Below are positions 1-64,000 of a DNA stretch of 64,000 bases, one piece after another. Both the position numbers and the translations under genes were made by a program. Position 1 is the first letter of the stretch. The number at the start of each line of letters is the position of its first letter. The notes beneath the pieces are model-generated. The model had not been told where the DNA came from, searched no databases, and saw only the letters and a list, made by a program, of their open reading frames with translations. Source of the DNA: Patescibacteria group bacterium (GTDB lineage: Bacteria; Patescibacteriota; Patescibacteriia; UBA1558; GWA2-36-10); the NCBI GenBank assembly GCA_041665545.1, contig JBAYIQ010000001.1:67495-131494 (forward strand). The letters run 5' to 3'.

Positions 1-1188
1 AAGTTGCTCCTAAATTTATAGGCCTTAATCAGTCTTTCTCGTCTTTTGGCCAATCTATATTTGACAAAAAACCATTCTACTTTAGTTTTGGTCTTGGAAT
101 CTGGCTTGAAGGCGTTCAAATTCATAGTGCTGAATTGTTTCAAAGAGCCAAAAACTGGGGAAATAACACGGCCGGGATTATATTGATCGTGTGGTGAAAG
201 ATAAATTAATCTGATCTTACATTCAAAGCCAATTTTTGCGGCCTTCTTCTGTATCGCTTCCAAGGCGTCTTTTTCTCCGGGTGTCAAATGCAACATGATG
301 CTAGGCAAGTCGTCTTTTTTAACATCTTTTCTTGACTTATCACCTGGTACATCATTCCACCAAAACATTGACTGGCCATTCTCCAAGGTGAAAAGGCCAA
401 ATATTGACGGTAAAATATTTGCGTACCATGATTTTTTTGATTCTGGCGCTTTTTTACCCGCCAATTTCATGGCTGCTTCTTTAGCTTTTTTTTGCCATTT
501 TTCACCATAGCAAGGACGAATCAACAACTGCAACCAAACACGCTCACCATTTCTTATTTTACTCATGGTTTCTATTACCGAAGCCATGGGATCTTTGAAT
601 TCACCACTGACTGAATCCTCAAATTCGGTGTAAGTGCGTATGGGGTAAATTTCCGAAGCTACTGGCACCACTTCTGTGCCCCACATATTATAATCATCAT
701 TGGGAAACTTGGATGAAACATCGGTGGTATAGTCGTTGACTTCGGTTATTTCCGCGTCCGGATACTGTGAATAAATTGAGCTTTCCACTAGGTCTCGCCA
801 ATAGTCGGGTGTTCTAATGAGAAACTGCACATAACCATCAATACTAATGATTTCAAAAGAAAAAGCTAATTGAAAAACTCCTTCCATTTTTTCTTTAAAA
901 CTAATGGGTGTATGAGCACCAGAAAGTGTGGCAAATAATTGCTCGACAGCTTTGGGAGTTTGTTCGGAATCGCGCGGTATGTCAATAGCCAAAAAAATCC
1001 ATTTTATTTTATTGAACCATTTTACTTGCTTATAATTGTGCCAGACATCATAAGCCATCAAGACAACAACAAAAGCATAAATCAAACCCACACCATGAGT
1101 AAAGGCATAGATCATTAGCTCGTCGGCTGGCAGTGAGCCAACCTCAGCCACAGCATTCCAGTCTATTAAAAAAGAAGTCAGATCCATA
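1..1188 (-). CDS. Partial CDS (C-terminus lies beyond the window start). N-terminal TM helix plus domain, paralogous to the N-terminal region of the VirB4/TraC-like ATPase at 17242-19698.
   Basis: Own translation of the minus strand from the ATG at 1186-1188 is open to the window edge (MDLTSFLIDWNAVAE...). It shares the N-terminal TM segment and a domain pattern with the 818-aa VirB4-like protein, the 5' portion of a large gene. Confidence 0.4.
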
Positions 1189-1297
1189 TAGCTCTATTTG
1201 TCTATATTATACAATTTATTAACATTTTTTGCTAGTCAACGGTCAAATAAAATAAAAAAACAACCCACTAGCTTAGTAGAGTTGTTTTCTTATAAAA

Positions 1298-2401
1298 TTA
1301 GGCATTTTTCAAAGAGTATTTTCCGTTTTCGTTTTTAATAAATCTATCTTTGTTCATTAAAGCTAAGGCGACAGTTGTTTCTTTGATCATGCGATGCTTC
1401 AAGACCTCTTCCACAATTTCTTTTTTATTCAATGGTCTATCGCTCTGGCGTAATATTTCTTCGATTACATCAGAAACCACGCCTGGTTTGTAGCCCCATT
1501 CTTTTAGGGCATAAATACCGCGACCAACCAAAACATATTTGTCATCCAAAATCAATTCATTGTGAATAGTGGCTGGATAAGCTTGGCGATGATCAAAATT
1601 CATCTTGTTGATAGTCTCGGCAATTTCGTTGAAATGCATTGGCCTGTTTTCTTTCTTCAAAATCAAATAGATTTTATCATTCATTCTCTTGGGAGAAATA
1701 TCTGGCCAATGAGTCAAACCCCATTCTTCGTAAGGATTTGATTTTAACTTTTTGGTAATATAAATAAAATTCAACACAACTTTATCAGTCAAATTTTCAT
1801 TTTGCTTGTAGTAGTCAGTATCTTGCACTCGGCTCAATAGAGTGTCTAATGGCAAAGGCGCACTGTGTTTCTCCACAATCTCTAACACTTTATCAATGGC
1901 TTGGTCATAAAAATCCACAGAAGACTCGGGAGATTTCCAGTAATCAAAATTTTCTTTTGTTTCTCTGATAAATTGAAAACGGTGTTTTAGTAATTGACCT
2001 AAGATAAAAACCACAGCTGAATGATTGTCGTTGTTATAGCCAGAAGAAGTCAATAATTCTTTAATCAAATTAGCTTCGGCCATTAAGCCGCCATGTTCTG
2101 ACAAAATGCCATTAGTAACATCTTCAATCTCCTGTAAATAAGTTTCATCAAAATTCTTGATGATTTTCTTCAGTGAACTGTTTTCAATCTGCCTGACACG
2201 TTCACGGGTAATAGCATATTCTTTGCCGATGTCTTCTAAAGTTTTTTTGTCATAGCCAGACAAGCCGTGGCGGAGCTTGATAATCTCGCGTTCACGATCA
2301 GTCAGAGCAGTCAAAATGCCGTCTAGCGTTTCATGAGGATTGAAACTAGCTAAATTTGATAAATGTTTGGCTGTAATTACTTGGTCTAAAATTGATTCCA
2401 T
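1298..2401 (-). CDS. Sigma-70 region-4-like HTH protein with a C-terminal winged-helix (HARE-HTH-like) domain
   Basis: N-terminal motif ITRERVRQIENSSLKKI is typical of sigma-70 region 4. The C-terminal part is a wHTH-like segment. 367 aa. Confidence 0.5.
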   Translation of the reverse strand: MESILDQVITAKHLSNLASFNPHETLDGILTALTDREREIIKLRHGLSGYDKKTLEDIGKEYAITRERVRQIENSSLKKIIKNFDETYLQEIEDVTNGILSEHGGLMAEANLIKELLTSSGYNNDNHSAVVFILGQLLKHRFQFIRETKENFDYWKSPESSVDFYDQAIDKVLEIVEKHSAPLPLDTLLSRVQDTDYYKQNENLTDKVVLNFIYITKKLKSNPYEEWGLTHWPDISPKRMNDKIYLILKKENRPMHFNEIAETINKMNFDHRQAYPATIHNELILDDKYVLVGRGIYALKEWGYKPGVVSDVIEEILRQSDRPLNKKEIVEEVLKHRMIKETTVALALMNKDRFIKNENGKYSLKNA

Positions 2402-2475
2402 ATTATTTATTTAAATCAATAAATATTCGATGTTTTTTAATATCCCCCATAGCATAACACATTTATTAAAATAAG

Positions 2476-2509
2476 TCAACCCCAATTTAGTAAAAAACAG
2501 GGGTTGACA
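2476..2509 (-). terminator. Perfect 9-bp inverted repeat (GTCAACCCC...GGGGTTGAC) downstream of secF
   Basis: Hairpin seen directly in the sequence. It is followed by T-rich sequence on the minus strand. Confidence 0.4.
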
Positions 2510-2517
2510 AAAAAGAT

Positions 2518-2629
2518 AATATTTTGGCTACCCGCCTTGACTCGCCTACTTTTATAGTAAACTATTTTTTTAGCTAATATTAGCTAAAAATAAGACAAAA
2601 TATCACCTAAGGCGAGGCAGGATTTTAGC
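2518..2629. repeat. Copy 1 of a ~115-nt intergenic repeat (AATATTTTGGCTACCCGCCTTGACTCGCC ... AAGGCGAGGCAGGATTTTAGC)
   Basis: The 29-nt left arm and 21-nt right arm are identical to the copy at 17111-17226. The arms are partly complementary. The centre contains a CTAATATTAGC palindrome. The right arm overlaps the secF stop codon. Confidence 0.7.
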
Positions 2630-3530
2630 GCTTTTTATTAAACAATAATAATAGCGGTGAGGCAATAAATATTGATGAGTAAGTTCCCACTACCACACCA
2701 ATCAACAAAGCTAGGGCCAGATATCTGGTGCTTTCTCCGCCAAAAAGTAGTATGGCTAGCAGGGCCAAAAAGGTCGTCAAGGAGGTATTTAAAGAGCGGA
2801 CTATAGTTTGGTTGATGCTGATGTTAATAATTTCTTCAAAGTTGTCATAACTGCGACTTTTGAAAAGATTTTCTCGAATACGATCAAAAGTAACGATGGT
2901 ATCATGGACTGAGAAGCCCAACAAGGTTAATAAAGCGGTCACAAACAAACTATCTACTTCTACTCCAGCAAATCTACCTAAGAAAACAAAGACGCCAGTC
3001 ACCACCAAGACATCATGAATCAAAGCAATGATAGCTGAAACTCCATACTTCCATGATTCTACTGGTTTGGATACTTTTCTAAAAGCGTAAGCAATATATA
3101 AAACTATAAAAACCAAAACAATAACAATCGCCTGAATGGCTTTGGTTTTTAATTCTTTGCCTAAAGATGGTCCAATAGACTCAAACTTATTTTCTGAAAA
3201 AGTATTATTGTCAGTATTGGCTACTTTTATTCCAGACAAAGCTTTGACAATTTCCTGATGACGAGTTTCGTCAATATTTTGGAAACGGAAAATATAATCT
3301 TTTTCTCCAGATGGCTGAACTATAACATCAGCTATATTTACCTGACTGAAAACTGTCTTAACCTCATCTGCGCTAGGTCGCTGTTGTGAGTAAGTGACGT
3401 CCATCAAGCTTCCACCAGTAAAATCCAAACCGTATTTTAGTCCCCAAAGAAACCAACCAAGTATTGAAATAGAAACAAGCACTATTGAAACGGTGTACCA
3501 AATTTTTCTTGTTTGAATGATTTTGAACAT
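2625..3530 (-). CDS. secF: Protein translocase subunit SecF
   Basis: 301 aa, 6 TM, SecF architecture, immediately downstream of secD. Confidence 0.85.
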   Translation of the reverse strand: MFKIIQTRKIWYTVSIVLVSISILGWFLWGLKYGLDFTGGSLMDVTYSQQRPSADEVKTVFSQVNIADVIVQPSGEKDYIFRFQNIDETRHQEIVKALSGIKVANTDNNTFSENKFESIGPSLGKELKTKAIQAIVIVLVFIVLYIAYAFRKVSKPVESWKYGVSAIIALIHDVLVVTGVFVFLGRFAGVEVDSLFVTALLTLLGFSVHDTIVTFDRIRENLFKSRSYDNFEEIINISINQTIVRSLNTSLTTFLALLAILLFGGESTRYLALALLIGVVVGTYSSIFIASPLLLLFNKKR

Positions 3531-3535
3531 ATTTT

Positions 3536-5215
3536 TTATTCCTCAGTTTTTTCTAATTTTACACCAAACCAGCCGAGTTTATTTTCTAGTTTTTTATTAA
3601 CCACCAAACGCATAATGGTGTGAGTCACAGTAAGAGCGGAAAACATGGATACCAAAATACCAATACCCAAAGTTATAGCAAAACCTTTGATAATCGAAGT
3701 GCCAAACCAAGCCAGAATCACACAAGTGATAATTGACGAAAAGTTTGAATCTCTAATTGATGGCCAAGCTCTCTCAAATCCATCTTCAATGGCTGTAACT
3801 AAATTTTTGCCATTGTAAAGCTCTTCTTTGGTGCGCTCAAATATCAAAACATTGGCATCAACGGCCATACCAATAGATAGAATAAAACCAGCAATACCGG
3901 CCATAGTCATAGTCACTGGTATTAATTCAAATATTGATAAACTGACTACGGTATAGATACCCAAAGCAATGACAGCCAAGAAACCCGGCAAGCGATAAAA
4001 CAGCAACATAAACAAAGCGGCGGCCAAGAAACCAATAATGCCAGCCAACAAACTCTGGGTCAAAGAAATCTTACCTAAAGTCGGTCCAATAGTCTGTTGG
4101 GTGAGCAAGCTAATCGGCACTGGTAAAGCACCCAAGTTCAAATCTTTGACTAATTGCTTGGCTTCGGCAATAGTAAACTTGCCAGAGATCTGAGCTGAAC
4201 CATCTTTGATGGCTTCTTGAACTACTGGACTGGAGCGCAATGATCCATCCAAAAATATACCAATTGGTTTTCCAACATTAGCTTCAGTCAAAGAGGCAAA
4301 AACAGTTGTGCCTTCTTCATCAAAATCAAGTAAAACCATTGGATCTTGGGTATTGGGGTCAAATTGTAGTTGCGCTTTTTTTATATTTTTACCACCCAAG
4401 GTAGTATCCAGCCAATTATTATTCAAATCAGCGTTTGCTTTGGCAAATAAAATATGCGCGGCATGCACTTCTAGTACACCATCAACTGTAGTGCGCTCCT
4501 CTATTTTTTTTATAATATGATAGCCAAACTGAGATTCCACTAATTGCTTACTGATTTGTCCGGATTTTAAATCTTCAAAAATAGCTTTGTCAAACTCGGG
4601 TACAAAAGTATCTTTTTTGGCCCAGCCCAAATCACCGCCAGCGTCTTTTGAGCCCGGATCTTCGCTGAATTCTTTGGCTAGCTTGGCAAAATCCTCATTT
4701 TTTAGGGCGCGCTTCAAGACTTCTTCGGCTTTCAAACGAGTAGCGTCATTATCAGTTGAACTTGTATCTGCTCCTTGAGTTTTGAATTCTAATAGCGGTG
4801 TCTTATCAATGATTTTTATAGCTTCATTGACATCAGTAACGCCGGCTAATTCTACAATAATACGATAATTTTCTCCACTGTAGTTGGTCTGGACCAGTGG
4901 CTCAGAAACACCGTAGGCATTGACCCGTCTTTCAATGACGTCCCGTAGGGCTTCCACACGGTCACGACGCTCGCTATTAGGCACGTTGGTAACATCGGCC
5001 TGATAAACAAGATGGGTGCCACCCTGTAAATCAAGACCCAGATGCATTTTGACCTTATTTACCCAATGATCTTTGGGTAAAAAAGACACATTTGGCAGAA
5101 CAAAAAGTATAGCCATTATTGTCAAAATAGCTATAAATATCCCTGTCCATCTGAGCCGATTTTTGCTAATAAGCTTGTGTTGCTGTGGATAACTATATTT
5201 ATTCATAATTTCCAA
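3536..5215 (-). CDS. secD: Protein translocase subunit SecD
   Basis: 559 aa, N-terminal TM, large periplasmic domain, C-terminal 5 TM. Precedes secF. Confidence 0.85.
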   Translation of the reverse strand: MEIMNKYSYPQQHKLISKNRLRWTGIFIAILTIMAILFVLPNVSFLPKDHWVNKVKMHLGLDLQGGTHLVYQADVTNVPNSERRDRVEALRDVIERRVNAYGVSEPLVQTNYSGENYRIIVELAGVTDVNEAIKIIDKTPLLEFKTQGADTSSTDNDATRLKAEEVLKRALKNEDFAKLAKEFSEDPGSKDAGGDLGWAKKDTFVPEFDKAIFEDLKSGQISKQLVESQFGYHIIKKIEERTTVDGVLEVHAAHILFAKANADLNNNWLDTTLGGKNIKKAQLQFDPNTQDPMVLLDFDEEGTTVFASLTEANVGKPIGIFLDGSLRSSPVVQEAIKDGSAQISGKFTIAEAKQLVKDLNLGALPVPISLLTQQTIGPTLGKISLTQSLLAGIIGFLAAALFMLLFYRLPGFLAVIALGIYTVVSLSIFELIPVTMTMAGIAGFILSIGMAVDANVLIFERTKEELYNGKNLVTAIEDGFERAWPSIRDSNFSSIITCVILAWFGTSIIKGFAITLGIGILVSMFSALTVTHTIMRLVVNKKLENKLGWFGVKLEKTEE

Positions 5216-5273
5216 GTTTTTAAATAAATAACCAACTCATTTTAACACAAATAACAATTTTGACAAGTATAGA

Positions 5274-5300
5274 AAAACCCCTGCCTTAGCACAGGGTTTA
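5274..5300 (-). terminator. Rho-independent terminator (CCCTG/CAGGG stem plus T-run on the minus strand)
   Basis: Hairpin AAACCCTGtgctaaggCAGGGGTTTTT read on the minus strand, downstream of the 5383-5799 gene. Confidence 0.45.
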
Positions 5301-5382
5301 AAAGGTCTTTTTGGGTAAAAAAAGAAAGACCCTATTCTAACCCGGGTCTCAATGGGTTGATCCGAAGACCAAGATGCATGTC

Positions 5383-5799
5383 TTACTTATAGACGCCATA
5401 AAGCGTCAAAAGAAAGACGAGTAAGAATTGACAGGAATGGATAATGATTCTTGCCCTCTTACTGACATTGGGATCAGTGGCCATGCCAATAACTAAAACG
5501 ACAATAAGGGCAATGACCAAAACAAAGTCAAGAAAGAGATTAAAAAAAATTGATATGGGCCTGCCGACGTTGATAGCAAACGCGGTAAAAGCAGTCATAC
5601 CGGTAGCGAGGACAAGAGCAAAAAAAGCAACGAAGGACTCATTTTTGTCGACGCCAAAAATGCAACAGGCGATCACAGCGGTTGCAACCACAGCAATGAG
5701 GGCGAAGCCGTTATTATTCGTAAGGCCCAGGACAACAAAAAACGCCACCAAAGCCGTGATTGTGGTGACCAGTTGCTGCACGATCATCTTCTTCATCAC
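5383..5799 (-). CDS. Small polytopic membrane protein, unknown function
   Basis: 138 aa, about 4 hydrophobic helices. The overlapping plus-strand ORF is rich in R/K and looks like a frame artefact. Confidence 0.5.
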   Translation of the reverse strand: MMKKMIVQQLVTTITALVAFFVVLGLTNNNGFALIAVVATAVIACCIFGVDKNESFVAFFALVLATGMTAFTAFAINVGRPISIFFNLFLDFVLVIALIVVLVIGMATDPNVSKRARIIIHSCQFLLVFLLTLYGVYK

Positions 5800-5967
5800 A
5801 ATCTCCTTTCATGTCATGGAACAAAACTAATGGGCTGAAATGCCCAATTTTTAGTTTTCAAGTTACCCTATAATAATCTACCAATTCTGTCAATATCTAA
5901 AATAAAAATTTCAGATAAAAAACACTCAAATGAGTTTGAGTGTTTTTTATTATAAAATAATATTAAA

Positions 5968-8073
5968 TTATTTTTTTTCTGATTCAGCAGTGGCTAGATC
6001 AAAAGTTTTTTGCTCTTCCCAGCTCTTTTCATCATAAACCTTGATTTCATTCTCACCAATTATATAGAAAGAGTCGTTGACAAAGATAGCGCGTTTGACT
6101 TGAGTCATTTGAGCGGCCTTGACCAAAGATAATTTATCATTGTCATAGCTCAACACATATCCGCCTTTACTACCCGGTATAAAGAAAACTTTATACTTTT
6201 GGTCCATCATAAAAGCTCGAGAATTACTATTGACTTCAGTATAATATTCATCTAAAGAATATTTATATAATTCTTTTGGATCAGAAGCATTGGAAACATC
6301 AAACAAAGAAATTTTTACTTTGTTGGCTTCCTCACCAACACCAATAATTCTATCTTTATTTATGGGATGCAAATAGGAAGAATAGCCGGGTATTTTCAAC
6401 TCGCCTTTTTTAATTGGATTCTTGGCATCACTCAAATCAATCACATAAAATGGATCCGTCTGCCTAAAAGTCACTATGTAAGCTTTGTCTTCAATAAATC
6501 TGGCGCTGTATATGCGTTCAGTCAAACCCATGTCTAATAATTTACCAACGATTTTGAGATCATCACCCAACACATACAGATCATTGGCGCTTTCACCGTT
6601 GCTACCAAAAGACGAATCCCACATACCGCCCAAAGTAGTAGCGATTCTCAAATTGCCTTTGTATTCGTCTAGCGACCATTGATTTAGTGGCGAACCAGGA
6701 ATACCACCGCTAGCTTTGACCTTCAAATTGTCGATGCCAATTTTTACAATTCCCGTATTAGCTAAATTTCTTTTATTATTTTTATAATAATTTTGAAAAC
6801 GATTTTGTAATTCAGTTTGCACTCGAAGTTGTTCGTCTTTACCCAAACTTTTTTGCCAATTCTCAATGATAATCTGTAGCTCCATCATCTTGGTGTAATT
6901 ACTCAAATCATAAGATTTTAGTTTGTTCACTTTTTCTTGAACACTAGCAGTCAGTAGATCAGTCGCCTCTTTATTAATAAAATCCGAATAAAAAGTGAAC
7001 ATATCAATTGACTGCGGATAAGTAATATACAAATTATCCGTTGACATATAGACCACTGATTGCCCCGCACTGGCCACAAAAGAAGTAGTGTCACCTACTT
7101 TACCAGACTTGATGTCAATCTTCATGGCCACATAAGTTGAATCAGCCGGGATTGGAGAAACTGGATGATAAATATCATTGCAAGCAATGCTAAGTTTTTC
7201 GTCATTATAAGTCAGTGGCTGAATAGGGCAGGGCTCAGTCCCATTGATATAAGTGTGGGTCACTAAATAAATATTATCATTATACAATCTGGCCTGATCA
7301 AATACTGTTTGGGAGTTGGAATCTAGCTTGATGGTCCACTTTTTTTCTGGTTTGGCTCGATTGCTAATATCATAGCCATTTATTTCATTACCAGAAAATA
7401 CCACCAACATATTATCTTTGACCAATAACTCGCCCGCCTTATCAATCTGGGATAATAATTTCATGTCAGTCAATGGCCAAGATTTAATAATATCGGTTTC
7501 AGCTGTTACTTGTTGTTGGGGATAATAGCTATCCACTGGAACTGGGACCATCATTCTCTCATAAGCATAATAATTTCCTTGCTTGGCATAGAAAATATTT
7601 TGACCATCAGTCTTTAAAACATCGGGCTCATCAATACCAGCCACTTGCACATTGGTTTCAGAAAATCTTTCGGCGTTAGCTGATCCGCTTCCACTAGGCG
7701 TGGTCTTGATGCTATCCTCCGCCATCATCGGAGCGTTCACCATAACATCTCTTGAAATAGTATTCATGCCACCATAGTAATCGGAGCTAGCCAGCAGCTG
7801 ACCTTGTGTGAGATAATCTTTGAATTCATCGACTGATTTGAATTTAGCCACTTCAGTACTAAAATCATAGTTACTTGTACCGTTGTTATTATTAATTGGT
7901 GGCAGTTTTTTCTGGCGATCATTAATATTGTTAGCTAATAAAAGCAAGCCGACCCCAATAACCAACAAAAATAAAACAATCACTAAAGATGCTTTCATGT
8001 TTCCGTAGTGATTAAGAATATTGTTGATTAATTTTTTTTGTTTTTTAGAATTTTTCTTTTTGTCTATTTTCAT
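5968..8073 (-). CDS. Secreted or membrane-anchored beta-propeller domain protein (Beta_propel-like)
   Basis: 701 aa with an N-terminal Lys-rich signal anchor. The C-terminal half has repeated strand-rich segments typical of a beta-propeller. Confidence 0.5.
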   Translation of the reverse strand: MKIDKKKNSKKQKKLINNILNHYGNMKASLVIVLFLLVIGVGLLLLANNINDRQKKLPPINNNNGTSNYDFSTEVAKFKSVDEFKDYLTQGQLLASSDYYGGMNTISRDVMVNAPMMAEDSIKTTPSGSGSANAERFSETNVQVAGIDEPDVLKTDGQNIFYAKQGNYYAYERMMVPVPVDSYYPQQQVTAETDIIKSWPLTDMKLLSQIDKAGELLVKDNMLVVFSGNEINGYDISNRAKPEKKWTIKLDSNSQTVFDQARLYNDNIYLVTHTYINGTEPCPIQPLTYNDEKLSIACNDIYHPVSPIPADSTYVAMKIDIKSGKVGDTTSFVASAGQSVVYMSTDNLYITYPQSIDMFTFYSDFINKEATDLLTASVQEKVNKLKSYDLSNYTKMMELQIIIENWQKSLGKDEQLRVQTELQNRFQNYYKNNKRNLANTGIVKIGIDNLKVKASGGIPGSPLNQWSLDEYKGNLRIATTLGGMWDSSFGSNGESANDLYVLGDDLKIVGKLLDMGLTERIYSARFIEDKAYIVTFRQTDPFYVIDLSDAKNPIKKGELKIPGYSSYLHPINKDRIIGVGEEANKVKISLFDVSNASDPKELYKYSLDEYYTEVNSNSRAFMMDQKYKVFFIPGSKGGYVLSYDNDKLSLVKAAQMTQVKRAIFVNDSFYIIGENEIKVYDEKSWEEQKTFDLATAESEKK

Positions 8074-8114
8074 ATATTTTTATTACTTATAAATTATAAT
8101 TATAGCACAAAACA

Positions 8115-8816
8115 CTAGCCACCGCCAAACCTTCTTTGGCGATTACTGAACTCCAACAAAGCTTCATCAAAATCATCTTTGGTAAATTCTGGCCACATTT
8201 TTTTGACAAAATATAATTCGCTGTAGACTGATTGCCAAGTCAAAAAGCCAGACAGTCTTTGTTCGCCTGATGTTCTAATAATAAAATCTGGGTCAGGCAA
8301 ATTACTGGTGTATAAATTTTTACTAAACAACTCTTCAGTAATTTCTGACGCTGGTATTTTATTTTTAATTATATTTTTTACAGCATTGATAATTTCATCA
8401 CGACCACCATAATTAACGCATAGATTCAAAATGCCTTTTTTGACTTCAGTGGTTTTTTCTTCGGAATTAGCTATGGCTCTTTGCAAATCAGTGCTAAATC
8501 TAGTCTTGTCACCTAATATTTGTAATTTAATCCCCTTTTCAGCTAAATTATTTGTTTCTTTATCTAAAAAAGTACTGAACAATTTAAATAAATAATTTAC
8601 TTCCTCCTCACTGCGCTTCCAGTTTTCCGTAGAAAAAGCAAAAATAGTCAAAATTTTGACGCCTTTGGCCAAAGCATATTCAGCAATTTCTTTTACCTTA
8701 TCAGAACCAACTCTGTGCCCTTCTAAGGTGGGTAAATTATGCGCTTTGGCCCAACGCCTATTGCCATCAATTATAATTCCGATGTGATTCGGCACTATTA
8801 TATCTTTTGAATTCAT
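8115..8816 (-). CDS. uppS: Undecaprenyl-diphosphate synthase (isoprenyl transferase)
   Basis: IIDGNRRWA and RTSGEQRLSGFLTWQ motifs. Start placed at the internal ATG (MNSKDII) rather than the longer ORF. Confidence 0.85.
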   Translation of the reverse strand: MNSKDIIVPNHIGIIIDGNRRWAKAHNLPTLEGHRVGSDKVKEIAEYALAKGVKILTIFAFSTENWKRSEEEVNYLFKLFSTFLDKETNNLAEKGIKLQILGDKTRFSTDLQRAIANSEEKTTEVKKGILNLCVNYGGRDEIINAVKNIIKNKIPASEITEELFSKNLYTSNLPDPDFIIRTSGEQRLSGFLTWQSVYSELYFVKKMWPEFTKDDFDEALLEFSNRQRRFGGG

Positions 8817-8857
8817 TTTTTTATTATAGCAATATAAAATCTGCTTGAAAAGGGTGC

Positions 8858-8899
8858 TAAAAAAATAAAGCCCCCCCCTCAAGCTCTGCTTAAGGGGGG
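8858..8899 (-). terminator. Intrinsic terminator (7-8 bp C/G stem plus a long T-run on the minus strand)
   Basis: CCCCCCCC-13 nt-GGGGGG hairpin followed by TTTATTTTTTT on the minus strand. It sits just after the stop of the 8912-9208 gene. Confidence 0.6.
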
Positions 8900-8911
8900 T
8901 AATGGCCAGCA

Positions 8912-9208
8912 TCAACGCACTTTGTGTTTGAACCAACGGGCGAGGCGTTTCTTTTCAAGAATAAAAAAACGCAATGGTATCAATTGTGCCCGATGAGAAC
9001 GCGTTTGGGCATCACACCAGATACGTTTCCAGGCAAGCTGGTCATCTGTTTCCAAAACAAAACCTGCTGTCTGTAGGGCAACGGTAGCTTCTTGCTCGTT
9101 CTTGAATGGTCCAAAGATGACACCACTGCGATCACCTTCATAACTATGACGAATTTCTACCTCTAGTATTTCACTAGAGCCACATCCTACAAGCACAAAA
9201 CACTGCAT
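8912..9208 (-). CDS. GC-rich small hypothetical protein (98 aa) with a basic C-terminal tail
   Basis: AGGAGG RBS 7 nt upstream of ATG CAG TGT. GC content is far above that of its neighbours. It has its own promoter and terminator. Confidence 0.55.
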   Translation of the reverse strand: MQCFVLVGCGSSEILEVEIRHSYEGDRSGVIFGPFKNEQEATVALQTAGFVLETDDQLAWKRIWCDAQTRSHRAQLIPLRFFILEKKRLARWFKHKVR

Positions 9209-9252
9209 GACCTGCCTCCTTTGATGTTTGTTCAAATAACTTTCAACAACAT

Positions 9253-9281
9253 AATATATCATTATATTTATCTTTTGTCAA
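9253..9281 (-). promoter_or_regulatory. Sigma70-like promoter on the minus strand (TTGACA-17-TATATT) for the 8912-9208 cassette
   Basis: Reverse complement reads TTGACAaaagataaatataatgaTATATT. Confidence 0.5.
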
Positions 9282-9371
9282 TATTTTGTACCCGGATATT
9301 ATTTGTTATAAATAAATAATTTTTTTAACAAAACAAAAAAGCGGTCTATTAAATAAGCCGCTTTTTAAAAT

Positions 9372-11171
9372 TTATTCTTCGTTATTCAATGCTTGACGAT
9401 TGGCTTTACGACGGTCATTATCAGTTAAAGCCATTTTGCGCAAACGCACGCTTTTTGGGGTTATTTCCAAGTATTCATCATCAGCTATTATTTCCAAACC
9501 CTTTTCAATACTCAAAATATTCGGTGGCACCAAGGCAATAGCTTCATCTGAAGCTTTACTGCGCATATTGGTCAATTGCTTGCCCTTGGTGGGATTGACA
9601 TTCATATCCATGCCTTTGGCGGCATTGCCGATGACCATACCCTCGTAGACTTCCACGCCTGGTCCGATATACAGCACCCCTCTATCTTGTAGATTGTATA
9701 AAGAAAATCCTAAGGCCTTGCCAGTGGCCATGGAGACCATAGAGCCAACATCACGCTTTTTGATCTCACCAGTATAAGGACGATAGCCAATGACTCGCGC
9801 ACACAAGATGCCTTCGCCACGAGTATCAATAATAAATTCTCCCCGATAACCCAGCAAGCCCCGAGTCGGCATTTCAAATATCAAACGCGTTTGACTGCCA
9901 TGACTTTTCATACTAGTGACAATCCCCTTGCGCTTGCCGATTTTTTCCATGACTACTCCAGAACGATTTTCTGGCACATCTATAGTCACCTCTTCAAAGG
10001 GCTCCAGTTTTTTACCATCTTTTTCTTTGATAATTACTTGGGGTTGTGATACTTGCAGTTCATAACCCTCGCGACGCATGGTCTCAATCAAAATAGCAAT
10101 ATGTAATTCACCGCGACCATACACTTTGCAAGTGTCGTTGGAAAAATCAATTTTCAAGCCGACATTAATTTCCAATTCTTTTTCCAAACGCTCGCGCAGT
10201 TGCTTGCTAGTAACATATTTTCCTTCGCGTCCAGCAAAAGGAGAACTGTTCACTAAAAAATCCAAAGATATGGTGGGTTCATCCACAGTAATAGCTGGTA
10301 GCGCTTCTTGGTCAGCTGACAAACAAACAGTTTCCCCAATATCAATATCGGGAAAACCAGCCACCATTACTATATCGCCAGCCACAGCTTCCTCTACTTC
10401 CTTCCTTTCTAATCCATGAAAGGTAAATATTTTTGTAATACGACCAGTTTTATTTTCACCATTAGATTTTTTCAAAACCAAATTGCCTTTATTTTTCAAA
10501 CACCCTTCATAAATCCGACCAATAGCTAGTCGTCCCAAAAAATTATCATAGCCAAGATTGAATGGTTGAAAACGTAAAGGCAAATCTACCAAGGAAGCGG
10601 CTGGTGGAACTTTTTCTAATATCGCATCAAGCAGTGGCATGATGTCTTGAGAATCGTCAGTCAAATAACGCTTGGCAATTCCGGATTTGGCAATGGCATA
10701 AACAGTGGTAAAATCCAGTTGCTCATCAGTGGCGCCTAAGTCCAAAAATAATTCAAAAACTTGTTCATGCGCTAAATTAGGATTGGCCGCTGGTTTGTCA
10801 ATTTTGTTGAGCACCACGATTGGCTTCAAACCCAATTCCAAAGATTTTTTCAAAACAAATCTGGTCTGGGGCATAGGACCTTCTTGTGCGTCAACAACCA
10901 ACAAGACGCTGTCAATGGAGCGCAAAACCCGCTCTACTTCTGAACCAAAATCAGCGTGTCCGGGGGTATCGACAATATTTATTTTGGTGTCTTTGTAAAA
11001 CACTGAAGCATTTTTGGAATAAATCGTAATACCACGCTCTTTTTCTAGCGTATTGGAGTCCATACCCACACCTTCGTCTGCCAACATGCCGGTTTGCTTC
11101 AAAATAGCATCAGTCAAAGCAGTCTTTCCATGGTCAACGTGGGCGATAATTGCGATGTTTCTAATTTCCAT
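9372..11171 (-). CDS. typA: Translational GTPase TypA/BipA
   Basis: AIIAHVDHGKT, DTPGHADF and NKIDK GTPase motifs with a BipA C-terminal domain. Start placed at the internal MEIRN. Confidence 0.85.
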   Translation of the reverse strand: MEIRNIAIIAHVDHGKTALTDAILKQTGMLADEGVGMDSNTLEKERGITIYSKNASVFYKDTKINIVDTPGHADFGSEVERVLRSIDSVLLVVDAQEGPMPQTRFVLKKSLELGLKPIVVLNKIDKPAANPNLAHEQVFELFLDLGATDEQLDFTTVYAIAKSGIAKRYLTDDSQDIMPLLDAILEKVPPAASLVDLPLRFQPFNLGYDNFLGRLAIGRIYEGCLKNKGNLVLKKSNGENKTGRITKIFTFHGLERKEVEEAVAGDIVMVAGFPDIDIGETVCLSADQEALPAITVDEPTISLDFLVNSSPFAGREGKYVTSKQLRERLEKELEINVGLKIDFSNDTCKVYGRGELHIAILIETMRREGYELQVSQPQVIIKEKDGKKLEPFEEVTIDVPENRSGVVMEKIGKRKGIVTSMKSHGSQTRLIFEMPTRGLLGYRGEFIIDTRGEGILCARVIGYRPYTGEIKKRDVGSMVSMATGKALGFSLYNLQDRGVLYIGPGVEVYEGMVIGNAAKGMDMNVNPTKGKQLTNMRSKASDEAIALVPPNILSIEKGLEIIADDEYLEITPKSVRLRKMALTDNDRRKANRQALNNEE

Positions 11172-11245
11172 AAGTGCCAATAATACCAGAATTATAATGT
11201 TTTGGCAAGGTTTAGAGCCCAATAAAATAGCTTGCGCGCAAAACA

Positions 11246-11274
11246 TTGACAGAATTTACAATAAATGCTAATGT
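11246..11274 (+). promoter_or_regulatory. Sigma70-like promoter (TTGACA-17-TAATGT)
   Basis: TTGACAgaatttacaataaatgcTAATGT about 45 nt upstream of the RBS of the 11321 gene. Confidence 0.45.
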
Positions 11275-11320
11275 ATTTTATTATTTCGTACACCCCCAAC
11301 CCAATAAAGGATGGTGCGTC

Positions 11321-11686
11321 ATGATCGATATCCGTCAATTGCGTCAAGGACTTCTGATGCTGTGGGAACAGAGGAATCCACTCGGAAGTACAACGGGACT
11401 CATCCCCTGTGTCGTAGCTGAGGTGAAAGAAGACGCTTTTGGCATGATAGTGATGGACGATTTTCGCGTTGAGTGGGTTCATTTGGCTTCCAGCGAGATG
11501 CTTCTCAGCGAAGGTCTGCGACTGGCTTCCGAGGAAGATGTCCGCAGCTATCTGCAAGAACGTCGACGACTACTGGCCGACCAGGTCGCCAAGGCTCAGA
11601 GTCAACTCGAGGCAGCCCAGGAACGTCTTTTCTCCTACGATGCCCGCCGTGATTTTGTTCTGGCGACCTTTCCGCCGAAATCCTAG
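11321..11686 (+). CDS. GC-rich hypothetical protein (121 aa) with a predicted C-terminal coiled coil
   Basis: AAGGA RBS, ATG at 11321, about 55% GC. It is the only plus-strand gene within 49 kb. It has its own promoter and terminator. Confidence 0.55.
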   Translation: MIDIRQLRQGLLMLWEQRNPLGSTTGLIPCVVAEVKEDAFGMIVMDDFRVEWVHLASSEMLLSEGLRLASEEDVRSYLQERRRLLADQVAKAQSQLEAAQERLFSYDARRDFVLATFPPKS

Positions 11687-11733
11687 CACCATTCGGTGCT
11701 GACCCAAGAAAAAAAACACCCCCAACACCGGGG

Positions 11734-11767
11734 ATAGAGAGTCTGGTCAACTCTCTATTCTTTTTGC
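11734..11767 (+). terminator. Intrinsic terminator (perfect 9-bp stem ATAGAGAGT/ACTCTCTAT plus TCTTTTT)
   Basis: Seen directly in the sequence. Confidence 0.7.
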
Positions 11768-11789
11768 AAAAATTTATGAACAAAAAAAC

Positions 11790-11812
11790 GGCCTTAGACC
11801 GTTTTTTTATAT
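11790..11812 (-). terminator. Bidirectional terminator hairpin flanked by A-run and T-run, downstream of the cyclophilin gene
   Basis: AAAAAAACGGcctTAGACCGTTTTTTT. Confidence 0.45.
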
Positions 11813-11826
11813 AACTATTTTTTTAA

Positions 11827-12489
11827 TTACTCTATTACTTCCGCTTTTTTTATCTTTATTTCTTCTAGTGGTCTGTCCGTAGCATCTGTTTTGCTAGTGG
11901 CAATAGCATCTACCACCTCCAGACCACTCACTACTCGGCCAAAAATAGTATAGTTGTGATCTAGAGGATAATCTTGGTGCATAATGAAAAATTGACTGCC
12001 ATTGGTATTGGGACCAGAATTGGCCATGGCCACTGTGCCACGCACATAGCCAGCTTGGTAGGAAGCGTTTTTAGGATCCAGTTCATCAGCAAACTGATAG
12101 CCCGGTCCACCGCGTCCCGTGCCAGTCGGATCGCCACCTTGAATCATAAATCCAGAAATTACTCGATGAAAAATCACATTATCATAAAAGCCCTTATTAA
12201 CTAAAGTCAGAAAATTCTCCACGGTCTTGGGCGCATCACTAGCATAAAGCTCGATAGTTATATCACCTTTATTAGTTTCGATTTTTACAATTGGCATAGT
12301 TTTTTGTGTTACTGATGTGTCCACAACTGTAGTGGTAGACAGCAAATTTTCATTAGTATTAATATTTAAATTTTCGTTATTTGGCGCCGTGACTTTTTGA
12401 TTAAATTTTATAAAAAATAACCAAAACAAGAGTAGTAATAAAATAAACACGCCAATAATTTTAATCCAATTTTTGTTTAAAAAATTCAT
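11827..12489 (-). CDS. Peptidyl-prolyl cis-trans isomerase, cyclophilin type, N-terminally membrane anchored
   Basis: HRVISGFMIQGGDP and FFI cyclophilin motifs. N-terminal TM helix. Confidence 0.85.
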   Translation of the reverse strand: MNFLNKNWIKIIGVFILLLLLFWLFFIKFNQKVTAPNNENLNINTNENLLSTTTVVDTSVTQKTMPIVKIETNKGDITIELYASDAPKTVENFLTLVNKGFYDNVIFHRVISGFMIQGGDPTGTGRGGPGYQFADELDPKNASYQAGYVRGTVAMANSGPNTNGSQFFIMHQDYPLDHNYTIFGRVVSGLEVVDAIATSKTDATDRPLEEIKIKKAEVIE

Positions 12490-12558
12490 TGTGTAACTAA
12501 AAAATTATTTTTCAGCAAGCCACCTGAAAAATTCTTATATATTTTAAGAGGTCTTAAC

Positions 12559-12837
12559 TTACAAAGAACTCTCAGCAGACTCCAGTGCTCTGGCTATCCT
12601 GCTTCTAGATACTTCTGGAATATCAGCAGACTCGATCTGGCCCTTTAAAGCACCCAAAGTGCTCTTGAGAGCTTCCCTTTCTTCAGCCGAAGGGCCACTT
12701 TCTGACACTTTTGTGGCAAAAGCATTAAGACAGTTTTCAACCTCTCCATAATCACCACCACTTAAACCTTCCATAGCCCACTTTAGTTCATCGGCGGGCT
12801 TAATACCTTCTTGTTCTTGTCTTTTTTCTAAACTCAT
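12559..12837 (-). CDS. Hypothetical acidic soluble protein (92 aa)
   Basis: ORF with elevated GC (about 45%). Third gene of a 3-gene operon of unknowns. Confidence 0.5.
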   Translation of the reverse strand: MSLEKRQEQEGIKPADELKWAMEGLSGGDYGEVENCLNAFATKVSESGPSAEEREALKSTLGALKGQIESADIPEVSRSRIARALESAESSL

Positions 12838-12868
12838 AATTTTTTTATTTATTAATTAATTATTATAT

Positions 12869-13216
12869 TTAATCCTCTTTTTTCTTGCCGAGAAATATCT
12901 GTCGTAAAGCTTGAACACGTTCTGGACCAATTTTTGCTCCCATGCTATTAAGCGCCTCCTCGTCTTCTCTGAGTAAATCTTTTGCCGCTGAAGCAAGCTT
13001 GCTTTTAAGATAGTGATGATGATCAATAAAACGCAGAAGCTGTTCGCAATATTCTAGTTCTTCAATAGTCAAGCCATCTAAGGCTGGCGGTAGCAATCTT
13101 TCTTTTAAACTTTTTGCCACCTGCCAATCCATCATGTTTTCTGCTGCTTTGATTAATTCCGTTTTTTTCTCTTCTATAATTTGTTCGGGAGTTTTTGGCG
13201 CTTCTGGTCTTTCCAT
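12869..13216 (-). CDS. Hypothetical protein (115 aa)
   Basis: ORF with elevated GC. Second gene of the operon. Confidence 0.5.
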   Translation of the reverse strand: MERPEAPKTPEQIIEEKKTELIKAAENMMDWQVAKSLKERLLPPALDGLTIEELEYCEQLLRFIDHHHYLKSKLASAAKDLLREDEEALNSMGAKIGPERVQALRQIFLGKKKED

Positions 13217-13234
13217 AATAATATTATAATATTT

Positions 13235-14257
13235 TTAATTTTTAAGAATATCGCATTTCTTTTGCAAAGCTTGGAGTGATAAATTTTTTATCATTACGTC
13301 AAGATTTTGATCGCGATTGCCCATGCGAGCAACATTGTGTTGGCTAAATAGGTAGCTGTTTTCTTTTGTAGGTGATCCTTCAGGATAATCCAAATTTTCA
13401 TTTTTACGATCGCCAGCCAGCATCAGACGGCCACGCTTGATATAGGAAATGACTATCATCAAAGTTTTGTAATCGTTATAGTCAGTCAGTAAGGCGTCCA
13501 AAGCGCGACTGACCGAGGCCTCATCACCTTCGGAGCGACGAGCTTCTTCCATACCAATGTTGACTATAAAATCCAAGAGGTCAGTTGCTCTTTTGTCAAT
13601 TTCCGCCGTTTCCTTGTCTTGGTTGTAGACGATGTCGGGTAGATTGAGTACTGGCTTGGCTAATTTATCTTCGCCTTCAGACATAAAGATCACATCAGAC
13701 ACCAAGACTTCACCGACGGCTGTTTTCTCATGAATCTGAGCTAAATAAACGCCAGCTCGACGCACTGCTTCAAAGCGGTCAATATTCATCAATGCTTCAT
13801 TGCCGATCAGGTCGGCTTTATAAATATCTTGGAGTGCCGTACCCTGAGTGTAGAGTTCAGGTTTGAGTATTTCTAGACCTTTTTCGTGCTCGCCATAATA
13901 TTCTTCCAGACCCAAGTTTCTCACATTATTCATGATTTCATTGGGACGACCACGATAGCGTTTGGGGCCGGGCATAAAAAACTTAAAAAACATTTTTGGA
14001 TGTCGACGGAGCATGTCCCAAGGATCTTTCATGACATGTTCATCGTAGTTTCTCAAAAAAATATCGCCCGCCTGGTCTACCTTGGATACAGGGCCACCCA
14101 TGTCATAAATCATGTGACCAGCTTCGTCTTGCTTGATGCGACCACCATAGACACCGACAGTGCTTTCATAGTTTTGATTGGGCAAACGAGACTCGCTCAT
14201 GACTTTATTTATGCGCTCACGCGCCACACCCAGTGGATTTTCAAAACCAAATTTCAT
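13235..14257 (-). CDS. Hypothetical soluble protein (340 aa)
   Basis: ORF with intermediate GC and no recognisable motif. First gene of the operon adjacent to the tRNA-Gln locus. Confidence 0.55.
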   Translation of the reverse strand: MKFGFENPLGVARERINKVMSESRLPNQNYESTVGVYGGRIKQDEAGHMIYDMGGPVSKVDQAGDIFLRNYDEHVMKDPWDMLRRHPKMFFKFFMPGPKRYRGRPNEIMNNVRNLGLEEYYGEHEKGLEILKPELYTQGTALQDIYKADLIGNEALMNIDRFEAVRRAGVYLAQIHEKTAVGEVLVSDVIFMSEGEDKLAKPVLNLPDIVYNQDKETAEIDKRATDLLDFIVNIGMEEARRSEGDEASVSRALDALLTDYNDYKTLMIVISYIKRGRLMLAGDRKNENLDYPEGSPTKENSYLFSQHNVARMGNRDQNLDVMIKNLSLQALQKKCDILKN

Positions 14258-14300
14258 TATAATTATAGATAATTTTTGTATATTAAATCTAAAAATGTTT

Positions 14301-14319
14301 TGGCTGCCGGATAGGGACT
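14301..14319 (-). pseudogene. tRNA-Gln 3'-end fragment (acceptor/T-arm remnant) plus duplicated downstream flank
   Basis: TGGCTGCCGGATAGGGACT matches the 3' end of the tRNA at 14600-14673. The preceding flank TATATTAAATCTAAAAATGTTT resembles that tRNA's own flank. Confidence 0.5.
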
Positions 14320-14507
14320 TCCGCGTCGCTCACCCATTAATTTTAATAAGTTGTTCGCTCCTTGTCCTGGGCAGCGCTCAAAGCTACGCCAGCTCACTTT
14401 GAGCGACGCTCGATTTATTCGCTACGCTCATATCTCGCTTCTGCCCGTTCGAGTCCCTTTCATGTATTTAATAACTGGGAAAAAATTTAAATTTATTTCA
14501 CATGACT

Positions 14508-14550
14508 TGGCTGCCGGATAGGGACTCGAACCCCAATTACCAGGGCCAGC
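14508..14550 (-). pseudogene. tRNA-Gln 3'-half fragment (about 43 nt, anticodon-stem 3' strand through CCA)
   Basis: Aligns to the full tRNA at 14600-14673 from the CCA back to GGGCCAG, then diverges. There is no 5' half. Confidence 0.55.
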
Positions 14551-14599
14551 CTGCCCCGCTCGCCGAGCACTAAACGCTTATATTAAATTAAAAAAATAT

Positions 14600-14673
14600 T
14601 GGCTGCCGGACAGGGAGTCGAACCCCGATTACTAGGGCCAGAACCTAGCGTCCTACCATTAGACGATCCGGCA
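14600..14673 (-). tRNA. tRNA-Gln (anticodon CTG)
   Basis: Reverse complement folds as a canonical cloverleaf: acceptor TGCCGGA/TCCGGCA, D-loop AATGGTA, anticodon loop TTCTGGC, T-loop TTCGACT, encoded CCA. Confidence 0.8.
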
Positions 14674-14698
14674 ATAATTAAATTAGTTTTTTAAAAAA

Positions 14699-14758
14699 CA
14701 ACGGTGACTCGCGAGGCGGGCCGGGGAACCTAGCGTCCTACCATTAGACGATCCCCGA
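14699..14758 (-). pseudogene. tRNA 5'-half fragment (first 32 nt) fused to an unrelated GC-rich tail ending in a T-run
   Basis: Reverse complement reads TCGGGGATCGTCTAATGGTAGGACGCTAGGTT. This matches the acceptor of the Gln(TTG) tRNA and the D and anticodon stems of Gln(CTG). It is followed by CCCCGGCCCGCCTCGCGAGTCACCGTTGTTTTTT. Confidence 0.5.
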
Positions 14759-14917
14759 ACAAATAAAAACTGGCTTTTTATTTTAAACTATTTACAACTT
14801 TAGACATAAATTATACAAGGTACGACTTGCCCGCCAAAACTCCGAAGGAGTGACGGCGGGTCCCCGAATGGCTATAAATAACTAAAAAATAATATAATAA
14901 TTCTGTTGCTTAGTCAA

Positions 14918-16420
14918 TCAAATCAACTCTCCCCCAAAAGTATCAATAATATCCTCAACTTCTTTTTCGTTTTTTCCTTTATACACTTGGTGATTTTGTA
15001 CAAAATCATCGTCAATAATAAAATCCAGCAACAATTTATTGTTGGTCAGTTTAAAAACTATGTCGCTTATTGTACTTTTGACTGACGATTTGTTGAGCTG
15101 TTCTAGATGAAAATTGTACTGCAAGCCAACCAAAACCTGTTTTTCATCCAAAGTCAGCGGATGGCTATTCTGCAATAAGACTGCTAATGATTTATTTATT
15201 TTTCTGGTTTCTTCAATGACCTGTTGCCAAACTTGATATTGAGTTGAGCCACCAGTATTTATAGGTGTGGTGGCTGTTTTCTTCAATTCCGGTTCGCCGA
15301 GATTCTGACTACTGGTCATTTCTGGTGATTTTTTTAATAAATATTCCACGCAAGCCAATTCCAAAGGCAGTTGTTCCACTAAAGTATCTTTTATGGCCAG
15401 CTTGGTCAAAATAATATTTATTAACCTAGATAAATCCGGTACTGAAAAATCTCGCGCATGATTTATTATTGCTTCTTTTATTTCATCAGCGGCGTCTATT
15501 TGCCAGCTACTACCCACAATATTATAAAGCATTATCTGTCGCAAATACTCCAGCAGATCAGCAATAAAAATTTTTAAATCAATGCCTTCGTTGACTAATT
15601 TATTTATCTGATTGAGTGCCGCGGCTAAATTTTGGACTTTCAAGGCCTCAATCAATTCATTGATTTCTTTCCAATTACTGCGTGGCAATACCAAAGAAGC
15701 CAATTCATCGCTTATCTTTCCTTGGCCCAATGACATTATCTGACCCAAGAGCGACTCGGCGTCTCTCATGCCACCATCCGCTCGTCTGGCAATTTCTGTC
15801 AAAATATGATCCGGCACTATTGTTTTTTCCCACTCTACTATCTCACTCAGACGACTCAATATTTCACTTTGAGTCAATTTTTTGAAATCAAATCTTTGAC
15901 AACGGGAAATTATAGTTTGCGGTACTTTGTGTATTTCGGTAGTGGCTAAAACAAAAACTATTCTAGCTGGTGGCTCTTCTAAGGTTTTCAATAAGGCATT
16001 GAAAGCCGACTTGGAAAGCATGTGCACCTCATCGATGATAAATATTTTGTAGCCAGTTTTGCTAAAAGGCGGCACTTGCGCGCTATTGATAATATTATCG
16101 CGAACATTATCAACCCCAGTATGTGAAGCGGCGTCAATCTCTATCACATCCATTGACTGATTGTTGTTTAACTGGCGGCAGACACTGCATTCATTGCAGG
16201 GCTCAGCACTTGCTTCTTTTCTGTTTAGACAATTTAAAGAACGGGCCAATAACCTTGCAATAGTGGTTTTGCCCGTGCCCCTTGGCCCAACAAACAAATA
16301 AGCATGCGCTATTTGACCAGAGATTATCTCATTTTCGAGAGTCACTTTTATAGGCCTCTGGCCAACAACTTCCTTAAATGTTTTTGGCCGATATTTTCTG
16401 TAAATTACTTCCGAATTCAT
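14918..16420 (-). CDS. dnaX: DNA polymerase III subunit gamma/tau
   Basis: GPRGTGKTT Walker A, DEVHML, zinc-finger cysteines (CNECSVC), SRC motif. Confidence 0.9.
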   Translation of the reverse strand: MNSEVIYRKYRPKTFKEVVGQRPIKVTLENEIISGQIAHAYLFVGPRGTGKTTIARLLARSLNCLNRKEASAEPCNECSVCRQLNNNQSMDVIEIDAASHTGVDNVRDNIINSAQVPPFSKTGYKIFIIDEVHMLSKSAFNALLKTLEEPPARIVFVLATTEIHKVPQTIISRCQRFDFKKLTQSEILSRLSEIVEWEKTIVPDHILTEIARRADGGMRDAESLLGQIMSLGQGKISDELASLVLPRSNWKEINELIEALKVQNLAAALNQINKLVNEGIDLKIFIADLLEYLRQIMLYNIVGSSWQIDAADEIKEAIINHARDFSVPDLSRLINIILTKLAIKDTLVEQLPLELACVEYLLKKSPEMTSSQNLGEPELKKTATTPINTGGSTQYQVWQQVIEETRKINKSLAVLLQNSHPLTLDEKQVLVGLQYNFHLEQLNKSSVKSTISDIVFKLTNNKLLLDFIIDDDFVQNHQVYKGKNEKEVEDIIDTFGGELI

Positions 16421-16426
16421 AAAGGC

Positions 16427-17005
16427 CTAAAAATCTATTTCAATATCGTCGAATTTATTTTTTTTATTTTTTATGACATTTTCTACGGCTGACCAAGTGC
16501 TGTCATGATCCTTGGGCACCAGAATAACTATTTCATCGCCTTCTTCGCCTTTGAAGTAGGTGACGCTGGCCATCAAAACTCGATAAATTTTGTCCCCAGC
16601 CAAAACCACAAATTCTCCCAAATTTTTGTCCTTGACCAAACGTCCCACCAAGCGACTGCGTTCTACTGGTGAAATTTGCTTGTAGACAAAAGCGCCAGAA
16701 CGATCAATGGTTAGCTTCAATATATCACCCTCAACCAGCTTGGATTTGGAAGCGTAATTGGCTGGCACAGAATATTGTTTGCCATCAGGACCGATCATGA
16801 TCTGCCCATTGAAAATACCTTCCACCACTACACCGGTCTCATTCTCATCCTCTTTGCCAACACCAGCTGCTTTCAAGCTATAATCAACCGCCTGCTTACC
16901 ACTGGAGCCAGTCAATTCGCCCATAATCAGCTTGGTTTTCTTCAGTTCCAATTCCAGCGAATATATTAAGGATTCTAATTCTTTTATTTTTTTTGCTTGG
17001 GACAT
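16427..17005 (-). CDS. Hypothetical protein (192 aa) with an N-terminal coiled coil
   Basis: ORF co-oriented with and adjacent to dnaX. No recognisable motif. Confidence 0.5.
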   Translation of the reverse strand: MSQAKKIKELESLIYSLELELKKTKLIMGELTGSSGKQAVDYSLKAAGVGKEDENETGVVVEGIFNGQIMIGPDGKQYSVPANYASKSKLVEGDILKLTIDRSGAFVYKQISPVERSRLVGRLVKDKNLGEFVVLAGDKIYRVLMASVTYFKGEEGDEIVILVPKDHDSTWSAVENVIKNKKNKFDDIEIDF

Positions 17006-17110
17006 TTTTATTTTTGTTTACCGAAAAAATCTCTGTTTCGTCTATAAAATTACCATAAAAAAATTTATTTGGCAATAATTTTATTTTTCCTAAATATTTA
17101 TCAAAATACC

Positions 17111-17226
17111 AAATATTTTGGCTACCCGCCTTGACTCGCCAAGCTATCAAATTATTAGATATTTTACCTAATATTAGCCAAAAAATAAGAATTAACCCTT
17201 AATAATAAGGCGAGGCAGGATTTTAG
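17111..17226. repeat. Copy 2 of the ~115-nt intergenic repeat (see 2518-2629)
   Basis: Arms identical to copy 1. It lies immediately downstream of the stop of the VirB4-like gene. Confidence 0.7.
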
Positions 17227-17241
17227 CCAAAATACTGACAA

Positions 17242-19698
17242 CTAAACAATAATTCTTTGCATGACCTCGTCATCCACAATTTTTCTATCACGGCCATACT
17301 TGAGCCTTGATAATTGTTTAATAGCTTCAGCCAGCTCCAAGTTGCCTTTTTCCGGCATAATGGGCGTAAAATTAAAAGCCGGCGGATTAGCGTTATCAAT
17401 CAACAGTTTGGCATAACAAGTATATTTGGGCATGTTCACCAAATCATAGACAGAAACTACTGGCGCCATTTGCTTAGCAATCACCTCAGCATCCTCCACT
17501 CCAATGCGATATGAAATCAAAGTCCCGACATTACCAAAAATTGCATCTTTGATTCTGGTGTCGTTGTTTTTTACTAATTGCGCAATATATTGGTGCGCTA
17601 AAATCAAATCCAATCTATATTTTCTAGCTTCCGATAAAATAATACCAATAGTCTCGGTCATAAAATTCTGGAACTCATCAATGTACAAATAAAAATCACT
17701 GCGCTGTTCTTCGGCTATATCCACTCTACTCATGGAAGCAAATAATAATTTACCAATTACTATCATACCCAAAAGATTACTATTCATTTCCCCTATTTTA
17801 CCTTTGGATAAATTAATAATAATAATTTTTTTACTATCCATGGCTTCGCGAAAATTGAAAGCACTTTTTTGCTGAGCAATTATTGGTCTGATAGTGTCGT
17901 TGGAAATAAATGGCGTCAGCTTGCTGGTGATATAGGGCACCATGTTAGCCAGTGATGCTTCACCGCCAGCTTTTTGCGCTTCTTTTTCCCAAAAATCTTT
18001 GACTAGCCGATTTTTTACTTTTGATAATTTAAATTTGCGATAGGCCTCATCGGACAGCACCCGGGGCACTTCTACTAAAGTAGCCCCCGAATCCTTGTCG
18101 TCCATAATCAAAAGCATGGCGTTGCGCATGTATTGCTCAAACATTGGTCCGCCAGTGGCTTTCAAGTCATACAACTTGTCAAAAATAGCAATCATTTCAT
18201 TGATCACGAAACCTTTTTGTTCTTCGGTGTCGTATTCCAACATATTCATGGCCAAGGGCCGTTCAATATCTGAGGGGTTGAAATATATAACATCTTCGGC
18301 TCGTGATTTTGGCACATGACTCAAGGCCTTGTCGGCTAGCTCACCATGCGGATCTATGACACACAAACCATGACCAGCCTCAATATCTTGCTTGATCAAA
18401 CTTTCCATAAACACTGATTTACCAGTACCGGTCATTCCAATCTCATACATATGGCGACGACGATCTGCTTCTTTGATACGCACTAGTGTTTCTTTGCCAC
18501 GATAAATATTTTTCCCCAAAATTACACCTTCAGTCGGCATATTTACTGGCGGTGCCGCTTTGGTAGCTTCCAGCCAATCAATGTTTGGTGTCTCGGTAGT
18601 CGGTAGTGGCAAATGAATGACACTAACCATCTCCTCGGAGTTTAATAACAAACGATAGTCCGGAGCAAAATGATGATAAATCAAATGCTCAGCAATTCGA
18701 TCTGAATGTCTAGGTACCACGGCCTGAAAACGATTACCAAATTCATAGATATTGTACTGATTATAACTATTCAAAATATCAGCTAAAATTGCTTTGGAGC
18801 GCTCATGGCTAGTGCTTGATACTACCATGCGAATATTGACTTCCAGGCCAGCTTTGGAAGTTTTCTCTTCCAAGCCCTTGGCTCGCTCCTGCTCCATGGC
18901 TGATAAGGGCTGTTTGTGATCCTCTATTTCTTTGGCTACTTCTTCTGGCTTTTTAGTTGTCTTAAAGAAACTAGCCAAAAAACCGGAGGTTTTTTCTAAG
19001 CCAGCCACAAAACCAGTGCCACCAGTTTCTTTCATGGCTTGGGAATAAGTAAAACCCTTGTGCATTTTTTGGGCTATGGTACGGCCTCTTTTGTGCCATT
19101 TTTTGGGTGCGGAGCGAAAAACATATTGAATAGCCGCTCCTTCACCGGGCACTAATTTACTCAAAGCATTAGTAATCCCTTCTTGGGGATCATTTTCAAA
19201 ACTACGGTAGGTTTTTATGGGCAAAGTATAGTCATTGGTAAATTTCAAATAGCCGGCCATTATAAATGAATTGGTCTGAAAAATATTGTAATCCGTCACC
19301 TCTTCAGCGTAGATCTTGGGGTAGACTGCCTGTAATTGACCAATAAAAAACTCCGCAAATTTTTGCGGTACTGTAGCGTAAAAATTAATCAAACCATTTT
19401 CAGAAACAATATCAAGTGAAAAAATTTCTTTCGGTTGTCCAAAAAATAATTTTTCTGCCTTTAATCCAGCCAGAGCCGAAAAAAAGTTCTCAATTTTGCC
19501 CAAGGTCTGCTCAATATATTGCTTGGATAATTCTTCTTTTTCTTCTTTAGTATATTTGGGAACTTTTATCAAAAAAACTGACAAACGCAAACTCTTGTTG
19601 GTTTTTGTCTTGTTTTTATGAATAAGGACGCTCAAAATAATAAAAGTAAATAAGGCCAACAGTCCTATTGAAATTAAACTTTCTTGGTTAAGCTCCAT
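17242..19698 (-). CDS. VirB4/TraC-like (DUF87-type) P-loop ATPase with N-terminal TM
   Basis: Walker A GMTGTGKS, HerA/VirB4-like ATPase core, 818 aa, N-terminal membrane anchor. Confidence 0.7.
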   Translation of the reverse strand: MELNQESLISIGLLALFTFIILSVLIHKNKTKTNKSLRLSVFLIKVPKYTKEEKEELSKQYIEQTLGKIENFFSALAGLKAEKLFFGQPKEIFSLDIVSENGLINFYATVPQKFAEFFIGQLQAVYPKIYAEEVTDYNIFQTNSFIMAGYLKFTNDYTLPIKTYRSFENDPQEGITNALSKLVPGEGAAIQYVFRSAPKKWHKRGRTIAQKMHKGFTYSQAMKETGGTGFVAGLEKTSGFLASFFKTTKKPEEVAKEIEDHKQPLSAMEQERAKGLEEKTSKAGLEVNIRMVVSSTSHERSKAILADILNSYNQYNIYEFGNRFQAVVPRHSDRIAEHLIYHHFAPDYRLLLNSEEMVSVIHLPLPTTETPNIDWLEATKAAPPVNMPTEGVILGKNIYRGKETLVRIKEADRRRHMYEIGMTGTGKSVFMESLIKQDIEAGHGLCVIDPHGELADKALSHVPKSRAEDVIYFNPSDIERPLAMNMLEYDTEEQKGFVINEMIAIFDKLYDLKATGGPMFEQYMRNAMLLIMDDKDSGATLVEVPRVLSDEAYRKFKLSKVKNRLVKDFWEKEAQKAGGEASLANMVPYITSKLTPFISNDTIRPIIAQQKSAFNFREAMDSKKIIIINLSKGKIGEMNSNLLGMIVIGKLLFASMSRVDIAEEQRSDFYLYIDEFQNFMTETIGIILSEARKYRLDLILAHQYIAQLVKNNDTRIKDAIFGNVGTLISYRIGVEDAEVIAKQMAPVVSVYDLVNMPKYTCYAKLLIDNANPPAFNFTPIMPEKGNLELAEAIKQLSRLKYGRDRKIVDDEVMQRIIV

Positions 19699-19700
19699 GT

Positions 19701-20174
19701 TTATTTTTTAGAATTTATTCGCATAATTTTATCGGTTTTTATTTTGGCTTCTTGCTCCAAATAAAACCTATTGACATGCGGGATGATACGCAACCAGGAA
19801 ACAATCAAATTTACAATTTTTTTGAAAGAAACCGAGCCCTTGCTCAAAAGCTTGGTAATTTGTCGCGAAACTTCTTCACCGCGCTTTTTAAATTCGGCTT
19901 GTTGGTTGACATCCAAGGACAAAAAAATATTATCCATGTCTTCAGCCAAAATTTTCTCAACTTTTTCCAAAACAATCTGCTGATTTTCAACCGGTGTCAC
20001 GCTGACTGCTTGTTGGGCACTAAGTATCTGATCATTGACAGGCGTAGGGTCTGGCACTCTAACTATATTCTCAGCCGCTCTTTCCATGGCCTGTTCTCTG
20101 CCCGCCACAAAATCAGCGTTACTAGCGCTTTCAACTGGTGGTATTTTTATTTCTGGCCTTAGGTCGCCATTCAT
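19701..20174 (-). CDS. Hypothetical protein (157 aa)
   Basis: ORF tightly coupled to the upstream gene. Confidence 0.45.
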   Translation of the reverse strand: MNGDLRPEIKIPPVESASNADFVAGREQAMERAAENIVRVPDPTPVNDQILSAQQAVSVTPVENQQIVLEKVEKILAEDMDNIFLSLDVNQQAEFKKRGEEVSRQITKLLSKGSVSFKKIVNLIVSWLRIIPHVNRFYLEQEAKIKTDKIMRINSKK

Positions 20175-20176
20175 GG

Positions 20177-20674
20177 CTATATTATACCAGATTTTTCAAT
20201 TTTAGATAAGTCCGACTCGTTTAATAAGTTATAAACTTCTTCTATTTTTTTGATATTTTTTAAATAATAAATAGAGGTGCTTGTATTTATGACTAAATCA
20301 TCCCCTACTTTGTGCATATTTTCAATGTCAGCTCTATTGATAGCTCCGCGAAGCTTGATATTGTTATCGTTTATATAAAAGACATGCCAAATTTTGCTGT
20401 GCGTAATAATATACAGCGTATTGCGCCGTAAAAGATAATTGCCGAAAAAAATCAAGCAGATCAGCAGTATTGTCAGCCACAAAAGCACACCATAGCGACC
20501 CAAGTGCCACAAAGGAAACAAAAAGAAAAAAATAGCTACCAGCCAAGCCAAATACCAAACATACAAATATTTGCTTTCTTTGGCTGCCACTACGAGTAGC
20601 ACTTCATCATTTGGGAAAAATTTGCTAAACTTATTCATAAGCAATTGCTTAAATATTTTAGTCCGCTTACCCAC
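20177..20674 (-). CDS. Hypothetical membrane protein (165 aa, 2 TM)
   Basis: ORF with two hydrophobic helices. Confidence 0.45.
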   Translation of the reverse strand: MGKRTKIFKQLLMNKFSKFFPNDEVLLVVAAKESKYLYVWYLAWLVAIFFFLFPLWHLGRYGVLLWLTILLICLIFFGNYLLRRNTLYIITHSKIWHVFYINDNNIKLRGAINRADIENMHKVGDDLVINTSTSIYYLKNIKKIEEVYNLLNESDLSKIEKSGII

Positions 20675-20761
20675 CTAAACTATGAAAAGAAAAACTCAAA
20701 AATTAATTTGGATAATATTATCCATTTTTATGATATTGTCCATGATCGCCTGGACCTGGAG

Positions 20762-22534
20762 CTAATCTCGCCTCAAGACAGCTAAGTAGGCCTCTTGCGG
20801 TATTTCTACTTTGCCGCTTTGGGCCATTCTTTTTTTACCTTTTTTCTGTTTTTCTAACAACTTTCTTTTTCGAGTAACATCACCACCATACAACTTGGCA
20901 GTCACATCTTTACGCAAGGCCGATATTTTTTCTCCGGCTACTATTTTGCCACCCACGGCTGCTTGAATTTTGACCACAAACTGTTGGCGGGGAATTATGT
21001 CTTTTAGTTTGCTAACTATATTTTTACCAGCGCGATGCGCTTGATCTTTGTAGACCAAGCTAGTCAGGGCTTCTACTGGCTCCTCGGCCACCAAAATCTC
21101 CAACTTCACTAATTCACATTTTCGATAATCGGCAAAATCATAATTAAGCGAGGCATAGCCCGAGGAAAGACTTTTCATTTTGTCATAAAAATCCACCAAG
21201 ATACTACTCAAAGGAACCTGGTAGCGTAAAATCAAGCGTTGTTCATCAAGGTACTCATTGTTTTGGGGCAAGCCACCCACCTCAGTAATATACGACATTA
21301 AATTGCCAATGTAATTTTTTGGCGTCACCACTTCTATATTCATATATGGCTCCTCAATAAATTCAATGCTTGATGGATCGGGCATTTCTGAAGGAGTGGT
21401 CAAGACAAATTGTTCGCCATTCTGCAATTTTACTTTGTAAGCAACAGTCGGAGTGGTCACTATCAAGTCAAGATTAAATTCCCGTTTCAATCTTTCTTGA
21501 AAAATTTCTAAATGTAATAGGCCCAAAAAACCACAGCGAAACCCAAAACCCAAAGCCTGCGAACTAGCTGGCTCAAATACTAAACTAGCATCATTGAGCT
21601 TTAGTTTCATGATGGCATCGCGCAGTTTTTGGTACTCACTGCCTTCTTGCGGAAAAATACCAGCGTAAACCATGGGCTTGATACTTTTATACCCTGGCAG
21701 GGCTTTGGTGTGGCTATTTTTTAAAATAATTGTGTCTCCGACTTTGGCTTTATCAAGATTTTTTACACCAGTAATGATATAACCAATTTCTCCGTTATTT
21801 AAAGAGTCGGCTTTTGTCCACTGGGGCTTAAAAAAACCAACTTCCAAAACTTCGCTTTCTTCCAGACTAAAAGCAAATTTTATTTTATCACCTTTTTTCA
21901 CTTGTCCAGCAAACACTCTGACAAAAATCACCACTCCTCGAAACTCATCGTAGATAGAATCAAAAATCAAAGCTTGCAAAGAATCAGCGTCAGTATTGGA
22001 TGGCACTGGAACTTTTTTAATTATGGCATCCAATAATTGCCCGACATTTTGTCCGGTCTTGGCTGAAGTCAAAAAAATATCTTCCTCTTGGCAACCCAGT
22101 AAATTTATTAATTCTTTTTTTACGGCTGGCACATCAGCTGCTGGCAAATCTATTTTGTTTATAACCGGAATGATCACTAGATTCTGCTCCATGGCCAAAT
22201 ACAAATTGGCCAGAGTCTGGGCCTCGACTCCCTGACTAGCGTCCACCAACAAAATAGCGCCTTCGACAGCTGCCAATGACCTAGATACTTCATAGGTGAA
22301 ATCAACGTGACCAGGAGTGTCAATCAAGTTCAATTCGTGGCCCTTCCAAGCCATACGCGCTGGCTGGAGCTTGATGGTGATGCCCCTTTCACGTTCCAAA
22401 TCCATCTGGTCCAATATTTGATTTTTCATCTTACGCTCATCAATGGTGTTGGTCACTTCCAACATACGGTCAGCCAGCGTTGACTTACCGTGATCAATAT
22501 GAGCAATAATACAAAAATTTCTAATTTTTTCCAT
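20762..22534 (-). CDS. lepA: Elongation factor 4 (LepA)
   Basis: NFCIIAHIDHGKST, DTPGHVDF and the LepA C-terminal domain. 590 aa. Confidence 0.9.
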   Translation of the reverse strand: MEKIRNFCIIAHIDHGKSTLADRMLEVTNTIDERKMKNQILDQMDLERERGITIKLQPARMAWKGHELNLIDTPGHVDFTYEVSRSLAAVEGAILLVDASQGVEAQTLANLYLAMEQNLVIIPVINKIDLPAADVPAVKKELINLLGCQEEDIFLTSAKTGQNVGQLLDAIIKKVPVPSNTDADSLQALIFDSIYDEFRGVVIFVRVFAGQVKKGDKIKFAFSLEESEVLEVGFFKPQWTKADSLNNGEIGYIITGVKNLDKAKVGDTIILKNSHTKALPGYKSIKPMVYAGIFPQEGSEYQKLRDAIMKLKLNDASLVFEPASSQALGFGFRCGFLGLLHLEIFQERLKREFNLDLIVTTPTVAYKVKLQNGEQFVLTTPSEMPDPSSIEFIEEPYMNIEVVTPKNYIGNLMSYITEVGGLPQNNEYLDEQRLILRYQVPLSSILVDFYDKMKSLSSGYASLNYDFADYRKCELVKLEILVAEEPVEALTSLVYKDQAHRAGKNIVSKLKDIIPRQQFVVKIQAAVGGKIVAGEKISALRKDVTAKLYGGDVTRKRKLLEKQKKGKKRMAQSGKVEIPQEAYLAVLRRD

Positions 22535-24107
22535 TTTTTAATAAACGCCAGCTTGGTAATAATTTTTGCTTGACAATGGCCACTTCCTCAAGTTTGAATA
22601 ATATACTTAATATTAGGTAAATTAGCAAGCCAAGCAGACCAGCCAGCAGTCCTTGCAAAAAAATGCCGGAGAATGTGCGCATATTGACTAAAGGGGCCAC
22701 AAGATACAAAACACGATTGGCTACAAATCCAGCCACTAAAGAATTAAAGGTAATTTTTAATAAAGAATTAAAAATTTTGTTATTGTCCATAAATTCAACT
22801 CTAGTGTATAGGACTAGGTACAACAAAAGCATATTTATAATGCTACTGATAGAAAAAGCCATGGCCAAACCAATAACTCCAAAAATATTAGCCAGATAAT
22901 AGGCCGAGACAATATTTACTACAATAGATATAAAGGCAATTTTAGTAGGCGTCTTGGTATCTTCTAAGGCATAAAAAGATCTAGCCAACAGCGGTATCAA
23001 TCCTTGAGCAAAAATAGAAATACTAAACCAACCCAAAGTCTGAGCGGTGTCATAAGTATTTTCCCAAGTAAAATTACCAGCCCCCAAAATAACTCTGACC
23101 AACTGCGCTCGCAACACCACAATCAAAACGGATATTGGCAAAAGTAAAAACAATAAGCGCCTAATATTTTGTGATAAATGCGTGGCAAATAATTGATGAT
23201 TTTTTTCTAAGACAGCTTGGGAAAAAGTGGGAAATACGGCAATGGCCAGTGAGACAGCAAAAAGAGAAACTGGCAAACTCTGCATATTGTTGGCCAAGTT
23301 AAAAACCGCAATACTACCAGCATTCAAATGCGAAGCCATCATGGTAATCAACACTAGATTCAACTGCCCAGCGGCCAGACCCAAAGTACGCGGTACCATC
23401 AACTTCAAAACTTTTTTTAAATTGGCGTCAAAAATAAGTTTTAGTTTATATTGAAAACCATATCGCTTGGCCTCTGGTATCTGAACTAGCAAGTGCATAG
23501 CCGCGCCCAGCACAACTCCCCAAGCTAATCCAGCCAGACCAAACTTTGGATAAAAATAAACAATTCCGATAATAATACCAATATTATAAAAAGAAGCCGC
23601 CAATGAAAAGCTAAAAAATCTTTTCCAAGAATTCAACACTCCTCCCAAGACATTGGAAAAGACAAAAAATAAAGTAGCCAGCAACATGATTCTGGACAAA
23701 ATAATAGTTTGCGCTAGTTGCCAAGCATTAAAACCCGGAGTAATAATCTTGGTAATTTGTGGGGTAAAAATAGCCGCCACAATAATAAAGGCCCCAATAA
23801 TAATTAAAAATAAATTTATCACCGAATTAGCTAGATTCAGGCCACTGTTTTTGTCTTTGTGCCAGGTTTTTTGAAAAATAGGAATAAAAGCTGAGGTCAA
23901 AGCGCCCAATACCAAAGTGTTAAAAATCATGTCTGGCAAGCGAAATGAAGCATAGTACACATCAGAGATGGCGCTGGCGCCAAAATTTACAGCAATCAAA
24001 CGCTCGCGCACCAAGGCCAAAATTTTTGCTAATAGAGAAAAAAAGGCGATGATTACCGCCCCGCCCGCTACTGAATTATTTAATTTTTGCCAAACTTTTT
24101 TGAGCAT
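22521..24107 (-). CDS. murJ: Lipid II flippase MurJ (MviN family)
   Basis: 528 aa, 14 TM. N-terminal VRERLIAVNFGAS and SFRLPDMIF match MurJ motifs. Confidence 0.8.
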   Translation of the reverse strand: MLKKVWQKLNNSVAGGAVIIAFFSLLAKILALVRERLIAVNFGASAISDVYYASFRLPDMIFNTLVLGALTSAFIPIFQKTWHKDKNSGLNLANSVINLFLIIIGAFIIVAAIFTPQITKIITPGFNAWQLAQTIILSRIMLLATLFFVFSNVLGGVLNSWKRFFSFSLAASFYNIGIIIGIVYFYPKFGLAGLAWGVVLGAAMHLLVQIPEAKRYGFQYKLKLIFDANLKKVLKLMVPRTLGLAAGQLNLVLITMMASHLNAGSIAVFNLANNMQSLPVSLFAVSLAIAVFPTFSQAVLEKNHQLFATHLSQNIRRLLFLLLPISVLIVVLRAQLVRVILGAGNFTWENTYDTAQTLGWFSISIFAQGLIPLLARSFYALEDTKTPTKIAFISIVVNIVSAYYLANIFGVIGLAMAFSISSIINMLLLYLVLYTRVEFMDNNKIFNSLLKITFNSLVAGFVANRVLYLVAPLVNMRTFSGIFLQGLLAGLLGLLIYLILSILFKLEEVAIVKQKLLPSWRLLKNGKN

Positions 24108-24109
24108 GA

Positions 24110-26689
24110 TTATTGGCTGTTTATTACTACGCCAAAATATTGATCACTGTCCAAATTTTGACTAAAAACCGTTTGATTATCTTGCACTTGGACGCTATTG
24201 TCAGAATTGGCCGCCTCCCAAATAATCTTAGTGCCTATTGGAAAAACTATTTTAGAATTTAAAATTGATTTTATCTGACCGCTTTGAGATTGAACCAACA
24301 AACTATAATGATCAAAATGGCGATTGCTAGCCAAAAATATTTTTTTCCAGTCATTGGTCAATTGGCTACCCAGGTCTAATGAAAAAGGTAACTTATATGT
24401 TATAGTCACTGTTTTTGTTTCACCGGCTTTTAGTGTCTGCCAATTAGCAAAAACTGTGCGATTGAGATTGGAAAAAATCTCGGTCTGCGATTCATTGTCA
24501 ATTAGCTTGCTTTCTTCCTCAACCAAATCCGGATCAACATCATATTGTTTGTTGTCTGGAAAATAATGCTGAGGAATGACATCAAAACCCTCGGCTGACA
24601 ATAATTTACTGCCCTTAGGTACATAGACGCGCAAATATGACACATTGTTGCCTTCTAGTCCCAAGAAAGGGTCATCAAGTGAACCATCATAAGATCGGGT
24701 AATTTTAACAGTGTTTATAATCTCACCATTGGCTTGAACTTCGGCCTGATGATCGATCAACTGATTAACTTTTAGATCGGTTTTTCCGCCAGCAATATTG
24801 GTACTAACTACCCACAAATAATCGCGATCTGTTTCCATTATTTCTCCGCGCCAACCTAAAGCACTAATCTGCTTATCAATATTTTGATCTGTGGAGTAAA
24901 CTTGCAAATCTTTTTTTTGCAATACTTCGGCTAATAGGCCAAACATATCTTCAACAGCATTGTTGGTGTCAAAAATTTTCTGTAAAACTTTTGGTGCTAA
25001 ATCAGATATTATTGTCTTGGGGTTGGCACTATTTCTTTTGCCTTCTATTTCTGTTTGTAAAACGTCAATGACATTGTCAGCGGTGATTTGGGTGTTGTAT
25101 TCTGGAAAATCAAGCGGTCCGGTAATCACTAATAATTTTTGTAAAACAGTGGCATTGATAGCTATCACTCCATCGACCGAAGAACCGCTACTTTCCGAAA
25201 AAAGCTGGCTAATTTTTTTGGCCGAAGTCGGAAAATCAGGCCACCAGTTGGCATCCCAAATATTAAAAGTAGTATTCACAACAGATAGGGCTTGCGGTGA
25301 ACGCCATTTCTTTTTTTGCCCAGCTGTCAAATCATAAGTGCCACCTTGGGGAATTTCCAATCCAACAATTTTCCCCTTGTTCACATCCAACAAAGCATAG
25401 CTACCAATAAAACCACCAGTGGCTCGTATTTCATTATTATTCTGGAAAAGCAACAAGTAGCGCTGTTCTTTTTGACTACCCAGCAAACTTTCCAGTGTGG
25501 TGGTAATAATTTTTAAATTTTTTAAATTGCTAATAACTGGCGGTAATTCTTTTTTTAAATTAGTCAGCTCTGATTGAATATTGTCAGGCAGACCAACAAC
25601 TTTGTCTAATCTCTTATTAGTATCTTCCAGCAAGGGCAAAAGCTCATCTAATTGCTGATTGAGAACTGTAATATAGTCGGTAAGATCTGTAGCTTGTTCT
25701 CTTTTTTGACTGATAATTTTGGCTGCTTTTGACAAGCTAGAGCTAATAGCCAAAACATTTTCCCCGCTTTTCAAAGTATCACCAATCAGTGGCAGTTTAT
25801 CTCCAATGTTCAATAGCTGTTGGTCGTATTTACTCAAAATATTTTGAGCATCATCAAATTCACCCAAAGCTTTGGTAAAATCAATATCCGCCTCTTGATA
25901 ATTATTGGAAGAGGCCTTGATAATTCCTGACTTAAATGCCAAGAAACCGTTTTGACCATAATTAAGCAATTTATTTTTATCTTGTTGCCATTTGCCAACA
26001 AACACAAATACCTGTACTGGCAATAGTATCACTAATGTAGTAAGAGCAATTAAAATAGATTTTTTGAAAACTAAGCGGAAATTTGTTGGCTCACTTGGCT
26101 CTGCTTCATTTAATTCCTCTACTACTTCATTTGTTGCTTCATTGTTTTCTGCTGGACTGGGAATTTGATCAACTAATTCAGCAACTTTTTCTGTTTCCGG
26201 AACTTCTGCTGTCTGCTGATCCTCGCTTAGTGGCGCTGGAATTGCTTGAATTGGCTCCTCTGCCTCTGCTTTTACTTCGGCTATTATTTCATTAGCATCA
26301 ACGCTTACTTCTTGTTTTTTGCTTTTACTAAAAAAATTAACTAAACCACTATTTTTTTTAGGTTTTTTTGCTTCAAACTCGTGGCGCAAGTCAACCACGT
26401 GTATAGATGAATAAAAATCAGCTGGCGAAACTTCTGTATTATCTGTACGGCTAATGGGCTTAGTTTCTTGACGCGATTTTAACCTGTGCAATATCTCACC
26501 GTAACTTAAATCTTGTTTTATAAGCCGATCAAGCTCTTTTAGAGCCAAAATACGCGCTTTTTCAACAGCGGGAGCTGATTCGGTATTGATATTGTTGGCG
26601 TCTAACAAAAAAGTATCAAGCTCGGACAAAATTTCCTGCTTAATTTTATCAACGTCATTGGCTAGTGGTCGGTTGTGTTCCGACGTCAT
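24110..26689 (-). CDS. Large membrane-anchored hypothetical protein (859 aa). Acidic, coiled-coil N-terminal region, a single TM, and a large extracytoplasmic domain.
   Basis: ORF. TM at about residue 200. No catalytic motif recognised. Confidence 0.55.
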   Translation of the reverse strand: MTSEHNRPLANDVDKIKQEILSELDTFLLDANNINTESAPAVEKARILALKELDRLIKQDLSYGEILHRLKSRQETKPISRTDNTEVSPADFYSSIHVVDLRHEFEAKKPKKNSGLVNFFSKSKKQEVSVDANEIIAEVKAEAEEPIQAIPAPLSEDQQTAEVPETEKVAELVDQIPSPAENNEATNEVVEELNEAEPSEPTNFRLVFKKSILIALTTLVILLPVQVFVFVGKWQQDKNKLLNYGQNGFLAFKSGIIKASSNNYQEADIDFTKALGEFDDAQNILSKYDQQLLNIGDKLPLIGDTLKSGENVLAISSSLSKAAKIISQKREQATDLTDYITVLNQQLDELLPLLEDTNKRLDKVVGLPDNIQSELTNLKKELPPVISNLKNLKIITTTLESLLGSQKEQRYLLLFQNNNEIRATGGFIGSYALLDVNKGKIVGLEIPQGGTYDLTAGQKKKWRSPQALSVVNTTFNIWDANWWPDFPTSAKKISQLFSESSGSSVDGVIAINATVLQKLLVITGPLDFPEYNTQITADNVIDVLQTEIEGKRNSANPKTIISDLAPKVLQKIFDTNNAVEDMFGLLAEVLQKKDLQVYSTDQNIDKQISALGWRGEIMETDRDYLWVVSTNIAGGKTDLKVNQLIDHQAEVQANGEIINTVKITRSYDGSLDDPFLGLEGNNVSYLRVYVPKGSKLLSAEGFDVIPQHYFPDNKQYDVDPDLVEEESKLIDNESQTEIFSNLNRTVFANWQTLKAGETKTVTITYKLPFSLDLGSQLTNDWKKIFLASNRHFDHYSLLVQSQSGQIKSILNSKIVFPIGTKIIWEAANSDNSVQVQDNQTVFSQNLDSDQYFGVVINSQ

Positions 26690-26730
26690 GCTGTATATTA
26701 TAACAAAATTAACCGAAAAATCAAAATCAA

Positions 26731-28332
26731 CTACTGCTTATAGTAAGGAAAGAGAATAATGTTATTGTCAAAATTAATAACTAGGTGCTTATTTAAATCT
26801 AAATTATTCATTAACACATCTAAGTCTCTGGAAAAAATGTAGATCGTTTGATAATCCACTAGACCCTCCTCGACTCGTTCAAGCTCTTTTTCTTTGTTAT
26901 CTTCCAAATTTTTTGGTGGCCGCGCAAAATAGCCATCATTGATAGTCAAACCATTCTTGGCTGCTTCTTGCGCAAAAAAGGCAAAATATTTGTGAGTAAT
27001 GACTGGTAAAAAAACTAAGTGTTTATACGGCGATAAATTTTGAAAAACTTCGGAGTTCTCAGGTGGCTCAAAAATTTTATTCTGATACTCTTCGTGTCTG
27101 GCTACTACTTTGGGAGTCAGATCATAAATTTGTAGAGCCAAAGCCAAAATTAATATAATTACTGCTTTATTAAATTTCAAACTTTTTATTGACAATATAG
27201 CGACTAAAGTCAAGAGATAATAAACTGGCCAAAAAAATCTGCCTGATGATCTAAATAAGCCAAAAAAATTATCCAAAACTAACTTTGGCCAATTAATTGT
27301 AAATAAAATGTGATCATCCCAAGCCACTACGTGGCTGAGCGACAGGGCTATCAATACCAAACAAAATAATATTAATAAATAATATTTTTTTAATAAATAA
27401 AGTTTATTTTTTTCTATGACAAACTTAATAATGGCCAAACAAAGCAAGCCAAGTAAACCCAAGCCAAGATAATTGAACCCCTCGGCTTGATAACGAATAA
27501 GCGATCGATCCGCTAATATGCTGGACCAGCCCAGAGGATTAATCAAGGCATTGAGATTCATGGAAAAATCTCCATAGCCAGGAGCTGTTTCTTGGCTAGC
27601 CGTAAACAATCCAAAAACATAAGCCAATGAAAAAATAAAAAGTAAAGCGCTAAACAAAAATAATAATAATTTTTTTAAAGTGAGAGTTTTCTTTATGAAA
27701 AATAAATCAATTATTTTATACAAAAGCAGGAAAAAAATCATGAACAATAAATAAGGATGAACTAGCAGTGCTAAAGCTAGCAAAGCCAGCCAAGATTTCC
27801 AAGCTAATTTATCATTGGCAAATACGAGCCACAAGGCAACCAAAATCAACCAGTGTCCAGCCAAAGCAAAGTGTCCGCCCATTCTAAAAAGCATAATCGG
27901 GCTAAGAATAAAAAATATACTACCCAAAAATGACAAAATAATATTATTAAAAAATTTATTCAGCAATAAATAGGCAAAAATCGCCTGCAAAACAAAACAA
28001 AGCATTATCCACAGGCCAGTGTATTGAAAAACTGCTGGTAAAAAATTAGAAAATAACTTGAAAAATATGGCCAACAAGGGAATAGAATCAGTGTAGCTTA
28101 TAGCTACACCGCCGGGATAAGCATAATTGCTAACTATGCCAAGGGGCCAAGACCAATTAGCTTGACGATACATCAGCCAGCCAACATAATGCTGAACTTG
28201 GTCAGGCCCAGCGCTCAACAACCAAGCATCATAAGTAAAATTTAAAAGATTGCCGTAAATTACAAAAAAAGCAACTAGGCCAAGCAAAGTGGCCCCGCCC
28301 AAACCCCCTAGTATTTTGTTTCTGGCCGTCAT
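26731..28332 (-). CDS. Polytopic membrane protein, possible GT-C-fold glycosyltransferase
   Basis: 533 aa, at least 10 TM. It lies inside the glycosylation locus. Confidence 0.45.
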   Translation of the reverse strand: MTARNKILGGLGGATLLGLVAFFVIYGNLLNFTYDAWLLSAGPDQVQHYVGWLMYRQANWSWPLGIVSNYAYPGGVAISYTDSIPLLAIFFKLFSNFLPAVFQYTGLWIMLCFVLQAIFAYLLLNKFFNNIILSFLGSIFFILSPIMLFRMGGHFALAGHWLILVALWLVFANDKLAWKSWLALLALALLVHPYLLFMIFFLLLYKIIDLFFIKKTLTLKKLLLFLFSALLFIFSLAYVFGLFTASQETAPGYGDFSMNLNALINPLGWSSILADRSLIRYQAEGFNYLGLGLLGLLCLAIIKFVIEKNKLYLLKKYYLLILFCLVLIALSLSHVVAWDDHILFTINWPKLVLDNFFGLFRSSGRFFWPVYYLLTLVAILSIKSLKFNKAVIILILALALQIYDLTPKVVARHEEYQNKIFEPPENSEVFQNLSPYKHLVFLPVITHKYFAFFAQEAAKNGLTINDGYFARPPKNLEDNKEKELERVEEGLVDYQTIYIFSRDLDVLMNNLDLNKHLVINFDNNIILFPYYKQ

Positions 28333-28347
28333 TTTAGATAAGTTGTT

Positions 28348-29727
28348 TTAGCATAGTAGTATTCGCCAAGCGTAGTAGATATAAAAAAATAGTGGCAAGA
28401 ATAATACCGCATAAAGAATTAATTTATTTTTGATAATTTCTTGGATGGCCAAGTAGGCCGGAATAGTAAATAGTGGATAAGTGTAATAAATAAAATGCGC
28501 TTTCAAAACTCCAGCTTCCAAATATGGCAATCTCAAATTCTGATACAACAAAGCCAACCAACCACCAAACAAAGCAATCAGCCAAAATAATTGGTAATTA
28601 TTTCTGGCAATTTTTTTTCTAAACCATAAATACAAGTATGACAAAAAACCAAACAACCAGCTAACAAAAAATATCAGAGCTAGCCGGTTGGTGTTGAGCA
28701 TAGCCCGCCAATCTTCAGGCGTGGTGTAACGGCCATTGCCAACTAATATTTTACTGTCTTTGGGCAACTCTTCCATTTTTACATAATCATTAAACAAATT
28801 ATAATAATCGCCGAATGAATCGCTCAGTAATATGGAAAAATAAGAATGCGGTAATTTGTACCAATAAGGATAGTCTAAGAAAACATTTTTATTTATTCGG
28901 AAAATATAAGCCAAGGCCTGGCTTTTGACAATACTTTGTCTGGGTTTGGCGTCATAAATATTTATCGTAAAGTAAGACCCAAAATTATTTTTTTTGTAGA
29001 TCAACCACGGAACATTGAGTGTCAGAGGAATAATTATTATAAGCAAAATATATTTCCACAAATATTTTCGTTTAAATAAATGAAAAATAAAAAATACAAG
29101 CGCTGATAATAAAACTACAAAAATTGTTAATTTTATCCACAGACCAATGGCTAACAAAATAGACCATAAAATTATTTTTTTTGTTTTTTGATCTTCTAAT
29201 AAACCATATTTTATAAATAAATAAATTAACAACAAAATATAGGTTTGGGCTAAAAGCTCGTTGTTTATGTAAGCGCTTAATTTTACTCCCACAAAAATAA
29301 CGGAAAACAAAGATACGCTAATGGCGCTAACTAAAGAACTTTTGAAAAACAAACGACTCAACTTCCAAACTAACAACAGAAAAAAGCCATATATTATAAT
29401 ATTCAAAGAAGCGGCCCAAGACATGTTGATGGCCCCAAAAAGCGCATTTATTTTTAACCAAGGATAAAGCAAAGCATAGTAAAACGGCTCGTGCCAAGCC
29501 AAATACGTTTCTGCAAAAAAAGGCAGTCGATGCTGGTAATAAATTGTTTCCATGTATTTGATGTGACCGCCCCCATCATCTGCCCAATAGGTATTATAAT
29601 TTAATACATTGTGTAATCTCAAATAAAACCCAATAGCAACAAAAATCGCCAAAAGTATATAAGGTAAATAATTTTCTATTTTGCTAATAAGCTTATTATT
29701 TTTGATCATAGATTTCCTTGATCTCAC
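28348..29727 (-). CDS. GT-C-fold glycosyltransferase (ArnT/PMT family 39/83-like)
   Basis: 459 aa. The N-terminal TM followed by YWADDGG, and many TM helices, are typical of the ArnT/PMT family. Confidence 0.55.
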   Translation of the reverse strand: MRSRKSMIKNNKLISKIENYLPYILLAIFVAIGFYLRLHNVLNYNTYWADDGGGHIKYMETIYYQHRLPFFAETYLAWHEPFYYALLYPWLKINALFGAINMSWAASLNIIIYGFFLLLVWKLSRLFFKSSLVSAISVSLFSVIFVGVKLSAYINNELLAQTYILLLIYLFIKYGLLEDQKTKKIILWSILLAIGLWIKLTIFVVLLSALVFFIFHLFKRKYLWKYILLIIIIPLTLNVPWLIYKKNNFGSYFTINIYDAKPRQSIVKSQALAYIFRINKNVFLDYPYWYKLPHSYFSILLSDSFGDYYNLFNDYVKMEELPKDSKILVGNGRYTTPEDWRAMLNTNRLALIFFVSWLFGFLSYLYLWFRKKIARNNYQLFWLIALFGGWLALLYQNLRLPYLEAGVLKAHFIYYTYPLFTIPAYLAIQEIIKNKLILYAVLFLPLFFYIYYAWRILLC

Positions 29728-30805
29728 TAGCCATTTTTTCCCAACTATATTTTTTTACTAAATCATGCCCTTTTGATATCAATTTATCTTTAAGTGTTTG
29801 GTTTTTGACAATAATTTCTAACTTGTTCACCAGGTCTTGCTGGCTAGTTGGATCAAAATACAAGGCCGCGTCTCCTAAGACCTCTGGCAGGCAGCTGGAA
29901 CGGCTGGAAACAACGACTGTGCCGTGTTGCATAGACTCTAGTGGTGGCAGACCAAATCCTTCATATAAAGAAGGAAAAACAAAGGCCCTGGCTTGCTTGT
30001 AGTATGAGGCCAGCTCTAAATCTGGCACAAAACCCTTATAAATAATTTTATCGGCAATATCTTTATGATTTTGTTTAATATATTGCTCTAGACGATTATA
30101 AAAATAATTTCGCTTGCCTACTAAAATTAGAAAATAATCTGGATAATACTTAAGATACTCGGCAAAAGCATCAACTAGAAATTCCAGATTTTTGTGCGGA
30201 TAAGCCACGCCAACATACAGAAAAAAATTAGCTGGTAATTTTATATCTAAATTCTGATCAGTGTTTTTGAAAGAAACTCCCTCATAAATAACTTTTATTT
30301 TCTCGGCCTGCTTAGTTGATAATTTAAAATATTCCACAATATCTTGCTTGGTAAATTTTGACACAGCAATTATTTTGTCAGCTTTATGGATAGCATTTTT
30401 TATTGTCAGATTATAAGCCCAACGTTTGATATAAAAAGTAAAGCGTCCTAAAGTGCTGGCTTTTATACTAGGAAAATGCGACACAATAAGATCATGTATA
30501 GTAATGACATATTTACCACGATACAATATTGGGACATTAAAATGCGGAAAGTGTACTAGGTCTGGCTTCAAGCTGTAAATAAGCAAGGGCAACAAAAGTT
30601 GCTCGCTCAAACTATACCACTTTATATTAACGATCTTAATTGTAAAATTTTTGGGTAAATCAGTTTTTGGTGAAAAATCGCGCCTTAAAATTATGTACTC
30701 GTTTTCCTGATCAATTTTTACTAAATTTTCTAACAATTTTTGATTGTAGCGCCCTAAACCGCCGCACTCTGGCCCAAAAATTCTAAAATCTAAAATAATT
30801 TTCAT
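29696..30805 (-). CDS. Glycosyltransferase family 4
   Basis: EGFGLPPLESMQHGTVVVSS E-X7-E motif. 369 aa. Confidence 0.8.
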   Translation of the reverse strand: MKIILDFRIFGPECGGLGRYNQKLLENLVKIDQENEYIILRRDFSPKTDLPKNFTIKIVNIKWYSLSEQLLLPLLIYSLKPDLVHFPHFNVPILYRGKYVITIHDLIVSHFPSIKASTLGRFTFYIKRWAYNLTIKNAIHKADKIIAVSKFTKQDIVEYFKLSTKQAEKIKVIYEGVSFKNTDQNLDIKLPANFFLYVGVAYPHKNLEFLVDAFAEYLKYYPDYFLILVGKRNYFYNRLEQYIKQNHKDIADKIIYKGFVPDLELASYYKQARAFVFPSLYEGFGLPPLESMQHGTVVVSSRSSCLPEVLGDAALYFDPTSQQDLVNKLEIIVKNQTLKDKLISKGHDLVKKYSWEKMASEIKEIYDQK

Positions 30806-30911
30806 CCGGTTAGAAATTTAAATAATTAAATCTTTGCTTACCAAGGTAAAATTTTGATAAATATTTTTTACACATATTATTAAATATTATTTTGTGAATT
30901 TCTAACCGGAA

Positions 30912-32027
30912 TCATTTTTGTTTAACAATTTTGTTAAATATATTTAAAATCTCAAGCCCCTGATTTGGCCACTCCGGCAAATCGAAGCTATCAGTAGTCA
31001 AAGATAAATATAGCTGTTGATCCTCAACCAGTGTCTTCATAGCCATATACATATCCGAAACGCTGTAAGGATCCACATAAATAGCTTGATTGCGCAAAGT
31101 TTCTGGTAGCGAGGTTTTGAAACTGGAAATTACTGGTTTTTTGTGCGCCAGGGCTTCTAAAGGAGGAAAACCAAACCCTTCATAAAATGACGGCCAAATA
31201 AAAGCATAACTTAACTTGTAAATCGCGTCTTTGACTGGCGTTTTTTGGTAACCCAAATATTTGATATAATCACGCTTTTTTATATCACGCAATAATTTGG
31301 AATACATCCAACCGCGATCACCAACTAAAACCAACTTGTACTCAGGGTGTTCGCTATGCAGACGATCAAAGGCCTTGATTAGACCGGAAATATTTTTTCT
31401 GGGCTCTAGGGTGCCGACATGCAAAAAATATTTGGCTGGCAAATTCAGATGTTGAGTAATCTCTTTTGCTTCAGTGCTAGTTATTTTTTGATAATCTACC
31501 CCCGGATAAACAACAAAAATTTTGTCTTCGGCAATAGAAAAAAATCTAACAATATCTCGCTTGGTATTTTCGGAGACTACAATTATGGCCCTGGCTTGAT
31601 CTATTAATTTTTTTACATTGATTAATCTATGCCAAACTTTCATTTTTAGTGAATAAAAAGAATGGCTATGTAAAAAAGAAAGATCGTGCACCGTAAGTAC
31701 AAAGGGCAAGTTTTTTTTGGGCTTAAAAAAGTTTATATTTGGCAACCATAGCAAGTCAACATCATGATCAATCACATCGGTGATTGATGGGCCAAAACCA
31801 AAAATGCTGGCCATATTAATTAACTTATTCGGTAATTTTAGATGTGATAACTTTACTCTTTCGTTAAACACAAAACCGGAATTTGTTTCTTTTGTACCGG
31901 AATTTATCAACTGCCAAGATACTGACTCGTCTATCTTAAATAAATTATTAAGTGAATTATAAAGATAATAGCCGACGCCAGTCAGATTTTTTGACCCCAA
32001 CGATCTGATGTCAACCGCTATTTTCAT
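30912..32027 (-). CDS. Glycosyltransferase family 4
   Basis: EGFGFPPLEALAHKKPVISS motif. Confidence 0.8.
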   Translation of the reverse strand: MKIAVDIRSLGSKNLTGVGYYLYNSLNNLFKIDESVSWQLINSGTKETNSGFVFNERVKLSHLKLPNKLINMASIFGFGPSITDVIDHDVDLLWLPNINFFKPKKNLPFVLTVHDLSFLHSHSFYSLKMKVWHRLINVKKLIDQARAIIVVSENTKRDIVRFFSIAEDKIFVVYPGVDYQKITSTEAKEITQHLNLPAKYFLHVGTLEPRKNISGLIKAFDRLHSEHPEYKLVLVGDRGWMYSKLLRDIKKRDYIKYLGYQKTPVKDAIYKLSYAFIWPSFYEGFGFPPLEALAHKKPVISSFKTSLPETLRNQAIYVDPYSVSDMYMAMKTLVEDQQLYLSLTTDSFDLPEWPNQGLEILNIFNKIVKQK

Positions 32028-33127
32028 AACTTATCAATATATTCCTGCAAACGAGAAATAAAAATCGCTTCATCAAATTGCAAAGCATGAGCGCGAACAA
32101 GCGCTGGATCAAAATCATGCTCATTGAACCTCAAAACGCAGTGAGCCAAAGACTCCCAAGTCTGTTCATTGAAAAACACGCCCGAAAGCCCCTCTTTGAC
32201 AGTTTCCACTGCCCCACCGGCTTTTAGGGCTATTACTGGACGCCCAGAAGCCATAGCTTCTACGGCACTAATGCCAAAATCCTCTACTTGAGGATAAATA
32301 AACGCCCGACAGTGAGATAAATAATAATTTCTTTTGTTATCGGACAATTCTCCTAAAAATTCAATATTACTATTGGCCATTTTTTTTAATTTCCGCAATT
32401 CCGAACCAGAGCCAATTATTTTTAAAGGTAGCTTCAAATTATTAAAAGCCCGAATTGCCAAATCAACTTTTTTATATGGTCGCAAGCGACTGACTATCAA
32501 ATAATAATCCCCCACCTCAGAGCTTATCTGAAAATCTTTTGTCCGAACAGGCGGATATATGATTGTCGCTTCGCGATTGTATTGTTTTTTTATTTTATCG
32601 GCAATGTGCTGAGAGATAGTTATAAAATGGTCAACTTTTTGAGCTTTAGCATAATCCCATTTTTTCAAACTATCCAACAATTCTGGCCACAGTATTTTAA
32701 GCAAGCGACCTTCTGGCAAATTATCAAGATATTCTTCTTTGTCCTCCCACAAATACCTAGTCGGAGCATAGCAGTAACAAACATGCCTAAGATTTTGGCT
32801 TGTGGCAATGCCTTTTACTAAACCCGAACAAGAGCTAATTAATAAATCAACATCTTGAACTTTGGTCTGCTCCCATATTTTTGGCATCAAGGGCAAGTAG
32901 TATTTAAAAAAATGCTCAATGCCTGGAATTTTCTGCAATGATGAAGTCAATATTCTATCCTGAGGCAATAAGCTTTGAGTAATTTTTTTTATATTAACCA
33001 AAGTATAAATTGGCGCCGTTGGATACATGGATGCCAAAACAGTTAGCACGCGCTCAGCACCACCTATTTGAAATAAATGATCGTGGGCTAGAGACATTTT
33101 TAGATTAATTTTATTAACAGGCCTCAT
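32024..33127 (-). CDS. Glycosyltransferase family 4
   Basis: EDFGISAVEAMASGRPVIA motif. Confidence 0.8.
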   Translation of the reverse strand: MRPVNKINLKMSLAHDHLFQIGGAERVLTVLASMYPTAPIYTLVNIKKITQSLLPQDRILTSSLQKIPGIEHFFKYYLPLMPKIWEQTKVQDVDLLISSCSGLVKGIATSQNLRHVCYCYAPTRYLWEDKEEYLDNLPEGRLLKILWPELLDSLKKWDYAKAQKVDHFITISQHIADKIKKQYNREATIIYPPVRTKDFQISSEVGDYYLIVSRLRPYKKVDLAIRAFNNLKLPLKIIGSGSELRKLKKMANSNIEFLGELSDNKRNYYLSHCRAFIYPQVEDFGISAVEAMASGRPVIALKAGGAVETVKEGLSGVFFNEQTWESLAHCVLRFNEHDFDPALVRAHALQFDEAIFISRLQEYIDKL

Positions 33128-34505
33128 CTTTTTTGAAAAGAGCTTTGGGTGTTTTTAATAAAATTATCAAATCCAATAATATTGACCAATTTTCAATATA
33201 AAATATATCTAGCTTAGCTTCATCGCTAAACAACAAATTAGAACGACCAGAAACTTGGGCCATACCAGTAATACCTGGTTTGATGGTCAGCAATTTACGA
33301 TATCCTCGTTGATATTGGGAAACCTCCTCGGGTTCATGTGGTCTTGGACCAACCAAACTCATTTGGCCCTTGAGTACATTATAAAGCTGAGGCAATTCAT
33401 CTAAGCTGGTGCGACGTAAAAATTTGCCAAGTTTAGTCACTCGCGGATCATTTTTCATCTTAAACAAAGGGCCATCAACTCGCTCATTAAGTGGCTTAAC
33501 TTCATCCTTAAGAAGATGGGCATCCTTGACCATAGACCTAAACTTATATATTTCAAAAACTTTTCCTTTTTGCCCCACTCTCTTGAGGCGCACAATAATT
33601 GGACCAGAAGAAGACAAGGCCACACTCATAGCAATAATAACTAAAAATGGCGACAAAACTACCATAAACAAAAAAGCTAAACACAAATCAAAAATTCTTT
33701 TGTACACTCTCCGCCAACCGTCAAGCGGTGTGCCCTTGATCTCAATCAATGGCAAGCCAAAAATACTATTGAGTTCCAAGTTCAAACTCTGAGCTTGAAA
33801 TAAATTGGCAATGTATTTCAAATTGATATGATTTTCTTGGCAGAAAGTCAGCAAATCAAGAGCTTCATCTTTGTCCATAGAAGAATCAGTCTGCATGATA
33901 TATTCCACTTGTTGATCCTTGATAATGGTTTTGGGATCACCGGCATTTTTTAGTTGCGCTAGATTGTCATATTGGCCAACAATTTTGTAACCCAATGTCT
34001 TATTTTTGTTGTAGGCGTCAATAATAAGATCAGTATCAGCCGCGCGACCAACAATAATGACTGCCGACAATCCGCGTCCCAATTTCAAAAAATAATTTTT
34101 GACCAATATGACTATGATACGAACCAGCAACAAATATACAATAGCCAAAACCCAAGCCGAAATAATAATAAATCTGGAAGCAAATAATTCTCGCTGAAAG
34201 AAAATAGCTAAAATCAAAAAAATCACCGTGGTGGAAACTCCGGAAATTATCCGCGGTAATTCACTGACAATCTTTTTTGACCGCATGGTATAAAAACCAG
34301 ACCAAGCAAAAACAAAAATCGCCAGCAGAGCGATTTGCAAAATTATGTGAAAATAATCTAAAAAGGCCAACTCAAAAGTGGCTGGTCGAATCTGAATAAT
34401 TCCGGCTGAAAAACGAAGATAGTAAGCCGAAATTGCCGCCAAAACAATGGTGACATAATCAATCGGTACTAAAGCAATATTTATTATAAAATCAGCTTTT
34501 TTCAT
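33114..34505 (-). CDS. Polyprenyl-phosphate sugar phosphotransferase (WbaP/bacterial sugar transferase family)
   Basis: C-terminal KFRSM...DELPQLYNVLKGQMSLVGPRP motif. N-terminal multi-TM. Confidence 0.85.
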   Translation of the reverse strand: MKKADFIINIALVPIDYVTIVLAAISAYYLRFSAGIIQIRPATFELAFLDYFHIILQIALLAIFVFAWSGFYTMRSKKIVSELPRIISGVSTTVIFLILAIFFQRELFASRFIIISAWVLAIVYLLLVRIIVILVKNYFLKLGRGLSAVIIVGRAADTDLIIDAYNKNKTLGYKIVGQYDNLAQLKNAGDPKTIIKDQQVEYIMQTDSSMDKDEALDLLTFCQENHINLKYIANLFQAQSLNLELNSIFGLPLIEIKGTPLDGWRRVYKRIFDLCLAFLFMVVLSPFLVIIAMSVALSSSGPIIVRLKRVGQKGKVFEIYKFRSMVKDAHLLKDEVKPLNERVDGPLFKMKNDPRVTKLGKFLRRTSLDELPQLYNVLKGQMSLVGPRPHEPEEVSQYQRGYRKLLTIKPGITGMAQVSGRSNLLFSDEAKLDIFYIENWSILLDLIILLKTPKALFKKDEAC

Positions 34506-34563
34506 ACATTTTGAAGCTTGACTTTATAATAACAAGATTAGGATAAATAGTAAAATATTAAAA

Positions 34564-35029
34564 TGTCTAAATAACCCTGTAAGCCGAATTCTGTCGAGGA
34601 TGATCATCTATCTAGGCCCATGATTGCTCATGGGCTCAAGCGGTTTACCCGCCCCTTGATTTCTCTCAGGGCCTATTTAACCTTTCACCGAGTAGAGTTT
34701 ACCTCTTTTGCTTTGTCACCAAAGTAACGTGTCAGCTCATTATCTGACAATTTCACCCTTACCCATTTGACTCAGCCTTGCGGCTTCGCTCAGGGAGGAA
34801 TATTTTCTGTTGTACTTGTCTTGACTCTTGAGTCACCTCTCAAGCCAGTTGACGTTATCAACTACCCGCCCCGCAAGCGGAGCCATTGGTGTTCGGACTT
34901 TCCTCCCTGAACCACTCACTCCGTTCGGGTATCAGGGCCGAAGCCCTTTTACATTATTACGGCGTGAGCCGTGTACCCGAGCAAAGCGAGTGGTTCACGG
35001 CGATCATCTGGGTTATTTAGACGATTATT
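34564..35029 (-). ncRNA. rnpB: RNase P RNA, bacterial type A
   Basis: On the minus strand: GGGAGGAAAGTCCGAACAC (P4 5' strand), ACAGAAAATA, GGGTAAGGGTGAAA, ACAGAATTCGGCTTACAGGG (P4 3' strand), and a P1 helix CGTCTAAATAACCC/GGGTTATTTAGACA. Confidence 0.85.
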
Positions 35030-35082
35030 ATAATACAATAAAATTAACTATTTGTCAACAATAAAATCCGCCTTAAATACGC

Positions 35083-36255
35083 CTAACTCTTCTCTTTTTC
35101 TTTATCCCTTTCTTCTACAAACCGCATCACCTCTTCATGGGTCATTTGTTTAGGCCAATATAGATTACCTTTAATATCATAAATGGGCAGTAATCTATCT
35201 TGATTTGTCTGCTGGCTTGTTTCCAAAACAACTTGCGCGAGTTTTTGAGCATGTTCAGCGTTTCTCTGTGGGTCTTCGTCATAAACAAAAAACTCATAAC
35301 AATTGTCCCAAATAATCTCGCATGCCTTTCGCAATTTATCTCTATCGTGCAAATTATTTTGTGTAGTATCATCTAGCCAATTTTCCATTAATTTTTGTTT
35401 CTCCTTTAGGTACGAATGCCCGTCAATAGTGTGGTCATTTATCGCTTGAAAAAATTTAATTACAAGGGCAATAAAATTTTTCAGCTTCTTAATTTCTTCC
35501 TCGGAATATTTTTCTCCCAACATTGCCTCTAAACCCTGTTTTAATTCCGCCTCGTTCATATTTCTCTTCAATTTAAAGACTACGCCTTGCAAAAATCTCG
35601 GCGCTATTCTTTCTTTGGTAAAATATCCGTCAGTAGTCTCTGGGTATTCTTGGGGATCATCACCAATTTCAGTAGTTTTTCCAGTATGCATGTTATGCAC
35701 TTGATTATTTTTCAGAAGATGCTCCAGATCAAATAAAATAACCAGACCATCCTGACTGGCCATGTTGGGAAAGTTTTCTGCAATTTTTTTTTCAGGAGGG
35801 CAGGTTCCAAAATTTCGTGGGTCACCCATTCTGCTGACTACTTCGCGCGGTGAGGAAAGGTGGCTATACACACATTTACCCATAACGTTGAAATTTATCA
35901 AAAGAGGACGATGTTTTTTTCTATTGCCTTTATAATTTTTGGCCCAAATATTGGCCATTTCCTGCGCATTGTTCGCATTAAGCGCATCATCGTTGCCATA
36001 AGGAAAAGCCAACAAACCACTGTTTAAAACTGACTTTAATGCTAATAAATCATTATCACCACTAGTTGAGTTTAAAAATTTGGGGCTACCGAGAAATCCA
36101 ATTCCATGATATGCAGTCCAGACGGAATTAATATCTCGCACCTTTTTCATTATCATCTCAATAGTTTCTGGTGGAAGTTCGTTTTCCGAGTGTTCGGGTG
36201 TGTTTTCTCTGTCAGGTTGTGATGATAAAACTTGTAATGGTTTTTCATGGGTCAT
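35083..36255 (-). CDS. Hypothetical soluble protein (390 aa)
   Basis: ORF between rnpB and a GT4 gene. No motif recognised. Confidence 0.5.
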   Translation of the reverse strand: MTHEKPLQVLSSQPDRENTPEHSENELPPETIEMIMKKVRDINSVWTAYHGIGFLGSPKFLNSTSGDNDLLALKSVLNSGLLAFPYGNDDALNANNAQEMANIWAKNYKGNRKKHRPLLINFNVMGKCVYSHLSSPREVVSRMGDPRNFGTCPPEKKIAENFPNMASQDGLVILFDLEHLLKNNQVHNMHTGKTTEIGDDPQEYPETTDGYFTKERIAPRFLQGVVFKLKRNMNEAELKQGLEAMLGEKYSEEEIKKLKNFIALVIKFFQAINDHTIDGHSYLKEKQKLMENWLDDTTQNNLHDRDKLRKACEIIWDNCYEFFVYDEDPQRNAEHAQKLAQVVLETSQQTNQDRLLPIYDIKGNLYWPKQMTHEEVMRFVEERDKEKEKS

Positions 36256-37367
36256 ATTGTTTTTTTAAATGAATGGCCAACAATAAAATCCAATGACTCT
36301 CTGGCGCATTTTGTCCAAGAGAATTTTTTGACGCGAGCAAGGCCAGTGTTTATAAGCTGTCCTTGCAATACAGAGTCTTCTGCCAGGCGATTAATGGCTT
36401 TGGCTATATCTGTAATATTGTTGGGATCAAAATATATGGCGCACTCGCCGGCTACCTCATGCAAGACTGGCAAATCCGAGCAGATAATAGGTACACCGCA
36501 AGCCATGGCCTCCAAAAGTGGAATGCCAAAGCCCTCAAACTTGGAAGGAAAAACAAAAGCGCTGGCCGCGCCCATCAAACGCACATAATCTTTTTGGCTA
36601 ACATAACCCAAAACTGAAACACTTGACTTCAGCTCCGGATCGGACAAAAGTTCATTTATTTCTTGAATGCCGTGACGACCGGCAGAACCGGCCAAAACCA
36701 AATGCCATTTTTTATTGCTCAACTTATAGGCCCGTAAAAGATTCTGAATATTTTTTTTGGTTTCTAGGCGTCCAATATACAAAATATAATTTTTTGGTAA
36801 ATCAAATTTTTGCTTAATTTCTTCTTTTTCTATTTCTGGCAAAATTTTGAACTGCTGATCATCAAATCCCAAATATATTACTTTGATTTTATCCTTGGCT
36901 TGGGGAAAATAATAAATCAAATCTTTTTTGGTAGCTTCTGATGGCACTATGATTTTCTGCGCCTGCCGGACACCAAAGTAATGCGCTAACTTGTGATAGG
37001 GCAAGGCAAGTGGATGATATAATTTGGGGTTGCGCAAGAATCCCAAATCATGAACTGTATAAACCATTTTCCCGCGATGAAAAAATGGCACAGCATTAGT
37101 AGCAAAAAAAATATCCACTGGTTTGATTACTAGCTCTAAGCCCAAACGCAAATTGGTCCATAATTTTTTGAAAGGCCACTGCAAGCGTCTAAAAATAAAA
37201 TTATCAGCGCCCTCAGACAGCGCCGACTCTAATTCCTGATTATAATACAAAACAAACTTGTGGGGAGTGTTTATTTTTTTAAATTCTTGAATAATATGCC
37301 AAGCATACCACTCGGTTCCAGTTTTGTGCCGGTGATTAGCGCGAGTTGCTTCTAAACCAATAATCAT
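36252..37367 (-). CDS. Glycosyltransferase family 4
   Basis: EGFGIPLLEAMACGVPIICS motif. Confidence 0.8.
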   Translation of the reverse strand: MIIGLEATRANHRHKTGTEWYAWHIIQEFKKINTPHKFVLYYNQELESALSEGADNFIFRRLQWPFKKLWTNLRLGLELVIKPVDIFFATNAVPFFHRGKMVYTVHDLGFLRNPKLYHPLALPYHKLAHYFGVRQAQKIIVPSEATKKDLIYYFPQAKDKIKVIYLGFDDQQFKILPEIEKEEIKQKFDLPKNYILYIGRLETKKNIQNLLRAYKLSNKKWHLVLAGSAGRHGIQEINELLSDPELKSSVSVLGYVSQKDYVRLMGAASAFVFPSKFEGFGIPLLEAMACGVPIICSDLPVLHEVAGECAIYFDPNNITDIAKAINRLAEDSVLQGQLINTGLARVKKFSWTKCARESLDFIVGHSFKKTI

Positions 37368-37368
37368 A

Positions 37369-38385
37369 TTATTTAGCCGATAAAATGCTTCTTTTGTATG
37401 ACTCTAAATTTTCCAAAGCAATACCAGTACCGCGAGCCACACACAATAGTGAATCCTCAGCTACATAGGCTGGCACACCAGTGGCTTGCGATAATAATTT
37501 GTCCATATTTCGAAGCAAAGCTGTACCACCAGATAAGACCATGCCCTTATCCATAATATCAGCCGATAGTTCTGGAGGCGTCTGATAAAGCACAGATTTC
37601 ACAGCGGTTATCAGGCCCTGTAATTCATTTTGTAAGGCCTCTGTGACATCATCCGAGCTGACCATAATAGTCCGTGGCAAACCAGTCAGCATATCGCGTC
37701 CTTTGACATCCATGTATAGTTTCTCACCTTTGGGTAAATATTGCGCTGAACCAATTTTAATTTTTACTTCTTCGGCTGATCTTTCACCAATAGCCAAATT
37801 ATATTTCTTTTTTACATATTCACCAATAGCGGCATCGTATTTATTGCCACCGATGCGCACTGAAGTATTGGCCACTATGCCACCCAAAGATATGACAGCA
37901 ATTTCACTGGTACCGCCACCCATATCTACTATCATGTGTCCGGAAGCCGAGCCAATAGGAATGTCCGCGCCGATGGCAGCGGCAATCGGCTCTTTGATAA
38001 TAAAAGCTGCCTTGGCTCCAGCAGCTAGCGTCGCGTCAATCACTGCTCGGCGCTCCGTAGAAGTGATGCCAGCCGGCACGGCAATCATTACTTCGGGCCG
38101 GAATATTTTTATGCCACCTACGGCTTTGTTGATAAAATAACGCAACATGCTCTCGGTGGTTTTGTAGTCAGCTATTACGCCATTTTTCAAAGGACGCGTG
38201 GCAATTATAGAATCAGGTGTGCGACCAATCATTTCTCTGGCTTCATCGCCCACGGCTAAAACTTTTTTATCAAAAACTGAAATAGCAACCACGCTGGGCT
38301 CATTGATGACAATGCCTCTTTTTGGCACATAAACCAAAGTATAGGTAGTGCCTAGGTCTATTCCAATTTTTTTTACAAAAATCAT
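37369..38385 (-). CDS. mreB: Rod-shape-determining protein MreB (copy 1)
   Basis: GIDLGTTYTLVYV and DMGGGTSEIAVISLGGI actin-fold motifs. Confidence 0.85.
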   Translation of the reverse strand: MIFVKKIGIDLGTTYTLVYVPKRGIVINEPSVVAISVFDKKVLAVGDEAREMIGRTPDSIIATRPLKNGVIADYKTTESMLRYFINKAVGGIKIFRPEVMIAVPAGITSTERRAVIDATLAAGAKAAFIIKEPIAAAIGADIPIGSASGHMIVDMGGGTSEIAVISLGGIVANTSVRIGGNKYDAAIGEYVKKKYNLAIGERSAEEVKIKIGSAQYLPKGEKLYMDVKGRDMLTGLPRTIMVSSDDVTEALQNELQGLITAVKSVLYQTPPELSADIMDKGMVLSGGTALLRNMDKLLSQATGVPAYVAEDSLLCVARGTGIALENLESYKRSILSAK

Positions 38386-38852
38386 TTAATAGTAACTATT
38401 TTATACTGTGCCAAACCATTAGGCAGTTTGACTTCAATCTCATCACCGACCTTGTGACCAAGCAAGGCCTGGCCCATGGGTGATTCATGTGAAATTTTTT
38501 TATTTACTGGATCAGCTTCGGTACTACCAACAATGGTAAAACTCATTTTTTGATTATTTTTCTCCACCTCTACGTGTGAACCAATGCCAATCAACTGTCC
38601 GTGTCCACTAGTCTCGGCCACTACGGCTGTTTTAATCAATGCTTCCAATTGCATAATCCGCCCCTCAATAAAACCCTGTTGCTCTTTGGCTTCTTGGTAT
38701 TCAGCATTTTCCGAGAGATCGCCAAACTCCTTGGCCGACTTGATGCGATCAGCCACTTCTTTGCGCTTAAAATTCTTTAATTCATCTAATTCACGAATTA
38801 AATTATTTAAACCTTCTTGTGTAAAAACTTTTTTTTCCTCTTTTTCTTCCAT
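38382..38852 (-). CDS. greA: Transcription elongation factor GreA
   Basis: 156 aa. GDLSENAEY acidic tip. C-terminal FKBP-like domain. Confidence 0.85.
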   Translation of the reverse strand: MEEKEEKKVFTQEGLNNLIRELDELKNFKRKEVADRIKSAKEFGDLSENAEYQEAKEQQGFIEGRIMQLEALIKTAVVAETSGHGQLIGIGSHVEVEKNNQKMSFTIVGSTEADPVNKKISHESPMGQALLGHKVGDEIEVKLPNGLAQYKIVTIK

Positions 38853-38891
38853 ATTTTATTATATATTGATTATTACTTTCATCTTAACAAA

Positions 38892-40796
38892 TTATTGCGA
38901 AAAATACCACTCCATAAATTGTCTAGCCACAGTGACCGCTAATCCTGTATCACCGCCCTCTTCGACCAGTACTGACATGGCAATCTTTGGCTGATCATAT
39001 GGCGCAAAGGCCACAAACCAAGAATGTGGAGTTTTATTGCGATTAAACTGGGCCGTGCCTGTTTTGCCAGCTACTTCGACTGACACTGATTGTAAGCTCT
39101 GAGCAGTGCCACGGACCACAGTTTCACGCAAAGCTTTACGAATTATCTCTAAATTAGCAGAATCCACCACATTAGTCAAAGCAATTTTTGGCTCATAATT
39201 AACGCTTACTTCGCCATTTTTTACCTCCTTAATAATGTGCGGCACAAATATTTTACCGTGATTGGCAAAATATGACACCAAAGAAGCCGCCTGTATAGGC
39301 GTAGTCAAGAGATAACCCTGACCAATTGATAAGTTATAAGTATCACCCAAGTACCACCTCTCCTTCGTGGTGGCTTCTTTCCACTCTTTGCTGGGTAAAA
39401 AACCATTGGCTTCAGCTGGCAAATCAAGGCCAGTTTTGACACCTAGCCCAAATTTTTTGGCGTAGTTAATAATACGATCCACGCCCAAGCCCTCATTGAT
39501 CCACTGGTTGTTGCCTCCACCTACAGAATAAAAAAAGGTATTAACCGAATCAGCAATGGCCCAATATATATTTGTCTTACCATGACCGCCCGGTCTCCAA
39601 TCAGGAAAAAAACTACCACCAACATTGATGCCTCCGGTGCTTAAAACCGTAAATTTATCATCAATTATCTTCTCTTGTAAGCCAGCCGAACCCATCACCA
39701 ATTTGAACACCGAACCAAGTGGATACTCTCCGCTGACAGCCCGGTTGAGCAAAGGCAGATTAGGATCCTGAACTATTTTGGAGTAAGAATCATTGTTTAA
39801 AATTGTAGTAAATATATTATTGTCATAGAGTGGCAAACTATTCATGGCAATGACACCGCCATCATTAGGATCTAAAACAACGGCCGCCATTTTATTTTTT
39901 CCGGTGCGCGTAGCATTTTGTTCCATTATCTCAGCCAACTTATTTTGGGCCTTGGCATCAATAGTCAAAACTATATCATGACCGGCAATTGGCTCAATAT
40001 ATGAAACCAAACTTTTTTCATTAAACAAAGCATCAACCTCGGTTTGTCTTTTGCCGTCAACTCCTTTTAATTCTTTTTCGTAAATACTTTCTACACCAGT
40101 GCGACCAATTCTATCAAGAAAAGTGTAGTCTGGATGACTGACTAAATCTTGATCATTGACCACGCTCAAATAGCCCAAGATATGAGAAAATTGCCCAGAC
40201 GATAAATACTGCCGACGCGGTTCATAGGAAACTTTTAGAGCTGGATACTTTTCACTGACCACCATCAGGGCCATGGCCTGATCGTAAGGTACATTTTCGT
40301 AAATAAGAATCTTATTATTTTCACCAGCATTCGTCAGGCGCTTTTGAAATTCATCTTGATTCAAGGACAATCTTTTTTCCACCAAGCTACTGATTTCTGA
40401 CTGTTGGCTTTGATTGCTATCCCAAATGGCTTTATCTATATAAAGAAAAAAATAAGAAATATTGCGCACCAGCAGATTACCAAATCTATCATAAATCAAA
40501 CCACGATTAGCCGTAATAACTTCGGTCCTAATCCTATTGCCCTCGGCTATGCCCCGATAGTAGCTACCTTTCAATATTTGCAAATAAGTGGCTCGCAAAA
40601 GCAAGATGCAAACACAGCTAAAAAAAATAATTAGAGCATTTTTTATTTTTTGATCGCTGGCAAATTTACCCAAATTTTGACCACGTGACACAAATTCAAA
40701 ATTCAAATAATCGCCAGCTTTTTTATCAACAAAAAAATCCTTGACTCGAGCATCTTTGACTTCTCCTTCTTGTATTTTAAAAGGATTGTTTTTCAT
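38892..40796 (-). CDS. mrdA: Penicillin-binding protein 2 (peptidoglycan transpeptidase)
   Basis: N-terminal TM, dimerisation domain, and SxxK (GSVFK), SxN and KTG(T) motifs. Confidence 0.85.
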   Translation of the reverse strand: MKNNPFKIQEGEVKDARVKDFFVDKKAGDYLNFEFVSRGQNLGKFASDQKIKNALIIFFSCVCILLLRATYLQILKGSYYRGIAEGNRIRTEVITANRGLIYDRFGNLLVRNISYFFLYIDKAIWDSNQSQQSEISSLVEKRLSLNQDEFQKRLTNAGENNKILIYENVPYDQAMALMVVSEKYPALKVSYEPRRQYLSSGQFSHILGYLSVVNDQDLVSHPDYTFLDRIGRTGVESIYEKELKGVDGKRQTEVDALFNEKSLVSYIEPIAGHDIVLTIDAKAQNKLAEIMEQNATRTGKNKMAAVVLDPNDGGVIAMNSLPLYDNNIFTTILNNDSYSKIVQDPNLPLLNRAVSGEYPLGSVFKLVMGSAGLQEKIIDDKFTVLSTGGINVGGSFFPDWRPGGHGKTNIYWAIADSVNTFFYSVGGGNNQWINEGLGVDRIINYAKKFGLGVKTGLDLPAEANGFLPSKEWKEATTKERWYLGDTYNLSIGQGYLLTTPIQAASLVSYFANHGKIFVPHIIKEVKNGEVSVNYEPKIALTNVVDSANLEIIRKALRETVVRGTAQSLQSVSVEVAGKTGTAQFNRNKTPHSWFVAFAPYDQPKIAMSVLVEEGGDTGLAVTVARQFMEWYFSQ

Positions 40797-41277
40797 GCTT
40801 TTTTATCCAAAAATTATAGTGCCAAACATGCCAAAATATAACCACAAAAATATTAATAGCCGCGCCCTTTAAAATAGCTCCTAAATAACGTGAGTCAATG
40901 TGGTAGATCACTACATTAAATACACTGTGCGCCAAAAATACGAACAGCCAGTATAAAATAAAAGAAAAACTCGTGAGCGCTAAAACTGTTAATATATTTT
41001 TTGAAGTAAAAGTAGTTAGTTGTAAGTTTTTTAAAATAAAAATAATAAAAACAAAAACTATTGCATGAAAACCAAACTGAGCCGAAATTGAATCTAGCAA
41101 AACACCGGCCGTTAGAGCAAAAGCATAAGCCACCCACTCTTCCTTGATATTAAAATATACCAACAATAAGCTGATCAAAAATGGTTGAACATACTGCCAA
41201 CCATTACCATAAAAATTTAGCACCAGATGAAAATACAATGATACTAAAAATAATATCAGCGCCGTAATATATCTCAT
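40777..41277 (-). CDS. mreD: Rod-shape-determining protein MreD
   Basis: 166 aa, 5 TM, located between mreC and mrdA. Confidence 0.6.
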   Translation of the reverse strand: MRYITALILFLVSLYFHLVLNFYGNGWQYVQPFLISLLLVYFNIKEEWVAYAFALTAGVLLDSISAQFGFHAIVFVFIIFILKNLQLTTFTSKNILTVLALTSFSFILYWLFVFLAHSVFNVVIYHIDSRYLGAILKGAAINIFVVIFWHVWHYNFWIKKHEKQSF

Positions 41278-41278
41278 A

Positions 41279-42013
41279 TTATTTTATTATTGCTACAACC
41301 GTTAAGGTGTTCAAATCAATTATTGGATCCACTGTCGATACTTTGAATAGCTCCTCAGCTTCGGCTTTTATTTCGCCAATACGTCCCACAACTAGCCCAG
41401 CCGGTATGTCAGGATTTAAATCCGAGGTATAGACCAAATCGTTTTTTTTGATTTCTTGGGACTGAGGTATAAAGCTCAAACTCATGCCCAAGCCAAATGA
41501 ACCAGTCAAAACACCAGACACCGACTGCTCGTCCCCTACTCGCACCGCGATTTTACTGCCATTATCAATCACTAATCTGACCACAGCCGAGTCCGCATTG
41601 ACGGCTGATATTTTGCCAACCATAATGCCATTGTTTACAACTACCGCTTGTCCAAAATTTACACCCTTGTTTGATCCGGCGTTGATTAGTAGTAAATTTT
41701 TATTGATTGGATCGCGACTCAAAATATTGGCTAACTCCAAATTATATCTTTTTTCTTCACGAAAATTTAATAAATTTCTCAATTGCTCATTTTCCGACTT
41801 CAAGGCCAGTAGCTTGGCATTGGCCACCAACAATTTTTGATAATCTTGCTGCAAATTATCACCCGGGGCTAGCAAGCTATTAACCGAATCTTTTGGCACA
41901 AAAATCGTTCTGACAAACACGCCAAAATCAAAAATTTGGCTATTCTTCAATAAGATTAATAAAAAAATAGCCACCAAACACAAGCCGAATAATTTTAAAT
42001 TTAACCTCAGCAT
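41279..42013 (-). CDS. mreC: Rod-shape-determining protein MreC
   Basis: N-terminal TM, coiled coil, C-terminal beta domain. Confidence 0.7.
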   Translation of the reverse strand: MLRLNLKLFGLCLVAIFLLILLKNSQIFDFGVFVRTIFVPKDSVNSLLAPGDNLQQDYQKLLVANAKLLALKSENEQLRNLLNFREEKRYNLELANILSRDPINKNLLLINAGSNKGVNFGQAVVVNNGIMVGKISAVNADSAVVRLVIDNGSKIAVRVGDEQSVSGVLTGSFGLGMSLSFIPQSQEIKKNDLVYTSDLNPDIPAGLVVGRIGEIKAEAEELFKVSTVDPIIDLNTLTVVAIIK

Positions 42014-42020
42014 ATTAGCC

Positions 42021-43067
42021 CTAGTTTAAATCTTTAGTTGGTGGCAATAATATTTCTTTTAGATGCTCCAAATCATCCAGTATTTTACCAGCTCCTCTGA
42101 CTACAGCTGTCAACGGCTCATCAGTAATATACACTGGCATTTTTGTTTCTTTGGAAATCAATTCATCCAAGCCACGAATCAATGCTCCACCGCCAGTCAA
42201 GACCATGCCTTTTTCATACAAATCAGAAACCAGTTCTGGTGGTGAATTTTCAATGGTGGCTTTTATGTTGTCAATGATTATTTTCATTGGCTTAATGATG
42301 GCCTCACGAACATTGGCATCGGTAATGTGAACTTCTTTGGGTAAGCCCGTGATCAAATCACGTCCGCGCATGATTGTTTCTAAAGTTTGGTTTAGTGGCA
42401 AAACAGAGCCAACTTGAATTTTTATTCTTTCGGCTGTGCGCTGTCCTAACAATAAATTAAATTTGTCTCGAGCATATTGAATAATAGCTTCGTCAAGTTT
42501 GTCGCCGGCAATTTTTAATGATTTCCAAGACACAATACCCGAAAGTGAAATCACGGCAATCTCCGTCGTACCGCCCCCCAAATCCACCACCATACTGCCA
42601 CTGGCCTCTTGGATGGGTAACCCAGCGCCAATAGCCGCGGCTATTGGCTCTTCTATCAACCAGACTTCAGAAGCGCCAGCTCGCAAGACAGCGTCTTCCA
42701 CAGCCTTTCTTTCTACTTCAGTGACATCAAGTGGGATGCCGATCACTACGCGCGGTCGAGGCATAAAAGTCATTGACTCACGATGCACTTTTTCAATAAA
42801 ATACTTAATCATTTTTTCCGTTACTTCAAAATCAGAAATTACGCCATCCACCATTGGTTTGGTGACAGTAATGTGCTGAGGGGTCTTGCCCAACATAGTC
42901 TTGGCGTCATCACCAACCGCAATTATTTTTTCGGTGCGATTGTTGATAGCTACCACACTGGGTTCATTGATCACAATACCCTGGTCTTTGACATAGACCA
43001 AGGTGCTTGAGGTGCCAAGGTCAATACCCATGTCCTTGGAAAATTTTCTGAATAATTTCTTAAACAT
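42021..43067 (-). CDS. mreB: Rod-shape-determining protein MreB (copy 2)
   Basis: GIDLGTSSTLVYV and DLGGGTTEIAVISL motifs. Confidence 0.85.
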   Translation of the reverse strand: MFKKLFRKFSKDMGIDLGTSSTLVYVKDQGIVINEPSVVAINNRTEKIIAVGDDAKTMLGKTPQHITVTKPMVDGVISDFEVTEKMIKYFIEKVHRESMTFMPRPRVVIGIPLDVTEVERKAVEDAVLRAGASEVWLIEEPIAAAIGAGLPIQEASGSMVVDLGGGTTEIAVISLSGIVSWKSLKIAGDKLDEAIIQYARDKFNLLLGQRTAERIKIQVGSVLPLNQTLETIMRGRDLITGLPKEVHITDANVREAIIKPMKIIIDNIKATIENSPPELVSDLYEKGMVLTGGGALIRGLDELISKETKMPVYITDEPLTAVVRGAGKILDDLEHLKEILLPPTKDLN

Positions 43068-43137
43068 TATAGAATTTTTTTACCTGATAGCCTCTTTAGT
43101 TCTTACCATTTTTTGACTAAATTAGCAAACTACAAAA

Positions 43138-44604
43138 TTAATAAGCTTTGGCAAATAAAACACGTTTTTTAGACGGCTTACCACTATAAACGCACTTACC
43201 GACTTCGGGCTTTTGCTCAAACGGTATGCATCTTATAGTAGCGCTTGTTTCTTGCTTAATTTTCTCTTCAACCTCACTGTCCCCTGACCAGTGAGCCAAA
43301 ACAAAATTATTATTATTTATTTCTTTTACAAAATCTTCCCAATTATCTACTGACACTGTTTTGTGTAATCTAAAATTTTCCGCTTGTTTAAACATTGAGT
43401 TCTGAATATCCTTTAGAGTTTTTTTGATAATTGTCGGCAAATTATCCAAATTGACATTTTCTTTACTCATCTTATCACGACGCAGTAAAACAACGGAATT
43501 ACTTTCAATTTCTTTGTTGCCTACTTCCAAACGAATTGGCACTCCTTTTTTCTCCCATTCATTGAATTTAGCGCCAGTGCTAAGATCTGTTCTTTTATCA
43601 ATTTCCACTTCTTTGACGCCATATTTTAATTTTTTTACAAAGTTTAAAATTAAAGAATTGTCTTCATTATTTTTTAAAATAGGCACTACCACTACTTTGA
43701 TAGGGGCGATTTCGGGAGGCAAGACCAAGCCCAGATCATCACTATGAGTCATGACTAAACCGCCAATAATACGCGTGCTCATGCCCCAACTAGTTTGCCA
43801 GACGTATTGAAATTTATTGTTCTGATCCAAATATTTTGTATCAAAAGCTTTGGCAAAATTTTGTCCTAAATTATGGGAAGTAGCAGACTGTAAGGCCTTG
43901 CCGTCCTGCATCATAGCTTCAATAGTATAAGTATATAAAGCGCCAGCAAATTTTTCACTTTCCGATTTGCGACCAGCCACTACACTCATAGCCAATTTCT
44001 TTTCCACCAAGTCTTTGTAAACTTTCAACATTTTTTTGGCTTCTTTTTCAGCTTCGGCTTTACTAGCGTGAGCCGTATGACCTTCTTGCCATAAAAATTC
44101 TGAAGTCCGTAAAAATGGACGGGTACGCATTTCCCAACGCATAATATTGGCCCACTGATTTATCAAAATTGGCAAATCACGCCAAGATTTTACCCACTGA
44201 GAAAAACTATTATTAATAATAGTTTCTGAAGTTGGACGAACAATCAATTCTTCTTCCAGCTTTGCCTCATCATCAACCACAATTTCTCCATTAGTATTAG
44301 TTTTTAAACGATAATGAGTAACCACAGCACACTCCTTAGCAAAACCCGCCACATGACTGGCTTCTTTAGCAAAAAAAGATTTTGGTATAAGCAGTGGAAA
44401 ATACATATTCTTGTGCCCAGTATCCTTTATTTTTTTATCAAGTAATTTCTGAATATTTTCCCAAATAGCATAACCATAGGGCTTGATAATCATAGTTCCT
44501 TTTACTGGACCATACTCTGCCAGATCAGCCGCTCCTATAACATCCAAATACCATTTGGAATGATCCTCCGCTCTTTTTGTAATTACATTGTTTTGTTTAC
44601 TCAT
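43138..44604 (-). CDS. proS: Prolyl-tRNA synthetase, archaeal/eukaryotic type
   Basis: Class II motifs. C-terminal zinc domain ending in a conserved terminal Tyr (AKAY). 488 aa. Confidence 0.85.
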   Translation of the reverse strand: MSKQNNVITKRAEDHSKWYLDVIGAADLAEYGPVKGTMIIKPYGYAIWENIQKLLDKKIKDTGHKNMYFPLLIPKSFFAKEASHVAGFAKECAVVTHYRLKTNTNGEIVVDDEAKLEEELIVRPTSETIINNSFSQWVKSWRDLPILINQWANIMRWEMRTRPFLRTSEFLWQEGHTAHASKAEAEKEAKKMLKVYKDLVEKKLAMSVVAGRKSESEKFAGALYTYTIEAMMQDGKALQSATSHNLGQNFAKAFDTKYLDQNNKFQYVWQTSWGMSTRIIGGLVMTHSDDLGLVLPPEIAPIKVVVVPILKNNEDNSLILNFVKKLKYGVKEVEIDKRTDLSTGAKFNEWEKKGVPIRLEVGNKEIESNSVVLLRRDKMSKENVNLDNLPTIIKKTLKDIQNSMFKQAENFRLHKTVSVDNWEDFVKEINNNNFVLAHWSGDSEVEEKIKQETSATIRCIPFEQKPEVGKCVYSGKPSKKRVLFAKAY

Positions 44605-44605
44605 A

Positions 44606-44893
44606 TTATTTACTATCTATATATTGTTGAATTCTTAATTTTTCTTGAAGCAATAATTCTCCCCCGTATTCTCCGCTGTGGGCTTTTTGCCCTTCATAAG
44701 AAACTTTTTTTTGATCAAGATGTAAGTCAATAATCAATCGATCTGGCTCTGATCGAACATAGGCATGATAACGCGGATAAAGACCAGTACCCAAGCGACG
44801 AATAAAACTATCGCTGTGTGGACTGGGATGATAGCCCAGTTGCCGAAACAGCAACAAGTGATTGCCAAAAACATTTTTTACAGAAAAATTCAT
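44606..44893 (-). CDS. Hypothetical protein (95 aa)
   Basis: ORF tightly packed between proS and rseP. Confidence 0.4.
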   Translation of the reverse strand: MNFSVKNVFGNHLLLFRQLGYHPSPHSDSFIRRLGTGLYPRYHAYVRSEPDRLIIDLHLDQKKVSYEGQKAHSGEYGGELLLQEKLRIQQYIDSK

Positions 44894-44894
44894 T

Positions 44895-46199
44895 TTAAAA
44901 TAAACCTTTAATTTTTTCTAAAAAGCCACCGCCATAGCGCATCAAGTCGCGATAAGTAATGACTACTATCAAAAGCATCAATAAAGCAAAACCGCTATTG
45001 TGCACAATACCTTCTATTTTTTCACTGATTTTTTTGCGGCGAATTTTCTCAATGAGAATAAATAATAAACGGCCACCATCTAAAGCCGGAAAAGGAAGAA
45101 TATTGATAATTCCCAAATTGATAGATAATATAGCGGCAAACTGTAATAAATAAATAAAACCCATTTGCGCCACCTGGCCAGTGATCACGGCCACGCCAAT
45201 TGGCCCAGACAAATCAGCTGACACTTTGCCCTGAGTGATTAAGTTGAAAAGCAAGGAATATAGAGCTTCCAAAACGCGATAGGACAAAACAGCGGTAGCG
45301 CTTAAGCCCTGCCAAATACTACCGAAAAAACCATATTTTATGATTCCAGTATCGACCATGGCAATGCCAATTATGGGATCCTTATGATCCGGCATTAATT
45401 TTGGTGATAATTTTATTTCTTGTTGTTGCTTGTTTCTTTCAATAGTAAAAGTCACCGACTGATTGACTTTTAGCTTACTAAAAACTTCATCAGTATTTTT
45501 GACTTTAGCGCCATCAATAGCCACAATGATATCATTTGTTTTCAAACCCTGCTCCTCGGCTGGGCTCTGCGGAAAAATTTCTACAATTACTACATTTTGT
45601 TTGGATATTTTGTCTGGTGCTGTGTTTTGGTCAATAGTCTGCGGCAAGCCAAGTAAAAAACCAATGGACAATAAAACAAAAGCAAAAACAAAATTCATGA
45701 TCACTCCGGCTGACAAAACAACTGATCTTTTCCAAGCTGGCTGATTGGCAAAATTTTTGGGATTGCTATCTTGTCCGCCATTTTCTCCGATAATTTTCAC
45801 AAAGCCACCCAAAGGCAACAAGTTCAAAGAATAGACCATAGCGTCATCCACATCTTCCTTTAATTCCGACGGAGTTATTTTGTTGCCCCAAAACCATTTC
45901 CACTTCTTGATTGTTTTTGGTTCATCAATTTCTCTTATTACTTCAGTGACTGTTTCTTTGACTAGCTCAGTTGACTCATCAATTTTAGTATCTTGCAATT
46001 CAATGCTTATTTCGTCGGTTTTTACAATCGGCTGTAATATCTTTTTTTTGGTGACCAATACGCCAAAAATTCTCGGCGGATAGCCAAAGCCAAACTCCTC
46101 CACGCCTACTCCTAATTTTCTAGCACTAACAAAATGACCCAACTCGTGGACAAAAACCAATAAACCCAAAACTAAAATAAATACGATAATTGTGGTCAT
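44895..46199 (-). CDS. rseP: Site-2 zinc metalloprotease RseP
   Basis: HELGHF motif in TM1, PDZ domain, LDGG motif. Confidence 0.85.
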   Translation of the reverse strand: MTTIIVFILVLGLLVFVHELGHFVSARKLGVGVEEFGFGYPPRIFGVLVTKKKILQPIVKTDEISIELQDTKIDESTELVKETVTEVIREIDEPKTIKKWKWFWGNKITPSELKEDVDDAMVYSLNLLPLGGFVKIIGENGGQDSNPKNFANQPAWKRSVVLSAGVIMNFVFAFVLLSIGFLLGLPQTIDQNTAPDKISKQNVVIVEIFPQSPAEEQGLKTNDIIVAIDGAKVKNTDEVFSKLKVNQSVTFTIERNKQQQEIKLSPKLMPDHKDPIIGIAMVDTGIIKYGFFGSIWQGLSATAVLSYRVLEALYSLLFNLITQGKVSADLSGPIGVAVITGQVAQMGFIYLLQFAAILSINLGIINILPFPALDGGRLLFILIEKIRRKKISEKIEGIVHNSGFALLMLLIVVITYRDLMRYGGGFLEKIKGLF

Positions 46200-46202
46200 A
46201 AA

Positions 46203-46757
46203 TTAAATAGTCATTATTTCTTGCTCTTTTTTGTCGCCAATTTCTTTGATCTTGTCATTGTATTCTTTGATCAAAAGATCGAGGTCTTTCAAAGCCACAA
46301 ATTTTTCGTCTTCGGGTATGTCTTTATTTTTTTCCATGGCCATTACTTCTTCGCGGATTTTTTCTCGCTGACCGCGCAAGATGACGCGTCCCTCTTCCAA
46401 TTTTTTATGCAAAACCTTGACCAGCTCTTTGCGACGCTCCTCAGATAGGGGTGGGAAATTCAGTCTAATCAAATCGCTATCAACCACAGGATTGATGCTA
46501 AGGTCTGAAGTCTGTATCGCCCGCTCAATGTCTTTCAAGATACTTTTGTCCCAGGGTTTGATAGCAATGGTCTGTGGCTCAGGACTGGTGATGGAAGCCA
46601 ATTGCAACAACTCCGAAACTGTACCGTAGACTTCGACTTTTATCTTTTCCACCACACTAGGAGAAATGCGTCCGGTGCGTAAAGTATTAATATCGGTTTT
46701 CAAAAACTCTATGGTCTTTTCAAACTGATTCTTGTTGGCCAAAATAAATTGGTGCAT
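46203..46757 (-). CDS. frr: Ribosome recycling factor
   Basis: 184 aa RRF fold sequence (RTGR, EERRKEL motifs). Confidence 0.9.
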   Translation of the reverse strand: MHQFILANKNQFEKTIEFLKTDINTLRTGRISPSVVEKIKVEVYGTVSELLQLASITSPEPQTIAIKPWDKSILKDIERAIQTSDLSINPVVDSDLIRLNFPPLSEERRKELVKVLHKKLEEGRVILRGQREKIREEVMAMEKNKDIPEDEKFVALKDLDLLIKEYNDKIKEIGDKKEQEIMTI

Positions 46758-46762
46758 ATAGT

Positions 46763-47926
46763 TTATTTTTTCGTTGGATAATAATAATTTGCTAAGTAAA
46801 AAAATTTGCTGTCATCGGAAAATACTGACCAAACTGGTTTGCCACTATTTGGTAGCGGTGTGATGTTCCAGTTCACTCCGGCGTCAAAAGTGCGATAAAA
46901 CGCGCCGGTGCTAGCGTACAGCACTTCGTTGGTATTGTCCGGATTAACTCCGACAGCCGTAATGGTTTCTTTTTTCTTGGGTGGAATCAATTTCAACTGA
47001 CGCCACATGTCGCCAAATTTGAGACGATAAATACCAACCGTATTAACATAAATCAAGCCATCGCCAACGCTTTTGTCAGCACTAATAGCCAAATAGCTCT
47101 TAGAACCGCTGACTTTACCAAATTCTTTGAAATTACCCTCATCAGCAACCTCTGACTGATCAACCTGCGTTGTCATCAAATCCACCCAATTGGCGGGATT
47201 TTCCGCGCCATCAGGACTGCGCCAAATACCAGCTGACTGCGTGACTACATAAATTATTTTGCTATCAACATGATTCTGGATAATGATGTTAACAATATTA
47301 TTGTTAAAACGATAGATTGAATCCCAAGTCACTCCGCCATCAAAACTGCGGATAAAATTACCCTCGCTAGTGCCAGCGTAAATTATTTTGGGGTTGTCTT
47401 TGCGAATGGCCAAGGCCGTTACTATTATTTTTGTCCGCGCTTCAAAATAAACTGGAACCCAAGTGCGACCACAATCCTTACTCATATAAATATAATTATT
47501 GGCCGCGGCATAAATAGTGCATTTGTTGGTGGCTGGATCCGGACTAACGGCAATAGCATTGACCGCACCCTTGTCAGCCAAAGTCTGCAACCAAGCTTGA
47601 CCATAATTATAGGTGTAGTAGATACCTTCATTTTGCGAACCAATATACAAAGCCGCCGGATCATTGGGGTCCAGGGCATATGATACTATAGAAGCTGTGT
47701 CTAGTGTTCTTACTTTACCGCCCGTAGCATAGACATCAGATACTTTTTGCCAATTCAAAGTGTTGGCTTGCACGGAAAAATCAGCTGTCCTAAAAATACC
47801 GCCTTTGTAAGTGACTGGTACGGCCGCTTTCTTGGAAGAAGTGGTGGGAAAAATAGTACAACCCGAAACAAAAAAGGCCAAGATTAATAAACTAACTGCT
47901 CTAAAAATCGTTTTTTTGTTTTTCAT
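46763..47926 (-). CDS. BNR/Asp-box repeat beta-propeller lipoprotein
   Basis: Lipobox FVSGC. Repeated S-x-D-x-G-x-T-W motifs (SKDCGRTW, SFDGGVTW, TFDAGVNW). Confidence 0.6.
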   Translation of the reverse strand: MKNKKTIFRAVSLLILAFFVSGCTIFPTTSSKKAAVPVTYKGGIFRTADFSVQANTLNWQKVSDVYATGGKVRTLDTASIVSYALDPNDPAALYIGSQNEGIYYTYNYGQAWLQTLADKGAVNAIAVSPDPATNKCTIYAAANNYIYMSKDCGRTWVPVYFEARTKIIVTALAIRKDNPKIIYAGTSEGNFIRSFDGGVTWDSIYRFNNNIVNIIIQNHVDSKIIYVVTQSAGIWRSPDGAENPANWVDLMTTQVDQSEVADEGNFKEFGKVSGSKSYLAISADKSVGDGLIYVNTVGIYRLKFGDMWRQLKLIPPKKKETITAVGVNPDNTNEVLYASTGAFYRTFDAGVNWNITPLPNSGKPVWSVFSDDSKFFYLANYYYPTKK

Positions 47927-47930
47927 GTTT

Positions 47931-48935
47931 TTACTTTAAATTTAAAAAAATATTTTCCCACAATAATTGCGGGTTAACATTGTTATTTAATTTTTGTTTA
48001 TAATCCGTCAGACGAGTTAAGTTTTGTAATAATTGCTCGGATGAATAACTAGAAGAAATATTATTTAACTCACTCTGAAAAACTTGATTGACAATGGGCT
48101 TGTCTAATTTTATCCACAGCAAATCGCGCATCATCACCTCCAAATAATCTATATACACCTTAGTATTTTGACCAAGATCTGAAACACGAGCTTCGGGATT
48201 TTCTTTTTTCAACAAAGCAAACCATTTTTCAATAATCTGCATTATGTTGAAAGTATTGCTGGATAATAATTTGATAATAAAATTGCAATTTTTCTTCCAA
48301 GGATCTAAATTTTCTTGCATCAGTTGTTTGGCTAGTCCGGGTTTGCCAAAAGATAAATTCATAATGGTCTGGCGTTCACTGTCATCAAAATCAAACTTGG
48401 AAATCCACTCCTCCATTTCTTCTTTTTTCAAAGCCTGAAATTTGATGAGCTGACAACGAGAAACCACGGTGGCTGGCAATAAATTAATATTATCCGATAA
48501 TAAAATAATAAGCGTATTAGCGGGTGGTTCTTCTAAGGTTTTCAATAATGCATTAGCCCCAAAAATATTTATTTTTTCCACATTGTAAACAATGGCGATT
48601 TTTTTGTTGCCATAAATGTTGGCCATCTGCAAGCTATGCATAAACTCGCGAACATTTTCCACAGACAACTCTTGATCGTCTTTACCTAAAGTGTAAAGGT
48701 CAAGATAGGCATTTTTGGCCACCAGTTTGCAGGGCTGGCACTGTCCGCAGGGCTTTTTGTCAGCACTGGCGCAGAAAATACTACTGGCAAAATAATTAGC
48801 AATCATTTTCTTGCCCAAGCCCTTTGAGCCGTAAAACAAATAAGCATGAGCTAACTTCTCTTGCTCAATAGAATTTTGTAAAAACTGAATGGCTTGTTTA
48901 TGACCAAAAATTGGCCAATGATATTTGTCCGACAT
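47931..48935 (-). CDS. holB: DNA polymerase III delta-prime subunit
   Basis: AYLFYGSKGLGK P-loop, CxxC zinc module, SRCQ motif. Start placed at the internal MSDKYHW. Confidence 0.8.
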   Translation of the reverse strand: MSDKYHWPIFGHKQAIQFLQNSIEQEKLAHAYLFYGSKGLGKKMIANYFASSIFCASADKKPCGQCQPCKLVAKNAYLDLYTLGKDDQELSVENVREFMHSLQMANIYGNKKIAIVYNVEKINIFGANALLKTLEEPPANTLIILLSDNINLLPATVVSRCQLIKFQALKKEEMEEWISKFDFDDSERQTIMNLSFGKPGLAKQLMQENLDPWKKNCNFIIKLLSSNTFNIMQIIEKWFALLKKENPEARVSDLGQNTKVYIDYLEVMMRDLLWIKLDKPIVNQVFQSELNNISSSYSSEQLLQNLTRLTDYKQKLNNNVNPQLLWENIFLNLK

Positions 48936-49029
48936 TGAATAAAAAATACCATTTTTCAGGTAAAAAATCAACAGTGAAAAATAGTATTTTGCTCAATAAA
49001 TCAACATTAATTTGAATGTGTCTACAACA

Positions 49030-49058
49030 TTGACAAAATCTATAAAATGTGATATATT
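49030..49058 (+). promoter_or_regulatory. Near-consensus sigma70 promoter (TTGACA-17-TATATT)
   Basis: TTGACAaaatctataaaatgtgaTATATT about 65 nt upstream of the start codon. Confidence 0.55.
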
Positions 49059-49126
49059 ATAAAGTAAACCAAAATGGCTAATTCCAGCCACTGGTAAGTA
49101 CTCTAAACATTCCCTAGGAGGTCGTG

Positions 49127-49753
49127 ATGGCAGCGATTCTGTTGTTCGCCTTTCAGGTCATCATGGCCTGGATCTACATGATTCCGCAGGTGATCGGCAT
49201 CCTGCATGGTAAGACCGGTGGTCTGACGCTGGCGATGTGGCTCATTTTCATGGGCTACCTCTTCGTCAGCCTCTCGTTATCAGTCATGGCCTGGAAAGAG
49301 AAGAGGGAGCGGATTAGGCTCTACACCATCATCATCTTTGCCCAATGGGTCGTCTTTATCTCTGCACTGTTCATCATGTGCATTGGATCAGTCCATTGGT
49401 CAAACGGTGACACGGCAGTATGCATAGCTGTTGTAGTGCTATCCATCTTCACTATTTCTCGCCATGGACTCAAGAACCCCATCACTCGTGGCTGGCTAGC
49501 AGTTTGGTGTAAGGGCATCCCCCAACTCTGGATGGCTTATACCATGTGGCACCAAGGTAGTGCTGAATGGCTACCGACCATTTCACTACTGGCCACCAAT
49601 GCTACAGCCATGCCTCGGCTGGTGCAGGTCTATCTGCAAGGCAAGCACGGTGGCTGGGACAGACCGACCAAAGCACTAATGCTGGGCGAGTCATCTAATG
49701 TCGGAACATGGCTAGTGGTAACACTGGTCTGGCTCACCCTTAGAGTGTTCTGA
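49127..49753 (+). CDS. GC-rich polytopic membrane protein with two IPQ-initiated 3-helix repeats (PQ-loop/SWEET-like)
   Basis: GGAGG RBS with a 5-nt spacer. About 6 TM. IPQ motifs at residues about 20 and about 130. GC about 55%, against about 33% in the flanking sequence. Confidence 0.45.
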   Translation: MAAILLFAFQVIMAWIYMIPQVIGILHGKTGGLTLAMWLIFMGYLFVSLSLSVMAWKEKRERIRLYTIIIFAQWVVFISALFIMCIGSVHWSNGDTAVCIAVVVLSIFTISRHGLKNPITRGWLAVWCKGIPQLWMAYTMWHQGSAEWLPTISLLATNATAMPRLVQVYLQGKHGGWDRPTKALMLGESSNVGTWLVVTLVWLTLRVF

Positions 49754-49801
49754 AACACTAGGGGCATACAGACTGGAGCATGTCTGTCATCAAAACTGCT
49801 C

Positions 49802-49836
49802 GAAGCCCGTTGCACACGCGACGGGCTTTTTCTTTA
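49802..49836 (+). terminator. Intrinsic terminator (8-bp stem AAGCCCGT/ACGGGCTT plus T-run)
   Basis: Seen directly in the sequence. Confidence 0.65.
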
Positions 49837-49905
49837 CAAAAAAAGAAAGTAATTAAAAATTATACTTTTTAAATACTTTCTACTTTTTACTTGTCACTTG
49901 ATGCT

Positions 49906-50307
49906 TTATAACTCTTTGTCTAGAGCCAAATTGACCATCTGATCAGCCACTTTATTTTTCTCTCTGACAATGTGGTGAAACTTGATGTGATCAAATTGTG
50001 TTAGTAAATTCCAAACTTTTACAAAAATTTTGGCTAGCTCTTTGTCTTTGACGCGATATTCTTGATTGAGCTGTTTGACTACTAGCTCACTATCCAGATA
50101 ACAATCTAAAAATTTAATTTTATGCTTGATGGCTAAACTAATGCCGTGCAACAAGGCCTGATATTCGGCTTGGTTGTTGGTGGTAGAGCCAATGGTGATT
50201 CCAAAGCGGTCAATCTCTTTTTCCTCCGCATAAAGTACCCCGCCAATAGCGGCTGGTCCGGGATTGCCTCTTGAACCCCCATCAGTAAATAATTTTGCTT
50301 TAATCAT
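49906..50307 (-). CDS. rnhA: Ribonuclease HI
   Basis: TDGGSRGNPGPA, NNQAEYQAL and the DEDD catalytic pattern. Confidence 0.85.
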   Translation of the reverse strand: MIKAKLFTDGGSRGNPGPAAIGGVLYAEEKEIDRFGITIGSTTNNQAEYQALLHGISLAIKHKIKFLDCYLDSELVVKQLNQEYRVKDKELAKIFVKVWNLLTQFDHIKFHHIVREKNKVADQMVNLALDKEL

Positions 50308-50346
50308 TATTTATAACTTTATTTTTATTAAACTTACGCTAAATTC

Positions 50347-50456
50347 TGTCATTCTATCGTTTCGTCCGAAGGACAAAACGATAGAATCTACAAGTATAAA
50401 TTAAGGATATGGATTCTATCGGCCATTCGCCCGTGCTCATGGCCTCCAGAATGACA
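50347..50456. repeat. Palindromic MITE-like element, copy A (TIR TGTCATTCT/AGAATGACA; internal GATTCTATCG/CGATAGAATC hairpins)
   Basis: Perfect 12-bp hairpin ATTCTATCGTTT/AAACGATAGAAT. The termini are inverted repeats. It shares its core with the elements at 52179 and 55338. Confidence 0.55.
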
Positions 50457-50464
50457 AGTCTATT

Positions 50465-52162
50465 TTACTTAACGTGAATATCTTTAATTTTTAATTGTAT
50501 TTCACGATTACCATTCCATTCGTTGATATTTATATTATAAACGATGTCGACATTGTGGCCAACTGCCAAATCAATATTTCCGAGACCAAAACCAATGCCA
50601 CCAATTTTTTTGTTGTTTTGCGCTAATTCTAATTTCAAATGTTTGCCATCAGAACCAACTTTACGCGCTTGGCTGATCATAACATTTTCACTGACAAAAT
50701 ATGGCTCGGGATTGCCTTGGCCGTGTGGCTCAAATTTCTGCAACCAATCAACCAACTCCCAGTTTATTTGCTCCAAATCAATTTTTTTCTCAATTTCCAA
50801 TTTACTTTGAAAAAGCGAATCTTTTAACTGATCTTCAGCTAATGCTTTAAGATTTTTTATTAAAGTTTCATAATTTGCTTGAGTTGTGGTAAAACCAGCG
50901 GCCTGCGGATGTCCACCAAATCTAAGCAACAAATCTTTGTTCTTGGTCAGTGCTTCAGTAATATTGAATCCCTCCAAACTACGGGCTGAACCCACAATCT
51001 TGTCGCCTTGACCGCAAATCACTAGGCAAGGACGATTATACTCCCTGAGCAGTTTGTTGGCAGCCAAACTTACTAGACCAGCTGGCCAGTCCGCTTTATA
51101 GAAAACCAACAATTTGTCAGTAGCGCTTATATCTAAAGTCTTGGCCTCACGAAAAATATTTTCAGTGATTTTTTGCCTTTCACTATTATTTTGATTCAAA
51201 GCTGCAGCCATTTCAGCGGCTTTGGCTTCGTCTGTTTCAATCAATAAAAAATAAGCTTGGTTGGCATGGTCCATGCGTCCGGCTGTGTTAATTCGCGGCG
51301 CTATGGCAAAAGCAATATTCGTAGCATCAATTTCTTTGGGTTCCAAACCCGCCACTTTGAACATCATCTGCAAGCCGACGCGCCGCGTCTTCCGCAAGAC
51401 AATGAGTCCGTGCTTAAGTAGGGTTCTATTTTCTCCAATAATAGGCACCATGTCAGCCACAGTAGAAATAGCCACCATGTCCAAAAGCCATTTTTCTTTG
51501 GATTCTCTGTCTTTGAGCTCAAATTTATTACTAGCATGCTTAAGTAGCGCTTGTGCTAATTTGAAAGACACTCCGCCACCACACAAAAATTTGAAAGGAT
51601 AAGTTTCCCCGGGTGCTTGCGGATGAATAATGGCGTAGGCCTCTGGCAATTTTTCCGGCATGGCATGATGGTCAGTGATGATCACATCAACATTTTTGCT
51701 GTTGGCTAAGGCCACTTCTTCATTGTTACTGACTCCACAGTCGCAAGTAATTATTAATTTTGTACCGTTGCTGGCAATCTCTTCCACTGAAATCAAATTC
51801 AAACCATAGCCCTCTTTTTCGCGGTGTGGTAAATAGACCGCAACCTTGGCTCCCAAATCAGTGAGCACACTATTCAAGATCACTGCCGAACTCACGCCAT
51901 CAGCATCATAGTCAGCATAGACAGTGATTAATTCTTTTTGCTCAATAGCTTGGTAGATGCGTTGACAAGCTTTTTCCATGTCTTTGAACAAAAAAGGATC
52001 ATGAATGTCTTGACTATAATCAGGTAATAAAAATTCATCTACTACCTCTTGATTTTGCAAATTACGAGAAAACAAAAGCTGAGTCACTATTGGTGGCAAT
52101 TCTGGAAACTTTTCCGTAAGTTCTTGGGGAGCTTTTTCTTTTATCTGCCAAATATAGGGCAT
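50465..52162 (-). CDS. recJ: Single-stranded-DNA-specific exonuclease RecJ
   Basis: DHH (DCDGVSS..., DHH) and DHHA1 (GGGH) motifs. 565 aa. Confidence 0.85.
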   Translation of the reverse strand: MPYIWQIKEKAPQELTEKFPELPPIVTQLLFSRNLQNQEVVDEFLLPDYSQDIHDPFLFKDMEKACQRIYQAIEQKELITVYADYDADGVSSAVILNSVLTDLGAKVAVYLPHREKEGYGLNLISVEEIASNGTKLIITCDCGVSNNEEVALANSKNVDVIITDHHAMPEKLPEAYAIIHPQAPGETYPFKFLCGGGVSFKLAQALLKHASNKFELKDRESKEKWLLDMVAISTVADMVPIIGENRTLLKHGLIVLRKTRRVGLQMMFKVAGLEPKEIDATNIAFAIAPRINTAGRMDHANQAYFLLIETDEAKAAEMAAALNQNNSERQKITENIFREAKTLDISATDKLLVFYKADWPAGLVSLAANKLLREYNRPCLVICGQGDKIVGSARSLEGFNITEALTKNKDLLLRFGGHPQAAGFTTTQANYETLIKNLKALAEDQLKDSLFQSKLEIEKKIDLEQINWELVDWLQKFEPHGQGNPEPYFVSENVMISQARKVGSDGKHLKLELAQNNKKIGGIGFGLGNIDLAVGHNVDIVYNININEWNGNREIQLKIKDIHVK

Positions 52163-52178
52163 TTTAATAAAAATAAAT

Positions 52179-52280
52179 AATCACACTATCGTTACTGTCA
52201 TTCCGGATTTATTCCGGAATCTAGTTAAAAAATGGCTAGATTCCTGCCTGCGCAGGAATGACGGTAGTAATTGTGTGATT
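52179..52280. repeat. Palindromic element, copy B (26-nt imperfect terminal inverted repeats around nested palindromes)
   Basis: AATCACACTATCGTTACTGTCATTCC ... GGAATGACGGTAGTAATTGTGTGATT. Internal CCGGATTTATTCCGG and CCTGCGCAGG palindromes. Confidence 0.55.
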
Positions 52281-52315
52281 ATTGTAGCAATAATTAATAA
52301 TTTTGGGAAATATTT

Positions 52316-52993
52316 CTAGTCTGCGAGGCCCCCTCTATCCATACAAAGTATATAAATCCCCTGATATTTAAAATAATCTGGCCGAGTAATATTTTCTGGC
52401 AAGGTAAGGTTATTCTTTTTATAATATAAAGTAGTTTTATCAAGATACTCGCTATAACACTTGTGAGACCAATAATAAAACCAAAAATAAAAACTAAAAA
52501 ATAATATTAAACCAAACAGTAGATATTTATAATTACCATATTTTATTACTCTAATAATAATAAAAATAATTAGCACCAAATATAAAAATAACCCACCAAT
52601 CATCATGGTTAAAATTAAAGAACCATTCCAGGTAATCATAAATTTCGGCGGAAATAAATCATAGGATTCAATAGTAAATACAAAATAAGCCAAGTAAACT
52701 GTGACTGTAATAATATTAAAAAAAATTCTAAAAATTTTATTTTTTACAGAAAACGAGATTTTTTTAGGTTGGCTTTTTAAAATTGCCTTGGGACCTAAAA
52801 TTTTCCTCAAGAAACCTATTAAAATTAATGCCAAGTAAACTAATAAAATTAAAAATAATGTACTCCAAAAAAATGAACCATCTTTTAGTCTAACAATAGT
52901 CGGCCACCAATAAAATATAATAAAAAATAAAAATAACGGCACGGTCAATATTATTGACAACCTCAAATCTTTAAAAAAATTATTTAATTTCAT
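52316..52993 (-). CDS. Hypothetical polytopic membrane protein
   Basis: 225 aa, very AT-rich, at least 5 TM. Confidence 0.45.
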   Translation of the reverse strand: MKLNNFFKDLRLSIILTVPLFLFFIIFYWWPTIVRLKDGSFFWSTLFLILLVYLALILIGFLRKILGPKAILKSQPKKISFSVKNKIFRIFFNIITVTVYLAYFVFTIESYDLFPPKFMITWNGSLILTMMIGGLFLYLVLIIFIIIRVIKYGNYKYLLFGLILFFSFYFWFYYWSHKCYSEYLDKTTLYYKKNNLTLPENITRPDYFKYQGIYILCMDRGGLAD

Positions 52994-52997
52994 GTAA

Positions 52998-53525
52998 TTA
53001 CTTTATCTTCTCCACTTTTATTTTAATGGGTTTATCCATTTTCTTTGCGGACTTTTTATCTTCCTCGTCCTCATCGTCACCTTCCTCTTCAAGCAACTCT
53101 TCCTCCACTTTCTCTACTTCTGATTCTTTGGCTAATTCCGGCTCCTCTTCCTCAATGCCCTCCTTTTCATCAACCGATTCCTCTATTTCTTCATCCTTCT
53201 TTATACTTTCAACTTTCCCACCCACGGGGTGGTCGCCCTGTGGGCGAGACTTTTTACTGCGGTCTTTATTCTGCAATTCGGCCAATAAAAAAAGTAAACC
53301 AAAAGCCAAAAGCAACAAACCAACCAACACAAACCAAAAATACATATTGCTAAAATTAAAAAATGATGTTTCTGGACTGGTGGTCAGCATGGTGTTGTAT
53401 TGCTCCTTCAACAAGTCCAACTCTTGATTGGCATTTTGCAATTGACCTTCTGTCACCTGCAAATTTTCGTTGACCGTGCTACTAGCGTTTTGCGCCAGCA
53501 AAATTACTGATGTAAATATTGCCAT
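52998..53525 (-). CDS. Hypothetical protein: signal peptide, coiled coil, TM, highly acidic C-terminal tail
   Basis: ORF. EEE/DED-rich tail. Confidence 0.45.
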   Translation of the reverse strand: MAIFTSVILLAQNASSTVNENLQVTEGQLQNANQELDLLKEQYNTMLTTSPETSFFNFSNMYFWFVLVGLLLLAFGLLFLLAELQNKDRSKKSRPQGDHPVGGKVESIKKDEEIEESVDEKEGIEEEEPELAKESEVEKVEEELLEEEGDDEDEEDKKSAKKMDKPIKIKVEKIK

Positions 53526-54667
53526 GTTTTTGTTGCTATATTTTTCATCTCACCTTCTGGGGCAATCAAAACGCGACAGCCCTTTGGTAAATTTAAATTT
53601 TTTAAAACTAAACTGCGAATTACCGCCGAGTTGGTACCTACCACGCCAGTAAACACAATGGCTTGCGGTTTCTTACTCATACCCAAATACGAAGCTAAAT
53701 AGCGCTTGATATCATAAACATAAACAGCCAAAGCTTGCTTGGCTAATTTTTTCTGAATACTTGAATATTTGAAACTTGACTTGTAGCCACTGACTTTGTA
53801 GCCCGAAGCCAGCAATACTTCTCGTAAATCAGCGCTACCACTCAAGCCCAAGAGCCCTGACTCTTGATTGATTAACTGGTCAATTTGCTCTAAAGGCATT
53901 TTTTGTTCTTTGGCTAGATACAAGGCCACGGCCGCTGGCAAATCACCGCTACGAGTCGCCATAGTCAAACCCTCATTGGGTGAAAAACCCATGGTAGTGT
54001 CTTTGACCTTGCCCGCTTCCAGCCAAGCAATGCTTGATCCCGATCCCAGATGAATAGTAATGGCTGATAATTTATTCCAAGCTATATTCAATTTTTTGGC
54101 AGCCCAAGAACAAGCCATCTCATGACTAAGCCCGTGAAAACCATATTTTCTAATGCCAAACTTTTCGTAATATTTTATGGGCAAAGAATATAAATAAGCT
54201 TCTGGCTCAAGCCCTGAAAACCAAGCTGTGTCAAAACTGGCAATTATTTTGACTTTGGGCCAAGTAGCTTGCACTATTTTTACCAACTCCAAACTTTGTT
54301 CGTTGTGTAATGGCGCCAAGTGATTGTACTGGCTTATTTTTTGTAAAATATTTTTATCCAGCTTACAGCTTTTCTTAAACTCCGCGCCACCGTGAACCAC
54401 TCGCAAGCCAACAGCTTGAATGTCCAATTTGGCCAGCATTTCATGAATAGCTTGCCAAGCGTTTTTCAAACTGTATTTTTCCGAATAATTAACTTGATTT
54501 TTTTTATTATTTTTATAATAAAGCAAAATTGACTTGGCATTGTAAGCAGAATATGAGCCCTCCAAAATTATTCGGCCTAAAACTTTTTTGTCATACTCAA
54601 AAACAGCAAATTTCAAACTACTGGAGCCGTTGTTCAAAATGAGTAAATTTTTTTTCTCATTTTTCAT
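53504..54667 (-). CDS. ackA: Acetate kinase
   Basis: N-terminal LILNNGSSSLKF (acetate kinase signature 1), VVHGG and HLGSGSSIA motifs. Confidence 0.75.
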   Translation of the reverse strand: MKNEKKNLLILNNGSSSLKFAVFEYDKKVLGRIILEGSYSAYNAKSILLYYKNNKKNQVNYSEKYSLKNAWQAIHEMLAKLDIQAVGLRVVHGGAEFKKSCKLDKNILQKISQYNHLAPLHNEQSLELVKIVQATWPKVKIIASFDTAWFSGLEPEAYLYSLPIKYYEKFGIRKYGFHGLSHEMACSWAAKKLNIAWNKLSAITIHLGSGSSIAWLEAGKVKDTTMGFSPNEGLTMATRSGDLPAAVALYLAKEQKMPLEQIDQLINQESGLLGLSGSADLREVLLASGYKVSGYKSSFKYSSIQKKLAKQALAVYVYDIKRYLASYLGMSKKPQAIVFTGVVGTNSAVIRSLVLKNLNLPKGCRVLIAPEGEMKNIATKTWQYLHQ

Positions 54668-55256
54668 AAATATATACTTTTTGCTTATTAACTAAACCCA
54701 CGGCATTAGCTTCATCAGTATCAAGATGAACATGGGTTTTGAAGTCTCCGACTCTAACCACTACATTCTCCAAAATAGCTGATCGCTCTCCCTTGACCAT
54801 GATGGCTATTTTTTTACCACTTTTGTATTTCCATTCTTTGGCCTGTTTTTTGGAAATATGCAAATGACGCTGAGCCACAATGGCCGCTGCTACGACATGA
54901 CCATGTGGCCCCTGCAAAGTGACTTGGCTAGATTTGCGTACTTGTCCAGAAAGCTGAACGACTGGCTTGATGCCCAAAAAATAGCAATCAGTCATTGACA
55001 GTTCCACTTGGGTTTTGCGTCGCACCGGACCCACAATCCTCACTTTGGGAAAATAATCACGCCCACCCTTAACCACCAGTGTTTCTTTGGCCGCAAATTC
55101 TTCGGGCTGTGACAAATCTTTAAATTTTGATAATTTAAAATTTTTACCAAATAATTTTTCCAAATCTTTTTGGTTCAAGTGGATATGTCGCGCTGATACT
55201 TCGGCTATGATTGTTTTCACCCCGTTAGAAATTTTCTTTTCTTTTTTGCTGTGCAT
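54657..55256 (-). CDS. pduL: PduL-type phosphate acyltransferase (phosphotransacetylase)
   Basis: About 200 aa with two PduL repeats (VSARHIHL ... AQRHLHI). Confidence 0.7.
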   Translation of the reverse strand: MHSKKEKKISNGVKTIIAEVSARHIHLNQKDLEKLFGKNFKLSKFKDLSQPEEFAAKETLVVKGGRDYFPKVRIVGPVRRKTQVELSMTDCYFLGIKPVVQLSGQVRKSSQVTLQGPHGHVVAAAIVAQRHLHISKKQAKEWKYKSGKKIAIMVKGERSAILENVVVRVGDFKTHVHLDTDEANAVGLVNKQKVYIYEK

Positions 55257-55337
55257 AAAATAAAAATAATAATACCAATTGTTATAATTTTACTAACTAC
55301 AAATTTTCGTGAATTTCTAAACGGGGTTTCATAAATG

Positions 55338-55440
55338 CTTTTGCTCGTCATTCTGGAGCGAACGCAGTGAGCGATAGAATCCACAAAATGTAGACTCTAT
55401 CGCTTCGTCCCGCCACACGGGACTACGCTCCAGAGTGACA
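55338..55440. repeat. Palindromic element, copy C (TIR GTCATTCTGGAGCG/CGCTCCAGAGTGAC; internal GCGATAGAATC/GACTCTATCGC)
   Basis: Seen in the sequence. Shares the GTCATTC terminus and GATAGAATC core with copies A and B. Confidence 0.5.
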
Positions 55441-55444
55441 AAAA

Positions 55445-56422
55445 TTATAATTTATACTTTTTCAAATCACCAGCTTGCAATAAGCCGGTTTGAGCGCCTA
55501 TTTTTGATACTACGGCGGCGCTATTATATGTACCCAAGGCCAAAGCTTTTTTTATATCCCTATATTTTATCCAGCCGGCCACAAAACCAGCACCAAAAGA
55601 ATCTCCCGCGCCAGTAGTGTTCAATGCTTTTACTTTTTTGACTGGCCGAAAATGTAATTCTTGACCATCAAAAGCATAAGAGCCCTTTTGGCCATCGGTA
55701 ATCACGGTAATTTTTTGTCCAAATTTATGTAAATTCTTAATCAAGTCACGAATATTATTTTTTACTTGATGTTTGACTAATATTTCCAAGGCCTCATCAC
55801 GATTGACAATCAAAACATGAGTTTTTGATAAATAATCCTTCAACCTGCTAGCTGGTAGCTGTAACTGCTGAACTCCGGGATTCCAAGCCAGCTTTATTTT
55901 CTTTCTAGCAACATGATGAAATAAAATGTCTGGTTGTTTGGTGTAACTTTTTGGCAGAGAGGCCAAATAAATCCAAGGCGTGTTGATTTTATTTACTTTT
56001 TCAGCACTAAGATCAACATAATCATTGGCTCCCCGATAAGCAAAAATAACATGTTCATTGTCTTGCCCCACATTAGCCACAAAAGACAGGCCGGTCTTGT
56101 GCTTGTGATCAAATTGCACAAGCTTGGTGCTGACTTTTTTTGCCTTAATATTAGCCAAAATATCTTTACCTAAAAAGTCCGAACCCAGACGACAGACAAT
56201 TTGCGCTTTCAAACCAAGATTGGCAAATGACACAGCCACATTGGCCGCGCTACCACCATTGACCAGATATACTTTGTCGCTATAAATTTTGGCGCCGTAT
56301 TCAAAGGCCACTAATTTTTGCCTCAACAAGTCTTGTCGATTATCCAAAAACAAAACATTGTCAGCGTAAAACATAATGTCATACACGGCGCTGCCAATGG
56401 CTGTAATGTGATTGCCTAACAT
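55445..56422 (-). CDS. PfkB-family carbohydrate kinase (ribokinase-like)
   Basis: N-terminal GG motif and C-terminal TGAGDSFGAGFVAG signature. Confidence 0.8.
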   Translation of the reverse strand: MLGNHITAIGSAVYDIMFYADNVLFLDNRQDLLRQKLVAFEYGAKIYSDKVYLVNGGSAANVAVSFANLGLKAQIVCRLGSDFLGKDILANIKAKKVSTKLVQFDHKHKTGLSFVANVGQDNEHVIFAYRGANDYVDLSAEKVNKINTPWIYLASLPKSYTKQPDILFHHVARKKIKLAWNPGVQQLQLPASRLKDYLSKTHVLIVNRDEALEILVKHQVKNNIRDLIKNLHKFGQKITVITDGQKGSYAFDGQELHFRPVKKVKALNTTGAGDSFGAGFVAGWIKYRDIKKALALGTYNSAAVVSKIGAQTGLLQAGDLKKYKL

Positions 56423-56469
56423 ATTTATTTTTATTTACTTATACTTATATTATAACACAAAAATTAATT

Positions 56470-56952
56470 TTATTTGTATTGTCTAATATAATACCCAGCT
56501 ACTCCCATGGCCACACCAACATTGAGCGATTCTTTTTGGCCGTACATTGGCAAATAAATTATTTGGTCGGTCTTTTTTAGTAATGCCTTTGATACTCCAC
56601 GCACTTCATTGCCAAGCAACAGTGCTAAAGGAAATTGCGGTTTGAATTTATTATATGGTATGGCACCAGCCCCCAGTTCTAAACCAATTATTTTTACCTT
56701 TTGTTTTTTGAGTTTGATAAATAAACTAGAAATATTTTTGTGATGCTCCCAAAGCACGAAATTCTCTGACCCCAAAGCTATTTTTGATATTTGAGAAGAT
56801 GGCGGATGACCAGAATAGCTGGTCAAATAAATTTTGTCCACACCCAAAGCATCAGCGGTACGAAATATAGTACCAATATTGTATAAACTTCTGATATTGT
56901 GGGCTATTATATAAAAATCGTGATTGGCTGAAAAAGACCTATTTTTATTCAT
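56470..56952 (-). CDS. SpoU/TrmH-family RNA 2'-O-methyltransferase
   Basis: SPOUT motifs (NIGTIFRTADALG, LLGNEVRGVS). Start placed at the internal ATG (MNKNRS). Confidence 0.75.
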   Translation of the reverse strand: MNKNRSFSANHDFYIIAHNIRSLYNIGTIFRTADALGVDKIYLTSYSGHPPSSQISKIALGSENFVLWEHHKNISSLFIKLKKQKVKIIGLELGAGAIPYNKFKPQFPLALLLGNEVRGVSKALLKKTDQIIYLPMYGQKESLNVGVAMGVAGYYIRQYK

Positions 56953-56975
56953 ATCTTGACAGTTTAGTCTTGCTA

Positions 56976-57187
56976 TTGACAAAAAATTTTATATGTGCTA
57001 CTATGTTACTGTTTTTGTTCGTCCAACTACTAGCCATGCTCGCAAGCTTACGGGGTACAGCTTACGAGATTCACCGTGCGCGTCTCCCCAGCGACAGTTA
57101 TATATGTCGCCTAAGCAAGACGCAAATATTAACTTTACTTCACACGCGGCGGGGTTTGTCTCACAAGAGCGCCCCGCCTTTTCATTT
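56976..57187 (+). ncRNA. Candidate GC-rich structured sRNA unit of about 175 nt (TTGACA-17-TACTAT promoter, transcript about 57011-57187, intrinsic terminator GGCGGGG/CCCCGCC plus T-run)
   Basis: Promoter and terminator are both oriented on the plus strand. No RBS-led ORF. Extensive hairpins (CTCGCAAGCT/AGCTTACGAG; GCGTCT...AGACGC). About 52% GC between AT-rich minus-strand genes. Confidence 0.35.
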
Positions 57188-57197
57188 ACATAAATTT

Positions 57198-58823
57198 TTA
57201 TTTGTCGTCATGATAAACTTCTTCCTTTTTCTCTTTCATGAAACCCAGCCAATCCTCAAAAGCCAAGACTATCATCTTAAATGGCGCCTCAATAATAAAA
57301 TCCATGACAAAAGCAAAAATATTTATCTTGCGGAATTTGGTAGACAGCCAACGGCCAACGCCCACAATCGGTAAAGAGAAAAAATTCATTAGGAATGACA
57401 AAACATCTTCTTTGTTATCAATCACTTTGAGCTCTTTGGCGGTACTACGAATACGAATAGCAAAAAAACTAACTGCTGTCAAAAAGAACAAAAATATAGC
57501 GCCGCTAATTATATTAAAATTTAACTTACGCAAGAGGTAAATAATTCCCCCAAAAACAGCGATGTACAACAAGGTGTACATAAAATTATAAAAAATCTGA
57601 TAACTCAACGACTGTTTGTATTTTGACTTGAGCTGACACAAAATTGATCGCTCGGATTTACCATAGACCAAATCTTTCAAGTTGGCCAAAATTTTATCAG
57701 TATTGTTGGTTCCAGGCACAGAAAAAGACAAAGTAACCAAAAACATCAGCAAAGGTGGAAACACTATATTGATTCCTAAATTAAGCATGTTGATGTGCCC
57801 CAAAACATATCTTTCATAAGGAAACTCCAAAGCAACAGCAAACAACACTTTAGTAATAAAAATATAAATAATGGCCCGCATGGAACTCTTGCTGAGCTTA
57901 CTGCGAATAGATTTGTAACGCTCAATAATCAGTTTTCTGGCTTCGGCTTCCAGCTCCTCTGGCTGGACCAATAAATCCTCTATTTTGGTCTCGTGACGCA
58001 ATATTAATTCGTGCAAAACCTGAAAAGTAACGACCGGCTCTTTGATGGCTTGTGATATACGGCGTTGATAAGGGTGGCGCAAATGACGCTGGATAGTGCG
58101 ATAGATAGGGCCTATATTAGTGGCTATTTCTGTGATTAATTTTTGATCGGCTCCAAGCCAATCTGGATAATACAAATTCAGTAGATGATAAGAAATTATT
58201 GTTACGTCAGATTTGACTAAGGATTTGTGGATAGTAATATAAAGTTGAATATTTTTTTCTCTAATACTCAAATCGTCACCTTTTAGCTTGACGCGCGGTT
58301 TGGTCACTTCATACATGGCCTCAATCACCGCATCAGCAATATCTTCCGGAGTCAGAATAATATCGATTTCACAGGCCTCAATGCCAATCAGCCAATCAAA
58401 ATAATCCTGCAAATTCTTTTGCTCCAGTTTATCATTTTCATAATGCTCGTTGAGCTGAGCAAACAAATCATTGTACTTGGCAATGACTTGCTCTACTTCC
58501 TGAACTTTTGATTCTGGAATACCATTGTTGGGTATGTATTGTCCTCTAACCAAATCCTCAATTAGACTCCTGGCAATCTGGGGTTTTAAAATTTCCAAAA
58601 TAAAACGGCGCTTTAGATTGCGCTCGATAGCATAACGCCTCAATAAATGAACTTCTTTAAAATCAACGCTGTTTCTCAGCTTTTCATAAAGCGAAGACAA
58701 GTGGCTGGCCATTTCTTCAACTGAGATGACATTTTTGTTTTCATCTTGGGCAAAAGCCTCGCGCTGGCGATAAATACGCTCAACTCTTTTAAAAAGGAGT
58801 ACTACTTCTGATGATATTTTCAT
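57198..58823 (-). CDS. Hypothetical membrane protein (541 aa; soluble N-terminal half, C-terminal multi-TM)
   Basis: ORF. Last minus-strand gene before the strand switch. Confidence 0.55.
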   Translation of the reverse strand: MKISSEVVLLFKRVERIYRQREAFAQDENKNVISVEEMASHLSSLYEKLRNSVDFKEVHLLRRYAIERNLKRRFILEILKPQIARSLIEDLVRGQYIPNNGIPESKVQEVEQVIAKYNDLFAQLNEHYENDKLEQKNLQDYFDWLIGIEACEIDIILTPEDIADAVIEAMYEVTKPRVKLKGDDLSIREKNIQLYITIHKSLVKSDVTIISYHLLNLYYPDWLGADQKLITEIATNIGPIYRTIQRHLRHPYQRRISQAIKEPVVTFQVLHELILRHETKIEDLLVQPEELEAEARKLIIERYKSIRSKLSKSSMRAIIYIFITKVLFAVALEFPYERYVLGHINMLNLGINIVFPPLLMFLVTLSFSVPGTNNTDKILANLKDLVYGKSERSILCQLKSKYKQSLSYQIFYNFMYTLLYIAVFGGIIYLLRKLNFNIISGAIFLFFLTAVSFFAIRIRSTAKELKVIDNKEDVLSFLMNFFSLPIVGVGRWLSTKFRKINIFAFVMDFIIEAPFKMIVLAFEDWLGFMKEKKEEVYHDDK

Positions 58824-58914
58824 ATATTAAATCTGCTATAAAAATACCATAAATTGGCTTTTTGTTCAATAATAGTTTATAATATTTTTGTAAATACATA
58901 CCTATAATACATCT

Positions 58915-59679
58915 ATGCTGTTGAATATTATTATCGCCTCTTTATTGGTCAGCCTTCTTTCGCTAGTGGGTTTAGCTGTTTTTTCCAAAAATCGCTATAG
59001 CCACAAAATAATGGACGGGGCTATAGCGCTGGCTGCTGGTGTGCTTTTGGGCAATGTTTTTTTTCATATGTTGCCGGAAATCATGAAAATGCAGGTAGAA
59101 AACAACTATGACCCGCAACAAATTTCCTTGTGGATATTGGGGATCATAATTTTTTTATTTTTTACCGAACAATATTTGCACTGGCATCATTGCCACCGCC
59201 ACCACTGCGACGACCAGCACGAGCACACTGACCCGGCTGGCGTAAATATCTTGCTTGGCGATGGAATACACAACCTAGTAGATGGCATGGTAATCGCCGC
59301 TAGCTTTGCCGTTGATAATTCGGTGGGCTGGATGGCAACTTTGGCTATTGCTTTGCATGAAATACCGCAAGAGATTGGTGATTTTAGTCTACTTTTACAT
59401 TCTGGCTTTTCCAAGGCCAAAGCTTTATTTTGGAATTTTATATCTGGATTACTGGCTATTGTCGGCGCTGTGGCTACTTATTTTTATGCCCGAGTTGCTG
59501 AGCACGAAATTATTTTAATATCTTTGGCGGCCGGCAGTTTTTTATACATTGCCATGTCTGATATTATGCCACACCTCCAAGAGCAGAAAAGAGTCAATCA
59601 ATTTACACAAATTTTGTGGTTTATAATTGGACTGGCTTTAATATTTATGGCCAATAAATTTTTTAATTTTGAAGCTTAA
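58915..59679 (+). CDS. zupT: ZIP-family metal transporter (ZupT-like)
   Basis: HNLVDGMVIAASF and HEIPQEIGDF motifs. His-rich loop HWHHCHRHHCDDQHEH. Confidence 0.8.
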   Translation: MLLNIIIASLLVSLLSLVGLAVFSKNRYSHKIMDGAIALAAGVLLGNVFFHMLPEIMKMQVENNYDPQQISLWILGIIIFLFFTEQYLHWHHCHRHHCDDQHEHTDPAGVNILLGDGIHNLVDGMVIAASFAVDNSVGWMATLAIALHEIPQEIGDFSLLLHSGFSKAKALFWNFISGLLAIVGAVATYFYARVAEHEIILISLAAGSFLYIAMSDIMPHLQEQKRVNQFTQILWFIIGLALIFMANKFFNFEA

Positions 59680-59704
59680 ATTTATTCCCAATCTGACGAA
59701 TCGT

Positions 59705-59733
59705 TTGACAGAAATTTGATTATATGCTATACT
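59705..59733 (+). promoter_or_regulatory. Sigma70-like promoter (TTGACA-17-TATACT) driving leader elements A and B and the receiver gene
   Basis: TTGACAgaaatttgattatatgcTATACT. Confidence 0.45.
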
Positions 59734-59761
59734 CTTTTCATTGACAATTTAACAAACCTTT

Positions 59762-59866
59762 GAAGCAAGGAAGCATTATCTTTATTTGGACGCTTGGATA
59801 ATGTGGAGCTAGTAGCGTAACCGGCAACAATTTTTGGTTACGCTTCCTAATGGGAAGTGTTTTTTG
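59762..59866 (+). promoter_or_regulatory. Structured RNA leader A (riboswitch-like) ending in an intrinsic terminator
   Basis: Conserved blocks GAAGCAAGGA / TTTGGACGCTTGG / GGAGCTAGTAGCGTAACCGGCA. Alternative 8-bp hairpin GCGTAACC/GGTTACGC. Terminator CTTCC..GGAAG plus TTTTTT. Confidence 0.45.
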
Positions 59867-59900
59867 TTGAATGTACCTTTAAAAAATCACACAATCAATC

Positions 59901-60051
59901 GATGAGGCAAGGAATGATCGTCTGTATTTGGACGCTTGGTCCTCCCACTCCGCCATCTGGCGGATATGGACGGACGAGGACGATCAGGAGCTAGTAGCGT
60001 AACCGGCAATTTTTTTGGTTATTAGCTAAACACCTCATTCAGGTGTTTTTT
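59901..60051 (+). promoter_or_regulatory. Structured RNA leader B (paralog of A with an extended internal stem) ending in an intrinsic terminator
   Basis: Same three conserved blocks. 62-nt insertion forming CCGCCAUCUGGCGG and GGUCCUC/GAGGACG stems. Terminator CACCTcattcAGGTG plus TTTTTT, directly before the receiver gene RBS. Confidence 0.45.
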
Positions 60052-60083
60052 GTTACCTGGTGGCTAGCAAGGAGGAAAAGAAC

Positions 60084-60461
60084 ATGAGCACGATTTTTGT
60101 CTTGGACCAGAAGGAATCTGCCGAATCCCTGGCCATGGCACTCTGTCAGGAAGGACACGTGACTTACATAAGTTGCGACTACAAAAAGGCCTTAAGACAG
60201 ATCGCTGAACTGACCGCCGCCAAAGCAGGGCCAGATCTAGTGTTGGCTGAATTTCTGGAAACAGACGGGGCAGAACTTTGCAGGGAACTGCGGCGATACG
60301 GTCTGACCAGGAAAATCAAGGTTGTACTGATGAGTCGCGGTGGTCCGCACAGCAATATTGATTATTACCGCCGACTGGGAAAAAGCTACGGAGCAGATGA
60401 CTACTTACTCAAGTCAGACGACCTGCGAGCAATCGCTCGAAGCATCCAACACTTGATCTAG
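60084..60461 (+). CDS. Stand-alone receiver (REC) domain protein with the phospho-acceptor Asp replaced by Glu (pseudo-receiver)
   Basis: AAGGAGG RBS with an 8-nt spacer. CheY-like fold sequence: IFVLDQ, DLVLAEF (E at the phospho-site), conserved K in KVVLMS..., GADDYLLK. About 50% GC. Confidence 0.6.
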   Translation: MSTIFVLDQKESAESLAMALCQEGHVTYISCDYKKALRQIAELTAAKAGPDLVLAEFLETDGAELCRELRRYGLTRKIKVVLMSRGGPHSNIDYYRRLGKSYGADDYLLKSDDLRAIARSIQHLI

Positions 60462-60476
60462 ACAAGGAGGTGTCTC

Positions 60477-60527
60477 ATGGATCTGATCAGCGTCCTCATC
60501 CTCATCTCGGCCAAGTACGAGTGGTGA
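60477..60527 (+). CDS. 16-aa hydrophobic micro-ORF (MDLISVLILISAKYEW), translationally coupled to the receiver gene
   Basis: Strong AAGGAGG RBS 7 nt upstream, 12 nt after the receiver stop codon. Followed by hairpins and a terminator. Confidence 0.3.
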   Translation: MDLISVLILISAKYEW

Positions 60528-60596
60528 CTCCCCTCACCAAAGAAAGGTGGTGATAAAAAATTCGACAGTACAGATGATCACTGTCGATAATAACCT

Positions 60597-60640
60597 CGGG
60601 GTCAGACACACTCACTATCTGACCCCGAACAAAAAATCAT
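60597..60640 (+). terminator. Intrinsic terminator (perfect 9-bp stem CGGGGTCAG/CTGACCCCG plus A/T-rich run)
   Basis: Seen directly. Preceded by a second perfect 7-bp hairpin CGACAGT..ACTGTCG at 60563-60586. Confidence 0.55.
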
Positions 60641-60700
60641 TGATTTTCCGACTTGATTGTGCTACATTAAAAATATATAGAATATTCACAATTTAAATAA

Positions 60701-60824
60701 AGTGAGGCAATGACTGATTACTATCCATTTTGGACGCCAAATTGGTAATCAAGAGCTAGTGGCGTAACCGGCACTTTTATCAACTAAGCCACCCACCTCA
60801 CCAAACATTAATTGAGGTTTTTTT
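60701..60824 (+). promoter_or_regulatory. Structured RNA element C (third paralog of A and B) with an intrinsic terminator
   Basis: GAGGCAATGA / TTTGGACGCC / AGAGCTAGTGGCGTAACCGGCA blocks. Terminator CCTCA..TGAGG plus TTTTTTT. Confidence 0.45.
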
Positions 60825-60839
60825 ATGCCTAAATAAGCA

Positions 60840-60868
60840 TTGACAATTTAAAAAACATGGGTTATAAT
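60840..60868 (+). promoter_or_regulatory. Consensus sigma70 promoter (TTGACA-17-TATAAT) with a 230-nt AT-rich leader for the lipoprotein gene
   Basis: TTGACAatttaaaaaacatgggtTATAAT. Confidence 0.55.
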
Positions 60869-61103
60869 AACCAGTTAATTATTAATCATAAATTAGATAT
60901 TGCGCTAACCTTGAAATTTTATTTTTAGACTAGCGGAATATCTAAATAGGAAAGAACATTACAACTTGGGAAATCACACAATCACACCGACTCCACCAGT
61001 AGTTATGAAATAATCTTACCAAAACATTAAGGGAGGTGAGTAAAACTAGAATTCTCCTTCGGTTTCTGTAGATCGCCAAATCACAGATTACAGGAGGCAA
61101 GCG

Positions 61104-62174
61104 ATGAGATTCGTAAGCGTTCTGCTACTGGTTGTGGCTTCCTCGGCGCTTCTGCTGGGTGGCTGCGAACAGAGCCCCACCACTCCGGTGGAAAACCTCA
61201 GCCCCGGACAGGAGCACAATGTCTTCCTGTCTACCATGTATGCCAACTACGGCATCGAGCAGTACCACAATGTCGATACCGAACTGGCTATCAATCGTGC
61301 CAGCAAGGTGTTCGCCAAGCAGCTGAACCTGCCCGAAGCCGAAGTGCGACAGCAGATGGAGCAAGGAATCCGGGTCTTCAACGACCTGGAAGCTGCTGGG
61401 ATCATCGATTTCGACCATTTCAAGATCATCGATCCGTCGGGGTTTGCTGAATACATCAGCAACCTCGACCCCGCCACCACCCCCGAAGAACGGCGGATGG
61501 TTCGAGACTTGATCGGCGATCTTGTCGCCACTGGCGCCGACAAGTCCCGAAGCTACGACCAGGTGGTGGCCAAATGGAACCACCACTCCGTCACCCAGCG
61601 GCTCACCAGCTGCCTGGACGTACTGGCGGCCAGTGATGAGTTCTGGACGACGCCCGACGCAGACAAGAAGCAACCCTATACCGCTGGCGAGGTCCAGATG
61701 TGGGATACCGGCGGAGCTCTGGCGGGAGCTTGGCTCGGTGGTCCCCTCGGAAGCCTGCTCGTAGGAGGGCTCACCTCTTATCTGGCAGCCGAATACTGCT
61801 CGCTCTGCCCGCCGGACGAACCGCCGCCGCCACCGCCGCCCCCGCCGCCGCCACCGCCGTCACCGAACGGTTATGATCCGCCGCCCGTCGTCCTGTCCGG
61901 TTTCATCTCTTTTCCTCCTCGCCACCCCGCTGGCTGGGCGGTGGTGGTCATGCTGATCGTCTGTGTCACGGCCTGGCTGATATTGCACAAGCGATATCAG
62001 CTTGGTAAGTTCTGGGGTTTGGGCATGATCATGCTGATCGGCTCCTTGTCCCAGATCGCCGCCAGCAGCATCAGCCACACCAACAACAGCATGTCGATCT
62101 TGCTGTTGGTGATTTCCAGCGTGATCGGAATCTGGCTCATTCGTCGCAACACCCAACGGCGAGTGTTGAACTAG
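61104..62174 (+). CDS. GC-rich lipoprotein with a poly-proline linker and C-terminal TM helices
   Basis: AGGAGG RBS. Signal peptide with lipobox LLGGC. PPDEPPPPPPPPPPPPPSP tract. Two or three C-terminal hydrophobic helices. About 58% GC. Confidence 0.6.
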   Translation: MRFVSVLLLVVASSALLLGGCEQSPTTPVENLSPGQEHNVFLSTMYANYGIEQYHNVDTELAINRASKVFAKQLNLPEAEVRQQMEQGIRVFNDLEAAGIIDFDHFKIIDPSGFAEYISNLDPATTPEERRMVRDLIGDLVATGADKSRSYDQVVAKWNHHSVTQRLTSCLDVLAASDEFWTTPDADKKQPYTAGEVQMWDTGGALAGAWLGGPLGSLLVGGLTSYLAAEYCSLCPPDEPPPPPPPPPPPPPSPNGYDPPPVVLSGFISFPPRHPAGWAVVVMLIVCVTAWLILHKRYQLGKFWGLGMIMLIGSLSQIAASSISHTNNSMSILLLVISSVIGIWLIRRNTQRRVLN

Positions 62175-62199
62175 ACACCTCAAACAGAGACCACGCATA

Positions 62200-62247
62200 G
62201 GACCCCGCATCTGTTGCATTCACAATGCACTGCGGGGTCCTCTTTTT
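62200..62247 (+). terminator. Intrinsic terminator (9-bp stem GGACCCCGC/GCGGGGTCC plus TCTTTTT)
   Basis: Seen directly. Confidence 0.65.
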
Positions 62248-62410
62248 ATTGACTAAATGCTAAATATATACTATAATTTTTTTGTTTTTTATATTTATTC
62301 GGGGACCCGTCCGCCTCGGCTACGCCGCAGGCGTGCCGGGCGAGTCTACTATTCATAAGGACATAGTCATATATAAAACAAGTAGTATAATTTACATTAT
62401 TTTTAAACAT

Positions 62411-62484
62411 TCGGGGATCGTCTAATGGTAGGACAGCGGCCTTTGAAGCCGTGAATTGGGGTTCGAATCCCTGTCCCCGAGCCA
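62411..62484 (+). tRNA. tRNA-Gln (anticodon TTG)
   Basis: Cloverleaf: acceptor TCGGGGA/TCCCCGA, D-loop AATGGTA, anticodon loop CTTTGAA, T-loop TTCGAAT, CCA encoded. Confidence 0.8.
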
Positions 62485-62741
62485 CTCGACTCGTCGTCGT
62501 TTCACTCCGCCTCGCTCGTGATTTCAGCTCCTCACTTCGTTCGTTGTTTCAACCCTTCATATAAAAAAGACGAGGTGAGTGTCCCGAGCGTAGTCGAGGG
62601 ACAAAACAATTTTTTATGAAGTATACCTAAGATGCTGCGCAATAGCGCAGCGCCCCGAGCCAGCCTTCGCCAAGGCTACGGCTGGCTTACAGCCATAAAA
62701 TATACCACAAAATTTAAAAATTAATTAAAAAATAAAATTAT

Positions 62742-63407
62742 ATGTCAGAAAACATTATTGAGGAAACTTCATCGAATACACCAGAAGAAAAGCAAAACGA
62801 AGAACAAAAAATTGATAAAAAATCAATAAAAATTAGCAAAAAACTTATAATTATTATTTCAATAATTATTGTGCTGGGTATTTTAGCTTGGTTTTCCAAA
62901 AGCTTATTTGTAGCGGCCATTGTTGATGGCCATCCAATAAGTCGCGCCTCTGTTGTTCAAAAACTAGAAAAAGAAGCTGGTAAAAATTTATTAGAATCCC
63001 TGGTTATTGAAAAACTAATCCAAAACGAAGCTAAAGTAAAAAAAATTACCGTCAGTGATGAGGAAATAAATGCGGAAATAACAAAAATTGAAACTCAAAT
63101 AACTTCACAAGGCGACACCATGGATAGCGCGCTCGCCGCTCAAAATATGACTATTGATGATTTGAGAGGACAGATTGTTACTCAAAAAGAATTAGAAAAA
63201 TTGTTGGCTGACAAAGTAGCTGTCACTGATGAAGAAGTTGCCAAATATATTGCTGATAATCAAGTCCCTATGACTGCCGGACAAGAGGCCACAATTAACG
63301 AACAAATTAAAAGCGAATTGCGCAACCAAAAACTTAGTACTGAGGCTCAAACTTTTATAGCCAGTTTAAAAGCCAAAGCTAAAATTCAATACTGGGTAAA
63401 TTATTAA
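62742..63407 (+). CDS. SurA N-terminal-domain chaperone-like protein, N-terminally membrane anchored
   Basis: 221 aa with one TM, followed by a SurA-N/PpiD-like helical domain (ISRASVVQKLEKEAGKNLLESLVIEKLI). AT-rich host-like composition. Confidence 0.55.
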   Translation: MSENIIEETSSNTPEEKQNEEQKIDKKSIKISKKLIIIISIIIVLGILAWFSKSLFVAAIVDGHPISRASVVQKLEKEAGKNLLESLVIEKLIQNEAKVKKITVSDEEINAEITKIETQITSQGDTMDSALAAQNMTIDDLRGQIVTQKELEKLLADKVAVTDEEVAKYIADNQVPMTAGQEATINEQIKSELRNQKLSTEAQTFIASLKAKAKIQYWVNY

Positions 63408-63436
63408 ATTGTTGTTAAATTAATAAACTCAAAAAA

Positions 63437-63490
63437 CACCCACCCATTCGACTACGCTCACCACAAGTCGCTCAGGGTGATTTTTTGTTA
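63437..63490 (+). terminator. Terminator hairpin (CACCC...GGGTG) plus ATTTTTTGTT
   Basis: Seen directly. Confidence 0.45.
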
Positions 63491-63503
63491 AATTTACTTC
63501 TTA

Positions 63504-63532
63504 TTGACTACATGATATATATATGATAATTT
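63504..63532 (+). promoter_or_regulatory. Sigma70-like promoter (TTGACT-16/17-ATAATT)
   Basis: TTGACTacatgatatatatatgATAATT. Confidence 0.45.
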
Positions 63533-63599
63533 ATGTTGTCAGCTCTGGTTAGACCAGAACATGTTCCTAAACTTCAACTTTCTTAAGGGGGTGATTGTC

Positions 63600-63932
63600 A
63601 TGGCGAAGGATGAACTCCCTCCGGACAAGATCGAGATCCAGGGCGGCCGAGTAGTCAGCTTGGAAGAGTGGTGTATGTGGAACGGAGAGCCCGCTCTCAC
63701 GCTCCAAGTCTCCAGAATCACGAGCGGCTACTCTGTCTGTGTGTCTGACCCCGAACATGGTGGCCATGCCCCGAGACAGGGTGCTACCCTGCAAGAGGCA
63801 GCCGTCGATGTGCTGCACCCCGAGGTCATCGGGAAACTGGAAACGCTCTTCGGGATGAAGAATCCAGCCGAAGCGCAGATACGCGAGCATCACTATCGCA
63901 AGGGTGATGGTCTGCTGGTCATCATCGGCTAG
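63600..63932 (+). CDS. GC-rich hypothetical soluble protein (110 aa)
   Basis: AAGGGGGTGA RBS, ATG at 63600, about 58% GC. Own promoter and terminator. Confidence 0.55.
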   Translation: MAKDELPPDKIEIQGGRVVSLEEWCMWNGEPALTLQVSRITSGYSVCVSDPEHGGHAPRQGATLQEAAVDVLHPEVIGKLETLFGMKNPAEAQIREHHYRKGDGLLVIIG

Positions 63933-63943
63933 TGCCCTCGACT

Positions 63944-63980
63944 CCGCCGCTCAGCTAACAACTGGGCGGCGGTTTTTCTT
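63944..63980 (+). terminator. Intrinsic terminator (CCGCCGC/GCGGCGG stem plus TTTTTCTTT)
   Basis: Seen directly. Confidence 0.6.
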
Positions 63981-64000
63981 TATTTTAAAAATTGTTAATG

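Follow-up and report, generated by a model that had tools for sequence, protein, structure and literature searches.

A repeatedly broken and apparently replaced tRNA-Gln gene in a Patescibacteria (CPR) bacterium, nested among hairpin-capped pieces of its own older copies

How does a single working glutamine tRNA gene come to lie among several fragments of tRNA genes within one intergenic spacer of a very compact bacterial genome? The spacer, 660 nt between dnaX and the next gene, lies in the 64,000-nt stretch of DNA analysed here (the window: positions 67,495 to 131,494, forward strand, of contig JBAYIQ010000001.1, assembly GCA_041665545.1, a Patescibacteria group bacterium). An initial annotation, made from the sequence alone, described an intact tRNA-Gln(CTG) with two 3' fragments and one 5' half around it, and interpreted these as the scars of a repeatedly used integration or duplication hotspot.

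We first asked whether the described arrangement exists, and found that it does. ARAGORN identified two tRNAs in the window, Gln(CTG) at 14600-14673 on the minus strand and Gln(TTG) at 62411-62484 on the plus strand. The Rfam tRNA model agreed and, as a check on whether a tRNA array had been misread, revealed no other tRNA in 14200-14950 even at E<=10; ARAGORN with introns allowed added nothing at its default threshold. BLASTN of the tRNA against the whole window retrieved the pieces (positions within the tRNA are sequence indices, with the anticodon at 33-35). The 3' half, 14507-14549, is identical at 39 of 43 positions to tRNA positions 33-74 plus the flanking A (E=1e-11). In the 5' half, 14726-14758, positions 5-33 match the Gln(CTG) tRNA at 29 of 29 (E=4e-11), while positions 1-24 plus the preceding T match Gln(TTG) at 25 of 25. 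The 3' end piece, 14300-14319, is identical at 20 of 20 to the 3' half copy (E=3e-5) but matches the intact tRNA at only 16 of 17 (E=0.02), and its flank resembles the flank of the intact tRNA (39 nt, 87%). Two details required correction: the 3' half ends at 14549 rather than 14550, and the 5' and 3' halves both stop at the same base, the first anticodon nucleotide. Three features had been overlooked: an inverted 12-nt copy of the T-arm, a second, 8-nt copy of the tRNA 5' end (TTCGGGGA), and imperfect inverted repeats flanking the intact tRNA (13 of 5000 shuffles reach the observed score). The spacer is identical in four independent assemblies, so it is not an assembly artefact.

To determine how the pieces arose we sought the same locus in relatives. 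Homologues of the neighbouring 340-aa gene, at most 73% identical, are not next to tRNAs, whereas homologues of DnaX led to informative close relatives, about 91% identical in the flanking genes (individual loci of the comparison set are denoted below by L numbers). These show every block of the spacer as a discrete indel, and six close relatives display at least five different structural states of this one tRNA locus. Relatives L137, L139 and L144 carry one simple tRNA whose first 33 nt equal the 5' half of the window. L141 carries positions 1-12 of that gene, a 40-nt hairpin, positions 12-33, the GC-rich tail designated C below, a second intact tRNA, of which the window's 3' half forms part, and the 3' module. 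L147 and L145 differ from each other by a clean 40-nt hairpin between G10 and T11. With these comparisons the parts of the locus, and of the second tRNA-Gln locus of the window, can be described as follows.

14889 to 14917, minus strand: promoter-like site TTGACT-17-TATTAT (consensus scan) just after the dnaX stop codon; conserved in L137 and L141, and in L137 directly in front of the simple tRNA.
14861 to 14868, minus strand: left copy of TTCGGGGA, the T before the tRNA plus tRNA positions 1-7, the original 5' end of the resident tRNA-Gln(CTG) gene; the alignment to L137 and L141 runs from dnaX to 14861 and stops there, whereas in L137 the tRNA continues without a break.
14760 to 14860, minus strand: insert A, 101 nt, at tRNA position 7/8 between two copies of TTCGGGGA, with a GC hairpin at 14830-14860 (CCCGCC..UUCG..GGCGGG), then CAAGT, then a promoter-like TTGGCG-16-TATAAT at 14810-14837; absent from L137, L139, L141 and L144, present at 89% identity over 57 nt in L143, with a homologue at 62306-62349.
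14726 to 14759, minus strand: 5' half, the T before the tRNA plus positions 1-33 of the resident gene (acceptor strand TCGGGGA), ending at the first anticodon base; 33 of 33 identical to the intact tRNA of L137, L139 and L144.
14674 to 14725, minus strand: tail C, a GC-rich element (14702-14725), a T-run (14693-14701) and an AT spacer, abutting the break in the anticodon loop; L141 has the same element with 31 more nt, and it is the imperfect inverted repeat of 14550-14599 noted above.
14600 to 14673, minus strand: the only intact tRNA-Gln(CTG) (acceptor strand TGCCGGA; Rfam, 58.4 bits), a mosaic of two gene types, 68 of 74 identical to both the L137 type and the L141 type.
14550 to 14599, minus strand: AT-rich trailer plus a GC leader (14550-14570), the leader being an inverted copy of tail C that abuts the start of the 3' half; this stretch is absent from L141, where the 3' half belongs to an intact gene.
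14507 to 14549, minus strand: 3' half, positions 33-74 plus one flanking A, from an older copy of the gene; 42 of 42 identical to the 3' part of the intact tRNA of L141.
14447 to 14458, plus strand: inverted 12-mer of the T-arm (GTTCGAGTCCCT on the plus strand), the left boundary of the 3' module; the same design was found by script downstream of seven other tRNA-Gln genes (L016, L032 twice, L039, L060, L086, L087, L114) and by eye in L035.
14320 to 14446, minus strand: GC-rich block with repeated GAGCG motifs between the inverted T-arm piece and the 3' end piece; 91% identical to L141, with a predicted fold that is not exceptional (z=-1.9 on one strand, -1.1 on the other), no Rfam match and no tandem repeat.
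14300 to 14319, minus strand: 3' end piece, the T-loop through CCA plus one A, the outermost remnant; 19 of 19 identical to the 3' end of the L141 tRNA.
14279 to 14299, minus strand: flank resembling the trailer of the intact tRNA, included in the 39-nt alignment at 87% identity.
62297 to 62349, plus strand: upstream side of the second locus, ATTCGGGGA (62297-62305) plus GC hairpin B (62306-62344), followed about 60 nt later by the same 9-mer at the start of tRNA-Gln(TTG); the direct repeats cover the promoter plus the 9-mer.
62411 to 62484, plus strand: intact tRNA-Gln(TTG).
62485 to 62690, plus strand: downstream side of the second locus, a GC-rich block, a repeat of the last 10 nt of the tRNA (CCCCGAGCCA, 62653-62662) and a GC hairpin (62658-62687); the motif GCGCAATAGCGCAGCG followed by the 10-mer also occurs after the tRNA-Gln(CTG) of L143, and L145 has a diverged version.

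The locus is therefore a DNA-level hotspot of insertion and partial duplication, and the interpretation offered initially is supported in part. Repeated use of the hotspot is borne out by the relatives, and the copies are DNA-level duplications that include non-tRNA flank. Three further proposals are not supported. The first was that the copies are attL/attR scars of tyrosine-integrase elements, considered below. The second was that the 5' half is a chimera made by recombination between the two Gln loci; it is simply the remnant of the resident gene, which is intact in the nearest relatives, and the mosaic is instead the intact tRNA, which has the body of that gene and acceptor pairs 2-4 of the L141 type. 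The third was that the GC-rich blocks of the two loci resemble each other; while the upstream hairpin elements A and B are homologous (4 of 2000 shuffles), the block at 14320-14446 does not align with 62485-62652, only the architecture being shared, and the similarity of tail C to hairpins A and B is not significant.

We next asked whether the arrangement is peculiar to this genome. Partial copies lie within 600 nt of 23 of 63 CPR tRNA-Gln genes, against 5 of 53 non-CPR genes (p=9e-4) and 2 of 120 phage tRNA-Gln genes (p=2e-10), and a tRNA-Ile gene in L054 has the same nested design. Small ORFs of about 80 aa with a GIY-YIG nuclease domain (PF01541) are linked to the tRNA in CPR loci: 10 of 12 lie within 250 nt of the tRNA-Gln (binomial 2e-7), and in L025, L059, L017 and L096 the ORF sits between the partial copy and the intact tRNA. 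The hairpin of L141 is about 88% identical to the hairpin that precedes the GIY-YIG ORF of L059, at the same tRNA position 12/13 (0 of 5000 shuffles). An origin in phages found no support, as the 3' piece, the A hairpin and the L141 hairpin are all absent from IMG/VR. A retro-element or primer-binding-site origin of the 3' pieces was likewise rejected, since in genomes whose tRNA genes lack CCA, such as L032, the pieces lack it too, and flanks are duplicated together with the tRNA pieces.

What the comparisons establish directly is that one working tRNA-Gln(CTG) is nested inside the debris of earlier copies of the same gene; that the resident gene, intact in L137, L139 and L144, is broken at position 7/8 by the 101-nt insert and again at the first anticodon base; that a second gene type, intact in L141, is broken at the same anticodon base by a 92-nt segment; that every breakpoint is capped by a short GC-rich, hairpin-forming element; and that the working tRNA is a mosaic of the two types. 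The mechanism is our inference. We reason that the tRNA-Gln gene is hit again and again at a few fixed positions (the D region, the anticodon loop and the T loop) and that, because the gene is essential, only events that also install an intact copy survive, that copy coming from a neighbouring partial copy or from incoming DNA, with the highly conserved tRNA serving as the homology arm. The result would be the new gene nested between the halves of the old one, although the history of the mosaic tRNA can be reconstructed only in part. In this view the 31-40-nt GC hairpins are small insertion modules that travel with these events, no integrase is involved, and the driver is a nuclease-based, homing-like cassette of which the window is a relic that has lost the nuclease gene. 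We place the probability of this reading at about one half; site-specific cleavage of tRNA-Gln DNA, in particular of the allele lacking a cassette, is inferred by analogy alone.

The analogy is with phage T4 SegB, a free-standing GIY-YIG homing endonuclease whose gene lies inside a tRNA cluster, which recognises the T-loop motif GGTTCRANTCC in tRNA genes and cuts them (PMC2330249), drives co-inheritance of the tRNA region and can also drive its segmental amplification (PMC13096335). Presence or absence of blocks between close relatives with a conserved target, as expected of such a cassette, is observed for the ORF-less A insert, hairpins and 92-nt segment. Several observations nevertheless weigh against this reading. 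No GIY-YIG ORF was found in the window, by jackhmmer or by six-frame HMM search, nor a recognisable remnant in its two tRNA-Gln spacers, nor any in the spacers of the six close relatives. The CPR proteins comprise the catalytic domain only, with no DNA-binding domain. An intact tRNA is regenerated next to the ORF, so a target lying wholly inside the tRNA would not be destroyed by the insertion. The hairpin insertions have no target duplication and no terminal inverted repeats, and within the window their motifs occur only at the two tRNA-Gln loci, so they are not a dispersed repeat family. SegB homing, moreover, leaves no nested partial copies or GC hairpins, and the present setting is a chromosome of a cellular organism rather than a phage.

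A bolder form of this reading is not excluded but is less likely than not: Patescibacteria may harbour a previously undescribed class of selfish cassette that invades an essential tRNA gene (Gln, possibly others such as Ile) at fixed positions, carries its own replacement tRNA distinguished by compensatory flips in the acceptor stem, is bounded by GC hairpins, and is driven by a minimal GIY-YIG nuclease that may be structure-specific or may be targeted by the adjacent tRNA-like piece. The window would then be a multi-generation fossil record of such invasions.

Of the alternatives, the one that survives best, though still doubtful, invokes no dedicated element or nuclease: a highly transcribed, hairpin-rich tRNA gene would stall replication, slippage, template switching and fold-back repair would create partial direct and inverted duplications with GC hairpins as templated filler, and natural transformation and recombination through the conserved tRNA would spread the variants. 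Inverted T-arm pieces and inverted flanks are typical of such repair, and the mosaic tRNA, the hairpin insertions without target duplication and the absence of a mobile-element gene among the window ORFs scanned are in keeping with it. However, homologous hairpins occur at the same tRNA position in unrelated lineages (L141, L059, L097), the A insert carries its own promoter-like site and a clean 8-nt duplication, phage tRNA-Gln genes with the same D-arm 18-mer almost never show partial copies (the 2 of 120 above), and the strong link with GIY-YIG genes is left unexplained.

Two further alternatives appear unlikely. In the first, genomic islands integrated into the anticodon-loop and T-loop sites, and later deletion of their interiors left only the duplicated 3' segments. 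The 3' half and the 3' end piece do start in the anticodon loop and the T loop, the two usual crossover zones of tRNA-targeting integrases, and an intact tRNA is kept at one end of such direct repeats, the tRNA gene being a repeatedly used site in both cases; partial tRNA copies as att scars have been reviewed (bioRxiv 10.1101/2022.07.05.498093). A variable cassette of three genes (12559-14257), absent in L139 and L144, also lies next to the locus, but outside the repeats rather than between them. No integrase, recombinase or transposase domain was found in 34 window ORFs scanned against Pfam (30 mid-size ORFs and four next to the locus, a set that omits some ORFs longer than 470 aa or shorter than 150 aa), nor was an integrase found in CPR locus L020 between the tRNA and a distant fragment. 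The DNA between copies is only 50-230 nt (gaps of 50, 52 and 187 nt in the window, where the bounded DNA has no ORF). Half of the copies are 5' pieces lying upstream, which integrase sites at the 3' end of tRNAs do not produce, and the 5' pieces upstream (positions 1-7, 1-12, 1-18, 1-33), the hairpins inserted inside pieces and the inverted T-arm pieces are not produced by att recombination; the nesting of the intact gene inside a split copy also sets the locus apart. A true integrase case in the same data set, L041, shows that integrase islands do use tRNA-Gln, but looks quite different: a 44-nt repeat 5.5 kb away with an integrase gene.

In the second, the GC hairpins would be REP-, PATE- or MITE-like non-autonomous elements moved by a transposase encoded elsewhere (for example a Y1 or RAYT type), seen only in redundant tRNA copies because insertions elsewhere in such a compact genome are lethal. 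The discrete 40-nt hairpins are indeed present or absent among close relatives, have a constant polarity, C-rich arm first, and several end in GGGC[A/G]AG; the A insert has its 8-nt TTCGGGGA duplication, while the 40-nt hairpin in L145 has none. Against this, the A insert has no terminal inverted repeats, hairpin motifs were not found elsewhere in the window, the ORF scans detected no transposase domain, and hairpins differ greatly in sequence between lineages, only some pairs being significantly similar. Mobile GC clusters of yeast mitochondrial DNA and bacterial REP/PATE hairpins are also short, GC-rich, palindromic, noncoding inserts in an AT-rich genome that are present or absent between close strains, but the hairpins here are confined to tRNA-Gln loci, sit at defined tRNA positions and are coupled to partial gene duplication, with no mobilising enzyme identified.

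That the pieces function as RNA, whether as a split or intron-containing tRNA or as tRNA-half or leader RNAs that regulate tRNA maturation, is very unlikely: although the 5' half keeps a promoter-like site and ends in a T-run, the GC tail and leader can pair and would bring the halves together, and L060 and L080 share a hairpin with two compensatory changes, the acceptor strands of the halves mismatch at 3 of 7 pairs (TCGGGGA against TCCGGCA), the intron-permitting ARAGORN search found nothing at its default threshold, close relatives manage with a simple gene, and bacteria have no known bulge-helix-bulge splicing endonuclease.

The split and multi-intron tRNA genes of Archaea (Nanoarchaeum, Thermoproteales) share the 5' half with a GC-rich tail complementary to a GC-rich leader before a 3' half, and insertions in the D, anticodon and T loops; here, however, the halves do not form an acceptor stem, an intact paralogue lies between them, relatives have the uninterrupted gene, and the organism is a bacterium by its class A RNase P RNA. 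Group I introns interrupt tRNA genes in the anticodon loop in the same phylum (PMC13011429), but that study reports Asn and Asp tRNAs interrupted at position 35/36 and its text does not mention Gln or gene fragments; the present inserts are 31-180 nt, and apart from the intact tRNA and three chance-level partial matches far below gathering score, Rfam revealed nothing in 14200-14950 at E<=10, with no intron model matching there or in the related loci.

tRNA genes are the classic landing pads for mobile DNA, but the known mechanism uses integrases and kilobase-sized islands; here an essential tRNA gene is broken again and again at defined positions and, by our inference, rescued each time by a nested replacement copy, with only tiny GC hairpins left behind and, in other lineages, a minimal GIY-YIG nuclease gene. 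This points to an undescribed way of invading tRNA genes without an integrase. If it is a homing-like system, it would explain the oversized spacers around CPR tRNA-Gln genes, give a function to the very abundant small GIY-YIG genes of CPR genomes, and provide a natural example of a gene drive that replaces an essential RNA gene. In practice, the partial copies can mislead tRNA annotation and island-finding tools that read tRNA fragments as att sites. A metagenome scan with the anticodon-arm 24-mer returned only unrelated organisms, whose CPR-like, low-GC loci are clean except in L132, where a GC-rich block follows the tRNA.

The window is low in GC (about 38%) and carries a bacterial class A RNase P RNA (34564-34951, minus strand; 173.7 bits) within a 577-nt spacer; its proteins are named in NCBI as 'Patescibacteria group bacterium'. 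The locus of interest occupies a 660-nt spacer, whereas nearly all other spacers in the window are shorter than 250 nt; the only others of comparable length hold the RNase P RNA, a riboswitch and the second tRNA, along with one further 642-nt spacer (60462-61103). The 660-nt spacer is identical in four independent assemblies, and is therefore not an artefact. To establish which tRNA genes and partial copies are present, we combined ARAGORN and Rfam predictions with BLASTN comparisons. The features concerned are as follows:

14918-16420, minus strand: dnaX, on one side of the spacer
14258-14917: the 660-nt spacer
13235-14257: a 340-aa gene of unknown function, on the other side of the spacer
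14600-14673, minus strand: intact tRNA-Gln(CTG)
14507-14549: a 3' half of the tRNA (39 of 43 identical, E=1e-11)
14726-14758: a 5' half (29 of 29 to the CTG tRNA; 25 of 25 to the TTG tRNA, including one upstream base)
14300-14319: a 3' end piece, 20 of 20 identical to the 3' half copy rather than to the intact gene
14447-14458: an inverted 12-mer of the T-arm
14861-14868: a second TTCGGGGA
62411-62484, plus strand: intact tRNA-Gln(TTG)

ARAGORN and Rfam find exactly two tRNAs in the window. Because additional intact tRNAs would have contradicted the initial annotation, which described a single intact gene surrounded by three tRNA-derived fragments, we also performed a permissive Rfam scan of 14200-14950 and an ARAGORN search with introns allowed at its default threshold; neither revealed a further tRNA, and the arrangement originally observed is confirmed. 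The two halves stop at the same nucleotide, the first anticodon base. The inverted T-arm 12-mer and the second TTCGGGGA are additional to the fragments first described, as are imperfect inverted repeats flanking the intact tRNA, for which 13 of 5000 shuffles reached the observed score.

To determine how this arrangement arose, we sought related taxa with a comparable locus. Homologues of the 340-aa gene were too distant and not syntenic, but homologues of DnaX yielded a graded series of relatives whose contigs were retrieved and compared (denoted here by locus numbers from L137 to L147). Flanking genes are about 91% identical in DNA for L137, L139 and L141, and about 79-81% for L143, while L145 and L147 are 81% identical in DnaX protein. 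In L137 (DnaX 96%), dnaX is followed after about 50 nt by a simple tRNA-Gln(CTG), TCGGGGATCG...CCCCGAGCCA. The window aligns with this sequence up to 14861, which means that TTCGGGGA at 14861-14868 is the original 5' end of this gene; the next 101 nt of the window (14760-14860) are absent from L137, after which TTCGGGGA recurs at 14752-14759. This segment, termed the A insert, is therefore an insertion at tRNA position 7/8 bounded by an 8-nt direct repeat, and holds a strong GC hairpin and a promoter-like TTGGCG-16-TATAAT that points at the tRNA. L139 and L144 (94-97%) have the same simple tRNA with no fragments at all, lying between a His_Phos gene and the PPIase gene.

Other relatives display other states. 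In L141 and L142 (94%), the resident gene is present as positions 1-12, a 40-nt GC hairpin, and then positions 12-33; next comes a GC tail, corresponding to the tail in the window plus 31 nt, then a second intact tRNA-Gln(CTG) with the acceptor strand TGCCGGA, followed by the same spacer, inverted T-arm piece, GC block and 3' end piece as in the window (91% identity over 276 nt). L147 (81%) has positions 1-18, a 31-nt hairpin, a spacer and an intact tRNA, and L145 (81%) is identical to L147 in this stretch except for one clean 40-nt GC hairpin inserted between G10 and T11, with no target duplication. L143 (83%) has the A-type hairpin (89% identical to that of the window) behind a copy of the first bases of the tRNA, and downstream it has a GC block followed by a repeat of the last 10 nt of the tRNA, an arrangement also found at the Gln(TTG) locus of the window.

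Sequence identities settle the origin of the pieces in the window. The 5' half is 33 of 33 identical to the intact tRNA of L137, L139 and L144, whereas the 3' half is 42 of 42, and the 3' end piece 19 of 19, identical to the intact tRNA of L141. The working tRNA of the window is 68 of 74 identical to both types, having the body of the first type and base pairs 2-4 of the acceptor stem flipped to the second type. The 5' half that the initial annotation regarded as a chimera is therefore the old resident gene, and the mosaic is the intact gene. Relative to L141, the window has an extra 92-nt segment (about 14550-14641, comprising tRNA 3' part, trailer and GC leader) sitting exactly at the first anticodon base.

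The design around tRNA-Gln(TTG) is the same. Upstream, the promoter plus ATTCGGGGA is duplicated at a spacing of about 112 nt, and a GC hairpin follows the first copy; that hairpin region is homologous to the A insert (4 of 2000 shuffles). Downstream there is a GC block, and the last 10 nt of the tRNA are repeated at 62653-62662. The large GC blocks of the two loci do not align with each other.

To assess the generality of this pattern, we scanned species-representative genomes with an 18-mer from the D arm, which gave 120 loci (numbered below L121 in what follows), with phyla assigned from the titles of the records. Partial copies within 600 nt (BLAST E<0.01) occur at 23 of 63 tRNA-Gln genes from Patescibacteria (CPR), 5 of 53 from other phyla (Fisher p=9e-4) and 2 of 120 phage-borne tRNA-Gln genes carrying the same 18-mer (p=2e-10). 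Two modules recur: (i) upstream, a direct copy of the tRNA 5' end, sometimes together with its promoter, which is interrupted by, or ends in, a GC hairpin at position 7/8, 10/11, 12/13, 14/15, 18/19 or 20/21, and (ii) downstream, an inverted T-arm piece, a 100-130-nt GC block and a direct copy of the tRNA from the T loop to the 3' end. Two of the affected loci, L025 and L096, lie on complete chromosomes. Relatives that share the same anticodon arm can nonetheless have perfectly clean loci.

The phenomenon is not restricted to tRNA-Gln. At 4163-4359 of L054, tRNA-Ile(GAT) of a Staskawiczbacterium shows the same nested layout, in which a 5' half is followed by the intact gene, flanked by 15-nt inverted repeats that extend the acceptor stem, and then by a 3' half. 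In a Saccharibacterium and a Paceibacterota (about 70-35 nt upstream of the intact tRNA-Gln in L060, 2452-2523, plus strand, and L080, 4430-4501, minus strand), the upstream partial tRNA copy continues into a long hairpin, in which two base pairs are changed compensatorily between the two genomes and the loop ACTGCTT, containing CTG, is conserved, suggesting selection on the structure. Four bins labelled Gammaproteobacteria or Pacearchaeota also bear these features, L016 and L114 carrying CPR-style downstream tRNA-Gln modules and L029 and L030 carrying upstream 5'-piece copies; these contigs may be mis-binned. Just outside the 5' boundary of the Rfam match to the RNase P RNA of the window lies CCCGAACGGAGTGAG, a motif that also occurs in GC blocks next to tRNA-Gln in loci L032 and L025, although this match is probably coincidental.

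Twelve small ORFs in ten CPR loci belong to one family, and all six that were scanned match PF01541, the GIY-YIG catalytic domain. Ten of the twelve lie within 250 nt of the tRNA-Gln (binomial 2e-7). In L025 and L059 the order is flank plus tRNA 1-12, GC hairpin, tRNA 12/13-20, GIY-YIG ORF, and flank plus intact tRNA, whereas in L017 and L096 the ORF and the intact tRNA lie together inside a split copy. L025, a complete Saccharibacteria chromosome, has two GIY-YIG ORFs (1938-2177 and 2420-2680), one on each side of its tRNA-Gln(TTG). The hairpin of L059 is about 88% identical to that of L141 (33 of 37; 0 of 5000 shuffles) and sits at the same tRNA position. None of these ORFs occurs in the window, in its two spacers in any reading frame, or in the 120 phage loci. 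A precedent for such an association is T4 SegB, a GIY-YIG endonuclease encoded inside a tRNA cluster, which recognises the T-loop motif GGTTCRANTCC and cuts tRNA genes (PMC2330249), and which can also promote segmental amplification (PMC13096335).

These comparisons show a DNA-level hotspot with fixed breakpoints, GC hairpin caps, discrete indels between close relatives and a mosaic survivor gene. The process that generated it is a matter of inference: we reason that the tRNA-Gln gene is broken or invaded repeatedly, and that only events installing an intact copy survive, leaving the new gene nested in the old one, with the conserved tRNA supplying the homology for copying from neighbouring pieces or from incoming DNA. 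Because of the GIY-YIG association and the shared hairpin, we favour a nuclease-driven, homing-like cassette, with the window representing a relic that has lost the ORF. We assign this reading a probability of about 0.5. Points against it are that no nuclease gene occurs in the locus of this lineage, that the CPR proteins lack a DNA-binding domain, and that an intact target is regenerated beside the ORF. The interpretation offered in the initial annotation is thus supported only in part: the proposal of a hotspot is right, but those of integrase action and of recombination between the two Gln loci are not supported.

Among alternative explanations, spontaneous template-switch or fold-back repair at a structured gene survives best, though we consider it unlikely. 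REP/PATE-like hairpin elements moved by an enzyme encoded elsewhere appear doubtful, and decayed integrase islands equally so: the locus resembles att scars in having 3' repeats, but no integrase was found among the window ORFs scanned and the DNA between the repeats falls short of an island in size, whereas L041, a tRNA-Gln locus serving as a positive control for integrase-mediated insertion, satisfies both criteria. An RNA-level function is very improbable. The locus resembles archaeal split tRNAs in having GC tails and leaders, but the halves cannot form an acceptor stem; nor is it the group I intron situation reported for Patescibacteria tRNAs (PMC13011429), because no intron model matches. 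Full-text literature searches found no description of nested tRNA-Gln copies or of tRNA-linked GIY-YIG genes in Patescibacteria. While fragments of tRNA genes as att scars and a tRNA-cutting GIY-YIG endonuclease are already known, the locus is a clear example of what appears to be an undescribed, CPR-wide way of invading and replacing tRNA-Gln genes.

The surroundings of both tRNA loci show further features. Near the second, a c-di-GMP-II riboswitch (59752-59835, plus strand; 67.7 bits) lies upstream of a 125-aa ORF (60084-60461), and within 60000-62200 the GC content jumps locally to 0.51; the ORF at 61104-62174 (356 aa, no Pfam match) contains a long run of GCC/GCG-rich codons (about 61794-61955) and may be foreign DNA or a low-complexity surface protein. 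Near the first, a cassette of three genes of unknown function (12559-14257; 340, 115 and 92 aa; no Pfam match) lies between the field of tRNA scars and the PPIase gene. This cassette is absent from the close relatives L139 and L144, while L141 has a variant of it, with the region of the 340-aa gene annotated as 49- and 223-aa ORFs and with an extra zeta-toxin-like kinase gene. The whole dnaX-PPIase interval is hypervariable. By contrast, a gene 2.3 kb from the tRNA (17242-19698, minus strand), encoding an 818-aa protein that resembles a VirD4/TraG type IV secretion coupling protein (DUF8128, DUF87, TrwB_AAD_bind), is conserved in all close relatives, and is thus part of the core genome and not an integrated conjugative element.

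Follow-up and report, generated by a model that had tools for sequence, protein, structure and literature searches.

Three head-to-head pairs of CGTC/TGTC-tagged hairpin repeats near recJ of a Patescibacteria genome, probable passengers of a nuclease-encoding element

Analysis of a 64-kb stretch of Patescibacteria DNA (the window) confirmed that three intergenic palindromes near recJ, listed in an earlier note on this sequence, are real and lie at the coordinates given there. These elements (E1, E2 and E3; Table 1) are probably head-to-head pairs of CGTC/TGTC-tagged REP units of the SRM superfamily, which includes the Neisseria dRS3/NTS and Rickettsia RPE-6 repeats; the units would be recognised by Ssn nucleases and would have spread as cassette passengers. 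They belong to a known, widespread bacterial hairpin repeat, and what is new is the host (a candidate-phyla-radiation genome) and the sequence subtype.

All three elements (66–108 bp) share the layout YGTC-ATTCY[hairpin]RGAAT-C-tail, followed by a spacer and an inverted copy of the unit. A search with the four-signpost pattern GTCAYTCY..RGARTC..GAYTCY..RGARTGAC detected this layout at 3 loci in the window, compared with 0/300 resampled windows (first-order Markov). The claim of a single family of repeated nested palindromes holds. The terminal 8-mer alone is weak evidence (8 matches in the window vs 3.1 expected by chance), and three of the eight are chance matches inside coding sequence. On both strands, each element folded far better than its shuffles (z = -5.2 to -9.2). 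All six units carry a YGTC tag, and in each the palindrome is followed by a C and a CYA tail; the stem base opens with A-T/T-A, one of the six having C at position 2. The orientation is head-to-head, with the tags outside, in 3/3 pairs. As only these three dimers were found in the window and its 9.4-kb extension (~74 kb of contig), few copies stand behind the term "repeat family in this genome".

Table 1. Features of the recJ region discussed in the text (tag, hairpin, 3' C and tail of each unit are separated by semicolons)
Feature	Position	Strand	Description
E1	50347..50456		Head-to-head dimer of TGTC-tagged REP units; recJ/RNase H spacer
E1 left unit	50347..50391	+	TGTC; ATTCTATCGTTT c GTCC-GAA-GGAC a AAACGATAGAAT; C; TA
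E1 right unit	50409..50456	-	TGTC; ATTCT GGA GGCCAT..ATGGCC GAT AGAAT; C; CA (read on - strand)
recJ	50465..52162	-	DHH, DHHA1, RecJ_OB; gene between E1 and E2
Host hairpin, left arm	52178..52184		ATCACAC; 5' end of recJ leader; E2 in hairpin loop
E2	52196..52263		Head-to-head dimer of two CGTC-1-like units, 11-nt spacer; recJ 5' leader
E2 left unit	52196..52224	+	TGTC; ATTCCGGA TTTAT TCCGGAAT; C; TAG; 8-bp stem, 5-nt loop
E2 right unit	52236..52263	-	CGTC; ATTCCTGC GCAG GCAGGAAT; C; TAG; 8-bp stem, 4-nt loop (read on - strand)
Host hairpin, right arm	52273..52279		GTGTGAT; pairs with left arm at 52178-52184
Promoter-like site, recJ	52281..52309	-	TTCCCA, 17 nt, TACAAT with TG
E3	55346..55440		Head-to-head dimer; pfkB/pduL spacer
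E3 left unit	55346..55384	+	CGTC; ATTCT GGA GC GA AC-GCA-GT GA GC GAT AGAAT; C; CA
E3 right unit	55390..55440	-	TGTC; ACTCT GGA GCG ta GTCCCG-TGTGG-CGGGAC gaa GC GAT AGAGT; C; TA (read on - strand)

Judged by their sequences, E1 and E3 form one subfamily, ATTCT-GGA-G[variable hairpin]C-GAT-AGAAT, and E2 is a textbook CGTC-1 dimer. The GATTCTATCG/CGATAGAATC core, previously ascribed to all three elements, was found in E1 and E3 but not in E2. E1 is bounded by GTCATTCT (50348-50355) and its reverse complement (50448-50455), and its left unit does contain the reported perfect 12-bp stem ATTCTATCGTTT/AAACGATAGAAT (50351-50362 / 50376-50387), with a mini-hairpin nested inside. E3 starts with GTCATTCT (55347-55354) and ends with AGAGTGAC (55432-55439), one mismatch away. 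The stem of its left unit relies on G.A/G.T mismatches, and this unit alone formed no significant hairpin in the nearest-neighbour DNA model (z = -0.35); the two halves of E3 also pair together through 14-bp outer and 11-bp inner stems. The terminal repeats of E2 are GTCATTCC (52197-52204 and 52255-52262), and its right unit differs from the Neisseria NTS CGTCATTCCCGCGCAGGCGGGAATCTAG solely in one complementary stem pair. We rejected CCTGCGCAGG in E2, proposed as a perfect internal hairpin: it forms no hairpin by itself but is a palindromic 10-mer that overlaps the real ATTCCTGC-CTGC-GCAGGAAT hairpin in its loop and 3' arm.

E1 extends from 8 nt past the recJ stop codon to 39 nt short of the RNase H start, and E2 is located on the upstream side of recJ, 33 nt from its start codon, so the two indeed bracket recJ; E3 starts 4 nt past the stop codon of pfkB and is 89 nt upstream of pduL. 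The span first assigned to E2 (52179-52280) does hold an element in its inner part, and the outer ATCACAC/GTGTGAT repeat is a pre-existing host hairpin and no part of E2; at the same position, Komeilibacteria relatives carry a bare hairpin, ATCACGT-loop-ACGTGAT. The TGNTACAAT of the predicted recJ promoter is conserved in relatives, and this site would place E2 within the transcribed recJ leader.

The host genome belongs to the Patescibacteria and is close to Komeiliibacteriota. More distant Komeilibacteria relatives (60–62% RecJ identity) have compact spacers without elements at all three sites, while relatives with 86–94% RecJ identity carry elements there, but composed of different units. 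E1-E3 are therefore insertions made after the split from the Komeilibacteria relatives, with turnover among close relatives. This turnover comprises inverted unit order, chimeric arms and swapped apical hairpins; the inner parts vary freely, and the constant parts are limited to the tag, stem base and 3' C. The E1 site is occupied in relatives L127 and L180 (78% nucleotide identity over recJ in the latter), in which the right unit is identical and near-identical, respectively; L125 has a single unit plus a mosaic, and no unit of this family was found at the site in L126, L128, L133 and L134. Because the L180 equivalent of the E1 left unit has a non-complementary, GGAG-type 5' arm, the comparison suggests that the perfect palindrome arose via correction of a quasi-palindrome. 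The E2 site holds different dimers in L126, L127 and L180 (the last with a canonical GTCATTCCCGCGAAAGCGGGAATC unit; CGTC-1 encodes VIPAKAGI, i.e. this sequence) and no element in L125. The E3 site is occupied in L125 and L126 (both with a ATTGCGAG-type subfamily) and in L127, where the counterpart of the right unit has another apical hairpin, GTCGAGC-TTA-GCTCGAC; it is empty in L128 and L134.

Such insertions, absent from the distant Komeilibacteria, agree in part with the description of the elements as MITE-like, non-autonomous remnants. Classical MITEs, i.e. deletion derivatives of DDE-transposase ISs moved via their terminal inverted repeats, would also share the size, the GTCATTCY/RGAATGAC termini, the intergenic location and the variable presence between relatives. 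However, the expected target-site duplication was found at none of the three elements, and neither the window nor its extension contains a transposase gene, let alone one sharing the element ends. The GTCATTC(T/C) repeats are present in E1, E2 and E3 (with the one mismatch at the right end of E3), but as terminal inverted repeats they amount to 7–8 nt, made up of the tag and the stem base in a pair of inverted REP units, and among the matches listed such units occur singly elsewhere (105/131). Among these matches, the only linked gene family encodes a GIY-YIG nuclease. We disfavour classical MITEs as extremely improbable; E1-E3 have probably been carried, as non-autonomous passengers, by an element that encodes a nuclease.

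This linkage emerged from searches of other sequences, in which the family held up: about 30 viral contigs (34–68% GC) contain the four-signpost architecture, and the E1/E3 subfamily pattern occurs at at least 120 metagenome loci. Unbiased clustering of ORFs located ≤1.5 kb from E1/E3-subfamily units in the metagenome matches listed revealed one tightly linked family, a ~95-aa single-domain GIY-YIG protein (PF01541; 11 loci). Its gene directly adjoins the units in these 11 loci among the 120 matches listed, with a median gap of ≤11 nt and often with units on both sides. The Tyr/Tyr/Glu spacing of the protein (Y7, Y18, E65) parallels that of SsnA (Y6, Y17, E64; 94 aa). No GIY-YIG/Ssn-like ORF was detected in the window or an extra ~10 kb of the contig, nor an Ssn-like ORF in ~190 kb of the relatives' loci; the sole GIY-YIG match there, a UPF0213-like ORF in L129 (45% RecJ identity), has no units beside it. 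The enzyme may thus be absent from this organism and the elements may be relics.

The same clustering bears on REPINs, the REP doublets of Pseudomonas and E. coli, which are moved by a RAYT, a Y1 HUH transposase of IS200/IS605-like type. The pairing of inverted hairpin units and their short unpaired tag fit this scheme, and the suggested comparison with IS200/IS605-type hairpin ends proved apt, because recognition involves a single-strand hairpin plus a short tag, the likely logic here as well. The tag, however, is YGTC and not GTAG, no RAYT flanked by CGTC units was found in the literature (Di Nocera 2013, PMC3733652), no Y1 transposase-like family appeared in the neighbour clustering of the matches listed, and none is annotated in the window; we therefore regard RAYT mobilisation as disfavoured and very unlikely.

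Recognition by Ssn finds its model in GIY-YIG nucleases that bind and cut NTS/SRM motifs only as single-stranded DNA, as determined for Neisseria and Wolbachia enzymes, with no action on RNA (Chenal 2025, PMC11893778). In the NTS CGTCATTCCCGCGMAVGCGGGAATCYRG, binding depends critically on the C that follows the palindrome, and cleavage on the 3 nt that precede the palindrome; the loop can be dispensed with and can be extended (PMC11893778). Each unit here comprises an unpaired 5' YGTC tag, a hairpin base ATTCY/RGAAT, the C right after the hairpin and a 3-nt CYA tail. When DNA becomes single-stranded (replication, repair, transformation), the tag strand would form the hairpin, which with the 3' C and 5' GTC would constitute an Ssn site, nicked by the small single-domain nuclease a few nucleotides upstream. 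The apical part might then vary freely, which would explain the nested, fast-changing inner hairpins. Units would travel as passengers of SRM-ssn-SRM cassettes, with a preference for intergenic spacers and hairpin loops; this route is our extrapolation, and Ssn-driven mobilisation of SRMs is only a hypothesis in the literature (PMC11893778). No consistent tag-strand advantage was seen in nearest-neighbour DNA folding of the units. Among the matches listed, simple inner hairpin loops on the tag strand are GNA/AAA in 27 cases vs about 5 of pyrimidine type, and a stem of 2 bp is present in 45/106 inner segments, most of the listed ones carrying tandem GA..GA around a mini-hairpin; this bias is a strand asymmetry and speaks for the DNA rather than the RNA level.

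It is also conceivable, albeit unlikely, that E1-E3 are RNA elements first and that their family likeness is secondary: E1 and E3 would be 3'-UTR structures blocking 3'-to-5' exonucleases or acting in termination/attenuation, and E2 a regulator or stabiliser in the recJ leader. The neighbouring genes all run in one direction, on the - strand, which makes transcription of the elements probable; E1 and E3 follow stop codons at distances typical of REPs, E2 lies between the promoter-like site and the recJ ATG, and all four close relatives have an element at the pfkB/pduL site. As RNA, the elements fold into three-way junctions of very high stability (-44 to -58 kcal/mol, z down to -8), and related hairpins occur within the annotated sRNAs FtrB (31.9 bits) and WsnRNA46 (RF02625, Wolbachia; 17.1 bits, E=0.82, chance level), both far below the Rfam gathering thresholds of 66 and 65.3. 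Against this reading, neither E1 nor E3 is followed by a U run, and a scan for terminators called none there, which also leaves the proposed terminator role weak; the elements are missing from the more distant relatives, and their inner parts change freely. Moreover, each dimer puts one unit on either strand, single units elsewhere show no relation between tag strand and transcription direction (13 vs 16, among the matches listed), and the conserved features are exactly those important to an ssDNA nuclease inactive on RNA. As 3' structures behind recJ and pfkB (E1, E3) or in the recJ leader (E2), the elements may stabilise mRNA incidentally.

Among known systems, the closest are the CGTC REPs, defined by a CGTC tag (TGTC in many), AT at stem positions 1-2, a stem of 8–9 bp, a loop of 4–5 nt, a 3-nt tail near CCA and predominantly head-to-head dimers, with CGTC-1 = dRS3 = RPE-6 (Di Nocera, De Gregorio & Rocco 2013, PMC3733652). 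E1-E3 share with CGTC-1 the tag, the AT stem start, the 3-nt tail, the tags-outside dimers, the intergenic location close behind stop codons and the lack of a nearby transposase. E2 fits the stem (8 bp) and loop (4–5 nt) criteria and, like dimers of Halothiobacillus neapolitanus, sits in a host palindrome (PMC3733652). In contrast, the canonical stem base of the E1/E3 units is 5 bp long and is followed by conserved GGA/GAT mismatches and by nested apical hairpins of 13–22 nt, which places these units outside the four described families and published ranges; the host likewise lies outside the five phyla listed (PMC3733652). With NTS/SRM, the units share the oriented hairpin, the tolerant loop and the control positions for cleavage and binding, GTC ahead of the palindrome and C directly behind it (PMC11893778). 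The literal SRM search string of that study matched 0/6 units, as this degenerate string misses AT-richer or mismatched stems. The SRM-ssn-SRM layout recurs in the 11 metagenome loci (among the matches listed) where units flank GIY-YIG genes on one side or on both; the ~74 kb of contig analysed here contains no ssn gene. GTAG-tagged REP/BIME and REPIN-RAYT systems of Proteobacteria are alike in their short tagged hairpins behind genes, often inverted doublets, and in having a small dedicated nuclease or transposase that recognises single strands, but differ in tag and enzyme (Y1 HUH, not GIY-YIG; none present here). Finally, FtrB (RF02748, Francisella sRNA B) and WsnRNA46 have only the repeat hairpin in common with the elements; the FtrB consensus hairpin GUCAUUCCCGCGUAGGCGGGAAUC aligns to the E2 CGTC unit (52236-52263), and such repeats can therefore be transcribed and annotated as sRNAs.

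The three intergenic elements E1, E2 and E3, first recognized in the earlier note, were confirmed at its coordinates, and each was found to consist of two inverted copies of a unit composed of YGTC, a hairpin (base ATTCY/RGAAT), a C and a CYA tail. These elements are head-to-head (HH) dimers of CGTC-type REPs or Ssn-related motifs (SRMs; Ssn being a family of small GIY-YIG single-stranded DNA nucleases) in a new host lineage, and part of their units constitute an undescribed sequence subtype. The GTCATTCY/RGAATGAC terminal repeats described previously are exact in E1 and in the E2 core, with one mismatch at the right end of E3, while the GATTCTATCG core, believed to be common to the elements, occurs in E1 and E3 and is absent from E2. 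The wider span originally assigned to E2 takes in an outer ATCACAC/GTGTGAT repeat and was reduced to the core. The E2 units are simple, with 8-bp stems (ATTCCGGA and ATTCCTGC) and loops of 5 and 4 nt. The arrangement ATTCT-GGA-G[variable hairpin]C-GAT-AGAAT is common to three of the four E1/E3 units. E1-left forms a perfect 12-bp palindrome from the CGATAGAAT arm, with a nested hairpin; E1-right, E3-left and E3-right have 5 canonical pairs, GGA/GAT mismatches and long inner segments, and the stem of E3-right starts with AC, not AT.

Taken alone, the GTCATTCY 8-mer is not significant (8 matches versus 3.1 expected), and its three matches in coding sequence were dismissed as chance matches. The four-signpost layout (GTCAYTCY..RGARTC..GAYTCY..RGARTGAC) is significant: it occurs at 3 loci in the window and never in 300 resampled windows. 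Detection with a generic pattern (GTCA, 5-bp stem, C) proved too noisy (11 matches versus 7.3 in shuffled sequences), the six known units alone being real. Structure prediction revealed that E1-E3 fold far better than shuffled sequences on both strands (z = -5.2 to -9.2), and each element is predicted to form a three-way junction closed by an outer stem. Nearest-neighbour DNA folding gave no advantage to the tag strand (on which the unit reads YGTC-hairpin-C-tail), and E3-left by itself was not a significant hairpin in this model, which gives G.A pairs and GNA loops no credit.

Coordinates of the elements and of other features (window positions unless a relative's locus or a viral contig is named)
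Feature	Position	Strand	Remarks
E1	50347-50456		starts 8 nt past the recJ stop codon
E2 core	52196-52263		between the promoter-like TGNTACAAT site and the recJ ATG
CGTC-tagged unit of E2	52236-52263		
E3	55346-55440		starts 4 nt past the pfkB stop codon
GTCATTCY chance matches	18431, 24573, 57392		
TTTTGGCTACCCGCCTTGACTCGCC...AAGGCGAGGCAGGATT copies	2520-2624, 17118-17222		~100 nt each
tRNA 3'-half repeats	14258-14917	+	TTGGCTGCCGGATAGGGACT at ~14293, 14508, 14601
tRNA gene	14603-14673	-	
RNase P RNA gene	34564-34951	-	
Inverted repeat	34905-35000		across the 5' end of the RNase P RNA gene
GAACGGAGTGAG module	34916-34926		within the RNase P RNA gene
spoU/pfkB spacer	56423-56469		47 nt
spoU/pfkB region of relatives	L125 5152-5774, L126 3731-4370, L127 3925-4054		
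c-di-GMP-II riboswitch	59752-59835		Rfam match
c-di-GMP-II look-alikes	~59925-60010, ~60735-60775		TTTGGACGC...GGAGCTAGTAGCGTAACCGGCA
GC-rich segment	60-62 kb		50.6% GC vs ~38% elsewhere
tRNA with repeated 3' end	62411-62665		tRNA at 62411-62481 (+); second 3' end CCCCGAGCCA near 62654
Terminator-like hairpin	63440-63500		CACCC...GGGTG, then TTTTTTGTT
Subtype units in L102	900-4930		nine units in 5.3 kb
UPF0213/YhbQ-like gene in L129	18313-18636		

The window originates from a 295.6-kb metagenome contig (JGI 3300037810) of ~38% GC. Its RecJ shares 60-62% identity with homologues from Candidatus Komeilibacteria and from other Patescibacteria MAGs, and three further MAGs reach 86-94%; judging by these identities, the host is a member of the Parcubacteria group. 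Every gene near the elements is carried on the minus strand, in the order pfkB, (E3), pduL, ackA, two unknown genes, (E2), recJ, (E1), RNase H. The elements occupy three consecutive spacers among the 25 spacers of at least 50 nt in the window, a placement with a chance of ~0.01 by a post hoc combinatorial estimate. Locus L002 matches the window over 13.4 kb with no differences and hence yields no polymorphism information.

Among the roles proposed earlier for these palindromes were those of terminators and of non-autonomous transposon remnants. A terminator scan called none at E1-E3, and no T/A run lies beside the outer stems of E1 and E3; a U-rich leader does follow the host hairpin around E2, but this hairpin is located downstream of the promoter-like site. 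The position and fold stability of the elements make an RNA role, as a 3' stabilizer or leader structure, plausible as a by-product; it does not hold as the main explanation, given that the elements are not conserved in relatives and lack U runs, and that single units found elsewhere between co-directional ORFs show no orientation bias (13 versus 16). No match was obtained at the elements with Rfam at gathering thresholds. Two sub-threshold candidates were rejected: FtrB (RF02748, Francisella; 31.9 bits versus the 66-bit gathering threshold), sharing only the CGTC-1 hairpin, and WsnRNA46 (E-value mode), also accounted for by the shared hairpin. Derivation from a DDE transposon, i.e. a classical MITE, lacks a defining feature, as no direct repeats (target-site duplications) were detected beside E1, E2 or E3; moreover, no transposase is annotated in the window or the 9.4 kb beyond it. 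The annotation of this stretch contains no GIY-YIG gene either. The RAYT-REPIN system fails similarly, since the tag is YGTC and not GTAG, and no Y1-transposase family was found among the unit neighbours or in the window annotation.

Assignment of E1-E3 to the CGTC-type REPs/SRMs relates them to the Ssn nucleases. The Neisseria repeat has been redefined as an oriented sequence, the NTS (CGTCATTCCCGCGMAVGCGGGAATCYRG), which is bound by SsnA, a 94-aa single-domain GIY-YIG protein that cuts a few nt upstream, in single-stranded DNA only and in the NTS-bearing strand only (Chenal 2025, PMC11893778). Binding depends critically on the C 3' of the palindrome, and cleavage on the three bases 5' of it; the loop may be removed or extended (PMC11893778). 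The ssn genes (single-domain GIY-YIG, cd10448) occur in many phyla, usually flanked by the motif, and mobilization of SRMs by Ssn has been put forward as a hypothesis (PMC11893778). All six units of E1-E3 carry GTC directly 5' and C directly 3' of the hairpin. The published SRM string, HGTCWYN(0-2)YYVSBRHN(0-5)WNVSBRGN(0-2)RNCYNB, which requires G/C-rich stems, had no match on either strand of the window, while the Neisseria NTS used as a control was matched. All ORFs from the window and the relatives were searched with an HMM derived from 7 metagenomic GIY-YIG proteins; no ssn gene was identified in the ~74 kb of the contig read, nor at the relatives' loci, the one match being a UPF0213-like GIY-YIG gene in L129 (RecJ identity of 45%). 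The protein encoded by this gene is UPF0213/YhbQ-like and not of the Ssn type, and no REP units are present nearby. A PDB search for a solved SsnA structure returned UPF0213 relatives only.

The E1/E3 subtype is not confined to the window. Scanning of viral contigs with a pattern of three of the four signposts revealed the complete four-signpost architecture in at least ~30 loci, in contigs of 34-68% GC among the matches listed. The E1/E3 subtype (GTCAYTCTGGAG..CGATAGARTC) is present in three viral contigs. One of these, L102 (IMGVR_UViG_3300029305_010155), is phage-like (terminase large subunit, barstar-like ORF), and its nine subtype units form mostly head-to-head pairs inside larger repeated segments, an arrangement resembling a Neisseria-style mosaic. 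In metagenomes the subtype was found in at least 120 loci (30-58% GC among the matches listed). Simple hairpins account for 43 of the 106 distinct inner segments, and most of their loops read GNA or AAA when the tag strand is considered; a 2-bp stem is present in 45 of the 106, most of those listed having tandem GA..GA around a mini-hairpin. This strand asymmetry is not a product of the search pattern, because the pattern fixes the outer parts only. Together with the lack of orientation bias among single units, it lends indirect support to a putative binding and cutting by Ssn that would be confined to single-stranded DNA and to the tag strand. Clustering of the ORFs located within 1.5 kb of the units revealed one tightly linked family, a ~95-aa GIY-YIG protein (PF01541) with a catalytic-residue spacing paralleling that of SsnA. 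Its ORF adjoins units in 11 of the 120 loci listed, at a median distance of at most 11 nt and often with units on both sides.

In the Komeilibacteria-level relatives L128, L133 and L134, no element is present in the recJ/RNase H spacers (a few to ~35 nt), and a short hairpin (ATCACGT-loop-ACGTGAT) is all that the recJ leader contains. Their pfkB/pduL junction lacks an element as well: the two genes overlap in L128, and L134 has ~240 nt there, including a small ORF. In the window, E2 is located in the loop of the host recJ-leader hairpin (ATCACAC/GTGTGAT). Among the close relatives, L126, L127 and L180 (recJ 78% identical at the nt level) each have a different dimer at the E2 site, and L125 has none; the ATTCCTGC unit of L126 lies on the opposite side of the dimer compared with the window, an order consistent with dimer inversion. 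At the E1 site, L127 and L180 have kept one unit nearly identical. The second unit differs: it is a perfected palindrome in the window, whereas L127 has a chimera of two subtypes and L180 a GGAG-type unit. At the E3 site, the window and L127 share the ATTCTGGAG subtype and L125 and L126 an ATTGCGAG subtype; the apical hairpins at this site are unrelated. What stays constant across the relatives is the tag, the stem base and the 3' C, with all else varying, as would be predicted for recognition by a loop-tolerant Ssn-like enzyme. We regard it as a rather unlikely scenario that the repeats are actively turning over in this candidate-phyla-radiation lineage, driven by an Ssn-type nuclease encoded elsewhere in the genome that would cut single-stranded hairpins, with templated repair to follow. 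Such turnover would show in the differences at the three spacers among strains of 86-94% RecJ identity: different units, inverted unit order, chimeric arms, exchanged apical hairpins and, in one strain, loss of a dimer. If true, this compact genome would offer a tractable natural system for studying the multiplication of CGTC-type REPs, a question dating from 2013, and could show whether the sites bracketing recJ protect it from replacement by transformation.

The spoU/pfkB spacer extends to ~620-640 nt in L125 and L126, with an additional AT-rich membrane-protein-like ORF, and L127 gave no spoU match. Between RNase H and holB the window has a gene of 209 aa, which L127 lacks; in L125 and L126, unrelated small ORFs stand in its place.

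Several other repeats were observed in the window. The three tRNA 3'-half copies may have been left behind by integrations at a tRNA gene, or may be interrupted tRNA genes; a GC-rich insert of ~130 nt splits the first copy. The repeated tRNA 3' end near the right end of the window looks like an att-type duplication; the intervening ~170-nt GC-rich insert contains GA-NN-GNA-NN-GA hairpin modules like those within E3, and the GAACGGAGTGAG module is of the same type. The two TTTTGGCTACCCGCCTTGACTCGCC...AAGGCGAGGCAGGATT copies each lie upstream of a minus-strand gene, one for a sigma-70-like protein and the other for an unknown protein of 192 aa, and may represent a leader or promoter element common to both genes. 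The riboswitch look-alikes, present in the next spacers, score below the Rfam gathering threshold. The loop of the terminator-like hairpin carries TTCGACTACGCTCA, a module that also forms the apical hairpin of a REP unit at the L125 pfkB/pduL site, and apical modules seem to come from a common pool.

These nested palindromes can now be assigned to a family with a defined biochemical partner, which guards against their mis-annotation as MITEs, sRNAs or terminators, and extends the range of CGTC/SRM repeats to a Patescibacteria genome. The widespread subtype defined here, YGTC-ATTCT-GGA-G[hairpin]C-GAT-AGAAT-C, is linked to Ssn-like genes, yet neither the REP families described so far nor the published SRM string captures it; surveys using this string therefore undercount the system. 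A literature search with sequence strings of the subtype found no description, the matches being unrelated primers. Remodelling at fixed sites between strains provides a handle on repeat evolution.

CGTC-tagged REPs were defined by the tag CGTC (TGTC in many, CCTC allowed), an 8-9-bp stem with A-T at positions 1-2, a loop of 4-5 nt and a 3-nt unpaired tail, mostly CCA; HH dimers with tags outside predominate, with usual spacers of 20-100 nt (Di Nocera 2013, PMC3733652). They have no associated transposase and number from tens to thousands of copies per genome; CGTC-1 corresponds to Neisseria dRS3 and Rickettsia RPE-6, and inside genes it translates as VIPAKAGI (GTCATTCCCGCGAAAGCGGGAATC) (PMC3733652). 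In agreement with this definition, the tag is CGTC in two and TGTC in four of the six units, the tails are CTA, CCA, CTA, CTA, CCA and CTA, and E1, E2 and E3 are all +/- pairs with the tags outside. The window and its 9.4-kb extension contain 3 dimers. Their spacers (5-17 nt) are shorter than usual, and both E2 units fall within the stem and loop ranges, whereas the E1 and E3 units lie outside them. The location of E2 in a host hairpin loop is reminiscent of the CGTC-1 dimers reported within host palindromes (PMC3733652). The CGTC-tagged unit of E2 differs from the Neisseria NTS in one complementary stem pair and in nothing else, and a canonical NTS-type unit occupies the E2 site of L180.

Follow-up and report, generated by a model that had tools for sequence, protein, structure and literature searches.

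The window, that is, the whole stretch of 64,000 nucleotides analysed here, is part of a metagenomic contig of 295 kb (JGI 3300037810, Ga0376277_0000288) and has a GC content of 38.6%. Its proteins have homologues annotated under Candidatus Komeilibacteria, Parcubacteria or Patescibacteria and, up to ~58.8 kb, almost every gene is on the minus strand. Two of these minus-strand genes, encoding a SpoU/TrmH-family methylase and a 541-aa membrane protein, enclose the segment of interest (Table 1), as had been proposed in an earlier note made from the sequence. The 541-aa protein is a well conserved multi-pass membrane protein with many invariant residues and appears restricted to Patescibacteria (342 database matches at E<=0.001 among 8,000 candidates scored; 531 tblastn-confirmed stretches in GTDB species genomes). 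In the Komeilibacteria-like clade, SpoU is usually translationally coupled to the gene of this protein. At ~58800-59000, gene orientation changes from almost all minus to plus and the cumulative GC skew reaches its minimum (~58-59 kb); this switch could mark the origin or the terminus of replication, or simply a divergent promoter region.

Table 1. Features of the SpoU/541-aa junction and of the DNA inserted in it (window coordinates).
Feature	Position	Strand	Basis or description
SpoU/TrmH-family methylase gene	56470-56952	-	Pfam SpoU_methylase, E 7e-33
Left, diverged junction copy TATTTTTATTCAT (on +)	56940-56952	-	10/13 match to right copy
Insertion, 246 bp, 43% GC overall	56953-57198		homology break against relatives' loci
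Second TTGACA box, upstream	56956-56961	+	sequence reading
Sigma-70-type promoter TTGACA-17-TGcTACTAT	56976-57004	+	promoter scan
Predicted non-coding transcript, ~175 nt	57011-57186	+	ends deduced from promoter and terminator
Hairpin module P4	57039-57068	both	+ 9 bp with C-A mismatch; - 10 bp + 3 bp
Module P2/P3	57075-57146	both	closing stem 57075-79/57142-46
Intrinsic terminator, GGCGGGG/CCCCGCC hairpin + TTTT	57148-57182	+	fold -18.2 to -19.6 kcal/mol
541-aa membrane-protein gene	57198-58823	-	without Pfam domain
Right, original junction copy TATTTGTCGTCAT (on +)	57199-57211	-	last codons of 541-aa gene

The junction was compared with 80 loci around homologues of the 541-aa protein in species-representative genomes, together with the contigs carrying its closest homologue (97% amino acid identity); L-numbers designate these collected loci and contigs. 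Of the 29 species loci retaining both genes, 27 show SpoU and the 541-aa gene overlapping or abutting, and the spacer does not exceed 60 nt in the remaining two. Overlap or abutment was likewise observed in L002, L004, L006, L007 and the contigs carrying P0001, the closest homologue. The overlapping junction of the relatives, ATGACGACAAATAG, is present in a single copy. There, the 541-aa gene ends with ...CAT GAC GAC AAA TAG and the ATG of SpoU is embedded in this end (ATGACGACAAATAGG..., giving MTTNR...). The 246-bp insert was missing from all 29 related species loci as well as from the closest contigs. Nucleotide identity to the nearest relatives amounts to ~85-91% in both flanks and is interrupted at ~56919 and ~57197, a break that was seen against L002, L004, L006, L007, L082 and L084. 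The state without insert is clearly ancestral. None of the related genomes examined has the unit, the flanking genes overlapping there, and it is therefore an accessory insertion and not a core gene; it appears specific to one uncultured Komeilibacteria-like species. An assembly artefact or chimera is contradicted by a separate Logan assembly (SRR18595301, here L088) that is 100% identical over 2,510 nt, although the sample behind this run may be the same one or a sister of it.

The insert is bordered by a 13-bp direct repeat whose copies are identical at 10 of 13 positions, a level reached by 2.3% of shuffles. The right copy corresponds to the original junction, and the adjoining T57198 completes the TAA stop codon of the 541-aa gene (57198-57200). 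The left copy is in frame at the start of SpoU, to which it now gives the start codon (CAT = ATG, 56950-56952) and codons 2-5 (MNKNR...). All three mismatches are GC-to-AT changes in this left copy, which was freed from encoding HDDK. Besides a duplication produced by the insertion event, the repeat could equally be one kept by selection, preserving both genes intact. The insert-type N-terminus was found in none of the close SpoU homologues, all of which start with MTT..., i.e. at the overlapping start.

The insertion also altered the expression signals of SpoU. In the relatives, the end of the 541-aa gene includes its Shine-Dalgarno sequence (GAGG); here this sequence stayed with the 541-aa copy, so that the new ATG of SpoU has no Shine-Dalgarno sequence and translational coupling to the 541-aa gene is lost. 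The promoter scan detected no sigma-70-like site on the minus strand inside the insert and, being without a recognisable promoter of its own, SpoU must rely on read-through from the 541-aa gene.

Other insertions and deletions were recorded around these genes, the locus being an indel hot spot among close relatives. Between SpoU and pfkB, L002 carries an extra AT-rich gene for a 171-aa membrane protein (5585-6100), and an extra stretch of ~580-600 nt occupies the same place in L006 and L007. An internal deletion in L003 (~3925-4010) has taken almost all of SpoU. Finally, the P0001 contigs (L082-L084, 996-1391) display a FUR-family gene between a ZIP transporter gene and the 541-aa gene; it is absent from both the window and L002.

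A self-contained unit with its own promoter and terminator had been claimed for this segment, and the sequence signals bear this out. The promoter, read earlier as TTGACA-17-TACTAT, is composed of a -35 box TTGACA (56976-56981), a 17-nt spacer and a -10 box TACTAT (56999-57004), with an extended -10 TG at 56996-56997. Its score of 10/12 was the joint-best in the 2 kb scanned, and it was the only one of ten sites to display the TG. Perfect sites of the TTGACA-17-TAnnnT type number eight in the 128 kb formed by both strands of the whole window, six of them, including that of the insert, being intergenic. Four of the other intergenic sites stand upstream of evident units (the RNase P RNA, site at 35058; a c-di-GMP-II cassette, site at 59705; and genes at 49124 and 61104), and the fifth (9281) occurs in the spacer upstream of ORF 8115-8936.

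The terminator had likewise been recognised, with its plus-strand orientation. Its stem is formed by GGCGGGG (57148-57154) and CCCCGCC (57172-57178) and is directly followed by TTTT (57179-57182). The hairpin is slightly more stable on the plus strand, which is also the only one with a U-run. Only five hairpin and T-run sites at or below -16 kcal/mol were found on the plus strand, three of which end plus-strand genes. In strength, the terminator of the insert equals the hairpins ending plus-strand genes at 49805, 62199 and 63944. A simple terminator scan missed it only through its long, partly paired loop.

The unit between these two signals has a GC content of 51-53%, well above that of the window and similar to the RNase P RNA (49%) and tRNAs (58-59%) of the same genome. 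The foreign cassettes of the window (up to position 60776 at least), to which its composition had been likened, are common to relative L002, whereas the insert is not. Two hairpin modules precede the terminator. Module P4 is made of CTCGCAAGCT (57039-57048) pairing with AGCTTACGAG (57059-57068). The 10-bp stem announced by the earlier note is present in full only on the minus strand, where it includes a G-U pair; nine pairs and one internal C-A mismatch (C57043/A57064) are formed on the plus strand. The energy of P4 is -10.7 kcal/mol (z -2.5) for the plus strand versus -14.6 kcal/mol (z -5.0) for the minus strand. Module P2/P3 contains, inside its closing stem, pairs between 57080-86 and 57117-23 and between 57091-96 and 57105-10. 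The nested motif described before, in which GCGTCT (57080-85)/AGACGC (57118-23) encloses GCGAC (57091-95)/GTCGC (57107-11), was retrieved in this module. On the plus strand, one internal loop of this module is C-rich (UCCCCA, 57084-57090), and 57124-57141 form a single strand rich in A and U. Here again, the energies differ between strands (-17.6 kcal/mol, z -2.9, on plus; -27.9 kcal/mol, z -3.5, on minus).

Three GC-rich hairpin modules are found in a unit that had been called highly structured over ~175 nt, and each of them, on either strand, is more stable than its own shuffled versions (z -2.5 to -5.0). This description does not extend to the plus-strand body as a whole which, taken without the terminator, is not clearly above chance (z -1.74; 14 of 200 shuffles equally stable). 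On the minus strand, the body reaches z -2.70 and the entire insert z -3.5, the latter with none of 200 shuffles as stable. Over the same 178 nt, the fold energy is -64.6 kcal/mol on the minus strand versus -51.3 kcal/mol on the plus strand, G-U pairs on the former taking the place of C-A mismatches on the latter, both in P4 and terminally in P2 and P3. With body hairpins predicted to fold better on the minus strand, the functional strand is ambiguous. The models hint that, if structure was selected at all, its carrier may be the operon mRNA or the DNA.

Coding capacity was examined on both strands. As the earlier note had stated, the unit contains no Shine-Dalgarno-led ORF. A 66-aa ORF on the plus strand starts inside the promoter spacer and a 134-aa ORF runs through the terminator. 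The only hydrophobic start is an ATG at 57003, which lies inside the -10 box, has no Shine-Dalgarno sequence and reads through the terminator. A protein search with the 66-aa ORF among 1.84 billion representatives gave a spurious repeat-protein match only, and a 68-aa minus-strand open frame yielded neither homologue nor candidates. A conserved ORF, named earlier as the observation that would speak against an RNA unit, was looked for in these protein searches and was found on neither strand. A type I toxin-antitoxin system was rejected, the unit having no short hydrophobic ORF with a ribosome-binding site.

Searches for relatives of the insert were equally negative. The Rfam comparison suggested in the earlier note (6S, tmRNA, SRP and others) was run with cmscan on both strands of 56900-57260; none of the 4227 families matched, even at E<=10, and none at gathering thresholds. 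ARAGORN reported no tmRNA. With nhmmer and blastn, the insert matched only itself in the window and the 80 related loci, an nhmmer match at 62237-62442 (E 0.057) being dismissed as a likeness limited to promoter and AT-rich sequence. BLAST in 'distant' mode gave no match in phages and plasmids, and five exact-match pattern scans of viral contigs returned one chance match, inside a phage coding region. A stem-anchored exact pattern scan of metagenome contigs, of limited sensitivity and in a collection without the source contig, produced eight chance matches (six in high-GC contigs and two in contigs of ~40-44% GC), none of them homologous by nhmmer. Likewise, a single-sequence covariance model of the minus-strand core, run over the related loci (762 kb) and over 41 kb more from its own contig, recovered nothing but itself. 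No second copy was present in the ~84 kb of the source genome that were covered, which include 10 kb on either side of the window, or in the related loci (~760 kb). The only other known copy, that of L088, is 100% identical, leaving no homologue for covariation.

The best explanation, which we put forward tentatively and without calling it probable, is that the insert is an acquired, stand-alone orphan sRNA gene antisense to the operon. That the unit is at least transcribed appears, from its signals, more secure than that it is a functional sRNA gene. A promoter and an intrinsic terminator are correctly oriented round a non-coding body, which is the arrangement of signals taken to mark an independent sRNA. 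From site densities, the chance of finding a promoter of the class used for real units in this genome, a GC-rich ORF-less body and a strong terminator in this order within 246 bp was roughly estimated at ~1e-5 to 1e-4. Because such a combination is improbable in random DNA, a real transcription unit of ~175 nt is favoured.

The insertion of 246 bp split the ancestrally overlapping SpoU/541-aa junction and duplicated 13 bp of it. In the scenario proposed from there, the sigma-70 promoter with its extended -10 would fire at ~57011, against the operon, and yield an RNA of ~175 nt that has a single-stranded 5' tail and contains two hairpin modules besides an A/U-rich linker. Transcription would halt at GGCGGGG/CCCCGCC and UUUU, just short of the 3' end of the 541-aa gene. 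Since SpoU needs read-through from the 541-aa gene, this sRNA would be perfectly complementary to the new intercistronic mRNA. Its promoter would moreover be convergent, facing operon transcription head-on, and the unit may act by cis-antisense pairing combined with transcriptional interference on SpoU and the downstream pfkB, PTAC and ackA genes. We infer that this is the likeliest and most economical mode of action. The UCCCCA loop and the A/U-rich linker may also serve as seeds in trans. A duplexfold comparison with the 54 translation-initiation regions of the window, a crude method, gave none above shuffles, and a trans target is possible but unsupported. We know of no chaperone context for sRNAs in Patescibacteria.

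Cis-encoded antisense RNAs and transcriptional interference from convergent promoters are established general mechanisms. The insert resembles them in that its promoter is directed against a co-directional gene pair and that the predicted RNA would be able to pair over its full length with the read-through mRNA between the two genes. Classical antisense RNAs overlap a long-standing coding region or 5' UTR, whereas here the insertion itself would have made the complementary mRNA segment. A second likeness is to stand-alone sRNA genes carried on horizontally acquired DNA, for example the sRNAs of mobile genetic elements presented in one preprint (bioRxiv 10.64898/2026.05.13.724894). The shared features are an intergenic position, a sigma-70 promoter of their own, a structured non-coding body of ~100-200 nt, an intrinsic terminator, a patchy lineage-specific distribution and a base composition unlike that of the host. 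In contrast to such acquired sRNA genes, the insert has no visible surrounding prophage, island or IS and no homologues. On the evidence of its sequence, the unit would be an unrelated addition to such lineage-specific acquired units of the sRNA type.

A serious, though in our view unlikely, alternative would make the insert a functionless leftover of mobile or foreign DNA: a cassette in decay, a MITE-like element in single copy, or filler taken up at a break. The host would tolerate it, SpoU being dispensable. Its occurrence in one species only, in a locus rich in other indels, would fit such an origin, as would a GC content well above the genome average, the resemblance of the 13-bp imperfect repeat to a target-site duplication and fold statistics that are only moderate. 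The promoter and terminator could have arrived with the foreign scrap. Yet a random scrap is unlikely to contain, within 246 bp, a promoter close to the consensus, a body that does not code and a strong terminator, all correctly ordered and oriented, and nothing alike was met in the searches of phages, plasmids, viral contigs and metagenome contigs described above. The comparison with prokaryotic MITEs and similar small repeats (e.g. Correia, MITEAba12 and SPRITE) is the closest one on this side. These elements are 50-500 bp long and have no transposase, as is the case for the insert, and they further share with it a flanking direct repeat, an internal sigma-70 promoter and insertion at gene boundaries. 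MITEs with internal promoters, often of the sigma-70 type, occur, and so do single-copy families (PMC10969869). Among the characters that define MITEs, the insert nevertheless displays size and flanking repeat only. Terminal inverted repeats were not found (aligned locally with each other, the two ends scored 7 at best, a value reached by 156 of 500 shuffles), further copies are lacking in the part of the same genome and the related loci covered, and the 13-bp duplication is longer than most.

An improbable reading assigns the function to the minus strand. The insert would then be an intercistronic element of the 541-aa/SpoU mRNA, acting in processing, stability or as a leader of SpoU, and the plus-strand signals would be incidental. 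This would agree with the better folding of the minus strand reported above, including the perfect 10+3-bp hairpin that P4 forms there alone, and with a position inside a co-directional gene pair, a different and very stable element being found in the next-but-one spacer of the operon (55345-55440). However, a G-rich strand always folds better, and the terminator hairpin departs from this strand preference, both in stability and in its U-run. Furthermore, no Rfam cis-regulatory family matched, the SpoU ATG has no Shine-Dalgarno sequence for a leader to mask or unmask, and the consensus promoter is left unexplained.

Still more doubtful is the capture of a riboswitch or attenuator leader that left its gene behind, an orphan that may act as a ligand-responsive sRNA. 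The succession of promoter, structured leader and terminator is the layout of the c-di-GMP-II cassettes located 2.5 kb away, and the unit ends exactly at its terminator, beside the insertion boundary. Against this stand the lack of any Rfam aptamer family at E<=10, by which the known riboswitches were rejected, and of a homologue showing a conserved ligand pocket. Inspection of the sequence revealed no convincing anti-terminator (just 4 bp, CCCC/GGGG). Nor does a plus-strand ORF follow, the next plus-strand sequence being antisense to the 541-aa gene. Listeria SreA and SreB are riboswitch-derived trans-acting sRNAs, in which a promoter, a structured element and a terminator likewise lead to the release of a short RNA; the insert differs from them by having no recognisable aptamer and no downstream gene.

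We regard as very improbable, and mention only as speculation, that the insert represents a self-contained mobile 'sRNA mini-cassette', a kind of element undescribed in Patescibacteria. Promoter, RNA and terminator would travel together in such a cassette, which would generate a target duplication of ~13 bp without terminal inverted repeats and would rewire operons by placing an antisense unit between coupled genes.

Finally, a divergent housekeeping RNA (6S-like, SRP or tmRNA) or a gene for a small protein or toxin is hardly credible: the ~175 nt and the GC-richness recall 6S RNA and the region is spanned by open frames 66 to 134 codons long, but the absence of the unit from all relatives effectively refutes this, Rfam and ARAGORN were negative, no rod-and-bubble fold was predicted and the ORFs have neither Shine-Dalgarno sequences nor homologues. 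The 6S-like identity suggested in the earlier note was abandoned on these grounds. 6S RNA compares with the insert in length (~175-185 nt) and in being GC-rich relative to the genome, but is conserved across related genomes and forms a long irregular duplex, closed by its paired 5' and 3' ends, with a large central bubble. In the MFE and centroid folds of the insert, the terminator hairpin stands by itself at the 3' end, and separate local hairpins make up the body.

Several further classes were considered and set aside. SRP RNA, tmRNA and RNase P RNA were rejected for want of a model match, for their different fold and because the relatives lack the unit; the RNase P RNA is encoded elsewhere in the window (34564-34951). 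SRP helix 8 was dropped as there is no GNRA loop and no conservation in relatives, a retron msr/msd as there is no reverse transcriptase gene, and an IS200/IS605-type PATE as the two end hairpins are unrelated. Integron attC sites and a casposon-like insertion were dismissed for lack of repeats or inverted ends. A group I intron or a tRNA was dropped, the insert being too short and giving no Rfam or ARAGORN signal. A REP-like palindrome was also rejected, since z is -2.5 and -3.0 here versus ~-8 for either strand of the element located 1.7 kb away (55345-55440), with which the insert shares no similarity at the level of sequence or covariance model.

To our knowledge, the regulatory RNAs of Patescibacteria (CPR), organisms of tiny genome in which few regulators have been recognised, have hardly been described. 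Were the proposed antisense sRNA gene expressed, it would provide a natural example of sRNA gene birth, in which one insertion creates an antisense RNA together with its target and, in the same event, breaks the translational coupling of two genes. Its present value is mainly that of a well-delimited candidate, known as a singleton, and of a correction to its reading as a 6S-like core RNA.

Additional structured or repeated elements were encountered in the window. The spacer between pfkB (55445-56422) and PTAC (54657-55256) contains a very stable, GC-rich three-way-junction or palindromic element (55345-55440; -58 kcal/mol on the minus and -52.6 kcal/mol on the plus strand, z ~-8 on both). Elements at homologous positions occur in L002 (7170-7275) and L006 (7688-7830), with a different closing stem (GTCATTGCGAG/CTCGCAATGAC) and a shared GACGAAGCRAT core. 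L004 has no spacer at this place, and L007 displays there a run of 100 N that is probably an ordinary scaffold gap. GTCATTGCGAG was also found elsewhere, in L012, L036 and L047. The element looks like a fast-evolving repeat or structured element.

Both tRNA-Gln genes (regions 14258-14917 and 62250-62700) are located amid partial tRNA-Gln copies separated by GC-rich filler. TTGGCTGCCGGATAGGGACT occurs three times near 14.3-14.6 kb; in the second region, a 5' fragment of tRNA-Gln lies at ~62299 and the 3'-end repeat CCCCGAGCCA at ~62650. These partial copies look like footprints of repeated integration or excision at tRNA-Gln. As for the c-di-GMP-II riboswitch, the Rfam-scored copy (59752-59835) is accompanied by two look-alikes sharing GGACGC...GAGCTAGTRGCGTAACCGGCA, one at ~59900-60020 (with an inserted hairpin) and the other at ~60700-60780. 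Copies of this type precede GC-rich genes, encoding a response-regulator-like protein (60060-60461) and a proline-rich membrane protein (61104-62174, 59% GC).
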